In this document: positions 1 to 64,000 of the stretch, piece after piece | Layout of the letters: every line of letters starts with the position of its first letter | Numbering within the stretch: the first letter of the stretch is position 1 | DNA from: Candidatus Gottesmanbacteria bacterium | Lineage (GTDB): Bacteria > Patescibacteriota > Microgenomatia > UBA10105 > UBA927 | Assembly: GCA_963790805.1 (NCBI GenBank) | Contig: CAWBPL010000002.1 | Location: 704,696 to 768,695 of the forward strand | Direction: 5' to 3' | Length of the DNA: 64,000 nt | Notes under the pieces: model-generated | What the model was told of the DNA's origin: nothing | What the model saw: the letters and a program-made list of their open reading frames with translations, nothing else | Databases searched by the model: none | Made by a program: the position numbers and the translations under genes

Positions 1-657
1 GTGAAATTAAAACAGGGTAAAATGAGCAGCCGTCTTGGCAATGTCGTTTTGGGTGAATGGCTTATCGATGAGGTGAAAAAAGAAATCAATGAGGTGTTGT
101 TAAAGAATAACGTAAAAGGGGAAGAAACTGATAACAAAGAAGTCTCTCGTAAAACTCGAGATTTCGAGTCTGAAACAACAGACTCTCAAGCTGAAACGGT
201 AGCAATTGGGGCAATTAAATATTCCTTTCTGAAGGTCTCGACACCCAGTGAAATCGCGTTTGATTTAAAGGAATCCGTTAACATCAACGGTGACTCCGGA
301 CCGTATTTGCAATATACGTATGCGCGATGCAAAAGCGTGATGCGCAAAGCCGGTATAGAATCAGTTGAAAATATCGGATCGATACGAACGTTGAATCCCG
401 AAGAACGCGCCATCATACGTCTCATTATTCAGTTTCCGGACGTTGTTTCCGATGCGGCTTCCCGATTTGCGCCGAATGCATTGTGTACCTATCTCTTTCA
501 ACTGGCGCAGGCATTTAATCTGTTTTATGCGAAACACAGCATCATGGGAGCCACGAAAGATTCAGTTAAACCCCGTTTAGCCCTCACTGCAGCAACTGCG
601 CAGGTCATTAAAAACGGATTATATCTTCTGGGCATCAACACGCTTGAGCGGATGTAA
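1..657 (+). CDS. argS: arginine--tRNA ligase, C-terminal part (5' end lies outside the window)
   Basis: The ORF is open from the window edge. It contains DSGPYLQYTYARCKSV and a DALR-type anticodon-binding helical C-terminus ending ...LGINTLERM, followed by TAA at 655-657. Confidence 0.9.
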   Translation: MKLKQGKMSSRLGNVVLGEWLIDEVKKEINEVLLKNNVKGEETDNKEVSRKTRDFESETTDSQAETVAIGAIKYSFLKVSTPSEIAFDLKESVNINGDSGPYLQYTYARCKSVMRKAGIESVENIGSIRTLNPEERAIIRLIIQFPDVVSDAASRFAPNALCTYLFQLAQAFNLFYAKHSIMGATKDSVKPRLALTAATAQVIKNGLYLLGINTLERM

Positions 658-704
658 TGCGAGAAGACGTACTTCTGGTAAATCAATCGTAAAATTGCGG
701 AGAA

Positions 705-2447
705 CTAGTGTATAGTCCTCTCGTACATTTCAAACCAGCGGATATCATCGACAGCGCTTTTTATGTCGTCTTTAAACCATTCTTTTTGCGGATTTCCGGT
801 TGCCAGTAATCGCCCTTTGCTATATATGCTGATTTCACCTTTCGGTAATGATCTTATGGTGTAGCGTGTTGCTTCTGCTTCTTTTAGGCCGCCCATCGTC
901 GTGACGTTATAAACAGTGACAAACATACCGGGCTGATTCCTGATGGTGCGGGGTTGAAAAACGGCAACAAATGGCTGGTATGCCGGACGTCCATGTTCGG
1001 GATCGAGCTCAGGATAATACACTCCAACGCCATTTTTTCCGGCTCTTTTTGCTGCATACAACGCCAGATCAACCTGCTTATCTAACTCCTCCATAGTGGG
1101 GACGGGTCGATAGAATCCGGGCCGGACAACCATACCGACGCTTACGGTTACCGGAATGGTGTTTTCCTTTGTAACAATGGGTTTACCGCTTATAGATTCA
1201 CATAAACCCAGTGCAACTGTAAGTCCCTCTTCTCCGTCAATGCCACCGGAATACCCTTTAAACTCTTCACCGCCGACTCTGGCGATAATATCTGATTTAT
1301 GCGGCAGCTGCTCTCTGAGTCGAAACGCCACCTCTTTCAGAACCCCATCGCCTTCCATATGGCCCATGCTATCGTTCACGCCTTTAAAATCATCAAGATC
1401 GAGAAGAAAGTACACAGATGGCCGGCCATTACGTCTTTCAACTGTGTCGACGATATCTGTTGTTGCATAGAATGTCCGCCTGTTGGGCAAACCTGTGAGC
1501 GAATCGATTCTTGCCTGTTCCTGCAGCTCATCGTGCAGAAGGGCATTATTGACAGCTGAGCTTAATATTTTTGCAATGATCGCGATATCGTCAATGTCAT
1601 CGGGAGTAAAATTATCCGGTGTATAGCTGTTAATATTCAAATATCCCACTGTGACGCCATCTACGATGAGCGGTGCTCCCAGATATGCGCGTATATTTTT
1701 TTTGGTTCCCGAAGAATTCCAGTCGGCGGAGGCGGCAGTGTCATTAATCAGAAGCGGTTTTTGGGATGTTTTCATCGTCTGGAGTGTTGCCCATTTGTCC
1801 GATGTGGCGGAGCTTTCGCGTGGTGAATTGCCGATTTCGTGACTTTTGGAATTCCATGATTTGTTTACCATCAGGGCGCCTTCTTCATCTATCAGCATAA
1901 GATTGGCGCTATCATACGGGATGATTGTTTCCAGAGCACCGTCGGCTAAAAGCGCGATGACATCACCGAGTGTTTTAGGTCCGGCCAGTTTTTCGGCAAT
2001 CGCTGCCCGTGCTTGGGCTTTGCGTTCATCCGTAACATCACGGATTTCGAATTTGACGCCGGCCAGACTGTCCATACTCGGCTGTGCGTTTGGGGGTAAA
2101 ACGAGTTTGGTTGCAACCTGAACAATTCGTCTGGCACCATTGGGGAGCGTGACCTCAAACTCCGGCTGTTTTGCTTCCTTGCCCCGATGAATGTTCAGGG
2201 CATATCGGGCTGCTTTGAAAAAAACATCCCGTCCTTCCGTTTTCGGCATAAAGTCCAATACGTTATATTTTTTCATTTCGTCAGGGGTCTGTATGCCTGC
2301 TTCCCCGAGGGCTCGTGCATTGATGTCGAGAATATCTCCCTCAAGATTGACAATAAAAATGGGTTTTTCTACCTCCTCGAAAGATTCGTGGTGTTTGCCT
2401 ATATATGTTTGAAGAACTTCGCTGTTTGCGCTGCTATCCACACTCAT
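705..2447 (-). CDS. PAS/GAF sensor diguanylate cyclase (GGDEF domain)
   Basis: 580-aa ORF. It has RIDSLTGLPNRRTF and a GGEEF active-site motif. A GAF-like segment (GAPLIVDGVTVGYLNINS) and an N-terminal PAS-like segment precede them. A C-terminal extension of about 100 aa has unknown function. Confidence 0.85.
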   Translation of the reverse strand: MSVDSSANSEVLQTYIGKHHESFEEVEKPIFIVNLEGDILDINARALGEAGIQTPDEMKKYNVLDFMPKTEGRDVFFKAARYALNIHRGKEAKQPEFEVTLPNGARRIVQVATKLVLPPNAQPSMDSLAGVKFEIRDVTDERKAQARAAIAEKLAGPKTLGDVIALLADGALETIIPYDSANLMLIDEEGALMVNKSWNSKSHEIGNSPRESSATSDKWATLQTMKTSQKPLLINDTAASADWNSSGTKKNIRAYLGAPLIVDGVTVGYLNINSYTPDNFTPDDIDDIAIIAKILSSAVNNALLHDELQEQARIDSLTGLPNRRTFYATTDIVDTVERRNGRPSVYFLLDLDDFKGVNDSMGHMEGDGVLKEVAFRLREQLPHKSDIIARVGGEEFKGYSGGIDGEEGLTVALGLCESISGKPIVTKENTIPVTVSVGMVVRPGFYRPVPTMEELDKQVDLALYAAKRAGKNGVGVYYPELDPEHGRPAYQPFVAVFQPRTIRNQPGMFVTVYNVTTMGGLKEAEATRYTIRSLPKGEISIYSKGRLLATGNPQKEWFKDDIKSAVDDIRWFEMYERTIH

Positions 2448-2520
2448 TCTTTCATCCTAGCACAAGGCTTTGACAAAAGAAAAAAAGGAAAAGAGGATAT
2501 ATATACAAAAGAGTGTCTTT

Positions 2521-3081
2521 TTACTTGACGGGAATGGCTTGTACGACATTCCGCAGCGAATCCAGAAGTCCTGCACAGGTATAGAGAGTAAGCGTTTCTG
2601 TTTTTGTAGGAGTTAACAATTCCGTATGACCGGTCGTCACCCATTCGGTGGAAGCGACTTTGTAGCTATGGAGTGATCCATCAGTTGCTCGTATGTCAAT
2701 CCGGTCGCCCACCCGTACGTTTTCCAGTTTTCCGAAGAGATTGGGGGTATTATGCGCGTAGATAATGATGTTGCCGGCCTGTCCGGGTACTGCCGATTCA
2801 CGCACATGGTTGGCGCTTGTTTGAGATACAGCCCATGTGCCGTTTATTTCTCCGGCCTCAACAATCGGCAGATTGATACTGTTGCCGATCGTGATATGGA
2901 TGGGGTAGGGCCGCCGCGTGGCGGGTTCTTTGGCATATTGGACAAGGATGGTATTAGAGAGGCTGATAGCCTGATTGTAGAAGTACTGATGCACGCCCCA
3001 GAGTGCCATAAGAAGGCATCCTGCGCCTATTAGGAACAGTGGAAGCCATGAGATGCGGTTGGGTTGATGAGAGTGGTCCAT
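2521..3081 (-). CDS. sortase family transpeptidase
   Basis: 186 aa with an N-terminal TM helix. It carries the catalytic His context NIIIYAHN, the TLxTC-type motif LTLYTCAG and a downstream Arg (LRNVV). Confidence 0.8.
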   Translation of the reverse strand: MDHSHQPNRISWLPLFLIGAGCLLMALWGVHQYFYNQAISLSNTILVQYAKEPATRRPYPIHITIGNSINLPIVEAGEINGTWAVSQTSANHVRESAVPGQAGNIIIYAHNTPNLFGKLENVRVGDRIDIRATDGSLHSYKVASTEWVTTGHTELLTPTKTETLTLYTCAGLLDSLRNVVQAIPVK

Positions 3082-3095
3082 GGTCTATTTCGGGC

Positions 3096-3272
3096 ACGCG
3101 TAACCCTATCATATCATTTTTACGTCAGATCGCGTACGAAACGGCATAGTGCTGGGACCCGTTCGGTGTGCTCAAGGTGAACTTTGCAGTTTCTTTCCAT
3201 CCTCACTAAATGAACGTTTGCGATTGGGAATTGACTCTACAATTCTCGCGCAAACGTTCAGGTTGTCCGCAC
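3096..3272. repeat. palindromic interspersed repeat, family E copy 1
   Basis: Shares the blocks ACGCGTAAC, GGGACCCGTTCGGTGTGCTCA, ATCCTCACTAAATGAAC and GTTCAGGTTGTCCGCAC with the reverse complement of 61331-61470. The internal hairpin differs in sequence but not in form (GTTTGCG..CGCAAAC here, CCCCGCCG..CGGCGGGG there). Confidence 0.75.
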
Positions 3273-3312
3273 TATGGTTTTGCACGCGATCCTCACGAGG
3301 CTTTCAAGGGGT

Positions 3313-3474
3313 GGCGCGGGTTGAGGGGCTCCCATCGAGCGCCCGCAGTCTCGCATTACTACGAATTACGTGAATAGGATATAAGAGGTTGTTTTGTGAC
3401 CAGAAGACAATAGGTAATATTTAAGCAGGTTTGCGGGACGAGGACGTCGGATGGGAGAAAACCCGCGCCAGTCC
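3313..3474. repeat. palindromic interspersed repeat, family A copy 1 (long hairpin)
   Basis: GCGCGGGTTGAGGGGCTCCCATCGAGCGCCCGCAG ... GCGGGACGAGGACGTCGGATGGGAGAAAACCCGCGCCAG. The two arms are mutually complementary. The same arms recur at 38931-39090 and 48901-48973. Confidence 0.8.
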
Positions 3475-3480
3475 TTGCTT

Positions 3481-3520
3481 TAAACAAAAACCAAAAGGAG
3501 CCCTTTTCAGGGCTCCTTTC
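3481..3520 (-). terminator. rho-independent terminator candidate for the 3542-4198 gene
   Basis: On the minus strand the sequence is AAAGGAGCCC-TGAAAA-GGGCTCCTTT, a perfect 10-bp stem, followed by TGGTTTTTGTTT. It lies about 20 nt after the stop codon. Confidence 0.7.
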
Positions 3521-3541
3521 CAAGTTCAATTTATGTGCGTA

Positions 3542-4198
3542 TTAAACGCTTAATTTTTTCTTGATGATCATCGCAATACCGCTTACAGTGGAAAGTCCAC
3601 CCATAGCGCCGACGACGTTCATAAGCATTTCATCAGCAACACCGGTGCCTGCAAATTCGGTTGTGGCACCCAAGACCTGTCCCTGTGGAGCTGCTGTGCA
3701 TGACGGACAGCTTGATCGACCGTCACTTCGTCCGTCTGATCGTCCATCGCCGGGACCACCCGGATTTGATGGAGGCTGAGTCACAACCGGCGTCGGGCTC
3801 GGCGTTACGGTCGGAGTCGGACTTTCACAAGGATTTTTGTCCTTGTTAGAGTTAAAGCTATATGTGACTTCTCCGCCATGATTCTGACACGGATCTACGG
3901 TTGGCGTAGGAGTCGGTGTGTTGTGATCATGGTCGTGGTCGTGGTCATCGCCTTTGTCGCCACCATTGTCGCCACCTTGGTTTCCACCATTATTGCCACC
4001 GTTATAGCCTTGATCGCCACCTTGGTTTCCACCATTTCCACCTTGGTTACCTCCCTGATTACCACCTTGGTTTCCACCTTGGTTACCAAAATCGGAAAAT
4101 GCCGGTTTAACTGAAACCGCGAGCGATGTGCCAACCATGGCACCAACAATTACTACAATACCAAGAACACGAAGCATTTTATTTTTCATAAAAAACAC
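3542..4198 (-). CDS. secreted low-complexity surface protein with a C-terminal sorting-signal-like tail
   Basis: 218 aa. It has a signal/TM N-terminus, (GGNQ)n repeats, a DHDHDHDH tract and PT-rich linkers. The C-terminus reads TTEFAGTG-VADEMLM-hydrophobic-KKKLSV. The gene is adjacent to a sortase. Confidence 0.6.
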   Translation of the reverse strand: MFFMKNKMLRVLGIVVIVGAMVGTSLAVSVKPAFSDFGNQGGNQGGNQGGNQGGNGGNQGGDQGYNGGNNGGNQGGDNGGDKGDDHDHDHDHNTPTPTPTVDPCQNHGGEVTYSFNSNKDKNPCESPTPTVTPSPTPVVTQPPSNPGGPGDGRSDGRSDGRSSCPSCTAAPQGQVLGATTEFAGTGVADEMLMNVVGAMGGLSTVSGIAMIIKKKLSV

Positions 4199-4310
4199 TT
4201 TTTGGCAGGTGGTTTATACGTTGCGCGAAATTATATCACACTGTGTCAAATAGTCAAGTAAGAGTATAGAAGAGCATCATTATTGTATGCCTTTATGAGT
4301 TTTTTTACGA

Positions 4311-4419
4311 CCTGCTCAAGACAAAATTTTCTGGCTCCGCTGCTCGCAATAGCTTCACTTTTTATCAGGTTCTTCGTTTTAAGCTCGGGAAGCGAGCTGC
4401 GAAAATTTTATCTTTTCGC
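4311..4419. repeat. palindromic interspersed repeat, family C copy 1
   Basis: GACAAAATTTTCTGGCTCCGCTGCTCGCAATAG ... AGCTCGGGAAGCGAGCTGCGAAAATTTTATC. The arms are complementary and a homologous copy lies at 6851-6960. Confidence 0.7.
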
Positions 4420-4495
4420 ATGTCCGTTGACGTCTTTCCGCGTATTTGAGCAGCTCTTATAAGTCGTATTTTTATCGTGTTATACTTGGTATGCC

Positions 4496-5341
4496 ATGCG
4501 AACATCAGGGAAATTTTTGTTTTGGGCGAGCGGGGTGTTGTTTGTCATATTTCTCCTCGAATTGGCTTCGTGGCTCCATCCGGTCATGGCGCAAGGACTT
4601 CAATTTAACATTGCCCGGACACTGACGATTGATGACAAAGGGGCTGTTGATGGAGACATAGCTACGTTGATTTCAAAGGTAGAAACGCTTGCACGTTCAA
4701 CGAAAGCCTATGATGAGCACATGTACGGCGTACTTGAGGCAGATCCCGTCATGGTATATAGGACTCTTCCCACGCTTGCGGTAGCCCGTGACGGTGAAGC
4801 TGCGGTTAATGTAACCTTACTGGGTGGCCCGATTGCAGTTGGGGATTATGTGACCAGTTCTCCGATTGCCGGTAAAGGTCAGAAGGCTGAAGGAATTGCC
4901 GGCTATATGCTTGGCGTGGCACTTGAGAATTTTGATGGAAAAGGAGCGACAGCGAGCGCTGATTATTCTGGGAAAAAGTACGCAATGGGGAGAGTTAAGG
5001 TGTCGATTGGTATCGGGCCCGCATCGCCCATCATGACACAGGCGGCAGGGGGATTTCTGGGCACACTAAAGCAGATTTCTACCGCAATATTATTTAATAT
5101 TTCAACGAGTAAACAAACAGAGCGGATTATCCGGTATATTTTGGCTGTTATTATCGCGGTCGTGATTTTCTATATAAGCTACCGCACGTTCGGCCGCAAC
5201 GTAACCATGGGGCTTGAGGCAATCGGCAGAAATCCGCTCGCTAAAGGTTCGATTCAGGCCATGATTACCTTAAACATTATTCTTCTTGCAATCTCCTGTA
5301 TTGCGGGGGTCGCTTTAGCTTTGGTGATTATTAGTTTGTAG
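4496..5341 (+). CDS. membrane protein: signal peptide, ~190-aa external domain and a C-terminal helical hairpin resembling ATP synthase subunit c
   Basis: 281 aa. The C-terminal part ...GLEAIGRNPLAKGSIQAMITLNIILLAISCIAGVALALVII resembles the c-subunit loop (E-G-I-A-R-Q-P-E) plus helix 2, but helix 2 has no Asp/Glu. The gene lies directly upstream of the atp cluster. Confidence 0.5.
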   Translation: MRTSGKFLFWASGVLFVIFLLELASWLHPVMAQGLQFNIARTLTIDDKGAVDGDIATLISKVETLARSTKAYDEHMYGVLEADPVMVYRTLPTLAVARDGEAAVNVTLLGGPIAVGDYVTSSPIAGKGQKAEGIAGYMLGVALENFDGKGATASADYSGKKYAMGRVKVSIGIGPASPIMTQAAGGFLGTLKQISTAILFNISTSKQTERIIRYILAVIIAVVIFYISYRTFGRNVTMGLEAIGRNPLAKGSIQAMITLNIILLAISCIAGVALALVIISL

Positions 5342-5356
5342 CCACGAGATTCTCCC

Positions 5357-5481
5357 GCGTGATGCGCGCTCGCGAACGAAAATTTTGATGCGTCTTCAGT
5401 TTCAAGCGCCTCTTCTCCATATGCTTAATCCTTAAGAGAAAGTGAAGCCGCACAACATTTTGTTCGCTCGACGCATCGCGC
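5357..5481. repeat. palindromic interspersed repeat, family B copy 1
   Basis: The reverse complement aligns along its length with 36173-36317 (GCGCTTGAAACTGAAGACG.ATC.AAATTTTCGTT.GCGAGC and CGGCTTCACTTTCTCT). The outer arms GCGTGATGCGCG...CGCATCGCGC are complementary. Confidence 0.8.
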
Positions 5482-5532
5482 TTTTTTACCCAGTCTATAG
5501 ACAAGCCATGCAAACTCTCCTAAGATAGAATC

Positions 5533-6243
5533 ATGGATGCGATTACTGCCTATTCCATTCTCTTCGGCGTCCTTGTTGTTTCTCAGATCCTGACGCTCTT
5601 TTTAGTCATTGGTATCAGACGGAAATCTGCTAAACCACAGGAAGGATTATTCCGTGAATCGCAGGCCAAGACTCACAGCATCATCTACAAGTCCATTCAG
5701 CAGGCGAATAAAATCCTCGTTGCGGCAGAACTTAAGGGTCTTCAGCTTCTCTCAAAGCAAAAAGTAACAAGCGGCGAGCTCACTGATCAATTTAACGCAC
5801 ACCTCGCTACGATCGAAAAAGCACTGGAAGATCAGCTGGAGCGAAACGCTAAGCATGCTGAGGAAACCTATGGTGAGTTTATAACAGGTGCCGAGGCATC
5901 GATTAACAGCCACATTGAAGCAAACCAGAAAATGCTTGAGGAAAAAGCGCAGGCCATGATCGAGCGAACCGAGAGTCTTTTAACCAAGTTTACGGCCGAC
6001 GTTGAAGCAAAGGTCAAAGGTGATGTCGAAAAGGAATTGGTCATGGCTTCACAGGAGATTGAGCAGTACAAACAGAATCGCATGCGTGTCGTTGATGAGC
6101 GCATTGTCGATATTCTGGAGAGTGTGCTTCGCGTCGTTTTGGATAAAAAGATGAGTTTAGCCGACCAGAGCGAGCTTATTTATAAGGCGCTTGAAGATGC
6201 CAAGCGGGAACACTCGTTTTCATCAACAACCAAAAGCTCATGA
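5533..6243 (+). CDS. atpF: F-type ATP synthase subunit b-like (N-terminal TM helix plus long coiled coil)
   Basis: 236 aa with a single N-terminal TM helix followed by a charged helical region. Its stop overlaps the next start (ATGA at 6240-6243). It occupies the position expected for subunit b. Confidence 0.55.
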   Translation: MDAITAYSILFGVLVVSQILTLFLVIGIRRKSAKPQEGLFRESQAKTHSIIYKSIQQANKILVAAELKGLQLLSKQKVTSGELTDQFNAHLATIEKALEDQLERNAKHAEETYGEFITGAEASINSHIEANQKMLEEKAQAMIERTESLLTKFTADVEAKVKGDVEKELVMASQEIEQYKQNRMRVVDERIVDILESVLRVVLDKKMSLADQSELIYKALEDAKREHSFSSTTKSS

Positions 6244-6758
6244 CAGAAGATCAGCTCGTCACCACCATGCTCGCGTCCAGTTTTATGAAGGCTGATTTAC
6301 TACGCCGGATCAGGCTGGTGCGTGAGTTTTCGGAGCAGCGGTTTTTTACCCCTTCAGGCAAAAAAGAGCTTCCGGAATTTTATACGTTCGCCAACGTTTC
6401 CGAGGAGGATCAGAAGGTGTTAAACGGGTGGGGGAAAGATTTTTTCAGTTCGTTTACGAAAGAAAATGCATATGATTTACTTGAAAAGATTGCGGCCAAA
6501 ACCAAGGATTTGCCTGCAATTAATCTCTACGTTCCCATTAATCCCGATGCAAATGAGGCGGGGAAGCTCGGCGCATGGTTTCGTGCGAATGTCGACAAAT
6601 TTATTCTTATAGAAGTTCATGTCGATTCTTCGACGTTTGGCGGATGCGCATTTGCTTGGAACGGGGTGTACTACGATTATTCTCTGCGACATTATATGCA
6701 TAGAAAAATGGATGGAATCAGAAAAGTTTTAGATGAATTTACGAAGGAAAAAGAATGA
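6240..6758 (+). CDS. atpH: F-type ATP synthase subunit delta (OSCP-like)
   Basis: 172 aa. The C-terminal VDSSTFGGCAFAWNGVYYDYSLRHYM matches the delta/OSCP signature (vD.sliGG..i..gd.v.D.S.r..L). It occupies the operon position before alpha. Confidence 0.6.
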   Translation: MTEDQLVTTMLASSFMKADLLRRIRLVREFSEQRFFTPSGKKELPEFYTFANVSEEDQKVLNGWGKDFFSSFTKENAYDLLEKIAAKTKDLPAINLYVPINPDANEAGKLGAWFRANVDKFILIEVHVDSSTFGGCAFAWNGVYYDYSLRHYMHRKMDGIRKVLDEFTKEKE

Positions 6759-6788
6759 AAGGTCATAATGTGTATGCCTATTTTATTG

Positions 6789-7042
6789 ACGATACAAGGA
6801 GGTATGCTTTTTGCCCAGCACCGTCACGCGCAGGAGCTCTGAAGACGCATTGTTGCTCGTGACAAAATTATTTTGATCCGCTGCTCGCAATAGTTTATCT
6901 GTCCATATATCGGGATATTGCTTAGCTCGAGAAGCGATCTGCAATAATTTTGTCACTCGCCCGTATGAGGCCCTGAGTTTTCAAAAAAGCCTCAAGCCTT
7001 CTTGACGGATGCGCACAAAAAGCATACCGACGACAGTATCGC
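6789..7042. repeat. palindromic interspersed repeat, family C copy 2 nested in an outer inverted repeat
   Basis: The inner part (6851-6960) is homologous to 4311-4419. The outer arms GATACAAGGAGGTATGCTTTTTG (about 6792-6814) and CAAAAAGCATACCGACGACAGTATC (about 7016-7040) are complementary. Confidence 0.7.
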
Positions 7043-7075
7043 AGTCATATTTGATAAAAATACATGAGGTAACAT

Positions 7076-8598
7076 ATGCCAACACCAACACCAACGCCAA
7101 TGAAACGAGCCAAGTTTACGATGCCGCCGCCGGCCGAACAGGAAAAAAAAGCGGGTAAGATTATCCCGACGGTCGGCGATAAAGAAGTAGGCTACGTGGT
7201 TTCTACGCAGGATTATATTGTCATCGTGGAAGGGCTTCCCTCGGCCCGTCTATACAACATTATCGTGACAAAAAACGGCGGTCGGGCGATGGTGTCGGCC
7301 TTGGAAAAAGATCGCATCGAAGCGCTTATGCTGGATTCCGAGCGGCCGAAGCCGGGTGATTATTTTGAGCTTTCGGACTTCGGACTACGACTTCCTCTTA
7401 ACGTCGACCTTTTCGGCCGCATGATTAATCCTCTGGGTATGGCGCTCGACGGCAAAGCCGGATTGCCGCCGGGAGGCGAACCGCTTGATCTTGATATCGT
7501 GGCTCCAGGAATTGACGGCCGTGCGGCCGTTACGGAGCAGTTCTACACCGGTCTTACGGTCGTTGATACGCTTCTTCCTGTCGGCAAAGGCCAGCGGGAG
7601 CTTATTATGTGTGAGCCGCGAAGCGGAAAAGAACAGTTTTTCCTTGACGTGATTCTTTCGCAAAAAACGCAGAACCGCGTCTGCATCTATGCCGCGATCG
7701 GGCGAAGCGAACTTGAAGTCAAACGGTTTTCGGAAGATATCAAAACCATCGGCGCTGATACGTATACCATTATCGTTGCCGCAACATCCAGCGAATCGGC
7801 GCCTATGATTCAGATAGCGCCGTCTGTCGCTTCGGCCTTAGCGGAATATTACCGGAATCTGGGCCGCCATGTTCTTTTAATTCTTGACGATCTGGCCACC
7901 CATGCAAAATACGCGCGTGAGATTTCACTTCTTGCCGGCCGGATTCCCGGCCGCGAGTCGTATCCTGCCGATATTTTTTACCAGCACTCGAGCATTGTGG
8001 AGCGGGCAGGTAATTTTAATGATCATTATCACAACGGTTCGATTACGATGCTGCCGACTATTGAAACCAACATCGAAAACTTCACCAACCTCATTCCGAC
8101 CAACGTCATGTCGATGACGGACGGCCATATTTTGTTCTCCGCAAACCTGAGGGCACAGGGTGTGTATCCGGCTATTGAGGCTGACCGCTCCGTCACCCGC
8201 GTCGGACGCCAGACGCAGACGTTTATTCATAAGGTGCTTTCCGATCGTGTCAGGTTATTACTTGCCGAATACCACGAGCTCGAGCGCTACGGCCGGTTCG
8301 GCAGCGAGCTTTCCGCAGAGACGCAGCTCAAAATTAAGCGGGGAAAAGTGGTTGAAGAACTTCTCAAGCAGGATCCGATGTCGTCCATCAGCCCCCAAGC
8401 GCAGATTGTCATGCTTTCACTCGTATTCACGGGATTTTTCGATAAAATGGATTTAGATTCCCTAAGGACACTCAAAAAGAAAGTCGTTGCCACACTGCAA
8501 TCTAGCACGTATAAGACGGTCATGGATGCGACCAAAACAGCGAAGCTGGATGAGCTCATCACGCAATTAAAGACACAGTTAAAACCTTTGGAGGATGC

Positions 8599-8620
<22 letters not shown>
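7076..8620 (+). CDS. atpA: F1 ATP synthase subunit alpha (Walker A degenerate)
   Basis: 514 aa with alpha-family similarity throughout (LLPVGKGQRELI..., SITMLPTIET, SMTDGHILF, YPAIEADRSVTRVG). The P-loop position reads CEPRSGKE instead of GDRQTGKT. Confidence 0.9.
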
Positions 8621-11149
<2,529 letters not shown>

Positions 11150-11701
11150 TGAAATAAGGTCAAAATTGACCTATAATCAACTGATTTCATTAAGCTCCAT
11201 GAGTAGGCCTCTATAAATTTTATATAACGTACCAAATTTGAACCATTTCAGAGAGCGCTAGCGATCATATACGGTGACTGATTAAATTAAAGATCATTAT
11301 AGAGCCTCAAATAACAATTTTAACTTATATTAAATTGTTATATACATAATGTCGTAAAATATATTATCTAACATACAAAAATATCTTTTAGTAAATGATT
11401 ATACGATATAATTTTCACCGGAGAGGTGGCTAAATTTTTAGTATCATAGTTTTTTGAATTTGTGAAATATTATATCTTATAGAAAACACCTGTTTTTAGG
11501 TATTAATTAACCCATAGAAAACAGGGTAAAAATGACACTTCAAACCTTATAATAAAATAGTATAGGGAAATCGTGTTATTTAGCTTGATTTGACGATATT
11601 TCTAAAATCCGGCGTGCAAAAGGATTGCCGTTATGGCACAATAAAAGGGAGGTGAGGCAAATTAGCTTCAAATATACGGAAAGCTGCCTTCCTTATTATA
11701 T

Positions 11702-11950
11702 ATGGCGGAAATGCTGAAGGTTCGTATAAACTCGCCAGAGAGGCTTTTATGGGAGGGGGAGGCACTTTGGGTGTCTTCAAAGAATTCACAGGGTCCCTTT
11801 GACATCCTACCGTTCCACACGAATTTTGTTACTATCCTAGAAAATGAAACAATCCGTATAAATTCGGGTGACAAGGTAACTGAGTATAAATTTTCCCGAT
11901 CCGTCATCTACGTACACTCCAACAACGTGTACATCTATACCAACATCTAA
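11702..11950 (+). CDS. atpC: F1 ATP synthase subunit epsilon, N-terminal beta-sandwich domain only
   Basis: 82 aa. LKVRINSPERLLWEGEALWVSSKNSQGPFDILPFHTNFVTIL fits the epsilon N-terminal-domain pattern. The ORF ends where the C-terminal helical hairpin would begin. It is embedded in an AT-rich tract. Confidence 0.6.
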   Translation: MAEMLKVRINSPERLLWEGEALWVSSKNSQGPFDILPFHTNFVTILENETIRINSGDKVTEYKFSRSVIYVHSNNVYIYTNI

Positions 11951-31000
<19,050 letters not shown>

Positions 31001-31042
31001 TATGCGGGATTGGGGATTTTGCGCCTTGTTTTGAAAAAATAT

Positions 31043-34000
31043 ATGGATACAAAACGATCAAAACGATACAAACGAATACTGAAAAAGCTTGGAATGTGCG
31101 GATTTATTCTTATTCTTAGCTTCGAACAGTTGCTGTTGCCATGGCAATCAGCGATGGCGCAGAGTGCTGCGCCAAGCGATACACCGATCGCGACTCCGGC
31201 GCCGCCCACCAGCCCGACACCGACGCCTATGGATTTGTTTGACGGCCCGCCGGCTACCAATTCAGCAACTCTGCCTACACCGACGCCCACACTCGTGTTG
31301 ACTACGACGCCGACACCAACTCCGGCGCCGGTTATCACCATCCCGAATTATCCCTCTGCTACACCGACGCCGACGCCGACAGTTGCTCCGGATCTGGGGA
31401 CTTCAACCACGCAGGCGTCAGCAAACATCGTGGCAACTGCCGTAGCAAAACAACTCGGGCGGCGTGATTTCCGAAGCAGCGATCCCATTGACGTGACAGT
31501 CATGAATATCATGGATCCGGCAGCGCAGGGTGTTCACGTATCGCTTTTTGATGTCCGAGGGAACGAAACGCCGGTGACTATTGACCCGCTTCCGACGGGA
31601 GACGGGACAACCATATTTCGTATCGTCCCACCGGACGAGATGAAGCCCCGGAAAATATACCGCAAAAGTATTTCAAAACAACGAACTTATCTCCACGCAG
31701 TCATTTACGTGGGGTGTTTTGGCAGTCAATACGAACAAATCCGTATTTTCCCGGGTGAAGTTGCCGAACTTGCCTTTGCGGTTCTCGATGATGATGGGAA
31801 CATGGTATGTGATAATTCTGGTCTTGCAGTCACTATTACTGATCCCTCGGGCGTCAAGACAACCTTGAGTGTTGCCGATTCGACGATCACGTTAAACTCT
31901 GAATGTCAATTGCACCGTTATACGGAAAAACCCGATTATGAGGCAACATATCAAACCGGTGGTGCTGGCACGTACACGATGAATGTTTCAGTCGTCGTGA
32001 ATGGCGCGGCGCATGCTATAACGGATACATTTGAAGTGCAAACGTCCGCGCCGTTTGACATTGAACGCGCGACGGCAACACGTATTTATCCGTACGAGCC
32101 GTATACGGTGAATCTTTCCGTTACGGCGAACGAAGATTTCTCCGGCACAGTAACCGATTTTGTCCCTGATACGTTTACTGTGACGCCCGCGACAGGCTAC
32201 CGGTTGTTCGACGCGCTTACGGTTGTTCCTTTCGAGTCGGGTGCCGAGGCAAGCGGTTCGGGATACATATCACTTCGTTATCCGTTTGATGGACAATATG
32301 TGAAAACACTGGGTTTTGGGGAACAGCTCTACGATGCCGATGAAAAAAGCCTGTATCAGAAGTTTGGTCTTGCCGGTCATGACGGAGTGGATTTCGGTCT
32401 TCCTGAAGGGACAGCGGTTCTCGCGGCCGACAAAGGTACTGTTCTTTCTGCGGGACCGGGTGTGTACGGGAATACGGTCATCATTCAACACACATGGGGC
32501 CGGACGTATTACGGCCATTTTAGTCAAATTTCTGTTTCCGAAGGACAAACCGTTGCGCAGGGGGACACTCTCGGTCTTTCCGGCCATACGGGTCTTGCAA
32601 CCGGTCCGCATTTGCACTTCGGCATGCGGTTAAACGCATTTGATCCGACGAACGGTTATTTCGGAAAAATTGATCCGATGGAATATCTCGGGAAGACAGT
32701 CCTTGAGACCCAGACATTTGTTCAGGCTGTGAGCTGGCAGGTGACAATGAAAGCCGGAGACCAGCTTGCTTTGGGGTATCGGTATAAAGCGCCGGAAGTT
32801 TCTCCCGCGCTCTACTTTTCAGGACCGGTTCAAATGACCACAGTGACTCCAACCTCGCTCGTTTTGGGGAGCGAGGAAGCATCTCCAAGTGCGCAGGCTT
32901 CGCCGAGCGCTCAGTTGTCAGAAAGTTCAGAGGCGTCTCAGAGCGGGCAACTATCTTCGATTGACCAGCTTATTCAGACGGATGAGGCATCAGCAAGCGC
33001 CCTTGCTTCGCCCAGCGCACAGATTGCCGCGCCCGAACCCACATCTCCTGCAACCGTAGTATTCAGCGAAGTGCGCAGGTGGCAAATCGCATCGGATCAA
33101 ATTAATCGCCAAAGTAAAAAAGGCATGAACGTTGAGGCGGTAAACGCTGATACCCAGCCGAATGATTTTCTTGTGCAGGATCCGCAGGACAAAAAGCTCA
33201 AATCGTTCGTGGTGGACAATTCTTCAACGACAAAAAAAATCACGTATAAATCTTTGCGCGGGACTCAGCAGCAGGTATACGAAGACAACGATGTGACGGA
33301 TTTGTATGATAACAAACAGTTGTCTGCAGTGGGCGCCATTAAGCCCCAATATTGGAATGATGTGACACAGGCGTGGGAAGATTATCCAAGGGTAAATGAA
33401 TCGAAAGATGATTTCAAACAATCCAATACCGATAAAAAACGGGTTCGGTTTAACGGTAATATTCAAAGCAATCTTGGGTTGGGTGCGCAATTTACCCGGA
33501 AAATCCATACGATTAGTTCCGGCGATACGCCATCGATGAAAGAGGACTGGACTCTCACGGGTTCACAGAAAAAGCGCGTTGTCTGGGAAATTCAACTGAA
33601 ACAATTTGTCCTTAGCCAGTCGCGGGAAAATATTACGGCGAAGGTGGAAGACGGTTCGATACGACCGATCAACAAAGCCACCTACGGAAATGTGGAAATC
33701 GTTGCGCCGTATAACGGAAACATGAGCTGGGATGAAGATGCCACGACCGATACGGTGCGCATCTATTTTGAGCCGGACGGCGTTACCGGCGATCTGGTTA
33801 TAGATCCCACGATGTCCGCCACATCCACGTCGACGACCGTGACGGTATCATCAAGCGGGGTCTATAAAATCCGGTTTAACGCAGCACCCGGCATGGCGGA
33901 TCAACTCTATTTGCCCGATACTGACACAACGAATAGATTGTCGGTTGTGTCAAGTGCTGATATGGGAATGTGTATCCGAGATTACAGCACATTTGATACT

Positions 34001-35041
34001 TTTACGACATTTACAACGTCCTCGGTAACTCTATCGGAGAGCTCTTCGGTACGGATCGTCGTTACAGGTACGTGGACCAATGCCACACAGGACGCGACGA
34101 ACGTAAAATTTATTCTCTATCCTGACCGTATGACAGTTACCGAGCCTATCCATACCACGAGTGCAGCTACAGCACAATATAAACCGATTGTTTTTACCAT
34201 GCTTGCTTCTCTTGCCTCGGAGTTTAAGCAATTTAACAATACGACTCTTGATGGGAGCTGGACGACGATACCGACAACCAGCACGTGGACGTATACCAAT
34301 TTAGCCTACACAACTCAGGCTGCGGTGGTGAGAACGCACACAGCAACAGCGGATCCGAAATGGTATGTCGGGTATTGGACGTACACGCCTCGTGAAACGA
34401 GCGTGACGCAGTATCAAACGTATGGAGATGGCACGCTTGCCGTGTTGGCGCTTGGAAATACGAGTGTTTCCTTTACGGCCGGATCTACAAAAACAAACTA
34501 CTATCAAGTCATATTTCAAAACGGAAGCGCACTGGATGCTACATTTCAGCATGAAGGGCAGGATTACTGGAATCCGTATTACACCATGGTCACAGGGACC
34601 AAAGTGACCTCCGATACCGGCGATGCCAATACCGATGGATTTAACGAGGGTCAGGGGTATTATTCCACGCAAGCTGACGGCAATAACACCGTTGAGGTTT
34701 CATTCAGCGATACACGCGGGGCCTCGACAGCCTATACGTACTACGATCCGGTTATCAAAATTACCAACTGGACATGGAGCGGTATGGCGGTTGTTGAAAA
34801 ATCCACCGATAACGGTACGACATGGACGACCCTCACCGCCGGCACCGATTACAACATTACGTCAGACAGTGATGAAGCACAGGTCGGTGCCAGTACGCGC
34901 TATTTTCAGTATCTGGGTACCGTATCGGGATCAGGTTCGGCTACCACGCATTTTCGGATTACGTGGCAACCGGATATGGTGAACCTTATGCGTCACGGAA
35001 AAGCATATACCAATGGCGTGTATTATCCCTTTACTTTCTAA
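31043..35041 (+). CDS. large secreted protein with an M23 (LytM-type) peptidoglycan metallopeptidase domain
   Basis: HDGVDFGLPEGTAVLAADKGTV...GNTVIIQH...GHTGLATGPHLHFGMRL carries the HxxxD and HxH M23 motifs. Other parts are an N-terminal basic/TM signal, PT-rich linkers and a ~750-aa C-terminal region of unknown fold. I prefer ATG 31043 to the TTG 31010 used in the track. The gene contains a compensating frameshift pair at about 31649 and about 31752. Confidence 0.85.
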   Translation: MDTKRSKRYKRILKKLGMCGFILILSFEQLLLPWQSAMAQSAAPSDTPIATPAPPTSPTPTPMDLFDGPPATNSATLPTPTPTLVLTTTPTPTPAPVITIPNYPSATPTPTPTVAPDLGTSTTQASANIVATAVAKQLGRRDFRSSDPIDVTVMNIMDPAAQGVHVSLFDVRGNETPVTIDPLPTGDGTTIFRIVPPDEMKPRKIYRKSISKQRTYLHAVIYVGCFGSQYEQIRIFPGEVAELAFAVLDDDGNMVCDNSGLAVTITDPSGVKTTLSVADSTITLNSECQLHRYTEKPDYEATYQTGGAGTYTMNVSVVVNGAAHAITDTFEVQTSAPFDIERATATRIYPYEPYTVNLSVTANEDFSGTVTDFVPDTFTVTPATGYRLFDALTVVPFESGAEASGSGYISLRYPFDGQYVKTLGFGEQLYDADEKSLYQKFGLAGHDGVDFGLPEGTAVLAADKGTVLSAGPGVYGNTVIIQHTWGRTYYGHFSQISVSEGQTVAQGDTLGLSGHTGLATGPHLHFGMRLNAFDPTNGYFGKIDPMEYLGKTVLETQTFVQAVSWQVTMKAGDQLALGYRYKAPEVSPALYFSGPVQMTTVTPTSLVLGSEEASPSAQASPSAQLSESSEASQSGQLSSIDQLIQTDEASASALASPSAQIAAPEPTSPATVVFSEVRRWQIASDQINRQSKKGMNVEAVNADTQPNDFLVQDPQDKKLKSFVVDNSSTTKKITYKSLRGTQQQVYEDNDVTDLYDNKQLSAVGAIKPQYWNDVTQAWEDYPRVNESKDDFKQSNTDKKRVRFNGNIQSNLGLGAQFTRKIHTISSGDTPSMKEDWTLTGSQKKRVVWEIQLKQFVLSQSRENITAKVEDGSIRPINKATYGNVEIVAPYNGNMSWDEDATTDTVRIYFEPDGVTGDLVIDPTMSATSTSTTVTVSSSGVYKIRFNAAPGMADQLYLPDTDTTNRLSVVSSADMGMCIRDYSTFDTFTTFTTSSVTLSESSSVRIVVTGTWTNATQDATNVKFILYPDRMTVTEPIHTTSAATAQYKPIVFTMLASLASEFKQFNNTTLDGSWTTIPTTSTWTYTNLAYTTQAAVVRTHTATADPKWYVGYWTYTPRETSVTQYQTYGDGTLAVLALGNTSVSFTAGSTKTNYYQVIFQNGSALDATFQHEGQDYWNPYYTMVTGTKVTSDTGDANTDGFNEGQGYYSTQADGNNTVEVSFSDTRGASTAYTYYDPVIKITNWTWSGMAVVEKSTDNGTTWTTLTAGTDYNITSDSDEAQVGASTRYFQYLGTVSGSGSATTHFRITWQPDMVNLMRHGKAYTNGVYYPFTF

Positions 35042-35097
35042 GGGGGTATTGCCGGTGGAAAAAGTGTGGTATAACATGGTTATACAATTGTTGACAT

Positions 35098-35844
35098 ATG
35101 GATAACGCAAATAATCAAAATAGCCCGTCACAATCGTCTTCACGGCGTTTTATCAAAGGCGTTCATAGAGCGTCGTTTTCGCCGGTTGCCGAAGATATTC
35201 CGGGCATCGTTGTGACACCGCCATCGTATCAACCTCCGCCATCCGCAGATCCAATACAACCTGCGCCTGCGGCACCAGTTGCTGCGGCGCCGCCACCTGT
35301 GTCTCAGCCGGTTCAGGCAGCGCCAGTCTCTGTGACACCCAAGACAACCAAACCAAAGCGAAAGGGGTCGGTGGCCCGCACGATATTTTTCATTCTTCTG
35401 GGGTTTGTGGTTGCCGGCGCATCGGGCTATAGCTTTTATATGTACTGGGTTTCGCAGCAGCAGCTGTCCAAACTTCAGGCAGCCTCGCCGCAGACGATTG
35501 CAGATATGCAATCGCAGGATCTGGTAACAAAAGTGGGCCGCCACATGCTGTTGCCTGATGAGATACCGCTCATCCAGACCGTCACCGATGTCGCGAGCTT
35601 CAAAAATCAGCCGTTTTTTGCGCACGCCAAAGACGGGGATAAAGTGCTGGTGTTTTCCCAGCGGGCAATTCTTTACGATCCGGTAGCGGATAAAATTATT
35701 GAAGTCGGCGCCGTACGTCCGGTGACTCCGACGCCGGTTGCTCAGGCGCCGGAGCAGGCAAGCGGTTCCGGTGTTCCGGCCGTGGCAGGCGTGTCAACAA
35801 TCGCTGCCCCTACGCCCAAAATCCTTATTCAGAACGATAAGTAG
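35098..35844 (+). CDS. single-pass membrane protein with a Pro-rich N-terminus
   Basis: 248 aa. It has Pro/Ala-rich cytoplasmic low complexity, the TM helix IFFILLGFVVAGASGYSFYMYWV and a ~100-aa external domain. I recognise no family. Confidence 0.5.
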   Translation: MDNANNQNSPSQSSSRRFIKGVHRASFSPVAEDIPGIVVTPPSYQPPPSADPIQPAPAAPVAAAPPPVSQPVQAAPVSVTPKTTKPKRKGSVARTIFFILLGFVVAGASGYSFYMYWVSQQQLSKLQAASPQTIADMQSQDLVTKVGRHMLLPDEIPLIQTVTDVASFKNQPFFAHAKDGDKVLVFSQRAILYDPVADKIIEVGAVRPVTPTPVAQAPEQASGSGVPAVAGVSTIAAPTPKILIQNDK

Positions 35845-35862
35845 GCTTGTTCGCTATGACAT

Positions 35863-36120
35863 GCGGAGGCTTCGTTCGACGCTCTCGTCCAATATCTATG
35901 TATTAAAAGACAGAATCGGTCGTGCGGGTTTTCTCTGTTTGGGCTCCCGCTTACATTTTTTCGTCCTCACTAGTTGCGGGTCCTGTCAACTGTGTATTCC
36001 AGCGATATCCTCGTCCCGCACCGGATCTCAAATGGTGTATTATTTTATCTTCTGATCGCACAACGACCAGTTACAGTAAACAAAGAATCGAGAAGCATTC
36101 GTGCGGGATTCCGGATTCGC
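35863..36120. repeat. palindromic interspersed repeat, family D copy 1, with a degenerate reversed family-A-like insert
   Basis: GCGGAGGCTTCGTTCGACGCTCTCGTCC and GAAGCATTCGTGCGGGATTCCGGATTCGC match the arms of 61113-61259. The interior GTGCGGGTTTTCTC...CGTCCTC...TCGTCCCGC resembles the reverse complement of the family A arm. Confidence 0.6.
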
Positions 36121-36172
36121 TGGAAGTCCTTCACAGTTGCCACCCGCTTCGTCAAAAAAAATGAATATTGAG

Positions 36173-36317
36173 GAGCGCGATACGTGCGAGCTAACAAAAT
36201 TTTGTTCGGCTTCACTTTCTCTTTAGAAAAACGTGTCTGGACGGGTGAGCGCTTGAAACTGAAGACGAATCTAAATTTTCGTTTGCGAGCAACAGAAGAG
36301 CGCGACCGTTATGCGCG
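36173..36317. repeat. palindromic interspersed repeat, family B copy 2
   Basis: Aligns with the reverse complement of 5357-5481 over about 140 nt. Confidence 0.8.
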
Positions 36318-36338
36318 TTTCTGACAGGACCCATTTTC

Positions 36339-37082
36339 TTATTTCCTCGCCACCACCAAAAGCGTATCCCGCAAACTCGCCACCATAAGCATCAGGGCGT
36401 AGTTTGCGAATTTTCCGGCTTTTAACCAGATGGGGTCGGGAACCATCCGCCGTCTCATCGGCGTATAACTCACAAAATGGGCGGCACGTTCGACAGAAAA
36501 ATTCGTATGACGCATTAATGTCGTTACTTCATTCAATGTATACTCCCGATTATGCCGGTGATAGATGTTGCTCCCTAATCCTTCGTTATCCAAGACCTGA
36601 TGAAGGGGGTATGTGACGCTTTTTCCGAGTAATAATTTTGCGCGGTTAATGCTTCGGGCTATATTTGGGGTTGTCAAAAGAAGTTTTCCCTGAGGCTTCA
36701 GGACGCGATGCATTTCGTTGATTGCCCAAACAGGGGACTGCGGAAGATGTTCGAGGACCTCTGTACACAAGACAAAATCGAAAAAATTGTCGTCGAATGG
36801 AAATTTGTCGGTTTCAATGTTACAAATTTTGATTTTTTTACTTTTTATCGGTTCATGGGTGGAGGAAATTCCGTACACATTGTGTCCCAACATCTCCAGT
36901 GCCGCGCCGAAATGGTAGGGGAAACACCCGGCATCCAGAACCTTCCACTTTTTGTCGCCGGATAGCTCGACAATTTGTTCTAAGATATACCGGTATCGTG
37001 CCTCGTGAATAAGAAAGTACTCGTGTTCCTTGGGATTCGCGATTTTTGCTTCTACACTTCGAAGAATTTCCGTGACAGTCAT
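36339..37082 (-). CDS. class I SAM-dependent methyltransferase
   Basis: 247 aa. Motif I is VLDAGCFPYHFG, followed by DFVLCTEVLEHLP and LKPQGKLLLTTPN. Confidence 0.8.
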   Translation of the reverse strand: MTVTEILRSVEAKIANPKEHEYFLIHEARYRYILEQIVELSGDKKWKVLDAGCFPYHFGAALEMLGHNVYGISSTHEPIKSKKIKICNIETDKFPFDDNFFDFVLCTEVLEHLPQSPVWAINEMHRVLKPQGKLLLTTPNIARSINRAKLLLGKSVTYPLHQVLDNEGLGSNIYHRHNREYTLNEVTTLMRHTNFSVERAAHFVSYTPMRRRMVPDPIWLKAGKFANYALMLMVASLRDTLLVVARK

Positions 37083-37221
37083 GGAGTTAGTATATACCGC
37101 AAAAACTCAGGTATGCAACTCAGGTTTTTGAGTATAGACCAATCTAACCGGCTTAGCCGAAACTCAGCGAGGCGAGTAAGATTTTTGCAATTAATGCTAT
37201 TTGTGATATACTTCACCTCCT

Positions 37222-37554
37222 ATGACTATTAAAGGAAAAGCAACTGTATGGTCAGCACTCCTTGACGGACTTCGCAGAGTACCGGTAGACCTCGATTATA
37301 GAAGGGGTCTTCCTAACGGGGAAACTGGTAAGTTTTCTTTGGAGCAACAACGTGGAACTATTTATGACTTTACTCTCGTTGACGGGCCCGATGGAGGTCA
37401 TTACGAAGCTGAAGGAAACACGGAGGTTCTTGTTGATGGTCAGATTGCTTCTATGGTTGGTGACCTTCGAGACGGACAAACGATTAATGCAAGCGTAAGG
37501 GGTCAGGGACAGTTAGAGGCAAAATACCAAAAACCCAGCTTGCGGGAAGGGTAA
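37222..37554 (+). CDS. hypothetical protein
   Basis: 110-aa ORF with normal composition and no recognisable motif. Confidence 0.35.
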   Translation: MTIKGKATVWSALLDGLRRVPVDLDYRRGLPNGETGKFSLEQQRGTIYDFTLVDGPDGGHYEAEGNTEVLVDGQIASMVGDLRDGQTINASVRGQGQLEAKYQKPSLREG

Positions 37555-37605
37555 GCTTCGCTTCATCCTCAGGGCTAATTTCCTGCTTCGTGTTACAATA
37601 CTCCC

Positions 37606-39882
37606 ATGTCTTCTCAGGATCATATTCGTAACTTTGCCATAATCGCCCATATAGATCACGGGAAAAGTACCCTTGCGGACCGTTTGCTGGAAATTACCCA
37701 TACGGTGGCTATGCGCGACATGCAGGCACAGATCCTTGACAGCAACCCTATCGAGCGCGAGCGGGGAATTACGATAAAGCTGGCGCCGGTACGGATGCAT
37801 TACAGTCGCGGGGATAAGGGATTGGTATTAGGTATTACGCAGAAACCAAATGTAGTTTCCCCTAATACGAAATACGAAACCCCTAATACGATTGAGAATT
37901 ATATTCTCAATCTTATAGATACTCCCGGACACGTTGATTTTGGCTATGAAGTGAGCCGGTCGCTTGCGGCTTGCGAAGGCGCCATACTCGTTGTTGACGC
38001 GACGCAGGGCGTGCAGGCGCAGACTTTAGCCAATCTCCATCAGGCACGGGCTCACAACCTTACGATTATTCCGGTTATCAATAAAATCGATATGCCGCAC
38101 GCACGCATTTCGGAAACACGCGAAGAATTGCGGGCGCTGGATTTTCGCGATGAAGAGATGATAGAAATTTCCGCAAAAACCGGAGAAAATGTTGAAAAAG
38201 TATTGGAGGCAGTGATAGAAAAAATTCCTCCGCCGACCGGAAATTCTGAAAAACCGTTGCGGGCTCTGATATTTTCTTCACAGTATGATACCCATAAAGG
38301 AGTAGTTATTTTTGTACGAGTTGTTGATGGTACTTTACCTTTTGATACACATACGAGTATTCGCTTTATGTTTTCAAATGCCTCAATTACTCCGATAGAA
38401 GTTGGTTTTTTCATGCCTCAAATGTTGGCATCTGAGGCGATTAAAACTGGAGAAGTTGGTTACGTTGCAACCGGTTTGAAAGATGTCCGGTTCGCAAAAG
38501 TAGGCGACACGGTGACGGTAGGAAGGGTCGTCAACGCCACTGTACAGCCGCCTACGGCCCGCGAGCCGCTAGCGGGCTATAAGGAGCCTAAATCGATGGT
38601 ATTTGTGAGCCTGTTTCCAATACAGACTGACGCATTCAGCCGTGCACGCGAAGCTATGGAGAAATTGCGCTTAAGCGACTCGGCATTTAACTTCCGGCCG
38701 ATTTCGTCGCTCGCTTTAGGCAACGGTTTCCACTGCGGATTTTTGGGACTTCTGCATGCCGAAATCGTGCAGGAGCGCCTGTCGCGGGAATTTGATTTGA
38801 ATATGATTGCAACCGCGCCGTCTGTCGAATATCATCTGACCATCAAATCCGGTGTGTCGCTTTCCAAATTAGGCCTGACGGCATCAAATATAATTGATGA
38901 AGCCATGCGGGAAGAAGGCGGGTCGCGGGTGACGCGGATTGAGGGGCTCCCGTCGAGCGCCCGCAGCCCCGCTGCTACAGGAGACACAGAGCAGGAAAAT
39001 TCCGGTGTGAGTGCGAACGAAAAAACTCGACAAATCAAACAAAAGGAAACGGGCGAGGACGTCGGACGGGAGAAATCCGCGGCAGGACCCGACGTTCGCG
39101 CGGCTGAGGTCGTGAACGAACATTTAGATCCGTCTTCAGTTCTCTCGCGAAATCAGAGTGTCTCATCCATACAATCATTCTCGCTCGCAAATGAATCCGG
39201 ACAAAATGTTGTTCACTCCCCGCCGCGTGGTACTACCGTTGCTATCCAATCGGCCGCAGAATATCCGGATCCGACCGTGATTGAGGGTGTCCGCGAACCC
39301 ATTATGGAAGTGAAAATTTTTACGCCGAAACAATATGTCGGTGCCGTTATGCAACTATCTGAGGAAAAGCGGGGAGAGTATATTGATCTTAAATACGTCG
39401 GAGAGCAGGCGGAATTTACCTATCTTATCCCGCTTTCGGAAATGATTGTCGACTTTTTTGACAGGCTCAAGAGCGTTTCTGAAGGCTATGCCAGCCTTGA
39501 TTATAATTTTTTTGAATATCAGGCGGTGAGCGTCGCGAAAGTCGACATACTGGTCAATAAAGAAAAAGTCGATGCACTCTCGTTTTTAGCGGTGGAAAGT
39601 CAGGCCCGCCATCGGGCGATTGCTATTGTAGAGCGCCTCGCCGACGTTATTCCACGCCAGCAATTCCAGATTCCGATACAGGGGGCGATCGGCGGACAGG
39701 TAATCGCCCGAAGCGACGTCAAAGCATTTAGGAAAGACGTCATCCAGAAGCTCTACGGCGGTGACCGTACGCGCAAAGACAAACTTCTCGAAGCGCAGAA
39801 AAAAGGAAAAGAACGAATGAAATTAGTCGGGCGCGTCGAAATTCCCCAATCTGCTTTCTTTGAGGTGTTAAAGAGAGAATAA
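37606..39882 (+). CDS. lepA: elongation factor 4 (LepA) carrying two in-frame insertions
   Basis: IRNFAIIAHIDHGKSTLADRLL, DTPGHVDF, NKID, the LepA-specific C-terminal domain (DFFDRLKSVSEGYASLDYNF) and the tail KKGKERMKLVGRVEIPQSAFFEVLK. At 758 aa it exceeds the usual ~600 aa. Extra segments lie at about 37826-37900 and about 38850-39250. Confidence 0.95.
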   Translation: MSSQDHIRNFAIIAHIDHGKSTLADRLLEITHTVAMRDMQAQILDSNPIERERGITIKLAPVRMHYSRGDKGLVLGITQKPNVVSPNTKYETPNTIENYILNLIDTPGHVDFGYEVSRSLAACEGAILVVDATQGVQAQTLANLHQARAHNLTIIPVINKIDMPHARISETREELRALDFRDEEMIEISAKTGENVEKVLEAVIEKIPPPTGNSEKPLRALIFSSQYDTHKGVVIFVRVVDGTLPFDTHTSIRFMFSNASITPIEVGFFMPQMLASEAIKTGEVGYVATGLKDVRFAKVGDTVTVGRVVNATVQPPTAREPLAGYKEPKSMVFVSLFPIQTDAFSRAREAMEKLRLSDSAFNFRPISSLALGNGFHCGFLGLLHAEIVQERLSREFDLNMIATAPSVEYHLTIKSGVSLSKLGLTASNIIDEAMREEGGSRVTRIEGLPSSARSPAATGDTEQENSGVSANEKTRQIKQKETGEDVGREKSAAGPDVRAAEVVNEHLDPSSVLSRNQSVSSIQSFSLANESGQNVVHSPPRGTTVAIQSAAEYPDPTVIEGVREPIMEVKIFTPKQYVGAVMQLSEEKRGEYIDLKYVGEQAEFTYLIPLSEMIVDFFDRLKSVSEGYASLDYNFFEYQAVSVAKVDILVNKEKVDALSFLAVESQARHRAIAIVERLADVIPRQQFQIPIQGAIGGQVIARSDVKAFRKDVIQKLYGGDRTRKDKLLEAQKKGKERMKLVGRVEIPQSAFFEVLKRE
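38931..39090. repeat. palindromic interspersed repeat, family A copy 2, inside the lepA coding frame
   Basis: GACGCGGATTGAGGGGCTCCCGTCGAGCGCCCGCAG ... GGGCGAGGACGTCGGACGGGAGAAATCCGCGGCAGGACCC. The arms are the same as at 3313-3474, with a compensatory A>G / T>C change. Confidence 0.8.
39095..39220. repeat. family B-related repeat segment inside the lepA coding frame
   Basis: CGTGAACGAACATTTAGATCCGTCTTCAGTT matches CGCGAACGAAAATTTTGATGCGTCTTCAGTT at 5371-5401. GGACAAAATGTTGTTCACT resembles the other family B arm. Confidence 0.6.
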
Positions 39883-39916
39883 CGCGAGGATTTGTTCTGT
39901 GATATAATTATAGGAT

Positions 39917-41014
39917 ATGACTGTTGAGTCCGTGAGAGCTGATTTGACCGTTTCTTCAATGCCGGCATTTTCTGTAGAATCTGGTGAATCGGATTGGCAG
40001 GAGCGAACGGGCGTTTTATTAGAAGATACCCATTTTAGTCTCATGCTTCCGATTCATAACGAAGCAATAAGCATGCCCGGTGTCTTGCGCGGGCTTGCGG
40101 AAAATCGTCTGCCGCAGCAAGCCGATATTCAGATAATTTTTGTGACGAACAATTGTACTGATGCAAGCGCGCCAATTGTTGACAAATTTCTCTCGGATAA
40201 CGGCCCCGTTGAAGATGTAAAGGATGAATCGCTTCTGGCCATAGATCCGAAAGTTCAAACTGTTAAACGGGTACAAGCCGGTGGTATGCAGCTATGGCAC
40301 ATTGATACGACAATGCAGAGTAAAGCAAATGCACTGAATCTCGGGATTGATGTGGCCATCAAGGCTGGTCATCAGATTGGCATTATCATGGATGCAGATG
40401 TACATCCGGATTCTGATGCTATAGCGCTCTTATTTGGTCAAGCATATGAGCATCTTGTTCGAAATCCCGATGATACGGCGTTATTAAATACAACCTTAAA
40501 AAATCTGAGCGATCATTCGCACTTGAAATTACCAAATGACCGTTTTGCAGGCGGTAGATTCCTCGCTTTCGATACAAACTGGATGAGTGAGACGGGAGGA
40601 GTGCCGCTTGTGGTAAATGAAGACATAGCGGTATCTAGGCTGGCAATACATGCTGGTAAAAAAATTACTCCGGTTCCGGAAGCAGCAGTGAGTGGATATT
40701 TACCCCAAACTATACGAGACATATTTGGTCAAAAAAAACGCACAATCATCAGTCACATGCAAATCGCATCTCTGTATAGTGAAACTATGCCTGATATTCG
40801 AGAATATGTCCTTCAGCCCCGTTACATGAGGCCCTTTCCGCAGCGGATTCGATTATTCGCTTCGACGTTTTTACGTCATCCCGATTCTATGTCAGACAGA
40901 CTGTTGCAATATCTTGTTGAAGAAATAGCTCTGATTCAGGCAAGAAAAGAGTATCGCGGAAATCCTAATACTGCTACATGGTCCCCGTTGCCTTCGACAA
41001 AAAAAGCATTGTAG
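39917..41014 (+). CDS. family 2 glycosyltransferase
   Basis: 365 aa. It has the GT2 N-terminal pattern FSLMLPIHNEAISMPGVLRGL...IIFVTNNCTDAS and a DxD-like IIMDADVHPD. Confidence 0.75.
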   Translation: MTVESVRADLTVSSMPAFSVESGESDWQERTGVLLEDTHFSLMLPIHNEAISMPGVLRGLAENRLPQQADIQIIFVTNNCTDASAPIVDKFLSDNGPVEDVKDESLLAIDPKVQTVKRVQAGGMQLWHIDTTMQSKANALNLGIDVAIKAGHQIGIIMDADVHPDSDAIALLFGQAYEHLVRNPDDTALLNTTLKNLSDHSHLKLPNDRFAGGRFLAFDTNWMSETGGVPLVVNEDIAVSRLAIHAGKKITPVPEAAVSGYLPQTIRDIFGQKKRTIISHMQIASLYSETMPDIREYVLQPRYMRPFPQRIRLFASTFLRHPDSMSDRLLQYLVEEIALIQARKEYRGNPNTATWSPLPSTKKAL

Positions 41015-41351
41015 GTTTACACGGCTTTTTTCCCCGCGGTGTATCGGCTGGCGACAAAAATTATCACGCGGATATTTCGTCGGATTATTGGTGTTACACA
41101 ATGCCTCAAATACCTGAATTTTGAAAACAAAGAATGGTCATCAGCAAATAAAGTTTGTTAAAGTGGGGCGATTGGGTAGTTTAAGTCCTCAATACATTGG
41201 ATCGTATCAACAGCCCGAATATTATTTTTGTTGGAATTGTGACAAGAACCGCGTGGCAGGTTCTTATTAAAAATTATAGTTGGGCCGGAAAACTTCGCGG
41301 CGGATTTTTGAGGAATGAATGCTTTAGTACTACGTCTGATATGGTTGGAGT

Positions 41352-42071
41352 TTATACCACACGAAGCTTGAAAATCCGCTCAAATAATTTGGTAAGCAAA
41401 AGTGTGAGGATAAGAAGGATAACGTTAATACCGAGAACTATACCGATACTGTTTGTGAGCGTTGTCACTATTGTTGTTGCGATGGTAAGAGCCGTTCCGG
41501 CGAGGGCTAAGCGAATCCCCACGAAATAGAGAACAGCGATGATTATGGTAAGCGCAATGGCAAACGGCAAAAACCCTTTGAGATCAGTGGGTGAAGAAAA
41601 CATGCTGTTACTGACGGCAAACATGAGATAGGCAGCTAGGATAAAAAAATATGTATTGGGGTTTTGAAACAGGGGAATATCTGATTGCTGTACGGAATGG
41701 ATAAGCTGCGGCAAAAAGTACGAAACAGCGGTGAGCATAAGAATTCCCCAGAAAATCGGCGCCAGACCGATCGCATATTTCCGGAAGGGGTCGGTTTCAG
41801 CGATCTGAACGCTTCCGCTTTTGATGCGCTCATCGCGGATGCTTTCCGGTTCGAGCATCAATTTTCCCGTCCGGACGCCCAGAATTTCAGCAGTAAACAG
41901 GTGGGAAAGCTCGTGGACGACGGTTCCCGGAAACTCAAGAACCAGAAGAAGTGTTAAGGCAACGGTGCGGGACCGGAAAAGAAGGAGGAAAAACCGGAAA
42001 AGATCGCGGGTGAGCCATCGGGAGAGAAAGAAAAGGACAACAAGCTCGATGACGAGGATAAGAAAAAGCAT
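41352..42071 (-). CDS. polytopic membrane protein with an HExxH motif (putative intramembrane/zinc metalloprotease-like)
   Basis: 239 aa with about 6 TM helices. It contains FPGTVVHELSHLFTAEILG. The family assignment is uncertain. Confidence 0.5.
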   Translation of the reverse strand: MLFLILVIELVVLFFLSRWLTRDLFRFFLLLFRSRTVALTLLLVLEFPGTVVHELSHLFTAEILGVRTGKLMLEPESIRDERIKSGSVQIAETDPFRKYAIGLAPIFWGILMLTAVSYFLPQLIHSVQQSDIPLFQNPNTYFFILAAYLMFAVSNSMFSSPTDLKGFLPFAIALTIIIAVLYFVGIRLALAGTALTIATTIVTTLTNSIGIVLGINVILLILTLLLTKLFERIFKLRVV

Positions 42072-42095
42072 GACTCCAGTATCGGTGATTACGGG

Positions 42096-44954
42096 CTAGT
42101 TGGCAAGTTTTTTGATGAAAAGAAACGGTAAGGGCAGAAGAATAAATCCGATCCACTCGAGGATTTGCGGCCAGAAAAAGATGTAGACAGTTGTTGGGGT
42201 GTTGGAAGCCGGTAAATTCCATCCGTTTGCCCAGTTATTGACGAGCACGTGGGTTCCTGCCGGCCGAATAAAGGGAAATGTGCGGTTTGGTACAAGAGCC
42301 AGCCAGTCTGAATCATATGATTGAGAGAGGATGAGCGTTGATGGTTCATTGACGCTTTTCGTTAATTGAACGCGATAATAGGCTGGGTTCGGATGACTGA
42401 TTGTCGGCTGTGTCGTCTGGGATGATGGTTGGTCTTGGCGGGTAAATACCTTCATATTTACCATGAGATTGTACGGTATTTTGTATATTCGTATTCGTTT
42501 AATATCGTTGGTAGTTTCATATCTTCCGATGCTATCGTTGGTGAAGTAAACAGAATATCCCAACCCGTCAGAAGCAAGCGGCGGTAGCACAAAATAGGTT
42601 GTTTGCCACGTCGTATCCGTAGGAAGAAGCGTCTCAAGCTCTATATGTTTTGCCGTTTCATTAATAAGGGAAAAAAGCATGGGTTTGCCCGTTTCGTGCC
42701 TGCTTTCAACCGCCACGAGATAGCCTTCCCGATGCGTGAGGTTTCCGGTTTCAAATGAAAGACAGTTTCTCTGGTTGAGCGCATTGAACTCAAGAAAAGC
42801 CCCGTCCGGTCCTGCTTTATTTAACGCCTGTGTCGTACCTTCTTCCAGAAGTCCGCATTGAAGTACAAATTGCGATGAAAGGTTATTTGTGCCGTCAGAA
42901 TCATACATCAAATCGTTTTTCTTTAAGATGCTTGCGGCGGTTGCAACACGTGTTGATGCAACAGTGATGGCCGTCGGAGTTTCCTGAATGGAGAATTCTC
43001 TTTCATTGACGGAGCGTTTGGTAAAAAGTGACCGGTAGGGATAGACAATGTCCGCCTCAGACCGATCCGGCACCGCGATATAATTCCCAAGCGTTTGATA
43101 GGCAACATCATTATCTGTCCATTGATATTGCGGATATACGGATGGAGCGTTCGTGATAAGAGAGATATAGGAGTTTGCCTCAATTCCGTTTCGTTCGTAT
43201 AAAGAAAGCTGTCCGAATGTGCGAAGTAGTCTGATAGTCGGCATGGAAGCAAGAAGATCTTTCGTTTCCTCACTAAACAGTGCACGGCTATTATCCGTTG
43301 TTGTCTGATAATTATCGATGAGAATATACTGGATATCATATTTGGAGAAAACCGACAGAAGCGCTCCCTTATCTTTTGCGTATAGAGCGCGTGAAAGCTC
43401 CCAGTAGTAATTTTCATTGGTATTGCTCCACGGGTCAAAGGCGCGGTCCATCGTAGCCTGCGGTAAGCCCATCCAGAGGAACCCTGATCCGCGATATCCG
43501 AAACGATAAAACTTCCAGCTCCAGTAGTCGGGTTGTGGCAGTAATGCAATTCTGGCGTTCGGGTTTTGGTGCTGCATGTAATTCATAAGGGAAAAATAAT
43601 CAGAGGGTATAGCAATGCGAAGGTTTGGGTAGAGAAAGTTGCCTTGAAATGCCGGAAAGCTGAGAAGCAAGACTGCAGCAATACATACTGTTATGAGAAT
43701 GAGTTTTGCTCTATTGCTTTTCACCAAGCGGATAAGCGAAGTTATTCCGATAACAAAAAGTACGCTATAAGATAATGCAAACAAGAGGCTGAATTTGGTA
43801 AACGGAAATCTGAATGCATCGCGAAAAAATGGAATTATTTGTTGAAACCAAAACGTCACGTTCCGGACAACGGGAATATCGTTCCCTAACAGGATAAAAC
43901 ATGCGAGAAATACCACCGCAAATCCGATAAATTGTCTATTTTTCGACCGGAACGTTGCCGCAAGTCCGAAAAGACATATGAGCGCGATTACTCCCGAAAC
44001 GATCAGTATGAGCGGATTATTTATGTAGCTTCGCCATGGAGCCATCATAAAGGAAAACGTGTCGTTTTTGCCCAGATCTTGATAATTCAAGCTGAATCCC
44101 CGCAGAAGCAGTACGTCTTTAAGGTCTCCAAACTCCTGATTACGCGCAAAAATGTCGTCATTGCTCATCTGATTGATTTTTGCGTTTGCAATAACCGGAG
44201 CGTTATGTGGTAATCCCGCGATATATGGTAGCATCCAGAACGCGTTGACCAAAATAAATCCGATCAATGCAACGGCGAGTCTGGGCGCTATATGGTGGTT
44301 TTGGATGAATTGAACAAGAGAAATAGCGCCTAAAAGAATAAACACGGGGAAGACAAACGGGGTTACAAAATATTGCGGTGTAGAAAGCAGAGCAATGCCC
44401 AAAAAGATGAAGAGTGATTTCCTTGTATTGTTTTTATAATATTTCATCAGGCTCCATGCGAGCCACGGAAGGCTGGCAAAATGGACGCTGAAGGCTTCAA
44501 GGGGAGCATAAAACATCTGTATGGTCATGAGATTGAGCATGTAGAACAGAGCTCCAAGAACGCTCAGAGTTTTACGATGGTTGGTGTGTAAGTCGTCGAG
44601 AAGTGATTGAATAAGCGCATAGACGCCGATGCCGCCCGCAAGGTGTGTCAGGAACGTAAATGTGTATCGAAGAAGTGTTGTCGGCAGCAAGACGGAAAGT
44701 CCCAAGATAACGAATGTGTGAATCAAATTGGCCACGTGCGACATGCCGTCAAAAAGTCCTGCCCCACGATATTCGACCCAGACGCCGGCGAGACTTCGTA
44801 TGATAGCGGAAGGGAAATGGAGTTCGGGCATGATATTATCCCAGCCGGCCAGAATTGTGTTGGGTGTATAGTTTACGGCAAACAGGATAGTTTCGAGGAC
44901 AAAAAGAATAGCAAGCGGCCAGTAACGTTTAAGAGCCTGTATAGCTGGTTTCAT
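42096..44954 (-). CDS. large polytopic membrane protein, putative GT-C-type (YfhO/arabinofuranosyltransferase-like) glycosyltransferase
   Basis: 952 aa. The N-terminal part has about 12 TM helices, followed by a large soluble domain and a terminal TM helix. It overlaps the upstream GT2 gene by 26 nt. The call rests on architecture only. Confidence 0.55.
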   Translation of the reverse strand: MKPAIQALKRYWPLAILFVLETILFAVNYTPNTILAGWDNIMPELHFPSAIIRSLAGVWVEYRGAGLFDGMSHVANLIHTFVILGLSVLLPTTLLRYTFTFLTHLAGGIGVYALIQSLLDDLHTNHRKTLSVLGALFYMLNLMTIQMFYAPLEAFSVHFASLPWLAWSLMKYYKNNTRKSLFIFLGIALLSTPQYFVTPFVFPVFILLGAISLVQFIQNHHIAPRLAVALIGFILVNAFWMLPYIAGLPHNAPVIANAKINQMSNDDIFARNQEFGDLKDVLLLRGFSLNYQDLGKNDTFSFMMAPWRSYINNPLILIVSGVIALICLFGLAATFRSKNRQFIGFAVVFLACFILLGNDIPVVRNVTFWFQQIIPFFRDAFRFPFTKFSLLFALSYSVLFVIGITSLIRLVKSNRAKLILITVCIAAVLLLSFPAFQGNFLYPNLRIAIPSDYFSLMNYMQHQNPNARIALLPQPDYWSWKFYRFGYRGSGFLWMGLPQATMDRAFDPWSNTNENYYWELSRALYAKDKGALLSVFSKYDIQYILIDNYQTTTDNSRALFSEETKDLLASMPTIRLLRTFGQLSLYERNGIEANSYISLITNAPSVYPQYQWTDNDVAYQTLGNYIAVPDRSEADIVYPYRSLFTKRSVNEREFSIQETPTAITVASTRVATAASILKKNDLMYDSDGTNNLSSQFVLQCGLLEEGTTQALNKAGPDGAFLEFNALNQRNCLSFETGNLTHREGYLVAVESRHETGKPMLFSLINETAKHIELETLLPTDTTWQTTYFVLPPLASDGLGYSVYFTNDSIGRYETTNDIKRIRIYKIPYNLMVNMKVFTRQDQPSSQTTQPTISHPNPAYYRVQLTKSVNEPSTLILSQSYDSDWLALVPNRTFPFIRPAGTHVLVNNWANGWNLPASNTPTTVYIFFWPQILEWIGFILLPLPFLFIKKLAN

Positions 44955-45822
44955 AACCGTATTTAGGCAACGAACCTGAAAGTTTGACGATGCCTTTCAT
45001 ATATAAGTATAACGGTAAAATAACCCGTTCGGGAAGAAGGGTAATAACAAGAGTTTGTGCAAGAGTAAACGCAATTCCTTTTATGGTTGGCACATATCCT
45101 GATGCAACAGCCTGAATACGGATATTGAGCGTGTTATAAAATCGTTCTTTCGGGTTAGTAAAGCTGTCATTGTCGCCATGCACGCGATAATCCAGCAATG
45201 CTTCGGGCAAATTGGCGAACGTCCCGAGATTGAGGAATTCGAAAAACGTAAACAGATCGTTGTTGGCGGAATACTTGATTTTGTAGAGGTAAGACCGTTT
45301 CGGCAGAAGCCGCTTACGGATCATGACCGACGGGTGGATGATCGGATGGAAGATACAATATGCATTGTATATATCTTGATGAGTGAAGGGTACATTTTTA
45401 TCTCCGATGACGTCTCCTTCGCGGTTGATGACGCGTGCTTGTGAACCTAAAAGGAGAATATCTGGATGTTTTTGCATGTACGCGACCTGTTTGACTATCC
45501 GGTCAGGGTGGGACACATCATCCGCATCCATGCGGGCAATAAACTGCCCCTTGGCTCTGCGAAAGCCGATGTTGGCACATGCATCGCCCCCTTTGTTCAG
45601 GCGTTTTTTCAGCCGGATGGATTTGATGATGGCAGGGTAGCGTTTCTTGTATCGGGCGATAATTTTACCCGATCCATCGGTTGACGCATCGTTTACTATA
45701 ATAAGTTCGATATTCTTATAGCTTTGCCGCACGATGCTTTCGATGGCTTCCACGAGAAAATCTCCGGCATTATAAACCGGCATGATGATGGATACTAATG
45801 GATACTTTTTCAGCTTCTTCAT
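44929..45822 (-). CDS. family 2 glycosyltransferase
   Basis: VSIIMPVYNAGDFLVEAIESIVRQSYKNIELIIVNDASTDGS plus ARMDADD (DxD). Confidence 0.85.
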   Translation of the reverse strand: MKKLKKYPLVSIIMPVYNAGDFLVEAIESIVRQSYKNIELIIVNDASTDGSGKIIARYKKRYPAIIKSIRLKKRLNKGGDACANIGFRRAKGQFIARMDADDVSHPDRIVKQVAYMQKHPDILLLGSQARVINREGDVIGDKNVPFTHQDIYNAYCIFHPIIHPSVMIRKRLLPKRSYLYKIKYSANNDLFTFFEFLNLGTFANLPEALLDYRVHGDNDSFTNPKERFYNTLNIRIQAVASGYVPTIKGIAFTLAQTLVITLLPERVILPLYLYMKGIVKLSGSLPKYGYETSYTGS

Positions 45823-45861
45823 GTTTCGTCAACCTCGAACCATACGGTTCGGGATTGGCCT

Positions 45862-46050
45862 TAGTCAGCAACCTTCTTTATTAGAACCTGCCGTTTCTAA
45901 AAATTCGAGTTGCTGACTAGGGCGAGCACAGTGTTTTGTTGATAGATTTATCCTAAATAAGGATATTAAGCCCGTGAGGACTCTATCAAACAAAAACACT
46001 GTGCATCGCACATTCAAGCGGAGGAGCTCCGCGATAATTTGCGAAGCTCC
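45862..46050. repeat. cluster of three strong hairpins
   Basis: (1) TAGTCAGCAAC (45862-45872) pairs with GTTGCTGACTA (45909-45919), an 11-bp perfect stem. (2) GCACAGTGTTTTGTTGATAG (45926-45945) pairs with CTATCAAACAAAAACACTGTGC (45983-46004). (3) GGAGCTCCGCGATAATTTGCGAAGCTCC (46023-46050). Confidence 0.7.
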
Positions 46051-46110
46051 TTTTGCTCGCATGTTGGGTCGAGGCGGACCAGTGTTGGGACACATGGTTG
46101 CCTCCTTCGC

Positions 46111-46797
46111 CTACGGTAATGTAGACGGGATGGACGCGCTGCCAGTCATGACGACGGTCTTGAACAGGCCGTTGTCTAACGTGGTCTGGTATTGCTTGTA
46201 GCCACCATTGTTCGCCTTGAGATTCAGACGATCAACGATGTGTACGGCTACATCCGCCAGCACCTGGTCAACGCTGCACGAGCCTGGATATTCCCAGACG
46301 TGCCCACCAGTAAATGCATAGTTCACGGTATAGCGGCCGGATGGAAATACAGACTCGTATTCCGGACCATTCGTGAACCATTCCGCTTGAATATAGCCAC
46401 CAGGCGCTGTAGAGATCTCGGTGAGACCTTTCAGCTGGTAATCATTGATTACCTGACAGGTGGTTACATTGGCGGCTGTGGGCGTCGGCTGGATCGGTTC
46501 GGTGGTCGGCGTGCTACTCGGACCCACGGTTGGCGGGACTGCGGTTGGCGCGAGCGTTGCAGTCGGGGTAACCTGGCCCAAGAGTCTGGCCGCTTCGGCA
46601 TTGGCATTCGCGATGGTCTGCGCATCCTCTTGCGATTGCGCTGTTCCTGTCGCATAAAACTGTGCCGTTGCCACGATTTCCGTCGCCTGCGACTGCGCTC
46701 CACTTGGAGTGGGTGCCGGTGCCAACGGATTATTGCATGCCGTCATGAGCATGCTAGCTATCATTAGGATAGCCGTGAGGGTGTAGATCTTTTTCAT
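46111..46797 (-). CDS. lipoprotein (secreted, PT-rich linker plus C-terminal domain)
   Basis: Preferred start is MKKIYTLTAILMIASMLMTAC, with the lipobox LMTAC. The upstream 16 codons of the track ORF (to 46845) lack signal-peptide character. Confidence 0.6.
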   Translation of the reverse strand: MKKIYTLTAILMIASMLMTACNNPLAPAPTPSGAQSQATEIVATAQFYATGTAQSQEDAQTIANANAEAARLLGQVTPTATLAPTAVPPTVGPSSTPTTEPIQPTPTAANVTTCQVINDYQLKGLTEISTAPGGYIQAEWFTNGPEYESVFPSGRYTVNYAFTGGHVWEYPGSCSVDQVLADVAVHIVDRLNLKANNGGYKQYQTTLDNGLFKTVVMTGSASIPSTLP

Positions 46798-47404
46798 GAT
46801 ATTCTCCAGTCTGTTTGAATATGAGGTTGATTTGGAACTGAACATTGGAACATTTTGGAACTTTTGACTTTTTTTGGTGAGTTACCACCTCCTCTCTTAT
46901 TTGGATTTATTTTCGGCGAAAAGCATGCCTATTACGATTCTGAACCGGTTCAGAACCATAATCGGCATGCTTAGCCGGAATCCAAGAAAGGATCAACCAT
47001 TGGAGAGTACCGAAAGATCTTTCACCTTGCCGTTTTCCTAACCTAACCTAAACCTTTCCATCTAATAACCCAACAAATTGTGAATGTGCGACTATTGATC
47101 GGAACAGGCGTATGGGTAGTCGCTTCAGATGCAAATATCATGGCGGCTGCCAATCGTGTCCATTCGTCTCTCACCCGTTTCAAATGCTTCCCTTGACTTC
47201 GCTCGGGATACCTTATCCTGAGTTTGCTAGGGATGAACCCGGGAGTCAGGATTGCCAGTCGCAATCCTCACTTCCGAATTCGGCTTCCATTGGCCAAACA
47301 AAAACCGGCTTCCTTATTCGGGTCCGCCGGTCACATATTCTTTCGTATTAAATTTTAATTTCGTATTATTGGCCGGCAGACCAAAGGATCATATGTATTA
47401 CGCT

Positions 47405-48070
47405 TTAGCCTTTCTTTTTTCCTTTCAAAAGTGCAAATCCGCCCAATGCTACGCCTGCAAACGGGATAAGCATGACCATGTCATCGTAGCCAGCAACCGG
47501 CAGGGTCGTGACTGCGCTGGCAGTTCCGTTTTGCAGACATGCCTGTGCGCTATCTGAGTCATCCCGATTTAACGCGGTGACTTCAGCAACGTTGGTGACG
47601 CAGAACAAGCTTGTTCCGGCAGGAAACTGAGTTGCCGGCGCCACCTGAAACCTGAGATCAAATGATCGCGTTTCACCGGCTATAAGATTCGATAATTGAA
47701 ATGTAAGGATATGATTTGTTGAGTCAAAGCTGAACGTTCCCGGCTGTCCGCCGATGAATCCGGTGACATACGGGGGAAGCGTATCTTTGACATTGACGGG
47801 GTTAAATGTCTGACCGCTGTTGTTGGTAATGATCAGGCGGTAATCGATTTCAGCGCTCGGTGTAAACGTCGGATCTGTGGTTCCGAGATTTTCAACATAG
47901 ACATTTGTTATAGGGTTTTTAACTTGTTTGTTTACCACCAGATCAGACGGTTGGCATGTCGTTGACCCGCCATATTGTGTGGTACACATGTCTGCGTTGA
48001 CGCGAGGCGCCAGAACGAAAGCGCTTGCGAGAATTCCGATGACTGAAAAGATGATGCTTTGTTTGTTCAT
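47405..48070 (-). CDS. DUF11-like repeat surface protein with an LPVAG sorting signal
   Basis: 221 aa. It has a signal peptide and IDYRLIITNNSGQTFNPVNVKDTLPPYV (conserved-repeat/DUF11 pattern). The C-terminus reads TTLPVAG-YDDMVML-hydrophobic-KGKKKG. A sortase gene is adjacent. Confidence 0.7.
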   Translation of the reverse strand: MNKQSIIFSVIGILASAFVLAPRVNADMCTTQYGGSTTCQPSDLVVNKQVKNPITNVYVENLGTTDPTFTPSAEIDYRLIITNNSGQTFNPVNVKDTLPPYVTGFIGGQPGTFSFDSTNHILTFQLSNLIAGETRSFDLRFQVAPATQFPAGTSLFCVTNVAEVTALNRDDSDSAQACLQNGTASAVTTLPVAGYDDMVMLIPFAGVALGGFALLKGKKKG

Positions 48071-48156
48071 ACTTTATAGATTGATATCTTTTTAGACAGT
48101 TTGAGGAGTTTACCACTATTCAAATACTTTGTCAAGTATTATGGGTCTTATAAATA

Positions 48157-48849
48157 TTAAATATTCAATCCCTGCTCATCGACAAGGTTGGCAAAAATAA
48201 GAAGCCTTTGTGCTGTGCTTCCGGGCGGCCAGCAGGTTTCAAGAATCAGGTTCTTTTTACCGGCAGAGGGGACAAGGTATTGGGTTGCAGTTGAGGAGAC
48301 CACCTGTTTATCGGTGATCTGGTAGGAATAGCGTACCCCTTTATATATAAGGATGACTAAATCGCCGTTATCGAGGTTTTTGACGAGGTAAAAGACGGCA
48401 TTGAGATCCTTGACGAACCAGTCATAATTGGTCGAGTGGGAAAACAGGTAGACCGTCCCATTCTGGTCCGGTAGGAAGGATGTGGAAGCCTGCGCAACGC
48501 CGTTTAAGAGTGCCTTGTCATACTGGTCCGGCTTGGCAGGATCGACATTTGCAACAACAGGGGCGTTTATGCCTATTTTGGGTACGATAATCGAAAAGTC
48601 CTCGCTTGCCGGAGTTATCGTGCTCCCATCAGGGGCTTTAAGCGGCTCAAAAACCACAGGTACGGATTTGGGAAGTTCCGGCTTAGGGGTCTCAAGCGCC
48701 TCGGCAACAGCCAATTGTGCACGGCTGGCTATATACCCTGCCTCGAGCCGTATATTGGGCGTAAACGGTCCGACGATGCCGCCTAACCCCAATGCCAGAA
48801 GCATGAGTCCCAAAAATTGGGAAACCGGCACAGGCATGCGGAAGGTCAT
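48157..48849 (-). CDS. sortase family transpeptidase (start moved to the internal Met)
   Basis: MTFRMPVPVSQFLGLMLLALGLGGIV is the TM anchor. His context is TVYLFSHST. The Cys motif is LILETCWPPGS, followed by Arg (QRLLIF). The track's 5' extension to 49110 runs through repeat copy A3. Confidence 0.75.
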   Translation of the reverse strand: MTFRMPVPVSQFLGLMLLALGLGGIVGPFTPNIRLEAGYIASRAQLAVAEALETPKPELPKSVPVVFEPLKAPDGSTITPASEDFSIIVPKIGINAPVVANVDPAKPDQYDKALLNGVAQASTSFLPDQNGTVYLFSHSTNYDWFVKDLNAVFYLVKNLDNGDLVILIYKGVRYSYQITDKQVVSSTATQYLVPSAGKKNLILETCWPPGSTAQRLLIFANLVDEQGLNI

Positions 48850-48900
48850 GCTTCTTGAATGGAGTTTAGAAATCCTTTTAGTGTTAAACAGCGTACGGGT

Positions 48901-48973
48901 GACGCGGGCAGAGGGGCTCCCAAGAAGGGGTCCCCTTGTGGGTGTTCTTGGGAGAAAGCCCGCGGCAGGACCC
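48901..48973. repeat. palindromic interspersed repeat, family A copy 3 (short form)
   Basis: GACGCGGGCAGAGGGGCTCCCAAGAA-N18-TTCTTGGGAGAAAGCCCGCGGCAGGACCC. The flanks match copies A1 and A2. The stem is a perfect 10 bp (CTCCCAAGAA/TTCTTGGGAG). Confidence 0.75.
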
Positions 48974-49233
48974 CAAGTGTGATTGGTAGGGAGTAAGTTG
49001 ACGAACGGCACCTCGGGAATAGCCTGAATAAGCACGGTTTTCGTACACGCACTGTCCGTACAGTTTGTATGGTTGTAGCAGTATTCGTAAATGACCTGCC
49101 AAGAGTTCATAGTGTAGGGCGAAATTATACACTATAGGTCAAGAAAGAGCAAATAAGCCACGCTGATTTGTACGGCGCATATTGTATAGAATTGTGGACA
49201 GGTTTATACTATTGGTGATTATTTTTTGAATAT

Positions 49234-49560
49234 ATGGGAAGAAAGACAAAAGAAGACTTTCTTACATCCAGCGCGATGCAGTTGGGCTTTGATGTCAGCT
49301 CGGTTTCTCTGGCTCAGGATGGGACGAAAGAGCTTACGGTCGAAGACTTACCGGGTTTTTCTCGCAACGTTCCTGCGCACGTTCAGACCGCCATTACACA
49401 GCAGGCGGCCGATTGTGGTGTAGATGTTCGTCTATATCTTTTTGCATATCACAGGTACCCTACGACATTTGAAGCGTTTTTGGATGCATATAAAGAAAGC
49501 GGCGGTTCTATTTCGCAGGCGGTAAACATTATGTCGAAAGACGAGACTTCAAGAGCGTAG
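49234..49560 (+). CDS. hypothetical protein
   Basis: 108-aa ORF with no recognisable motif. Confidence 0.4.
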   Translation: MGRKTKEDFLTSSAMQLGFDVSSVSLAQDGTKELTVEDLPGFSRNVPAHVQTAITQQAADCGVDVRLYLFAYHRYPTTFEAFLDAYKESGGSISQAVNIMSKDETSRA

Positions 49561-49561
49561 T

Positions 49562-49942
49562 CTATCCGTTATCTGTTTTTCCTGAACCTTCCCACGTAAG
49601 CTCCACGTCGCTGGATGCGGCTTTTTTCCCCAATTTTGCCGCGGCATCGTACTGACCCTGTTTGATAAGTTCGCGCACGGAATCGAGCGCCTGCCCTGTG
49701 ATCGTTTTTTCATATTCGCGGACGTAGGGAAGTACGATAGTGGAAAGTTCCGACATTGTGTCATCGAGTTTCGCGATGGCTTTGTAGAGCGCTTCAAAGC
49801 TCATGCCGGGTTGAAGTATTTTGAGGACCTGTTCTGAAATCTGCTGGCTTCGCGCCTCGGTCATTTCACCGCTTTCAAGCTTTGCCTTGAGGAACTCAAC
49901 AATTTCCAGTTCAACTTGTTCTCGCAGCTCATCGGGGGTCAT
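49562..49942 (-). CDS. hypothetical helical protein
   Basis: 126-aa ORF with charged helical composition and no recognisable motif. Confidence 0.45.
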   Translation of the reverse strand: MTPDELREQVELEIVEFLKAKLESGEMTEARSQQISEQVLKILQPGMSFEALYKAIAKLDDTMSELSTIVLPYVREYEKTITGQALDSVRELIKQGQYDAAAKLGKKAASSDVELTWEGSGKTDNG

Positions 49943-49996
49943 ACTTGTAGTATACAGGATATTGTAAGTAGATCGAAAGTAATATATACATAAACT

Positions 49997-50407
49997 ATGG
50001 CACCCCGATCTTCACCACCGCCCGAAGCCGATTTATATTGGGGCGGGCTGGCGATTGCATTACTTGAAGGCGGGATTAGAAATAGCATACCGTTTGATAT
50101 AATGTCAGATCATATTTCCATGGCTCACTTGGTGAGTGTTAATTATAAAATCGGATTGGATAAAGCTTTTTTAGAGAGACCAGATTGCAAGGAGTGGGCG
50201 CCTCAACTCGTGACGGATTTTCAGAAAGAATTTAAACGTAATCATCCTAATTGGCCTATTGATGTCACCAAAATAGACCGGGCAGAGTATATACAATCTC
50301 TTTCCGAAGCGGTGCAACAAACGTTAAGCGGAGCGTTACGTGAAGATCTTCGCAAGCGAGATTTGATTCAGCGTCTTGGTGGAAGTGAAGGCGACAGAAG
50401 ATATTAA
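49997..50407 (+). CDS. hypothetical protein
   Basis: 136-aa ORF with no recognisable motif. Confidence 0.4.
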   Translation: MAPRSSPPPEADLYWGGLAIALLEGGIRNSIPFDIMSDHISMAHLVSVNYKIGLDKAFLERPDCKEWAPQLVTDFQKEFKRNHPNWPIDVTKIDRAEYIQSLSEAVQQTLSGALREDLRKRDLIQRLGGSEGDRRY

Positions 50408-50497
50408 TATAATTTCAAAGTGAAGCCCCAAACTGGCGAAAGACGTTTGGATTCCCATCTCGCTTTTTGGAGATACATTTGTTAGGATAGAACTCTC

Positions 50498-51781
50498 ATG
50501 ATTCAACCTTACAATAAAACCGTTCTTCCCAATGGTGTCCGGCTGATTCTTATCCCGATGGACGGCGTTGACAGCATAGCCACATCGGTGATGGTGGCGG
50601 TAGGGAGCCGCTACGAAACGCCCGCGATCAACGGTATTTCCCATTTTCTGGAGCACATGGTATTTAAAGGAACCAAAAAGTATCCGACGACGGATGATGT
50701 CAACGCGATCGAGCGCGCCGGCGGACTTCAAAACGCCTATACGGATATCGATATAACGAATTTTCATAACAAAGTATTAGCAGTCGACTGGGAGTTAGCG
50801 CTTGACATCAATAAAGAGCTTGCTCTGGCGCCCAAACTCGAACAAAAATATGTCGATATGGAGCGCGACGTCATTCTTGAGGAGATGAAACGGTATGAAG
50901 ACGAGCCTTCGAGTAAAGTCGGCGAAAAATTTCACCAGATGATGTATCCAAATACGAAGCTTGGAATGCGGATTATCGGAGAGGTCCAATCCCTTCGTGC
51001 TTCAGATGCTTCGACGCTTCGCACCTATCACGACGCATGGTATAAACCGCCCCAGATGGTCATTACCTTAGCAGGAAAAGTTCAACCATACGAAAAAGCG
51101 ATCCAGTCAAAAATAAAAGAATGGTTCGAAGATCTGAGCGGCAAACCCAAAAACGATTTTGACAAAATTTCGGATCCGGTTCAGAAAGAACCAAAACTGG
51201 AAGTGGTGACTAAACCTGACGCGCAGCAGGCGCATTTGACCATCGGCCTTCGAACATTTAAGCGCGGAAGCGATGACCGCTATGCATGGAATTTGTTTAA
51301 CCTTATTATGGGAGTATCGTTTACATCCCGATTGTTTAAAGAAGTCCGCGAAAAACGCGGTCTTTGTTATCATGTGCGCAGTTCATCCGATAACTGGGCG
51401 GATGTGGGGTACTGGTCGATCTATGCCGGTGTTGCGACGGATAAAGTGACAGAAGCGACGCAGGCGATCATGACCGAGCTCAAGAAAGCATTAGACGGCG
51501 GCGTGACGGACAGCGAAGTGGCGGTTGCCAAAAAGCGGCTCAAAACCATGCTGGCATTTAATAAGGAAAATCCTGAATTTATGGGGGAGTATTACGGACG
51601 GCAGGAGCTTTTCCGCGAGCCGATTGTGACATTTGATGAATATATCAAAAAGCTGGATGTCATAACAAAAGATGACATTAACGTCCTCATTAAAAAATAT
51701 TTCCGCACCAATACGCTCAACATGGCGCTTGTGTGGAGTAAGCCCAAAGACGAAAAGTTAGCGAACCTTCTTGCACTATAA
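50498..51781 (+). CDS. M16 family (pitrilysin-like) zinc peptidase
   Basis: The inverted zinc motif HFLEHMVFKGT (HxxEH) is present. Length (427 aa) and the two-lobe pattern are typical of M16B. Confidence 0.85.
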   Translation: MIQPYNKTVLPNGVRLILIPMDGVDSIATSVMVAVGSRYETPAINGISHFLEHMVFKGTKKYPTTDDVNAIERAGGLQNAYTDIDITNFHNKVLAVDWELALDINKELALAPKLEQKYVDMERDVILEEMKRYEDEPSSKVGEKFHQMMYPNTKLGMRIIGEVQSLRASDASTLRTYHDAWYKPPQMVITLAGKVQPYEKAIQSKIKEWFEDLSGKPKNDFDKISDPVQKEPKLEVVTKPDAQQAHLTIGLRTFKRGSDDRYAWNLFNLIMGVSFTSRLFKEVREKRGLCYHVRSSSDNWADVGYWSIYAGVATDKVTEATQAIMTELKKALDGGVTDSEVAVAKKRLKTMLAFNKENPEFMGEYYGRQELFREPIVTFDEYIKKLDVITKDDINVLIKKYFRTNTLNMALVWSKPKDEKLANLLAL

Positions 51782-52223
51782 GAACGTTACTTATTAGGTT
51801 CTGTGATTTTCGGCTGTACATATTTTCTATGCGTCAGCTTATCGAACATTTTTTCGCCGTCTACGCCTCCCCATTGACGAACCATAAACGGCATCCATGC
51901 ATGAGGCAGGATATAGGTGCACAAAAAACAATAGTTCAGCTTCATCTTGAATAAGCCATTTCGGTTGGACGGAGATATCTCCCTGACCGCTCAGGGCGCC
52001 CAAGGGAGTCCATGATGCGTCGACGAGGCTTTGAATCGCCTGACGATCGGTGACTGCTTCTTTACCCATATGAGGTAAACCATAGTATACCGGCATCAGT
52101 CTGTACCGTCAAATGAAAAAGCAAATAATTTATAGGTCCATTTTTATCCTGTAGCAAACTTTGCATTTTTCCCGCATGATACATCATCGTGCTGCATTGA
52201 CGGGATAAATTGATTTTGATACA

Positions 52224-52718
52224 GTGCTGGTGTCAAGAGGAAAACATATGCCTCCACCCAGCGAGTTGAACGTCATACGATTGATTAAAAACGAAGGGAC
52301 AAAGCCTCGTAGATCCATTGAAGTCGCAAGCGATTCTAAATGGATGAAAGATGTTGTTGTGAATGCGCGTGATGTTTTGCCCAATGACATAGTAGAGCAG
52401 ATTAAGGCACCAGCGTGGTTTTTGCTCGCAGAGGGTGGAACGAAATATTCTCAGCATGGTTCTCAATCGGATTTTGAATACAAAGTGCGCGTGGTGGTTG
52501 TGTGTCAGAATATAGCGATGGAGCACATTGGTGTCTGCGGCGAAGTGTCGCTTCACGATCTCAGAAAATCTCCTGACGAGTTATTCCGTAAGCTGGATGA
52601 TCTTCTCACTCAGGGCGAGTATCAGGAATCGCTCGATTTTGCCTATATGCTGTTTACCGGCAACTGGCGCTTTGCCCGCGACGGCTTGTCTAGCCCTGTC
52701 GCGCCGCAGGAAGCGTAA
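52224..52718 (+). CDS. hypothetical protein
   Basis: 164-aa ORF with no recognisable motif. Confidence 0.4.
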   Translation: MLVSRGKHMPPPSELNVIRLIKNEGTKPRRSIEVASDSKWMKDVVVNARDVLPNDIVEQIKAPAWFLLAEGGTKYSQHGSQSDFEYKVRVVVVCQNIAMEHIGVCGEVSLHDLRKSPDELFRKLDDLLTQGEYQESLDFAYMLFTGNWRFARDGLSSPVAPQEA

Positions 52719-52719
52719 T

Positions 52720-54477
52720 TTATGTATTTTTAATTCGTGCGACGCCCTTTTTCCTTACGATACCGTGCTTTCGTTCGTATTTTCCCGCGGCATTCATTAA
52801 TGTCCATCGAATTGTTTGACTATCTTTTAACATACTCTTTGGCTCTAAACCTAAACGCTCTTCCACGTCGGCAATGCGTACATTGAACGGAGCATCCCCG
52901 TAATATCCGTCTAAGTTAAACATCATGCGCATCCTCGTAGCGAGCTCAGTCCCAAGGTTTGAATAGATTTTCTCTTGTTCTTGGGCGGAGAACTTCAGGA
53001 AGGTTATAACATAATTGGCGAGGAGCGACTCATAATATACTGTAGTTCCATCTTTTTTCGTAATTCTGCTTGCTATCCATCTTTCGAGATTGTTTATGGC
53101 AAGGCTATGCTCCTCCATCTGAACGGCATGTTTTGATCGTTCAATGTGTGCAGCTAGTTCAGGGTTAATTTCTGTTATTTTATGGTTTATCAATCGATCC
53201 AAATGATATCGCAATATGAGATTTTCACGAGGCATCGGTGAAAGGCAATAGAGTAAAAGGATTTGATCGTTGAAGGGGAGCTTCATAAGTTTTTCCAATG
53301 TTGGTGGAAGCCCCCAGAGTTCCGGATGATCCGGCGACTTCTGTAATTCTCTTTGAATGTAGACAAGTATATTCGCGCTGAATGATCGAAATTGACCCAA
53401 ATCGAATGTCGTAAGGAGGTATGCATCTTCTATCGGTCGGGTGTAGGGGATGCTGTCGGTACCGAAATTCAGATTGTAGCGGGCTATGATAATCTCGCGT
53501 TGTTCCGGCATCATGGCATCCAGAATTGCTTGTTGCCGCTCGATGGGAAGCGCAACAAAAGCAGTGATTTCTTCAGGAGGTAAGCTCGTATAAATGATTT
53601 TTTTCCCTTTGATTTCAGTTGCGCTTTGCCATGTTTTCTCGAGAAACGCGTATATATCGGCTAAATGCGCTTGCACCTTTGCGACAGACATCTTGAGTGT
53701 CTTGGCAACGACGGACAAATCCTTCATGGCTATCGTTTCTCCACGAAATATAATTGCCTCACTGGCCACCCGTTTTTCTAACGTGGGAAGCGATTGGATA
53801 AAGATATTCTGGAGTGTCGGAATGAACTTGCCGAGTTTTTCTATGGTCGGTGGGATTTCCGGCGGGTCCGCTTCGACTACTTTCTTTTTACCTTTTTTAG
53901 TTTTTGGTCGTGTTTCATCAGAGACGGCGTCAGGTGAGCCGGCTGAAATTGCAGAATCGGCTGAATGGCCTCGCAATTCATGCGGCGAGGAGTGCGTAAG
54001 TTTTGCCGCAATTTTATAAAGATGTTTGCGAAGACTCTCTATTTTTATTGATGTCGCGGCTTCAAGTTCTTTAAGTCCAACGGCATAACCAGTCGTTATT
54101 CCTGTTCGAAGTTCTAGAAGTTGTATTTCGGCAGGACTTATGCGGCAGGAGGAATACATGAGCAGTCGTTCTGACTCAATCATTGAAGCAATTGGCTGAT
54201 TGTGATATGAAAACTCTTTGGGCTTCCGGCCGCTAAGCGCTTTTGGCTTCAGTTTATTCATATCAATAGCGAGTGTATCAGGAAGCGGTTTTCTGACAGT
54301 ACTCTTTCGGATCGTTTTCGATTTCGCGTGCTCTTCCCGTTTAGCGGGGTGCGGTAGTTCTTTTGAGGCAACAAAGAGATACAAACCTGCTTCTTGCGTT
54401 CGTCGAATGATAGTACTCAGGGAATGTACTTTTTCACCGCCGTCTGTTACCACTACAAGATTGCCGTCTTTTTTCAA
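52720..54477 (-). CDS. multi-HTH protein: IF3-N-like N-terminus followed by several sigma-70 region-4-like helix-turn-helix units
   Basis: 585 aa. The N-terminus KDGNLVVVTDGGEKVHSLSTIIRRTQEAGLYLFVASKE resembles the IF3 N-domain pattern. It is followed by repeated units such as ISPAEIQLLELRTGITTGYAVGLKELEAATSIKIESLRKHLYKIAAKL, MPEQREIIIARYNL, PRENLILRYHL and MRMMFNLDG...VEERLGLEPKSMLKDSQTIRWTL. Confidence 0.55.
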   Translation of the reverse strand: MKKDGNLVVVTDGGEKVHSLSTIIRRTQEAGLYLFVASKELPHPAKREEHAKSKTIRKSTVRKPLPDTLAIDMNKLKPKALSGRKPKEFSYHNQPIASMIESERLLMYSSCRISPAEIQLLELRTGITTGYAVGLKELEAATSIKIESLRKHLYKIAAKLTHSSPHELRGHSADSAISAGSPDAVSDETRPKTKKGKKKVVEADPPEIPPTIEKLGKFIPTLQNIFIQSLPTLEKRVASEAIIFRGETIAMKDLSVVAKTLKMSVAKVQAHLADIYAFLEKTWQSATEIKGKKIIYTSLPPEEITAFVALPIERQQAILDAMMPEQREIIIARYNLNFGTDSIPYTRPIEDAYLLTTFDLGQFRSFSANILVYIQRELQKSPDHPELWGLPPTLEKLMKLPFNDQILLLYCLSPMPRENLILRYHLDRLINHKITEINPELAAHIERSKHAVQMEEHSLAINNLERWIASRITKKDGTTVYYESLLANYVITFLKFSAQEQEKIYSNLGTELATRMRMMFNLDGYYGDAPFNVRIADVEERLGLEPKSMLKDSQTIRWTLMNAAGKYERKHGIVRKKGVARIKNT

Positions 54478-54485
54478 ATTAAGCG

Positions 54486-54734
54486 TTAGATCAACATGGA
54501 TTTTTTGATTGCTATTACCTGCACACTATCATCAGCTGACGGCTCCCCGACATATGGCTTCCCGATGATAACGCTGACGCTGTTGCCTTTCTGAATTTTA
54601 GGGAGAACCAGTAAACCGACCCATTCCATATGGTCAGGGTCAGAAGCTTCGCCGGGCATAACAGCTTTAAGAAGATGTATAGAAGACTGGTCGAGGCCAT
54701 GTTCTGCCTGCCTCTTGGCTGTTTCTTGACCCAT
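54486..54734 (-). CDS. hypothetical small protein
   Basis: 82-aa ORF ending 9 nt before the start of the 585-aa gene on the same strand. Confidence 0.35.
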   Translation of the reverse strand: MGQETAKRQAEHGLDQSSIHLLKAVMPGEASDPDHMEWVGLLVLPKIQKGNSVSVIIGKPYVGEPSADDSVQVIAIKKSMLI

Positions 54735-54848
54735 AGGTTCACGATTATAGGATAAGATAGGTATTTAATCAACCATGAAACGAAGTTGGATCTTGAGTTT
54801 TTTCTCTTCCTCATGCATACTAAACACGACAAAATTGAAAGGGGAGAT

Positions 54849-55265
54849 ATGCGCGAACAAACGGTTGTACTCATTAAACCTGACGGCGTCGAAAAGCACA
54901 TTATCGGCAAAATCATTGACCGATTCGAATCCAAAGGACTGGTCGTCAAGGCACTCAAAATGGTTCAACTTACCCAGCCCATCCTAGACGTCTGGTATGC
55001 TCACCACAAAGATAAACCGTTTTTTGCCGATTTATCCAAGTTTATGATGTCAACTCCCGTTGTCGCGATGGTTCTTGAGGGTGAAGGGGCAATCCAAAAA
55101 GCATTTGCCATCTGCGGTCCGACCAATCCCAAAGACGCCGCTATCGGTACCATCCGGCGGGATTTTGCAGAAAGTAAGCAGAAAAACGTCGTCCACCGCT
55201 CCGACAGCGCTGAAGCCGCGAAAAAGGAAATCGGGCTTTTGTTTACAAAAGAAGAGATCTCTTAA
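54849..55265 (+). CDS. ndk: nucleoside diphosphate kinase
   Basis: EQTVVLIKPDGV, a catalytic His context NVVHRSDS (usually NxxHGSD) and the NDK fold pattern throughout. I prefer ATG 54849, which is preceded by GAAAGGGGAG, to the TTG 54786 used in the track. Confidence 0.9.
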   Translation: MREQTVVLIKPDGVEKHIIGKIIDRFESKGLVVKALKMVQLTQPILDVWYAHHKDKPFFADLSKFMMSTPVVAMVLEGEGAIQKAFAICGPTNPKDAAIGTIRRDFAESKQKNVVHRSDSAEAAKKEIGLLFTKEEIS

Positions 55266-55829
55266 CCACTTATTGACGGCACTTCGCTTACAGTTGAAAC
55301 TTGCGATAAAGAATCATTTACCGGGGCAAGCGTCCGTATTTCATCTTCCACAGAAAGCTCTACAAGTTCACCTGCTTTTAAGGTTTTGCTTACTGCGACG
55401 TTAAATGTCGAGTTAAATATGCGGCCCAGCATTGCTTTATGCATGATATCACCGCTATCTGTAGTATGAATTTTTGTAAATATCGAGAGCGATGGCGCAA
55501 CGTCCTCACGAATTAACGACCACTTGATAATTGCGGTAGGAGGATTTTCATTCAGGGCGCCGGATCTCCGAGGGGTGAAACGTGTATATTTTGGTTTTGT
55601 ATCGTCACGATATGATAATCTCGATCAGATTCCGGCGGCGCGGCATCAAGGATTCTGCAATATAATTCAAGCAAAGAGGCAGCAAACGCTGCTTCCTCAT
55701 CAGCATCGGCAATTTCTTGCCGAAACAAGAGTTTATGTGGTGAATGTTCACTCGAAAATGATCCAACGGCTGCCATAGAGTATAGTGGGGATTATATCGA
55801 TTGGACGACTTACTTGCAACGGGGTTTGA

Positions 55830-56501
55830 TTAGATGATAATTTTCAGCTGTCGAAGGATGGGAAGGAGAATCTCAAACGGCAGTCCAATCACGTTCGTAT
55901 AGCTTCCATCGATTTTGGTAACCAGATCCCACGGTGCTTCGTTCACGGCATATGCTGCGGCAAATCGGGTAAAGTCAAAGCGTGCGATGTAGCTTTCGAT
56001 TTCAACGGTATTCATTTTGCGGAATGTCACTTTAGTGGTGACTGTTTTTTCCCACGTTTTTTTCACTTTGCCGTTTTGAACGAGCACGATGTTGACGGCG
56101 GTGACAAAGTTATGAGTTTTGCCCATGAGGGATTTGAGGATTTCGCGCGTATGTTCACGGTCATCGGATTTGCCGAATGCTTTGGAGCCTAAAACAGCCA
56201 TGGAATCGGCGGCGACGATAAGCGACTCACGGTCTTCGGGGAAGCTATACACTCTCGGATGCGTTACCACTTCCTGCGCCTTGGCTGCCGCACGCTTTTT
56301 AACCATAATTTCCGGTTTTTTATCAACGATGGATTCCTCATCAACCCGCGCGACAACCACGCGGAAGCGGATTCCAAGCTTTTCCAGAAGCATTCTACGG
56401 CCGATAGACTGAGACGCAAGGATGACGTCGGGTTTGGGAGGTTCTTCAGGAAGGCTGTTTTTGGAAGCGAATGATAGCTTCATAATCGGGTATTTTACCA
56501 C
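55830..56501 (-). CDS. maf: Maf-like nucleoside triphosphate pyrophosphatase
   Basis: ILASQSIGRRMLLEKLGIRFRVV at the N-terminus and YAVNEAPWDLVTKIDGSYTNVIGLP near the C-terminus are Maf family hallmarks. Confidence 0.85.
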   Translation of the reverse strand: MVKYPIMKLSFASKNSLPEEPPKPDVILASQSIGRRMLLEKLGIRFRVVVARVDEESIVDKKPEIMVKKRAAAKAQEVVTHPRVYSFPEDRESLIVAADSMAVLGSKAFGKSDDREHTREILKSLMGKTHNFVTAVNIVLVQNGKVKKTWEKTVTTKVTFRKMNTVEIESYIARFDFTRFAAAYAVNEAPWDLVTKIDGSYTNVIGLPFEILLPILRQLKIII

Positions 56502-56552
56502 GTTTTGGGGAAAATTACTATCGGAAGATAGTGCGTATTATTTTGTCTTTAG

Positions 56553-56625
56553 TCGGGACGGGCAGATTTGAACTGCCGACCTCTCGGTCCCGAACCGAGC
56601 GTTCTACCAACTGAACTACGTCCCG
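56553..56625 (-). tRNA. tRNA-Pro (anticodon CGG)
   Basis: Hand-folded on the minus strand. Acceptor: CGGGACG/CGTCCCG. D arm: GTTC-AGTTGGTA-GAAC. Anticodon arm: CTCGG-TTCGGGA-CCGAG. T arm: GGCAG-TTCAAAT-CTGCC. The discriminator is A and no CCA is encoded. Confidence 0.85.
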
Positions 56626-56667
56626 CGTATTGGTATTCTAACACAAAAACCGATACAATAATCGCGC

Positions 56668-56739
56668 GCCCCTATAGCTCAACGGATAGAGCAGACCCGT
56701 CCTAAGGGTAAGATGAGGGTTCAATTCCTTCTAGGGGTA
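56668..56739 (+). tRNA. tRNA-Arg (anticodon CCT)
   Basis: Hand-folded. Acceptor: GCCCCTA/TAGGGGT (G1-U72 wobble). D arm: GCTC-AACGGATA-GAGC. Anticodon arm: GACCC-GTCCTAA-GGGTA. T arm: GAGGG-TTCAATT-CCTTC. No CCA is encoded. Confidence 0.8.
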
Positions 56740-56752
56740 CAAAGAGGTGGGT

Positions 56753-57397
56753 TTACCGTCCAAAAAGTTTCCCAAACGCTCTCAGTGCTCGCGCCCAAGG
56801 ACTCATAGCTCCCTGAGGTTCAATAATAGGAGACGGTATTGAGGCGGTGGTAATTTTTGTGGCAGCTTTAATTGTTGTAAGACGGGCATTAAAAGTTTCT
56901 AGGATTTGACCTTTGTTTTTTTGAAGGTTGGCGGTGACTTCTTGAAGTTTTTCTGGTGGTATGGTTGCACCAGAACCTATCTGTGGTCCTCTTGGGTCTG
57001 TTCTGGGAGTACCCCCAACGACCTTTCCGTTTCCATCAATTATTGTTCCATCTGACACGAACCAGCTTTGTTGTTCGCGCGGAATTGTAGGGCTGGTTGA
57101 TGGTGGTTCGCGAAAAGCCCCCTCTGGCTGGGATTGACCCTGATTGAGTTGGTTCATTGACCTATCTAACGTGACTGCGGGATGTTCAACAACGTGCTGC
57201 ATCTCGTTTTCCGATAGTCGGAGATTTTGTGCAGGCCCAACGCCTGCGGCTGAGAATTGATCAGCCAATGCTTGAGTCGGATTTCGCACTATAGCGCTTG
57301 TTTCATTTGGAGTAAGTTTTAGGCTATCGAATGATTTCGGTTCTGTTGCTCCTGTTCCTGTGCTTGCCTCGGGTGATGTTTGTTGTCCGTCAGTCAT
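56753..57397 (-). CDS. hypothetical protein (Gln/Pro/Thr-rich)
   Basis: 214-aa ORF with no recognisable motif. Confidence 0.45.
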   Translation of the reverse strand: MTDGQQTSPEASTGTGATEPKSFDSLKLTPNETSAIVRNPTQALADQFSAAGVGPAQNLRLSENEMQHVVEHPAVTLDRSMNQLNQGQSQPEGAFREPPSTSPTIPREQQSWFVSDGTIIDGNGKVVGGTPRTDPRGPQIGSGATIPPEKLQEVTANLQKNKGQILETFNARLTTIKAATKITTASIPSPIIEPQGAMSPWARALRAFGKLFGR

Positions 57398-57451
57398 AGT
57401 ATTCTACTTCACTATAGTATTATGTAATCTTGTCGTCAATGAGTTTTTCGG

Positions 57452-58741
57452 TTAGCGTAAATTGACGGTATAAAGGTTGGGGAGCGTTGAAGCGCCTGGG
57501 TTTAAGTTGGTCATGATAATAATCCGGCTGCCGTTACTCCACGGCGCCACAAAGCCGTCTTCAAATGGTCCGGAATAGATTGTGACCCAATTGGTGCGGT
57601 CGTATTCCATGACGTCGATTTTCCCCGGAATCATAAGAAGAATATGATTACTTGTGGGAAACCAGTGAATTTTTTCTGCCAATGTGTTTGCTGGTGTCGG
57701 GGTGGGGGTGGGGGTTCCGGCTAACCGTCTTACTCTCGTTGCGGGTGTCGGGGTTGGTGTTGGCGTGGGTAGTTCATTTTGATCGAGTAACAGATAGTTT
57801 TTATCTTCTTTGCTATCGTAAACATATATTTTACCTGGTTTGATATTGCGGTCTTCTGCTGTTGAATCGGTACCGATAAGTGGAGGTGTTATGACTTGTG
57901 GAATCGTTGCTGAAGCGGTCGCCTCGTAGAGAATTTTTGTTTCGTCGGGAGAAAGCGAAATAATTTTAGCACTTGAGGTAGCCATATCGATAATCGGTTG
58001 TTTAAATGCCTGCAGCTGTTGCATGAGCTTGGTATTACTTTCATCGCTCCAGTCAGACAACAGCGAAGTATAGGTTGTCGTTACGTCCGTAAATGTTCCC
58101 GGCCTGTTGATCTGGTAAAGTCGGTATATGATACTGTTATCCGCGAGAATTTCGGTTGAATCCGGCGACCATGTGATATTCGCCGTTGTAATGTCAAATG
58201 TGGGGTCAATGCCCGTAAGTTGAATTGGATCCCTGTTTCTCCCAAGCGGCCCTTCAGCGAGCTCATAGACCCACAGGCCTGCCTTTTTGGCGACGCTGTC
58301 CTCAAGCTGCGTCGGCGGGATGATATATGCAATTCTGCTGCCATCCGGTGAAAGAACCGGTCGGGAGATCCCTAAATTGGTGAGCGGCGACAAGCTCGGG
58401 TTTGTGGGGAATAAAAACGCATCGGCGCGGGTTACTACTTCGCCTTGTACGCGGACTTTTTTTTGCCACGAAATATATCCCTCTTTGGATATAGTAATCG
58501 TGTACCATCCCGGATCGATGTTAAAAGAATTATTGGTTGCTGTTTTTAATGTTCCGTTTACAAACACCTGGGCACCGATCGGATCGCTAGTTGCGGAAAC
58601 AATACCTGTCGGTTTAATGGAACTTTTTTGGATATCCAGCCGGTACCCCCGTCCGTAGGCGATGACGAGCATTGAAATGCCTAGAATAGAACATATAGTA
58701 ACAAACGATATCAATATTGAGCGAAATTTGCGGTTGAACAT
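57452..58741 (-). CDS. membrane-anchored PEGA-domain protein with TolB-like beta-propeller repeats
   Basis: It has an N-terminal TM helix and a PEGA-like segment SDPIGAQVFVNGTLKTATNNSFNIDPGWYTITISKEGYISWQKKV. SPDGSRIAYI, SPDSTEIL and SPDETKILY repeats follow, then a PTPTPTPTP linker. Confidence 0.7.
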   Translation of the reverse strand: MFNRKFRSILISFVTICSILGISMLVIAYGRGYRLDIQKSSIKPTGIVSATSDPIGAQVFVNGTLKTATNNSFNIDPGWYTITISKEGYISWQKKVRVQGEVVTRADAFLFPTNPSLSPLTNLGISRPVLSPDGSRIAYIIPPTQLEDSVAKKAGLWVYELAEGPLGRNRDPIQLTGIDPTFDITTANITWSPDSTEILADNSIIYRLYQINRPGTFTDVTTTYTSLLSDWSDESNTKLMQQLQAFKQPIIDMATSSAKIISLSPDETKILYEATASATIPQVITPPLIGTDSTAEDRNIKPGKIYVYDSKEDKNYLLLDQNELPTPTPTPTPATRVRRLAGTPTPTPTPANTLAEKIHWFPTSNHILLMIPGKIDVMEYDRTNWVTIYSGPFEDGFVAPWSNGSRIIIMTNLNPGASTLPNLYTVNLR

Positions 58742-58840
58742 AACTGGGTAGCGTGGGATATTATACTGCCAAGTGTGTTAAAATACCAATGCGATTTGTT
58801 ATTCGTTATTGGTTCACAGTTCATTGAAAAAACCATCACC

Positions 58841-59926
58841 ATGAGCATGTTTTCCCGCTTTACCAAACGTTTGGGTATTGACCTTGGCACCGCCAATAGT
58901 CTCGTGTGGCTGGCGGGCGAGGGGGTAGTCCTTAATGAGCCCACGGTGGTTGCAGTAACCGTTGATGACAACCGCGTGGTTGCCGTCGGCAACGAAGCCA
59001 AAGAAATGCTCGGGCGAACGCCCGGTAATATCGGCGTCTCGCGGCCAATGCGCGACGGCGTCATAGCGGATTATCGTATTACAGAAGCATTACTCTCTTA
59101 TTTTATCGACCGTGTTGTCGGCCGGAACCGTTTTTTTAAGCCGGAAGTCATGATTTGTGTGCCGGCCGGTGTCACGCAGGTGGAACGAAGAGCTGTATTG
59201 GATGCGACGCTTTCGGCTGGCGCAAAAGTGGCGTACCTTATCGACGAACCGCTGGCTGCCGCAATCGGCGCCAAGATTCCGATTGCTCAGGCGTCGGGTC
59301 ACATGGTTGTTGATATCGGCGGCGGGTCAACGGAGGCCGCAGTTGTGTCGTTGGGAGGCGTGGTTGTTCATAAAAGTGCGCGAGTTGCCGGAAACAAGGT
59401 CGATGAAGCGATCGCACTATATATAAAGAGAAACTACAACCTCATCATAGGTGAGCGGATGGCTGAAACGATAAAAATTACCATAGGAGATGCTACTGCT
59501 GGGCAGGAAGCTTCATTTTCCAAATCCGGACCGAAACATATGCCAGTTGTTAAGCCGCAGGAGGTACAGGGGTTGGCTCACTCGATAGAAGTTCGCGGCC
59601 GCGACGCAGTGACTGGTCTGCCGCGAATGATAGAGTTAACGCGCGAGGAAGTAAGTCAGGCAATTACGCCGACTCTACATCTTATTATTTCCGCGGTGAA
59701 AGCGGTACTTGAAGAAACCCCCCCCGAGTTGGCAGCTGACATTATCGATAAAGGAATTGTCATGGCAGGAGGAACGAGTTTACTTACTAACTTGGATAAA
59801 CTGATGACGAGTATGACGGGAGTCGTTTGTCACGTCGCGGAAGAGCCGCTGTTATGTGTTGTTCGGGGGACCGGAGTGGCGATAGAAAATATCGAATTGT
59901 ATAAAAGAAGTATAAACAGAAAATGA
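58841..59926 (+). CDS. mreB: rod shape-determining protein MreB
   Basis: GIDLGTANSLVW, DGVIADY, VDIGGGSTEAAVVSLGG and IVMAGGTSLL (actin-fold motifs). I prefer ATG 58841 to the upstream TTG. There is a ~20-aa insertion around ATAGQEASFSKSGPKHMPVVKPQEVQG. Confidence 0.9.
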   Translation: MSMFSRFTKRLGIDLGTANSLVWLAGEGVVLNEPTVVAVTVDDNRVVAVGNEAKEMLGRTPGNIGVSRPMRDGVIADYRITEALLSYFIDRVVGRNRFFKPEVMICVPAGVTQVERRAVLDATLSAGAKVAYLIDEPLAAAIGAKIPIAQASGHMVVDIGGGSTEAAVVSLGGVVVHKSARVAGNKVDEAIALYIKRNYNLIIGERMAETIKITIGDATAGQEASFSKSGPKHMPVVKPQEVQGLAHSIEVRGRDAVTGLPRMIELTREEVSQAITPTLHLIISAVKAVLEETPPELAADIIDKGIVMAGGTSLLTNLDKLMTSMTGVVCHVAEEPLLCVVRGTGVAIENIELYKRSINRK

Positions 59927-60190
59927 CGTGATTTTTGAGGGTCTTTGGGGTTGCATTTATCTTGTATTGTTGATTATAGACTTATAGGATGTTAAAATCG
60001 ACAAAATATATACAACATTAGGATATTGTCGTCAATTTTATAAAATAGCCTAGAACGCAATGTTTACAATAACGGTTTTGCATGTGAGGCGAGATTGTTT
60101 TAGCAAATAAATCGATCTTAATAATTTATTTGTTCATTCATTTTTGCCTGAAGTGTTTAACCGGTAAATTGATAACCTATTTTTTTAACT

Positions 60191-61078
60191 ATGAGACTTC
60201 ATGCGGTAAAAATGCTGAAAATAAACATAACAAATTCTTCAAAAAATGAAATCTTAGAGTTTTTTCGAAAAAGTCTACAAGAAAAAGGAAACATTAAAGT
60301 CTCACAAGGACAAACCGAGAAAAAAATCTTCACAATCGCAACGCCGAACCCCGAACAGATCATGTATGCGCAAAATCACGGACATTTTCGGGACACCCTT
60401 AATCGGGCCGATGTGACAATCCCAGATGGGGTAGGTGTCGTATGGGCAAATCGCATGTTATCGTCTCGAAGTGTCAAAAAGCATCAGGATTCGGTTACCA
60501 AGGTAATTTCCGGCATTGAGTTCATGGAAGACCTTGTCGATCTTGCTTCAAAAGAGAGCGTTGCTATCGCACTTATAGGAGGTACGAACAGTTTAGCAAT
60601 CAAGGCTTTGGACTGCTTATCAGAAAAGCATCAGGGACTGCTTGTGACGCGAAAAAAATCAGGGAATTTGGGGCAAAGTTTTGCTGAAGACGGACCGAAA
60701 ATAGTTGTTGAGAATGATGAGTTAAGAATAAAAAATGAAAACGAAAAAATCTATTTTCATGGGTTAGCAAAGAAAATTACAGACCAAAAGGTGCAGATGG
60801 TTTTTGTTGGACTTGGTGCACCAAAGCAGGAATATTTTATAGAAACTTTGACGCATCAATTACAAAACTTGCGCCCCAAATTTCCAATAGTTTGCATGTC
60901 AGTCGGCGGATCGTTTGATGAAATAGCAGGGGATATTCCTCGCGCCCCCCAATGGGTGATAGCACTCAGTTTGAAATGGTTTTGGCGGCTGGTTTTGGAG
61001 CCGTGGAGGATAAAACGCCAGTTTGCGTTGGTTCAGTTCGTCTTTCTGGTGCTTCAAGAACGATATAGTTCGAAATAG
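60191..61078 (+). CDS. WecB/TagA/CpsF family glycosyltransferase
   Basis: IATPNPEQIMYAQN..., DVTIPDGVGVVWA and FVGLGAPKQEYFI are family signatures. Confidence 0.8.
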   Translation: MRLHAVKMLKINITNSSKNEILEFFRKSLQEKGNIKVSQGQTEKKIFTIATPNPEQIMYAQNHGHFRDTLNRADVTIPDGVGVVWANRMLSSRSVKKHQDSVTKVISGIEFMEDLVDLASKESVAIALIGGTNSLAIKALDCLSEKHQGLLVTRKKSGNLGQSFAEDGPKIVVENDELRIKNENEKIYFHGLAKKITDQKVQMVFVGLGAPKQEYFIETLTHQLQNLRPKFPIVCMSVGGSFDEIAGDIPRAPQWVIALSLKWFWRLVLEPWRIKRQFALVQFVFLVLQERYSSK

Positions 61079-61112
61079 ATTGATAGTAGTGGTTCTGCCA
61101 TTTACGGAAAAC

Positions 61113-61259
61113 GCGGAGAATCCATTCGACGCTCTCGTCCTATACCGGATCTATCCATCTGCTTCATCGCGTCTATTGTTCACACAACTGTCTTTTTTGG
61201 AACAATTCAACATTCGGGAAGCATTCGTATAGGACTCGACCGCGAATGGGAATCTCCGC
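61113..61259. repeat. palindromic interspersed repeat, family D copy 2
   Basis: The ~32-nt arms GCGGAGAATCCATTCGACGCTCTCGTCCTATA and TATAGGACTCGACCGCGAATGGGAATCTCCGC are imperfectly complementary. The TTCGACGCTCTCGTCC block is shared with 35863-35890. Confidence 0.7.
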
Positions 61260-61330
61260 TCCGTTTTTCACGTTTGCCACCCGTAAAAATAAAGCGGAGA
61301 TTATTGAAAACCGTGCGCGTAACCATGTTG

Positions 61331-61470
61331 TGGACAACTTGAACCCCGCCGCTAGTCGTATTGAAATATAAAGACTGTAACGGCGGGGTTCATTTAGTGA
61401 GGATTGAAAATATCTTCATGATTCATTATGAGCATACCGAACGGGTCCCAACAACATGTTGTTACGCGTA
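61331..61470. repeat. palindromic interspersed repeat, family E copy 2 (reverse orientation)
   Basis: The reverse complement shares the conserved blocks of 3096-3272. Confidence 0.75.
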
Positions 61471-61575
61471 CGGTTTCGCAACACAAAATGGGGAGAGATC
61501 CGTATGCACGCGTTTATAACGATACAGTTTGAATCATATTGATATATTATAGGGCATCCGTGCTATAATGCTCCT

Positions 61576-63099
61576 ATGACCACTCAACCCCGTAAAATTC
61601 TTTTTGTTTGTGCCGAGGTCGCACCGTTTGCATCTATCGGTGGTTTAGCGCAGGTGGCGTACTTTTTGCCAAAGGCGCTTAAAAAACTTGGTGCGGAGGT
61701 TGCCATATTTATGCCGCGTTACGGTACGATTGATGAGAAGAAATATCATATCAAACCATATCTTACCGGATTAAAAGTACCAACAGGGGAAACACACGGA
61801 GTGACTGAGCTTATCTGTAATGTGAAAGTGCGGGAGGGAACGAAGCGCGAACCGACGGTGTATTTTTTGGAAAACATGGAATATTACGAGAAACGGGCGA
61901 ATGTGTATGGGTATAGTGATGACCATATCCGTTTTGCGCTTTTGTCCCGCGGGGCTCTGGAATTTATAAAAGCGACGGACATGCGCCCGACGATTGTCCA
62001 CTGTAACGACTGGCATACCGGATATCTGGCAAATTACCTTCGGGGTGCCTATAAAAATGATCCGGCATTCAAAAGTGTTTCCACGGTGTTTACCATTCAT
62101 AATATGCGCAATCAAGGTGTGTTTGATTTCCGCTTTGCCAGTCCTATGGATTTCGATGACGGGAAATCATCGCTCGCGTCATTTTTTGCGCCCCAACTCA
62201 GGAAACAGAATGCGCTGAAGCGCGGGATTATGTATAGCGATCTGGTAAATAGTGTATCAGACACATACAGCCGTGAGATTATGACACCCGAATACGGTGA
62301 AGGCTTGAACGAACTTCTCAAAGAACTTCGTACAAAAGTATTCGGGGTTTTGAACGGTCTGGATTATGCGGATTTTGATCCGACCATCGACCGGTTTATT
62401 AAAAAGAACTATTCGTGGCGGACGCTTGCGGACCGGCAGATTAACAAGCGGGATTTACAACGCTCGTTTAGCCTTACGGTAGACCCGAGAATTCCGATTC
62501 TGGCATATAGCGGAAGGCTTGATGATCAGAAAGGTCTGGATTTACTGGTAGAGGTATTGCCGACGCTTCTTATGGAATATCATGTGCAGTTTATCGTCAT
62601 CGGTACCGGAAATCCCAAGTATCGCGATTTTTTCACGAAGCTGGAGCTTCAGTTTCCGGGGCTAGTCGGCACGCATTTAATGAGTGACTTTGTGTTGCCG
62701 CGTAGAGTGTTTGCCGGTGCGGATATGATGCTTCTTCCATCAAAATTTGAACCAGGGGGAATCGTCGTCATTGAAGGTATGCGATATGGAGCAGTACCGG
62801 TAGTGCGCAGCACCGGAGGATTAGCTGATATTGTGACCGATTTTGATCCGGAACATAACACTGGTAACGGGTTTACATTTCATAACTATAATAAACTATC
62901 TCTTTTTGGTGCAATTATCCGTGCGATACAGGTGTACCGCAACGATAAATTATGGAGCGATCTAACCCGCAGGGTCATGAAAGAAGATGTTTCTTGGGAA
63001 AAAGCCGCGCGCCAATATCAGGATCTCTACGACCGCGCGATTGAATTTCGCCGCGACCGCCAGTCGCCGGTTGCCGCAGTGGGGAAAAGAATCGAATAG
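61576..63099 (+). CDS. glgA: glycogen/starch synthase (GT5)
   Basis: KILFVCAEVAPFASIGGLAQVAYFLPKAL (the K-x-G-G-L type N-terminal motif), HCNDWHTGY and LLPSKFEPGGIVVIEGMRYGAVPVV. Confidence 0.9.
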   Translation: MTTQPRKILFVCAEVAPFASIGGLAQVAYFLPKALKKLGAEVAIFMPRYGTIDEKKYHIKPYLTGLKVPTGETHGVTELICNVKVREGTKREPTVYFLENMEYYEKRANVYGYSDDHIRFALLSRGALEFIKATDMRPTIVHCNDWHTGYLANYLRGAYKNDPAFKSVSTVFTIHNMRNQGVFDFRFASPMDFDDGKSSLASFFAPQLRKQNALKRGIMYSDLVNSVSDTYSREIMTPEYGEGLNELLKELRTKVFGVLNGLDYADFDPTIDRFIKKNYSWRTLADRQINKRDLQRSFSLTVDPRIPILAYSGRLDDQKGLDLLVEVLPTLLMEYHVQFIVIGTGNPKYRDFFTKLELQFPGLVGTHLMSDFVLPRRVFAGADMMLLPSKFEPGGIVVIEGMRYGAVPVVRSTGGLADIVTDFDPEHNTGNGFTFHNYNKLSLFGAIIRAIQVYRNDKLWSDLTRRVMKEDVSWEKAARQYQDLYDRAIEFRRDRQSPVAAVGKRIE

Positions 63100-63171
63100 C
63101 TGCCCCGTCTGTCTTGACTTTTCTTTCCATTGGAGTATAACGTAGCCATCCTGCTTAACAAAGGAGTATGT

Positions 63172-63723
63172 ATGTCAGATGAATATGAAAAGAAACTAGA
63201 TGTTCAAAAAGACTTTAAGTCGTTAAAAGAGAAAAAACAGAAAGTGCCATTGACCATAAGAAAGATAGGCGAAGAAGAACAGAAGAATCTGATGCGATTA
63301 ATCCGAAGGGAAAAACTTATTACTCCGCCAGAGGGTGAATCAGGAGTTGAACTTGATGGTGTTGTGCTTAATGTTTCCGACCGCCCGCCACTCGTTATAC
63401 TTGCGCCGAAGAAAGTTGCAAATACGCTTCAAGATCAGGGGAGAATAACCGGTGCGTCAGGTGATACGTCGTATAACGTGAAAATAAAAATGGACGGTAT
63501 AAACCCCGATAACGAAAAACCTCTTGAGAGCGTCGAATTGTCCCTTGATTCATTTAGAGGAAGTCTGGAAAGAGTTCGGTATTATTTGTCTGCCGAGGAT
63601 TATGACGTAGTTTTTGCAAAGGACGTCAGCCGTCCGGATTCGAGAAAATCGCCGCAATTTATTCTCGCTGTGGTAGGTGTTGGCGGACAAAAAGAACCGG
63701 TAGTCGCGGCGAATGTCGGGTAA
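63172..63723 (+). CDS. hypothetical protein
   Basis: The ORF has AAGGAG 5 nt upstream of ATG 63172. The track's TTG 63130 start is less likely. No recognisable motif. Confidence 0.45.
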   Translation: MSDEYEKKLDVQKDFKSLKEKKQKVPLTIRKIGEEEQKNLMRLIRREKLITPPEGESGVELDGVVLNVSDRPPLVILAPKKVANTLQDQGRITGASGDTSYNVKIKMDGINPDNEKPLESVELSLDSFRGSLERVRYYLSAEDYDVVFAKDVSRPDSRKSPQFILAVVGVGGQKEPVVAANVG

Positions 63724-63763
63724 AATAGCATCCGGCTTATATTTTATTACCCTTTAGGGTATA

Positions 63764-64000
63764 ATGGCCTCAATGCGCATCATGTTTTTGTACATGTTCC
63801 CTCTGTGGGGCAATGGGTCAGGCGCCTGGCTTCGAGCTCTCGCTGCTGAAATGGTCAAAGACGGCAATGAGGTAGCCATTGTTTCCCCCGAACACCGCAC
63901 GCTTCCCGGCATCAAACATTATCTCGTCACACCTCCGCAGATGGGCGTATTTGTCGGCAACCCCGAGCTTCCCGGTATTAAAAAGTATGAGGATATGAGC
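63764..64000 (+). CDS. putative glycosyltransferase, N-terminal fragment (runs off the window)
   Basis: The frame is open from ATG 63764 (or 63773) to the window end. MRIMFLYMFPLWGNGSGAWLRALAAEMVKDGNEVAIVSP resembles the N-terminus of GT4-type enzymes. A TATAAT box lies at about 63758-63763. Confidence 0.45.
   Translation, partial: MASMRIMFLYMFPLWGNGSGAWLRALAAEMVKDGNEVAIVSPEHRTLPGIKHYLVTPPQMGVFVGNPELPGIKKYEDMS

Follow-up and report, generated by a model that had tools for sequence, protein, structure and literature searches.

Palindromic repeat families in a Patescibacteria genome lie in spacers and in frame inside genes and resemble Rickettsia palindromic elements in behavior

The 64,000-nt stretch of DNA analyzed here (referred to as the window) carries sortases, glycosyltransferases, the atp operon, MreB, and other ordinary genes. 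The G+C content is mostly 42%–50%, the exception being a 17-kb collagen-like block of ∼60% G+C at 13.3–31.1 kb. The host, judged by its LepA homologs (in a protein search the nearest named ones came from Patescibacteria, Candidatus Gottesmanbacteria), is a member of the Patescibacteria (CPR), and the source is probably a metagenome-assembled genome. LepA itself is 100% identical to a database protein. Only two tRNAs reached Rfam thresholds within the window.

When the window was compared with itself by BLAST (collagen-like block masked, cutoff E ≤ 0.01), seven repeat pairs emerged, versus zero in each of 20 dinucleotide shuffles, which bears out the original observation of shared sequence families. 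Pairs of four of the five families that it had proposed (A, B, C, and E) were recovered, with E-values from 4e-24 to 7e-3. Positions 5368–5482 match the reverse complement of 36174–36290 (family B; 82% over 117 nt, E = 4e-24), and an arm of the third B copy, at 39110–39141, matches both others. In family E, 3137–3215 matches the reverse complement of 61388–61466 (77%, E = 6e-10), and in family C, 4313–4412 matches 6854–6954 (73% over 104 nt, E = 7e-9). Family A is represented by two arm pairs, 3309–3354 with 38927–38972 (89%) and 3436–3471 with 39051–39085 (86%). These four families are solid; D is weaker. Its pair consists of two short collinear arm matches only (35863–35894 with 61113–61144, 84%; 36083–36111 with 61209–61237, 76%), and D1 contains a second, internal copy of its left arm, so we regard D as real but rearranged. 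The features are listed below, where z is the folding z-score against shuffles and R1 is the covariance model of family A described further on.

E1, 3096–3272, + strand: family E, inverted ends of ∼22 nt and an inner hairpin; 77% identical to the reverse complement of E2; z = −2.2
A1, 3309–3474, + strand: long-form A, intergenic, directly after E1; R1 match 3301–3481, 39.3 bits; z = −7.0 (−6.95)
C1, 4311–4419, + strand: family C hairpin, intergenic; 73% identical to C2 over 104 nt; z = −2.6
B1, 5357–5482, − strand: family B, intergenic; 82% identical to B2 over 117 nt, E = 4e-24; z = −1.5
C2, 6851–6960, + strand: family C hairpin, upstream of atpA; z = −3.6
D1, 35863–36120, + strand: long rearranged family D; arm matches to D2, left arm duplicated; z = −1.6
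B2, 36173–36317, + strand: family B, intergenic, adjoining D1; from self-BLAST and alignment; z = +0.2 (+0.18)
lepA, 37606–39882, + strand: gene for LepA (EF4), host of A2 and B3; Pfam GTP_EFTU, EFG_C, and LepA_C
A2, 38927–39090, + strand: long-form A inside lepA, with the ORF continuous across it; R1 match 38919–39097, 41.9 bits; z = −2.0
B3, 39095–39220, − strand: family B inside lepA, directly after A2; arms 88%–93% identical to B1 and B2; z = −3.8
A3, 48897–48973, + strand: short-form A (81-nt class); R1 match 48889–48980, 101.8 bits; z = −2.0
D2, 61113–61259, + strand: family D hairpin, adjoining E2; z = −2.9
E2, 61331–61470, − strand: family E, reversed; self-BLAST match to E1; z = −5.2

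Units of the five families measure 77–258 nt and have no coding capacity of their own. Terminal inverted repeats are present in A, C, D2, and E, whose arms pair end to end. Every unit had been described as a long hairpin; this holds for A1–A3, B3, C1, C2, D2, E1, and E2, and fails for B1, B2, and D1, which fold no better than their shuffles. Compensatory changes affect 16 of 52 pairs in family E, where the loops are conserved, five of 32 in B, and five of 30 in C; the three-way alignment of B1, B2, and B3 has 71% column identity. The degenerate reversed A copy that had been placed at 35921–36020, within D1, did not hold up, with a score of 8.1 bits (E = 0.067) when 551 nt were searched unfiltered.

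The units occur in combinations, which had been read correctly from the start: E+A at 3.1–3.5 kb, D+B at 35.9–36.3 kb, D+E at 61.1–61.5 kb, and A+B inside lepA. The order E then A is found again in L014/L022, between genes other than those in the window, with the E copy there 72% identical to E1. A B-like copy is present in L058, and single B arms adjoin A copies inside the AddA and LepA genes of other genomes. Across ∼258 kb of related DNA there was no match to families C and D, and B was seen only weakly.

Family A was followed beyond the window with a 23-nt pattern from its left arm, scanned against GTDB species-representative genomes and metagenome contigs. The pattern matched 16 stretches in the GTDB genomes, a set that does not include the genome of the window; full A copies were seen on an unplaced 1.8-kb contig and on one contig of a Patescibacteria MAG; L016 gave a further weak match to the A model, and the remaining matches were rejected as high-GC chance matches. 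The same pattern recovered ∼25 real A copies from low-GC metagenome contigs of several projects. The left arm of most of these external copies is fixed by the search pattern and its apparent conservation is inflated, while the right arm and the apex were free to vary. The covariance model R1, built from 19 distinct short A copies, also picks up diverged copies invisible to the pattern. Over the window and the fetched loci it gives 31 matches at E ≤ 2e-5, corresponding to 30 distinct sequences after deduplication; exactly three of the matches are in the window, all on the + strand. A scan of viral contigs with the right arm of A returned no matches. Because R1 finds A copies in ∼25 other, independently assembled contigs, confinement of family A to the window is refuted.

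The A copies share a four-helix hairpin base with a replaceable apex above it. The short-form consensus, GCGGGTGRCGCGGGYAGAGGGGCTCCCAAGAAGGGGTCCCCTTGTGGGTATTCTTGGGAGAAARCCCGCGRCAGGACCCGC, folds from the base upward into P1 (GCGGGU/ACCCGC), an asymmetric loop, P2 (CGCGGGY/RCCCGCG), an AGAGGGG/AAA loop, P3 (CUCCCAAGAA/UUCUUGGGAG), and a small apical hairpin, followed by GUGGGU. In the MAFFT alignment 94.7% of cells are paired, a share that falls to ∼53%–58% once the 3′ partner is shifted one or two columns. Covariation is present in the aligned copies: seven pairs show double changes, and the covariation score is reached by none of 500 shuffles. The model-based alignment shows exchange of entire helices, from CGCGGGY/RCCCGCG to CACAGGC/GCCUGUG to CACGCAU/AUGCGUG, and A1 and A2 differ by compensatory changes in P2 and P3. 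The position adjoining P2 is a purine–purine pair that itself covaries (G..A in 13 copies, A..G in 14, A/A in two, G/C in one, and G/G in none). Paired cells contain 13 G-U plus U-G combinations versus five A-C plus C-A, a small excess that is partly an alignment effect.

Long-form copies (A1, A2, and those of L014, L060, and L061) keep the base and have the apex replaced by 60–110 nt. An exchangeable apex on a fixed base thus lets units of 81, 84, and 87 nt and of ∼110–170 nt coexist. Between fixed anchors, eight of 11 length classes equal 1 mod 3; the other three, which are out of phase, come exclusively from intergenic copies. Five of six frames are open in the short form, as seen in A3; A2 and B3, which lie in a gene, have no stop in the frame that is read, and the intergenic A1, whose fold is a single long hairpin, has stops in all six. 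A3 lies between a divergent sortase gene and an ORF at 49234–49560. We placed the sortase start from the positions of the sortase domain and the transmembrane segment; A3 is probably 5′ of the true start (Met88, ∼48849).

About half of the A copies are inside long ORFs. According to Pfam, the ORFs that span them encode LepA, the editing domain of LeuRS, an AddA/UvrD-PD-(D/E)XK helicase, ComEC, a GT2 glycosyltransferase, a PEGA protein, and a TPR protein; a methyltransferase is a further host. Copies are oriented both ways relative to the host gene (seven sense, nine antisense), and they are read in at least four frames, giving VTRIEGLP, GGARRGAP, GPVAGFLPR, and VLPRAFSQ. The methyltransferase of L061 provides a filled site whose empty counterpart is in the window: it carries a 46-aa A insert that is absent from the 65%-identical window ortholog (36339–37082).

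Among lepA ORFs, those of the window, L026, L060 (two copies), and L061 contain A. The first lepA loop holds a long A plus B in sense orientation in the window, a long A in sense in L060, and a short A in antisense in L061/L051; the second holds a short A in sense in L060 and, in L026, a B arm together with a short A in antisense. LepA homologs have variable inserts at the same loops. A typical EF4 has ∼600 aa; the LepA of the window has 758. Its residues 419–542 (124 residues) have no counterpart in Thermus thermophilus EF4 (5imq), and the residues that flank this segment are adjacent when the sequence is mapped onto the solved EF4, so the insertion sits in a turn. In frame with lepA, A2 reads ..VTRIEGLPSSARSPAAT..EDVGREKSAAGP.. 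and B3 reads ..AAEVVNEHLDPSSVLSRNQ..; predicted peptides across A2 and B3 include IEGLPSSAR and EVVNEHLDPSSVLSR. Judging from the uninterrupted frames, the inserts are probably translated as part of the host proteins. An AlphaFold model of LepA (mean pLDDT 52, from a 14-sequence alignment, with the inserts as low-confidence coil) was of insufficient quality and was set aside. Searches with the insert peptides gave no word-sharing candidates for the 62-aa A peptide and no matches at E ≤ 1e-3 among 1.84 billion representatives for the 104-aa lepA insert, both being short low-complexity queries for which such a result is uninformative. The 567-aa atpD product, inspected for a palindromic insert, has low-complexity terminal extensions only.

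Short-form A copies are 94%–99% identical between genomes whose lepA DNA is only ∼70% identical, and copies at nonhomologous sites in those genomes differ by 1–5 nt; the core of A3, for example, is 1 nt different from the copy inside lepA of L061/L051. Such near-identity is not expected of a purely selfish, decaying element, and relative to the ∼70% identity of lepA it calls for either recent transfer or exchange, or strong constraint.

No general target-site duplication was found, perfect 6-nt flanking repeats being seen in only three of ∼25 A copies. In L026 the copy is bracketed by a perfectly repeated TGATGA, the 6-nt repeats in L058 and L052 are one base off, and 5-nt direct repeats flank four other copies; most copies have none. 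The 6-nt repeats are above chance but not the rule. In agreement with the statement that no transposase is present, no transposase domain was detected in any window ORF tested, and no transposase or other candidate mobilizing enzyme was linked to elements A–E. Nor did ∼320 kb of window and loci contain an autonomous parent in the form of unpaired A arms enclosing a gene.

With Escherichia coli RayT as bait, we found a RAYT-like Y1 transposase gene (PF01797, 37.8 bits) on contig L057, which also carries two copies of A; homologs are common in the same CPR lineage, some of them on lepA-bearing contigs. All three of the RAYT-like genes examined (L057, L065, and L066) are flanked by a 19-nt palindrome, TTCAAAGCT(A/T)AGCTTTGAA (TTCAAAGCTNAGCTTTGAA), and none is flanked by any of families A–E. 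Neither this REP palindrome nor a RAYT homolog is present in the window, and the RAYT-bearing loci L065–L067 contain no A copy. Given these three observations, a RAYT link for A–E is not supported.

The sequences had been recognized as no named family, and we agree: no Rfam family matches the elements, gathering-threshold and E-value scans yielding only tRNAs and generic miRNA-like hairpin noise. They had been likened to REP/BIME, MITE, or Rickettsia palindromic elements (RPEs). The last of these likenesses stands, with A+B read through lepA in frame and A in frame in other CPR genes, and RPEs are the known system closest in behavior to A–E. In-frame “selfish” palindromes are textbook knowledge mainly for Rickettsia. 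RPEs comprise several palindromic families, with about half of the copies in frame inside unrelated genes and no transposase; Rickettsia conorii has 44 insertions, and nearly half of RPEs are inside ORFs (PMC10969869). A–E are likewise palindromic, noncoding-looking repeats of ∼80–170 nt in several families, scattered in spacers and in frame in unrelated housekeeping genes whose protein thereby gains a peptide loop. They too lack an associated transposase and a clear target-site duplication, and the intragenic share of A, about half, resembles that of RPEs (PMC10969869). They differ in that the apex of A can be exchanged on a fixed structured base and its length classes follow the codon phase, and in that A occurs in at least four frames and both orientations and is nearly identical in its short form between genomes with diverged lepA. 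The host is moreover a member of the Patescibacteria and not Rickettsia, and the likeness is one of behavior, with no sequence relationship claimed; A–E are therefore RPE-like in their working and not members of the RPEs.

Membership in the REP/BIME class fails on location, tag sequence, and RAYT association. A–E do share hairpin repeats, compensatory pairing, spacer mosaics, and persistence across related genomes with REPs, REPINs, and BIMEs, and a genuine RAYT-plus-REP arrangement is present in relatives of this organism. However, A–E are longer, often intragenic, and without the GTAG/CGTC tag, and they do not flank the RAYT-like genes, which carry the 19-nt REP instead. ERIC/IRU and other bacterial MITEs are imperfect palindromes of ∼100–150 nt, with size variants arising through internal insertions and some in-frame ORF fusions (PMC10969869; PMC5896051). 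A–E resemble ERIC/IRU, Correia/NEMIS, Coxiella QMITE, BOX, and RUP in exactly these three respects, but neither a defined signature of terminal inverted repeat plus target-site duplication nor a parent IS was found, and read-through copies inside essential genes are far commoner than is usual for ERIC and other MITEs. Integron attC sites, which are recognized as a folded single strand, combine a paired base that is conserved, fixed irregularities included, with a terminal structure that varies. This plan recurs in A as a design analogy only; A–E have no integrase, cassette array, or R/L core sites and sit inside genes. Full-text searches of one literature library found no paper linking such elements to CPR.

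We interpret A–E as new non-autonomous palindromic mobile elements of the Patescibacteria/CPR lineage that behave like RPEs and are translated as loop insertions, a reading to which we give a probability of roughly three in four. Mobility would be the cause of the observed distribution. Copies would land in both spacers and coding sequence, and those within genes would survive only in surface loops and only as whole codons without a stop; transcription and translation would turn them into inserted peptides that are rich in Gly/Pro/Arg and probably disordered. A putative trans-acting, structure-specific enzyme that copies the element may recognize it as a folded single strand of DNA, or possibly RNA. 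If elements tend to land beside or inside one another, this would give the E+A, D+B, D+E, and A+B mosaics.

Much of the evidence on the fold of A would also suit functional structured RNAs (small RNAs, processing or stability hairpins, or terminator-like cis elements) that are conserved for their fold and not because they move. The strong covariation, the conserved unpaired AGAGGGG and GUGGGU, the covarying G.A/A.G pair, the G-U excess, the near-invariance of the sequence across genomes, and the compensatory pairs and conserved loops of family E all point this way. We nevertheless consider this explanation unlikely. With about half of the A copies in ORFs and these divided between seven sense and nine antisense, no single RNA strand would be consistently expressed; copies sit at nonhomologous sites in unrelated genes, one site is occupied in one genome while its ortholog in another is empty, and neither the Rfam result nor the size of the G-U excess favors an RNA. 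We hold in equally low regard the possibility that, as in Pseudomonas or E. coli, a domesticated RAYT (Y1/HUH) transposase drives A–E, which would then be REP/REPIN populations. At ∼81 nt the short A hairpin has the size of a REPIN, its covariation and conserved irregularities agree with single-stranded DNA being recognized in folded form, and a RAYT-like gene shares a contig with two A copies in a lineage where homologs are common. REPIN–RAYT systems are described in a preprint as conserved over long evolutionary distances (bioRxiv 10.1101/2021.07.10.451892). Against this stand the different palindrome around all three RAYT-like genes, the absence of palindrome and RAYT homolog alike from the window, and the absence of A from L065–L067. 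REPs are extragenic by definition, whereas A is often intragenic, and A has no conserved GTAG or CGTC tag: the tetranucleotide in GGGTAGAGG is GTAG in some copies and GCAG, GTTG, GCCG, or GCTG in others.

The inserts keep frame and sit in loops of many proteins, as would a protein module selected for its peptide function, with DNA palindromy incidental. This reading is highly improbable and close to refuted, since the same DNA is used in at least four frames and on both strands to give unrelated peptides, many copies are intergenic and some are stopped in all frames, base-pair covariation is a constraint at the nucleotide level, and the peptide search revealed no conserved protein family. An assembly or binning artifact, or a duplication confined to this assembly, has nothing more in its favor than the probable metagenomic origin of the genome, and is refuted: the same elements recur, with flanks that differ, in dozens of contigs that separate projects assembled independently.

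A further and clearly tentative reading, which we think less probable than not by some way, is that A (perhaps others too) may be a long-lived, structure-defined replicator specialized for coding sequence. It would supply codon-phased, innocuous Gly/Pro/Arg-rich loops in any frame, be copied by a putative structure-specific enzyme, remain near-invariant across CPR, and be a major source of lineage-specific loops in CPR proteins. If true, such elements would explain the unusually long and variable housekeeping proteins of CPR (LepA, LeuRS, AddA, and others).

As mobile elements, A–E would constitute a second large natural system of in-frame palindromes, with several co-occurring families and one that is common to many genomes, in which one could study how inserted peptides are tolerated by proteins and perhaps put to use. 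They would offer a concrete cause for many unexplained insertions in CPR proteins. Consequences for annotation would include inflated ORFs, spurious small ORFs, and assemblies broken at repeats. The well-defined fold of A, together with its conserved purine–purine pair, could serve as a handle for finding the enzyme that moves it.

Finally, we noted that the spacers of the window are hairpin-rich in general and that families A–E do not occupy all of them. The five families are held by seven spacers and lepA, so that the original description of elements filling nearly every long spacer was overstated; the spacers at 45823–46110 (z = −8.7) and 46846–47404 (z = −5.2) hold hairpin arrays unrelated to A–E.

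Genes resembling REP-associated Y1 transposases (RAYTs) were found in related CPR (Patescibacteria) genomes, at the following contig loci (own coordinates):

L057 1148–1789, minus strand, RAYT-like Y1 transposase (PF01797)
L065 154–789, plus strand, RAYT-like Y1 transposase (PF01797)
L066 10001–10636, plus strand, RAYT-like Y1 transposase (PF01797)
L067 10001–10636, plus strand, RAYT-like Y1 transposase (PF01797)

Each gene copy has a 19-nt palindrome, TTCAAAGCT(A/T)AGCTTTGAA, on either side, and in three CPR genomes the neighboring gene is ndk or lepA. There are more than 2,500 homologs, part of them labeled Ca. Gottesmanbacteria. Together, gene and palindrome look like a genuine REP–RAYT system in CPR. 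The 64-kb window is without this system seen in its relatives. Its ndk gene is homologous to L057 817–1090, and the 564-nt spacer that follows (to 55829), the place of the RAYT-like gene in relatives, is empty:

54786–55265, plus strand, ndk, an ORF overlapping a longer minus-strand ORF

In the LepA proteins of CPR, no fewer than five loops bear variable inserts (protein alignment, including lepA of loci L062 and L026), with this example in the window:

37810–37893, LepA insert loop (residues 69–96)

Several of these inserts encode peptides typical of palindromic repeats other than the hairpin-forming families A–E of the window, namely, CHPGPRAGIHE..WIPGQARND, VIPAKAGIQ.., the KTENRGQKTEN type, and VIASGAKQS..SRDDK, the last derived from the palindrome GTCATTGCGAGC..CTCGCGATGAC. 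It therefore appears that CPR in general harbor palindromes in frame within genes, including ones beyond families A–E.

Within family A, the position flanking P2, the second helix of the hairpin base, is a conserved purine–purine pair: across the aligned copies it covaries as G..A (13 copies) or A..G (14 copies) and is never G..G. The window copies have it at 3318/3466, 38936/39080, and 48906/48964; in the first of these (A1, 3309–3474), it is G-C. Immediately after A1 is a canonical terminator-like hairpin (AAAAGGAGCCCTTTTCAGGGCTCCTTT; 3486–3522), just 3′ to the stop codon that ends a minus-strand gene (3542–4198).

Two other spacers hold tandem strong hairpins, five in 45823–46110 (folding score against shuffles, z = −8.7) and a further series in 46846–47404 (z = −5.2). 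These spacers, with no second copy within the window and no Rfam match, may represent further element families.

Elsewhere, two divergent tRNA genes are separated by 42 nt:

56553–56625, minus strand, tRNA gene
56668–56739, plus strand, tRNA gene

A low-GC stretch (11150–13375; ∼36%) includes the 550-nt spacer of the atp operon between atpD (9446–11149) and atpC (11702–11950) and contains two direct copies of a 29-nt repeat, one at 11386 and the other at 12314. It is followed by a block of giant collagen-like genes (13376–31000; G-X-Y, 9-nt period) at 58%–62% G+C, versus ∼46% for the genome, with two phage-integrase SAM-like domains at the N terminus and a coding region broken up among long ORFs that overlap one another, as though by frameshifts.

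What the first reader, a model, noticed from the sequence alone, without database searches (positions are those of the whole stretch)
3313..3474. Compensatory base changes between copies of family A support a selected hairpin
The inner stem reads as follows in the three copies.
- 3313-3474: CTCCCATCGA / TCGGATGGGAG.
- 38931-39090: CTCCCGTCGA / TCGGACGGGAG.
- 48901-48973: CTCCCAAGAA / TTCTTGGGAG.

The A>G change on one arm is matched by T>C on the other, and the third copy swaps four positions on both arms. The outer flanks (GCGGG...GAGGGG and GGGAGAAA..CCGCG) stay constant. The loop varies from 18 to about 90 nt. Pairing is conserved while sequence is not, which is what a functional DNA or RNA secondary structure would show.
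Basis: seen in the sequence. Interest (0 to 1): 0.6.

Follow-up and report, generated by a model that had tools for sequence, protein, structure and literature searches.

The report
Hairpin repeat that inserts inside genes
The three "family A" copies belong to a small hairpin-forming repeat that is scattered through the genomes of ultra-small (CPR/Patescibacteria) bacteria and often sits in frame inside essential protein genes, much like the Rickettsia palindromic elements, so its conserved pairing is real but marks a probably mobile, selfish element rather than a host RNA gene.

Summary
All three copies exist on the + strand, and their stems differ by compensatory changes. About 23 further copies from metagenome contigs extend the pattern: 96% of stem cells are paired, 16 of 23 pairs change on both sides, and no shuffle reaches these values.

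The element is an imperfect hairpin with three helices and conserved asymmetric internal loops. It comes in two forms:
- a short form of 81 nt (27 codons);
- a long form of about 165 nt.

It matches no Rfam family. The window comes from a 1.22-Mb Patescibacteria contig.

Copy 2 lies in frame inside lepA. In other genomes the element lies in frame, in both orientations and four reading frames, inside LepA (two loops), LeuRS, a UvrD-like helicase, Tgt, ComEC and glycosyltransferases. About half of the copies are intergenic, and none disrupts a gene.

Short copies are 95–99% identical between genomes whose lepA DNA is only 68–77% identical.

Best reading: a non-autonomous palindromic mobile element that tolerates translation, analogous to RPEs. 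Its hairpin is kept either by selection for mobility or by arm-to-arm templated correction.

Unusual features: no target-site duplication, flanks that vary in sequence yet complement each other, and no transposase in the window.

I class it as a new member of a known kind, of moderate interest.

The parts
3305..3477 (+). Family A copy 1, long form, intergenic. It lies between the sortase gene 2521-3081 (-) and the terminator of gene 3542-4198 (-). Helices: P0 3305-3309 / 3473-3477, P1 3314-3321 / 3461-3468, P2 3329-3338 / 3447-3457, then the inner helix CCCGC/GCGGG.
   Evidence: Sequence; fold -77.4 kcal/mol, z = -5.5; repeat families D9 and D10; covariance-model match at 40.9 bits; homologous along its whole length to other long forms.
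38925..39092 (+). Family A copy 2, long form: 164-nt core plus 2 nt on each side, 168 nt = 56 codons. It lies in frame inside lepA and is translated as RVTRIEGLPSSARS...GEDVGREKSAAGP.
   Evidence: A related long copy sits at the same lepA position in L141, with 4 of the 7 P1 pairs changed on both sides.
48895..48975 (+). Family A copy 3, canonical short form: 77-nt core 48897-48973 plus 2 nt on each side, 81 nt. It is intergenic, just upstream of the sortase gene, whose real start is near 48846 (-). Helices: P1 48903-48909 / 48958-48964, P2 48917-48926 / 48945-48954. The apical loop 48927-48944 reads GGGGTCCCCTTGTGGGTG.
   Evidence: Model match at 102.7 bits. It is 76/77 identical to the copy in L128. 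The sortase domain maps to 48160-48846.
37606..39882 (+). Host gene lepA (elongation factor 4), 758 aa against about 600 aa in homologs without insertions. The hypervariable loop between 'SKLG.T.S' and 'IQSA.E.PDP' carries copy 2 followed by a family B element.
   Evidence: the stretch containing this loop, measured between conserved motifs, is 41-168 aa in 120 homologs. In the AlphaFold2 model, residues 434-538 have pLDDT below 50 and no secondary structure.
39092..39223 (+). Family B, a second and unrelated repeat with inverted ends. It lies directly after copy 2 and is also read through in frame in lepA. Other copies: 5370-5474 (+) and 36188-36309 (-).
   Evidence: A roughly 30-36-nt arm of B also abuts the 3' end of family A in L104, L132 and L112.
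3493..3520 (-). Intrinsic-terminator-like hairpin with a T-tract, belonging to gene 3542-4198 (-). It places copy 1 downstream of a transcription stop.

Best explanation
Family A is a non-autonomous, palindromic, probably mobile DNA element of CPR/Patescibacteria.

Anatomy. It is one long imperfect hairpin:
- P0: RCGGGT / ACCCGY
- internal loop: GR / RCAGG
- P1: CGCGGGY / RCCCGCG
- internal loop: AGAGGGG / AAA
- P2: CTCCC plus 5 or more variable bp
- apex: a conserved 18-nt loop in the 81-nt short form, or a further roughly 90-nt helical extension in the long form.

Shown:
- It is dispersed, and about half of the copies are intergenic.
- The other half lie in the middle of conserved genes, always keep the reading frame and never carry a stop.
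- Five of its six reading frames lack stops.
- The canonical length is 27 codons.

Inferred:
- In genes it is simply translated as a disordered surface loop, as in Rickettsia palindromic elements.
- The hairpin is the feature that its unknown mobilising enzyme recognises, probably on folded single-stranded or cruciform DNA. The invariant unpaired loops would be the protein-contact sites.
- Only copies that keep the pairing continue to spread, and arm-to-arm templated repair may add to this. That is why compensatory changes are seen.
For: Repeat and structure:
- Three copies lie in 73 kb of one genome.
- About 23 more lie in low-GC contigs, one of them (L073) labelled Patescibacteria.
- The structure is conserved with covariation in all three helices.

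In-frame position inside Pfam-confirmed domains:
- LepA, LeuRS editing domain, UvrD_C, TGT, Competence/ComEC and GT2.
- Both orientations occur (about 7 same, 6 opposite) and four reading frames are used.
- The same two LepA loops are hit repeatedly, in both orientations.
- Presence varies among LepA homologs, and L142 carries an internally deleted remnant.

Lengths and context:
- In-gene copies, counted as core plus 2 nt on each side, are 81, 84, 87 or 168 nt.
- The ten ORFs checked beside seven intergenic copies, including both neighbours of four copies, are distinct genes, so none of those copies splits a gene.

Spread and strand:
- Short copies are 95-99% identical between genomes whose lepA DNA is 68-77% identical. 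This implies recent spread or very strong constraint.
- There is no orientation bias relative to genes or GC skew.
- No Rfam family matches.
- The long copies at the same lepA site differ at 4 of 7 P1 pairs, all compensated, while the encoded amino acids change. The constraint is therefore on the nucleic acid, not the peptide.
- On the element's + strand there are 9 G·T cells against 2 A·C cells, a weak hint that one strand folds.

Analogy: RPEs insert in frame in unrelated genes (review PMC10969869).
Against: - Mobility is inferred, not shown. No filled-versus-empty site pair at high identity was found.
- No target-site duplication is present.
- No transposase or other candidate mobilising gene was found among 39 window ORFs, and no autonomous relative turned up among the 37 metagenome matches.
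- Translation of the insert is inferred only from intact reading frames. No RNA or peptide data are available.
- The near-invariant unpaired loops could equally indicate a host-useful function.
- Covariation counts are inflated by the relatedness of copies, and alignment A2 was fitted to the model.
Confidence: 0.75

Rival explanations
1. The compensatory pattern is not produced by selection. Family A is still a palindromic repeat, but mismatches between its arms are corrected by intramolecular template switching during replication (quasipalindrome correction). A change in one arm is then copied to the other as a single mutational event. This rival concerns only the cause of the covariation and is compatible with the best explanation's account of what the element is.
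For: - Almost all variable pairs change on both sides, and very few intermediates are seen.
- Bases just outside the conserved core are complementary for 3 nt or more in 10 of 24 copies, against 6% in the control (permutation p < 5e-5). This holds although their sequence differs between copies with identical interiors, as expected if the palindrome grows outward by templated copying.
- The extensions look longer in intergenic copies than in coding copies.
Against: - Templated correction should also erase the asymmetric internal loops (GR/RCAGG and AGAGGGG/AAA) and the bulged C in P2. These persist in nearly all copies, including diverged ones.
- G·T intermediates and single mismatches do exist (L073, L113).
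Confidence: 0.25
2. Family A is a structured RNA with a function for the host: a small RNA, a cis-regulatory element or an mRNA-stabilising or terminator element. Its fold is under purifying selection.
For: - Strong covariation.
- Highly conserved unpaired loops and apical loop.
- A·G / G·A co-variation at the position flanking P1.
- A 9-to-2 excess of G·T over A·C cells, hinting at one folding strand.
Against: - The element occurs inside coding sequence of unrelated essential genes, in both orientations and several frames.
- There is no orientation bias relative to neighbouring genes.
- There is no consistent genomic context.
- c1 lies behind a terminator with no promoter-like site nearby.
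- No Rfam match.
- Several copies occur per genome.
Confidence: 0.07
3. The in-gene copies are intervening sequences removed from the mRNA by a structure-specific endonuclease plus a ligase, comparable to archaeal bulge-helix-bulge introns. The hairpin and the complementary exon flanks would be the splicing signal, which works in either orientation.
For: - A palindrome presents a similar helix in both orientations.
- The sequences flanking the element tend to pair with each other.
- The inserts sit inside catalytic domains of essential proteins.
Against: - All 13 or so in-gene copies keep the frame and lack stops, and none was seen in the frame that contains TGA. A spliced element would not need this.
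- Lengths are multiples of 3.
- The loops opposite each other (2 nt / 5 nt and 7 nt / 3 nt) do not form a bulge-helix-bulge geometry.
- Half of the copies are intergenic.
- No intron or ribozyme family matches.
Confidence: 0.05

Closest known systems
Rickettsia palindromic elements (RPE; Ogata et al. 2000 and 2002, as summarised in PMC10969869)
   Same: Both are dispersed palindromic repeats of roughly 100-150 nt that can fold as a long hairpin. Both are found in intergenic DNA and in frame inside many unrelated housekeeping genes, where they add a peptide without destroying the gene. Both occur in a lineage with a reduced genome and a host-dependent lifestyle.
   Different: - The phylum is unrelated (Patescibacteria), and sequence similarity to RPEs was not tested.
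- The short form is only 81 nt.
- It is used in both orientations and in at least four frames. From my own recollection, RPEs are described as encoding one conserved peptide per family.
- It is extremely conserved between genomes.
- Its flanks are complementary to each other.
Classical bacterial MITEs (Correia/NEMIS, ERIC, RUP, Coxiella QMITE1/2; PMC5896051, PMC10969869)
   Same: Small, non-coding and multi-copy, with imperfect terminal inverted repeats. Occasional in-frame fusions with host ORFs.
   Different: No target-site duplication could be found, and no cognate insertion sequence is known. The whole element, not only its ends, is one hairpin with compensatory evolution.
REP / REPIN elements mobilised by RAYT (IS200/IS605-like Y1) transposases (PMC3116915, PMC2817692, PMC3733652; listed, not read here)
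   Same: The structure is conserved rather than the sequence, and no target duplication is made. There is a hint of a strand-specific (single-stranded DNA) hairpin. The size is similar to that of a REPIN doublet.
   Different: - REPs are extragenic by definition, whereas this element is often intragenic.
- No conserved terminal GTAG or CGTC tag is present. An internal GTAG occurs in one subfamily only.
- The arms are not themselves palindromes.
- No RAYT gene was seen in the window.
PARCELs, palindromic amphipathic repeat coding elements of Mollicutes (PMC2996958; seen as a search result only)
   Same: Palindromic repeat DNA that is translated as part of proteins and is distributed horizontally.
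   Different: Going by the paper's title and abstract, PARCELs are intragenic tandem coding repeats in surface proteins. Family A is a single dispersed unit inserted into housekeeping enzymes.

Membership tests
RPE-like protein-coding palindromic repeats | Dispersed repeat present in several copies per genome | tested here: met
   Three copies in 73 kb of the source genome. One or two copies per 2-15-kb locus in about 20 other contigs.
RPE-like protein-coding palindromic repeats | The whole element is an imperfect palindrome able to form a long hairpin | tested here: met
   Folds; RNAalifold consensus; 96% of stem cells paired across 26 copies.
RPE-like protein-coding palindromic repeats | In-frame insertion into unrelated protein-coding genes that stay intact | tested here: met
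   LepA (two sites), LeuRS, UvrD-like helicase, TGT, ComEC, GT2 and membrane proteins. Pfam domains match on both sides of the insert in one frame.
RPE-like protein-coding palindromic repeats | Sequence relationship to the described RPE families, or occurrence in Rickettsia | not tested
The host here is Patescibacteria, so this is at most an analogue, not a member of RPE-1 to RPE-10.
Classical MITE | Terminal inverted repeats | tested here: met
   The 5' end GGGTGRCGCGGGY matches the reverse complement of the 3' end, GGGTCCTGYCGCGGGY, apart from an asymmetric loop.
Classical MITE | Direct target-site duplication flanking each copy | tested here: not met
   A scan of all boundary offsets (0-7) and lengths (2-8) over 24 copies gave at most 1-2 matching copies per setting.
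Classical MITE | A cognate autonomous insertion sequence with the same ends | tested here: inconclusive
   No transposase among 39 window ORFs. None of the 37 metagenome matches showed a long version. Whole genomes could not be searched.
REP/REPIN-RAYT | Extragenic location | tested here: not met
   About half of the copies lie inside coding sequence.
REP/REPIN-RAYT | Conserved GTAG or CGTC tetranucleotide at the end of the palindrome | tested here: not met
   The ends are GGGTG.../...GGACCC. GTAG occurs only internally (GGGTAGAGG) in one subfamily and is GCAG, GTTG or GCCG in others.
REP/REPIN-RAYT | A RAYT (Y1 transposase) gene in the genome, flanked by REPs | not testable with these tools
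   Only 73 kb of the 1.22-Mb genome could be read. No such gene lies in the window.
Known structured RNA families (Rfam 15, including group I/II introns, ribozymes and riboswitches) | Match to a covariance model | tested here: not met
   The only matches at gathering score in the window are two tRNAs. Permissive searches of c3 and c1 gave only chance-level hits.
Spliced intervening sequence or intron | Fixed orientation relative to the host transcript, with no requirement for an open frame | tested here: not met
   Both orientations occur. Every in-gene copy is open and a multiple of 3 in length, and no split gene was found.
Intein | Hint / intein splicing domain in the inserted peptide | tested here: not met
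   The inserts are 27-56 aa, and Pfam finds only the host domains.

The most novel reading that the evidence does not exclude
Family A may move by a structure-directed mechanism not yet described for bacterial repeats. Two versions are possible. In the first, the hairpin inserts without target duplication into, or creates, short palindromic junctions of arbitrary sequence. That would explain complementary flanks around otherwise identical copies. In the second, the in-gene copies are cut out of the mRNA by a helix-specific endonuclease and ligase. Either way, the element would have evolved to be harmless inside essential genes and to spread horizontally across CPR lineages.
Probability: 0.15. 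Interest if true: 0.8.

Novelty: new member of a known kind. Interest (0 to 1): 0.5.

Why it matters
In-frame palindromic repeats in housekeeping genes were presented as a peculiarity of Rickettsia. Finding the same behaviour in Patescibacteria, another lineage with tiny genomes and a host-dependent lifestyle, suggests a recurrent outcome of genome reduction.

Consequences:
- It helps explain the variable lengths of CPR proteins. LepA ranges from 597 to 770 aa here.
- It gives annotators a concrete signature for 'odd' inserts and for spurious ORFs.
- The element is nearly identical across genomes whose genes have diverged by about 30%, so it is a candidate marker of recent DNA exchange among CPR bacteria.
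- The lack of target duplication and the complementary flanks point to a mobilisation mechanism worth identifying.

Tried and rejected
- Genome contigs pattern scan. The 18-base pattern was too permissive: 103 hits, almost all chance matches in high-GC genomes.
- Peptide-level searches. A concatenate of five reading frames against 5.8 billion proteins gave one marginal hit. A 31-aa window peptide against 1.84 billion representatives gave none. The peptides are too short for significance, so the number of host proteins could not be counted this way.
- Target-site duplication scan: none found. Two apparent 6-nt direct repeats (L112, L138) are chance. In L138 they sit in different reading frames, so removing the element together with one repeat would break the gene's frame.
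- Orientation against GC skew as a test for IS200/IS605-like strand bias: 11 positive and 12 negative loci, no signal.
- Empty-site comparison. The nearest LepA relative of the window is only 77% identical. The one close pair, P0025 and P0024 at 91%, differs by a decayed remnant rather than a clean insertion. L143 turned out to be the same genome, 100% identical.
- Rfam, at gathering score and in permissive mode: nothing.
- A search for a mobilising enzyme in the window by Pfam: none.
- Ideas rejected on reading the sequence: hammerhead (no CUGAUGA core on either strand), HDV-like fold, SRP or 6S RNA, integron attC, bulge-helix-bulge motif. The motifs or topology do not fit.
- Literature searches for a CPR description of such elements: nothing found. 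One search was uninformative, and PMC186582 is not held.

Full report
OBSERVATION

The repeat finder reports them as families D9 and D10.
- c1: core 3309-3474.
- c2: core 38927-39090.
- c3: core 48897-48973.

The quoted inner-stem strings are exact. The A>G change of c2 is matched by T>C. c3 carries a different but perfectly paired version (AAGAA/TTCTT).

- The 'constant' outer helix also covaries: CGCGGGT/ACCCGCG, CGCGGAT/ATCCGCG and CGCGGGC/GCCCGCG.
- A third, outermost helix exists (RCGGGT/ACCCGY).

Single-sequence folds give the same nested hairpin in all three copies, with z = -5.5 for c1. A sensitive self-comparison aligns c1 with c2 over 166 nt (E = 1e-12). No further copy lies in the window (model search with filters off), nor in 9 kb to its left (L143, same genome).

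MORE COPIES

One scan of public genomes was largely wasted on chance hits in high-GC genomes. A stricter scan of metagenome contigs returned 37 loci. About 23 of them are low-GC (0.40-0.50) contigs with a true copy.

The short form is highly conserved. Written as 81 nt, its consensus is GC GGGTGG CGCGGGT AGAGGGG CTCCCAAGAA GGGGTCCCCTTGTGGGTA TTCTTGGGAG AAA ACCCGCG ACAGG ACCC GC.

P2 variants seen:
- AAGAA/TTCTT
- ACGAA/TTCGT
- GC(C)GGCC/GGCCGC
- A(C)TGGCC/GGCCAT
- CCTCCA(T)CGGCC/GGCCGTGGAGG
- ATCAATCG/CGATTGAT
- CCCCATCAAA/TTTAATGGGG

Covariation:
- On a plain MAFFT alignment of 18 copies, the named structure has 26 cells changed on both sides against 11.5 in shuffles. No shuffle of 500 reaches this.
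- On 26 copies aligned to model R1, 96.1% of cells pair, against 84.9% shuffled and 34-51% when partners are slid. Sixteen of 23 pairs change on both sides. That alignment leans towards the model.
- RNAalifold predicts the same helices independently.

The long form (c1, c2, L109, L141b, L106b, L135b) is homologous along its whole length. It adds an extended P2, an inner helix (CCCGC/GCGGG, CCCG/CGGG, ATCGC/GCGAT) and a conserved CGAGGA bulge.

The pairing is conserved.

CONTEXT

The window is from a 1.22-Mb Patescibacteria contig. Rfam finds only two tRNAs in the window and nothing at c1 or c3.

c2 is not intergenic. It lies in frame in lepA, which is 758 aa instead of about 600. Among 120 LepA homologs, the stretch containing the loop that carries it measures 41 to 168 aa between conserved motifs. 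Within that loop:
- P0042 has the long form at the same place and in the same orientation.
- P0002 has the short form in the opposite orientation.
- P0025 and P0022 have an internally deleted remnant.

Across the metagenome loci the element lies in the middle of long ORFs, with Pfam domains matching on both sides. The hosts are:
- LepA, at a second site;
- the editing domain of LeuRS;
- UvrD_C of a helicase-nuclease;
- TGT;
- ComEC;
- a GT2 glycosyltransferase;
- three membrane proteins.

Orientation is about 7 same and 6 opposite, and four of the six frames are used. Five of the six frames of the element have no stop codon. In-gene copies, counted as core plus 2 nt on each side, measure 81, 84, 87 or 168 nt.

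The remaining half of the copies fill short intergenic spacers. The ten ORFs checked beside seven of these copies, including both neighbours of four copies, are distinct genes, for example Polysacc_synt and Wzy_C, or DUF2079 and IleRS. None of those copies splits a gene.

An AlphaFold2 model of the window's LepA gives residues 434-538, which cover the family A and family B inserts, pLDDT below 50 and no secondary structure between well-modelled domains. This is weak support for a tolerated surface excursion.

WHAT IT IS

These properties describe a palindromic repeat of the kind first seen in Rickettsia:
- it is dispersed;
- it is a hairpin throughout its length;
- it lies in genes in either orientation without breaking them;
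- it hits the same permissive loops repeatedly;
- its presence varies among orthologs;
- decayed remnants exist.

RPEs insert in frame in unrelated genes (PMC10969869). Coxiella QMITEs do so occasionally (PMC5896051).

Short copies differ by 0-4 nt between genomes whose lepA DNA is only 68-77% identical. That argues for recent spread between lineages or for extreme constraint.

A host RNA gene or regulatory element is unlikely for three reasons. The element has no consistent orientation relative to transcription. It has no consistent context. And c1 sits just beyond the terminator of the upstream gene with no promoter-like site nearby.

An intron-like reading is not excluded but has little support, because every in-gene copy is open and a multiple of 3 in length.

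HOW THE HAIRPIN IS KEPT

The constraint acts on the nucleic acid. The two long copies at the same lepA position (window and L141) differ at 4 of 7 P1 pairs. All four are compensated, while the encoded residues change: R-I becomes Q-A, and S-A becomes P-V.

Two mechanisms fit.
- Selection: only copies that still fold are recognised by the mobilising enzyme and leave descendants.
- Templated correction between the arms during replication.

The persistence of the asymmetric loops (GR/RCAGG, AGAGGGG/AAA, a bulged C) in nearly all copies favours selection with protein recognition of those loops. The complementary flanks favour some templated copying. The excess of G·T over A·C cells on the + strand (9 against 2) hints weakly that one particular strand folds.

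UNUSUAL OR UNEXPLAINED POINTS

- No target-site duplication was found at any boundary setting.
- Bases just outside the conserved core are complementary to each other for 3 nt or more in 10 of 24 copies, against 6% in a mismatched-pair control (p < 5e-5). Examples are ATGC/GCAT, TGGC/GCCA, GAAT/ATTC and TATGCGC/GCGCATA. This holds although the interiors of those copies are identical.
- An arm of a second repeat, family B, abuts the 3' end of family A in three independent genes.
- There is no orientation bias relative to GC skew.
- No transposase lies in the window.

NOVELTY

Full-text searches found no description of such elements in CPR/Patescibacteria. The kind itself, palindromic repeats translated inside genes, is known. 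I therefore class this as a new member of a known kind with some atypical features.

VERDICT

Interest 0.5.

Noticed in passing
window 39092-39223 (+), 5370-5474 (+), 36188-36309 (-); L104 4730-4762; L132 3811-3839; L112 right flank of the element: Family B is a second repeat of about 115-130 nt with inverted ends (CGAACGAAAATTT ... AAAATTTTGTTCG). It is read through in frame in lepA directly after family A. A roughly 30-36-nt arm of it also abuts the 3' end of family A in a UvrD-like gene and at another lepA site in other genomes.
   Followed up: partly
window 3137-3295 (+) and 61305-61466 (-): Family C is a repeat of about 160 nt, 66% identical by BLAST (81% mean column identity in the pairwise alignment). 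One copy lies immediately upstream of family A copy 1. The other is intergenic, between the WecG-like and starch-synthase-like genes.
   Followed up: partly
window 13376-about 31000: About 17 kb of collagen-like Gly-X-Y coding repeats with a 9-nt period and 57-61% GC, against about 46% elsewhere. The repeats are spread over several very long overlapping ORFs. The first ORF begins with two Phage_int_SAM-like domains, and ORF 27309-30101 matches the Pfam Collagen family.
   Followed up: partly
window about 37800-37895 (LepA residues about 66-96): A second insert in LepA, in the GTPase domain (GDKGLVLGITQKPNVVSPNTKYETPNTIEN). It is absent from the homolog consensus, and residues 71-94 have pLDDT below 50 in the model.
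   Followed up: no
L112 (LepA) and L138 (LeuRS) host proteins: The same proteins carry other repeat-derived peptides of the type QKTENxxxPSSVFRLPSS several times. Other LepA homologs carry IASEAKQ...RDD-type peptides in the same loop. These genomes therefore hold several families of in-frame repeats.
   Followed up: no
L111 4324-4443: A family A copy with a 30-nt insertion of a different small hairpin (CCGCCAAAGCCTTGGCG-like) nested in its apical loop.
   Followed up: no
window 4313-4355 and 6854-6896: A 43-nt direct repeat, 84% identical. The two copies lie upstream of gene 4496-5341 and of the ATP synthase genes starting at 7076. It may be a shared regulatory or promoter region.
   Followed up: no
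window 56552-56740: Divergent tRNA-Pro(CGG) and tRNA-Arg(CCT) genes separated by 42 nt.
   Followed up: no
L143 (Logan assembly of run ERR11594402): An 18-kb contig from an independent sequencing run is 100% identical to window 1-6891, including copy 1. The same strain has therefore been sampled elsewhere.
   Followed up: yes
window 2521-3081 (-) and 48160-48846 (-): Two of the three family A copies lie just upstream of sortase genes, on the opposite strand. With only two cases this may be coincidence.
   Followed up: no

Follow-up and report, generated by a model that had tools for sequence, protein, structure and literature searches.

The lepA gene in a 64-kb window, the whole stretch of DNA analysed here, carries an in-frame insert built from a long copy of one palindromic repeat, family A, followed by a copy of another, family B. 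The source genome belongs to the Patescibacteria (CPR). We regard it as probable that both families are non-autonomous, hairpin-forming mobile repeats tolerated as a translated loop, that is, selfish DNA behaving like the Rickettsia palindromic elements (RPEs).

The host gene (37606-39882, plus strand) encodes an intact protein of 758 aa, assigned to LepA/EF4 from the list of open reading frames, Pfam, and a match to EF4 structures. Pfam detected GTP_EFTU (2.7e-55), EFG_C, or domain V (1.8e-19), and LepA_C (5.4e-42); the G domain, EFG_C, and the LepA-specific C-terminal domain that define the family are thus all present, and the solved EF4 of T. thermophilus (PDB: 5imq) matched with E = 7.8e-181. 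An identical 758-aa protein is on record (P0001, from a 1.22-Mb contig). The insert lies between well-conserved flanks, divergence is greatest at third codon positions, and the reading frame is intact, all of which mark this lepA as a living gene.

Alignment to 5imq stops at residue 418 of the window protein and restarts at residue 542/543, at a place where the 5imq chain is continuous (387 to 386). This corresponds to approximately 123 extra codons relative to solved EF4 structures, located at about 38860-39228 between the anchors ATAPSVEYHL and REPIMEVKIF. The beginning of this extra segment (38851-38901, plus strand) is a loop extension conserved in the clade (GVSLSKLGLTASNIIDE) and not derived from repeats. 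Among 120 relatives the base state at this site is 42 aa, compared with 21 in minimal LepAs, and the close relatives that lack repeats have 42 aa between the anchors and all keep GVSLSKLGLTASSVIG...GTEVV. AlphaFold2 (AF2) modelled the extension with a pLDDT of 85-92. The roughly 21 additional residues (GVSLSKLGLTASNII...) therefore represent a conserved, confidently folded loop and not a repeat. The remainder, at 38902-39228 on the plus strand, is the repeat-derived in-frame insert of about 105-109 codons (aa 433-541), which is predicted to be disordered. The original prediction of an in-frame insertion of about 125 codons thus holds for the total excess over 5imq, but only about 105 of these codons are repeat-derived, and about 21 are clade-conserved according to the 120 relatives.

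No stop codon interrupts the lepA frame within 38902-39228, compared with two to four stops in each of the five other frames. The probability of an open frame by chance is about 1.3-1.6% for 109 repeat-derived codons when composition is accounted for, so that the earlier figure of about 0.003 was over-optimistic. The open-frame statistics alone are modest, and it is the comparative evidence that gives the case its strength. Tryptic peptides predicted from the insert include IEGLPSSAR, SPAATGDTEQENSGVSANEK, and AAEVVNEHLDPSSVLSR.

Three copies of family A and three of family B were counted in the window, all of which fold as long hairpins. As first proposed, lepA contains a family A repeat followed by a B-related segment, and both match intergenic copies. 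The lepA copy of A is a long form of 164 nt (38927-39090, plus strand) encoding RVTRIEGLPSSARSPAAT...GEDVGREKSAAGP; its arms match the intergenic copy at 3309-3476 (89% over 46 nt and 86% over 36 nt) and also the short copy at 48897-48973. Its arms pair to give a long hairpin, whose overall stability did not significantly exceed that of shuffled sequences (z = -1.4). The lepA copy of B (approximately 39108-39219, plus strand, about 112 nt) encodes EVVNEHLDPSS... and contains, internally, 10 nt that the intergenic copies lack; it matches 5368-5470 directly and 36187-36290 in reverse, and its hairpin scored z = -3.2 as RNA and -3.6 as DNA.

The intergenic long-form A (3309-3476, plus strand, 168 nt) forms a strong hairpin (z = -6.0) and contains stops in all six frames. 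The peptide RVEGLPSSARS, previously noted at about 3318-3350, is indeed encoded there in one frame. Copies in L010 and L022 align with it along about 170 nt at about 69% identity. The short-form A of 77 nt (48897-48973, plus strand) lies upstream of a minus-strand sortase gene, 48 nt from the likely start of that gene (M88); a mechanically called open reading frame at 48157-49110 spans it. Family B is intergenic at 5368-5470 (plus strand, hairpin z = -4.0) and, reversed, at 36187-36290 (minus strand). The intergenic copies that we checked occupy ordinary spacers between separate open reading frames.

The A hairpin is under constraint, as comparison of 19 distinct copies disclosed compensatory changes in 9 of 23 stem pairs, for example GACGCGG/CCGCGGC in the window and GACACAG/CTGTGGC in L013. 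In every copy the ends GGGTGACGCGGG and CCCGCGGCAGGACCC are paired and constitute terminal inverted repeats, as in miniature inverted-repeat elements (MITEs), and, like the roughly 100-150-nt RPEs, the elements are palindromic and multicopy. The flanks of A tend to lengthen the palindrome, 12 of 19 copies having C...G. About 20 copies, all of them filled sites, showed no flanking direct repeat indicative of a target-site duplication, and no target motif was identified for A or B insertion; nor did a transposase or parent insertion sequence come to light in the 64 kb and the short contigs covered.

The peptide encoded by the insert appears to be under little constraint. Identity by codon position was 0.65/0.74/0.63 in the insert and 0.73/0.81/0.43 across the gene. 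The 109-aa insert had no match when searched in full with phmmer among 1.84 billion representatives, and nothing scored when 105 aa were compared with an index of 5.8 billion proteins. Such peptides are too short, biased, and fast-evolving for protein searches, and patterns at the DNA level were productive instead. In the AF2 model, residues 433-537 (pLDDT about 33) have no secondary structure and make an unstructured excursion between two strands (429-431 and 543-547), a region where confidence is by nature very low. The insert is thus predicted to be a disordered surface loop.

The same lepA site is occupied in many relatives; at least 10 extra residues are found there in 29 of the 120 LepA proteins. 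In the sister lineage L017, with a LepA core identity of 85.5%, the site holds a 77-nt short A in the opposite orientation, identical at 77 of 78 positions to the window copy at 48897-48973, and this element with its adjoining lepA flank is also present in the independent assembly L046. L013 has a long A at the site, 68% identical over 166 nt to 38927-39090, and an additional short A at a second lepA site. A homologous family B occurs at the site in three assemblies (L014-L016), an apparently reversed B, judged by eye from the sequence, in L055, and other hairpins in L054 and L056. The closest relatives carry wholly different inserts or none. Different families have thus entered this lepA loop repeatedly, and in different orientations, across related lineages. 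By eye, partly deleted remnants also appear to exist, in that P0022 and P0025 carry QVTDAGGKPAARPG.

The A copies of the window and L013 share orientation, frame, and loop sequence, with a divergence equal to that of the gene; their loops are 61% identical, compared with 30-38% to the paralogous intergenic copy. In a neighbour-joining tree, many taxa intermediate between the two lack A at the site. The two copies could descend from a single ancient insertion or from separate ones.

Both A and B have DNA-level homologs in other genomes. A scan of genome contigs with the 5' arm of A, in a collection apparently lacking the source genome, returned 12 loci. About nine of these matched by chance within the coding sequence of G+C-rich genomes; clear copies with both arms were present in L009 and L010, and a partly A-like hairpin in L012. 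Metagenome contigs yielded about 23 further copies, about 20 of them near-identical to the 77-nt form. Some 12-14 of 32 A copies are deep within long open reading frames, roughly 40% of those sampled. Their hosts include a UvrD/PD-(D/E)XK helicase, LeuRS, ComEC, a GT2 transferase, a TPR membrane protein, other membrane proteins, and another LepA, and lepA itself is a host at three sites. The methyltransferase of L017 contains a 131-nt A copy in frame that is missing from its ortholog in the window. Family A thus lies in frame, without truncation, inside unrelated genes, and across these hosts it is read in four different frames.

Genic A copies measure 77, 80, 83, 107, 131, and 164 nt, all 2 mod 3, and the host frame is open in every copy examined; the screen took only elements with an open frame, so that frame-breaking genic copies were outside its reach. 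The intergenic long copies (162, 163, and 168 nt) are, in contrast, not 2 mod 3 and contain stops. We rejected the idea that the short A, open in five of six frames, is adapted to coding, since shuffled sequences reached the same in 19-32% of cases (P = 0.19-0.32); this openness is expected from G+C content and provides no evidence of design.

LepA has at least five hot spots into which many families have inserted. A smaller insert in the window protein is located in the G domain (aa 69-96; 37810-37893, plus strand) and has no counterpart in T. thermophilus EF4. The position is a further insertion hot spot across the clade: at least 10 extra residues are present there in 43 of 120 relatives, many with palindrome-type peptide patterns by eye, and AF2 gave the window insert a pLDDT below 50. 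As a recognisable element this insert was discounted, because its palindrome is weak and non-significant (z = -0.85) and no second copy was found.

Taken together, the dispersed hairpins, in-frame copies elsewhere, recurrence at one site, and predicted disorder support the earlier proposal that palindromic modules from the spacers lie in frame in lepA in an RPE-like manner. The A and B families are dispersed through this genome and related Patescibacteria, between and inside genes, and in the arrangement that we favour an A and a B would have landed at the tip of the beta-hairpin linking LepA domain III to domain V. Their persistence would be due to the loop that they add at that position and in that frame, about 105 residues long, free of stops, hydrophilic, disordered, and tolerated by the GTPase. 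Selection would purge copies that disrupt a protein, leaving genic copies that keep the frame and lie in loops. Given the preserved frame, the insert is presumably translated, and it is likely near-neutral for LepA function. The elements presumably move as mobile repeats, and their adjacency and nesting suggest that hairpins may attract further insertions.

A different reading of the same hairpins is that they are intervening sequences removed or skipped after transcription, through RNA processing and ligation or through ribosomal bypass, which would leave the protein without the insert. Compensatory changes that maintain the hairpin even inside coding sequence, and the weakly constrained peptide, would fit such a role, and CPR rRNA genes carry insertions. 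We nevertheless judge it quite unlikely, given that genic copies keep an open frame and a frame-preserving length that excision would not need; the bias of the screen towards open frames makes this argument suggestive and not conclusive. Rfam likewise returned no intron or other family, with no match at E <= 1 in 36000-41000, only a chance-level match at the short A copy, and only two tRNAs in the whole window at gathering score. On these grounds a group I or II intron or a known structured RNA was rejected for want of a covariance-model match. An intein was rejected as well, as Pfam found no Hint or intein family in the 758 aa and the usual junction residues are absent at the borders by eye. 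Were processing nevertheless to occur, CPR protein genes would, like rRNA genes, carry a new class of intervening sequence.

The insert could instead have been exapted from repeats as a selected, lineage-specific LepA module, for example for contact with the CPR ribosome or membrane. Its preserved frame is compatible with this, as is the L013 insert, where the same A subfamily occupies the same site with a loop closer to that of the window than the intergenic paralog is. So is the location in the linker between domains III and V, which we take to be the topological position of domain IV in EF-G. Against a selected module, the site in the closest relatives is either empty or filled by quite another insert, identity hardly varies with codon position, AF2 predicts no structure, and no protein homologs were found; moreover, because the same DNA is read in four frames in other hosts, no single peptide is conserved. 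We therefore consider exaptation improbable. Still less credible is an assembly artefact, a repeat-induced chimera, or part of a decaying pseudogene. Assemblers can be misled by repeats, and LepA is dispensable in laboratory E. coli; yet homologous inserts fill this site in assemblies obtained independently from other samples (L013, L014-L016, and L017 with L046), and the reading frame is intact over all 758 codons, with the conserved flanks and diverged third positions described above.

An unlikely further reading concerns the 77-nt A hairpin by itself, which might be a functional nucleic-acid module spreading horizontally among CPR. It is near-invariant across lineages whose housekeeping proteins have diverged by at least 15%, its stem shows compensation, and it recurs beside B, all of which could point to function. 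The hairpin could, for example, be acted on by an unknown recombinase or nuclease, serve as a target connected with defence or phage, or belong to the mRNA and be processed out.

The in-frame entry of palindromic selfish DNA into essential genes has hitherto been regarded mainly as a peculiarity of Rickettsia, and in the literature we found no description of such palindromic elements or MITEs in CPR/Patescibacteria. If the pattern reported here extends genome-wide, it would be common in at least one large CPR clade, with several families, several hot spots per protein, and hosts among translation, repair, and tRNA-charging enzymes. It would then help to account for the frequent extra length of CPR proteins relative to their homologs, and for the greater difficulty of aligning or annotating them; it would offer presence/absence markers for phylogeny and strain tracking, and point to stretches best masked ahead of structure prediction or phylogenomics. 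It would also provide a second, independent system in which to study the uptake of random peptide insertions by proteins. As the two known systems are both found in host-dependent bacteria with reduced genomes, one could then ask if genomes of this kind are unusually permissive.

Several known systems resemble A and B in part. Inteins and self-splicing introns also place in-frame or precisely bounded extra DNA in a conserved gene, but the lepA insert has neither a Hint or endonuclease domain nor an intron covariance match, and it is built from dispersed repeats also found in spacers. REP/BIME sequences, mobilised by RAYT (IS200/IS605-like transposases), share hairpin repeats, mosaic arrays, and no evident target duplication; REPs are, however, 20-40 nt and extragenic by definition, and A and B, at 77-168 nt and often genic, fall outside that class. 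MITEs (ERIC, BOX, Correia, Nezha, and others; PMC10969869) are likewise non-autonomous, shorter than 300 nt, and multicopy, with inverted-repeat termini and occasional in-frame fusions. Unlike MITEs, A and B have no detected target-site duplication, and the genic in-frame share of A, roughly 40% of the copies sampled with an open-frame screen, is far higher than is described for most MITEs (PMC10969869).

The closest likeness is to the RPEs (Ogata et al. 2000), as far as they are summarised in PMC10969869. The two share a short palindromic form (about 80-170 nt) and a division into several families, with spacer copies as well as in-frame copies in unrelated housekeeping genes, where they add a peptide without breaking the protein; for the lepA insert this peptide is a presumed one, predicted to lie in a loop as RPE peptides do. 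Both inhabit small-genome, host-dependent bacteria. The hosts belong to different phyla, Rickettsia in one case and Patescibacteria/CPR in the other, and hence we claim resemblance in behaviour only and not in descent. As described, each RPE family encodes one conserved peptide, whereas A is read in at least four frames and orientations. A and B also differ in adjoining or nesting in one another, in concentrating many families at the hot spots of one protein, LepA, and in a 77-nt A core that is almost identical across lineages with LepA cores only about 85% identical.

The lepA (EF4) gene is an intact open reading frame of 758 aa (37606–39882, + strand) with GTP_EFTU, EFG_C, and LepA_C domains in Pfam; NCBI and ENA also list an identical protein, on a 1.22-Mb contig. 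Alignment with solved EF4 structures (E = 7.8e-181) was broken into three pieces. Residues 97–418 correspond to residues 74–387 of T. thermophilus EF4 and residues 543–756 to residues 386–602, so that approximately 123 residues of the window LepA, encoded at about 38860–39228, have no counterpart in the latter. When the 120 best LepA homologs (Patescibacteria, some labelled Gottesmanbacteria) were aligned, repeat-free close relatives had 42 residues between SVEYHL and IQSAxEFPDP (GVSLSKLGLTASSVIGEPTEAGTEVV) compared with 21 in minimal LepAs; about 21 of the extra residues therefore form a clade-conserved loop, which AlphaFold2 predicts with confidence (pLDDT 85–92). The original prediction of an in-frame, repeat-built insert of about 125 codons was right in size, but only residues 433–541 (38902–39228) are derived from repeats. 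The insert is T-poor and, given this composition, the chance of 109 codons staying open is 1.3–1.6%, rather than the 0.3% first estimated; each of the other five frames contains 2–4 stops. Taken alone, the open frame is of limited weight and suggestive only.

BLAST against the window and two alignments confirmed that the lepA modules also occur in intergenic spacers. Segments 38927–38972 and 39051–39085 match the two arms of the intergenic element 3309–3476 (89% and 86%), a long copy of palindromic family A, as well as the short A element 48897–48973. Segments 39110–39141 and 39189–39213, from family B, match the arms of element 5368–5470 and, reversed, 36187–36290. The peptide RVEGLPSSARS is indeed encoded in one frame of 3309–3476, a copy with stops in all six frames. 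More palindromic elements were observed in window spacers, often as adjacent pairs (3128–3291 and 3305–3477; 61113–61259 and 61308–61476) and also at 4303–4462, 6859–6956, and 35997–36125. The element at 3137–3215 is related to that at 61388–61466, and these extra palindromes may be the other families noticed originally. The short A element at 48897–48973 is crossed by the mechanical ORF of a sortase gene (48157–49110, − strand), which adds 87 residues at the N-terminus; downstream of the element lie the transmembrane helix and the likely true start (MTFRMPV..., 48849), and genes of this kind may have wrongly annotated starts.

Repeats of other kinds were also seen. Approximately 15 kb (14600–30000) consists of 9-nt-period repeats (ACCGGTxCxACCGGT...) that encode collagen-like Gly-X-Thr/Ser triplets in one or more giant ORFs; several apparent frame breaks in this array (e.g., CCAACCGGACC variants) could be real or assembly noise. 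A 12-nt-period repeat at 3927–4088 (CCACCTTGGTTTCCA-like), within the ORF 3542–4198 (− strand), encodes a Gly/Asn-rich low-complexity protein segment.

Every copy of the palindromic families folds as a long imperfect hairpin with conserved arms and variable tips. The short form of family A is 77 nt (GGGTGACGCGGGCAGAGGGGCTCCCAAGAAGGGGTCCCCTTGTGGGTGTTCTTGGGAGAAAGCCCGCGGCAGGACCC), and in the long forms (107–168 nt) a longer, variable hairpin replaces the tip. Metagenome contigs were scanned for the pattern, giving 35 loci; about 23 of these, all at 40–50% G+C, contain complete elements, and the remainder were rejected as chance matches in high-G+C coding sequence. A consensus structure computed from 19 different short copies contains 23 pairs, nine of which show compensatory changes, indicating that the family A hairpin is maintained. 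Paired changes also distinguish the A arms of the window (GACGCGG...CCGCGGC) from those of the related contig L013 (GACACAG...CTGTGGC). Rfam holds no family for these repeats.

Approximately 12–14 of the 32 A copies examined lie deep within long ORFs, where a copy was counted as genic only if the frame was open across it, a screen to which frame-breaking genic copies are invisible; the remaining copies occupy ordinary short spacers separating ORFs. Among the hosts, Pfam recognised a UvrD helicase that also has a PD-(D/E)XK nuclease domain, ComEC, a GT2 glycosyltransferase, a TPR membrane protein, and a leucyl-tRNA synthetase, in which A sits at the C-terminal boundary of the editing-domain match; A also occurs in two more membrane proteins and in another LepA. 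Four readings of A are in use (RVTRAEGLP...PAAGP, GGAGRGAPKKGSPCGYSWEKTRDRTR, AGPVAGFLPRIPTRGPLLGSPSARVTR, and RVLPRAFSQEHPQGDPFLGAPRPASPA), and a B-type peptide directly adjoins A in the helicase and the second LepA (EVANKNLDAS, EVANENLSSS), as in the window. Genic lengths (77, 80, 83, 107, 131, and 164 nt) are all 2 mod 3, a consequence of having survived in frame rather than a proof of design; the long copies in spacers (162, 163, and 168 nt) lack that constraint. That short A is open in five of six frames was discarded as a sign of design, since its composition leads one to expect it. The methyltransferase gene adjoining lepA is a second example of an insertion hot spot. In contig L017 (6620–7591) it carries a 131-nt A copy in frame, and the window ortholog (36339–37082) lacks this 46-residue insert and has no other in that loop; in L013 (236–1069) the same loop holds an unrelated 26-residue segment. 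Three contigs binned as "uncultured Gammaproteobacteria" have a G+C content of 44–47%; two (L010, L022) bear family A and one (L012) a partly A-like hairpin, and all three may be misbinned CPR contigs.

Insertion at the lepA site is recurrent. The sister LepA P0002 on L017 (core identity 85.5%) carries a short A there in reverse, which matches window 48897–48973 at 77/78 positions and is read as RVLPRAFSQEHPQGDPFLGAPRPASPA; the 77-nt element and adjoining lepA flank were found again in an independent JGI contig (L046). In P0042 (L013), a long A occupies the site in the orientation and frame of the window, and a further LepA site holds a short A. P0106 has a forward B in three independent assemblies (L014–L016), and in P0013 (L055) a reversed B appears, by eye from sequence, nested within another palindrome. 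P0006 (L054) and P0017 (L056) have different hairpins there (z = −3.3 and −2.6), the latter hairpin with a second copy within its locus. In 29 of the 120 relatives this site is longer by 10 residues or more, and at least four other sites vary (after query residues 67, 246, 313, and 598). By our reading of the sequences, many of these inserts have peptide patterns characteristic of translated palindromes, the DNA-level check covering the loci named above. A second stretch without counterpart in EF4, about 25 residues in the G domain (69–96; 37810–37893), coincides with inserts of 10–37 aa in 43/120 relatives, many palindrome-type by eye (CHPGPRAGI...ARNDK, NPKSEI...LEIRNS, and others); the window's own G-domain insert is only weakly palindromic (z = −0.85), and no further copy of it was found. 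Another CPR LepA (L025, 775-aa ORF) has at least five separate repeat-type inserts, including B+A after residue 246 and several "KQKTENPSS..." units, and a LeuRS fragment (L053) contains A together with two units of the "AEDRKQKAENPSSVFRLPSS" type. Many elements of different families can thus gather in one protein.

The window and L013 A copies have site, orientation, frame, and loop sequence in common. Their loops are 61% identical, compared with 30–38% to the window's intergenic copy, and the copies overall (68%) have diverged as much as the flanking gene (67%). From sequence, this pattern would fit one old insertion. Many taxa that fall between the two in a neighbour-joining tree are, however, in the repeat-free base state, so that one insertion would have to have been followed by several clean losses; alternatively, one subfamily may have hit the site twice. 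The reversed short A of the sister is certainly a separate event.

We consider it probable, as the best-supported account, that selfish hairpin repeats occupy a permissive LepA loop and persist there as disordered sequence that is translated. Such repeats would land in the loop and be kept in the protein as a disordered segment. The AlphaFold2 model (67-sequence alignment, mean pLDDT 71.7) gives residues 433–537 no secondary structure (pLDDT about 33), placing them between strands 429–431 and 543–547, after domain III and before the EFG_C match (start 563). Codon-position identities between the window and L013 are flat in the A insert (0.65/0.74/0.63) compared with the whole gene (0.73/0.81/0.43), so the peptide is little constrained, unlike the remainder of lepA, where purifying selection acts as usual. 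Elements that lie side by side or nested within one another suggest that hairpins already in place draw in new insertions; no target duplication is visible in the flanks of about 20 copies.

A selected function of the insert is unlikely given its turnover among relatives and the several frames in use. The idea of an artefact or pseudogene is contradicted by the independent assemblies that carry inserts and by the conservation pattern of lepA. Removal of the insert at the RNA level is improbable: it is superfluous for explaining the data, and it leaves the constant preservation of frame unexplained, albeit among genic copies found by an open-frame screen.

The behaviour of these repeats bears out the likeness first drawn to Rickettsia palindromic elements (RPEs), which are summarised in a 2024 MITE review (PMC10969869): the same elements are found in spacers and in frame in unrelated genes. 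The likeness is one of behaviour, and membership of an RPE family is not claimed. A full-text literature search combining palindromic elements or MITEs with CPR/Patescibacteria returned nothing relevant; this, together with the RPE-like behaviour, points to a known kind of element in a new phylum. Unusual here are the many families, the several hot spots per protein, the multi-frame use, and the near-invariant 77-nt core across diverged lineages.
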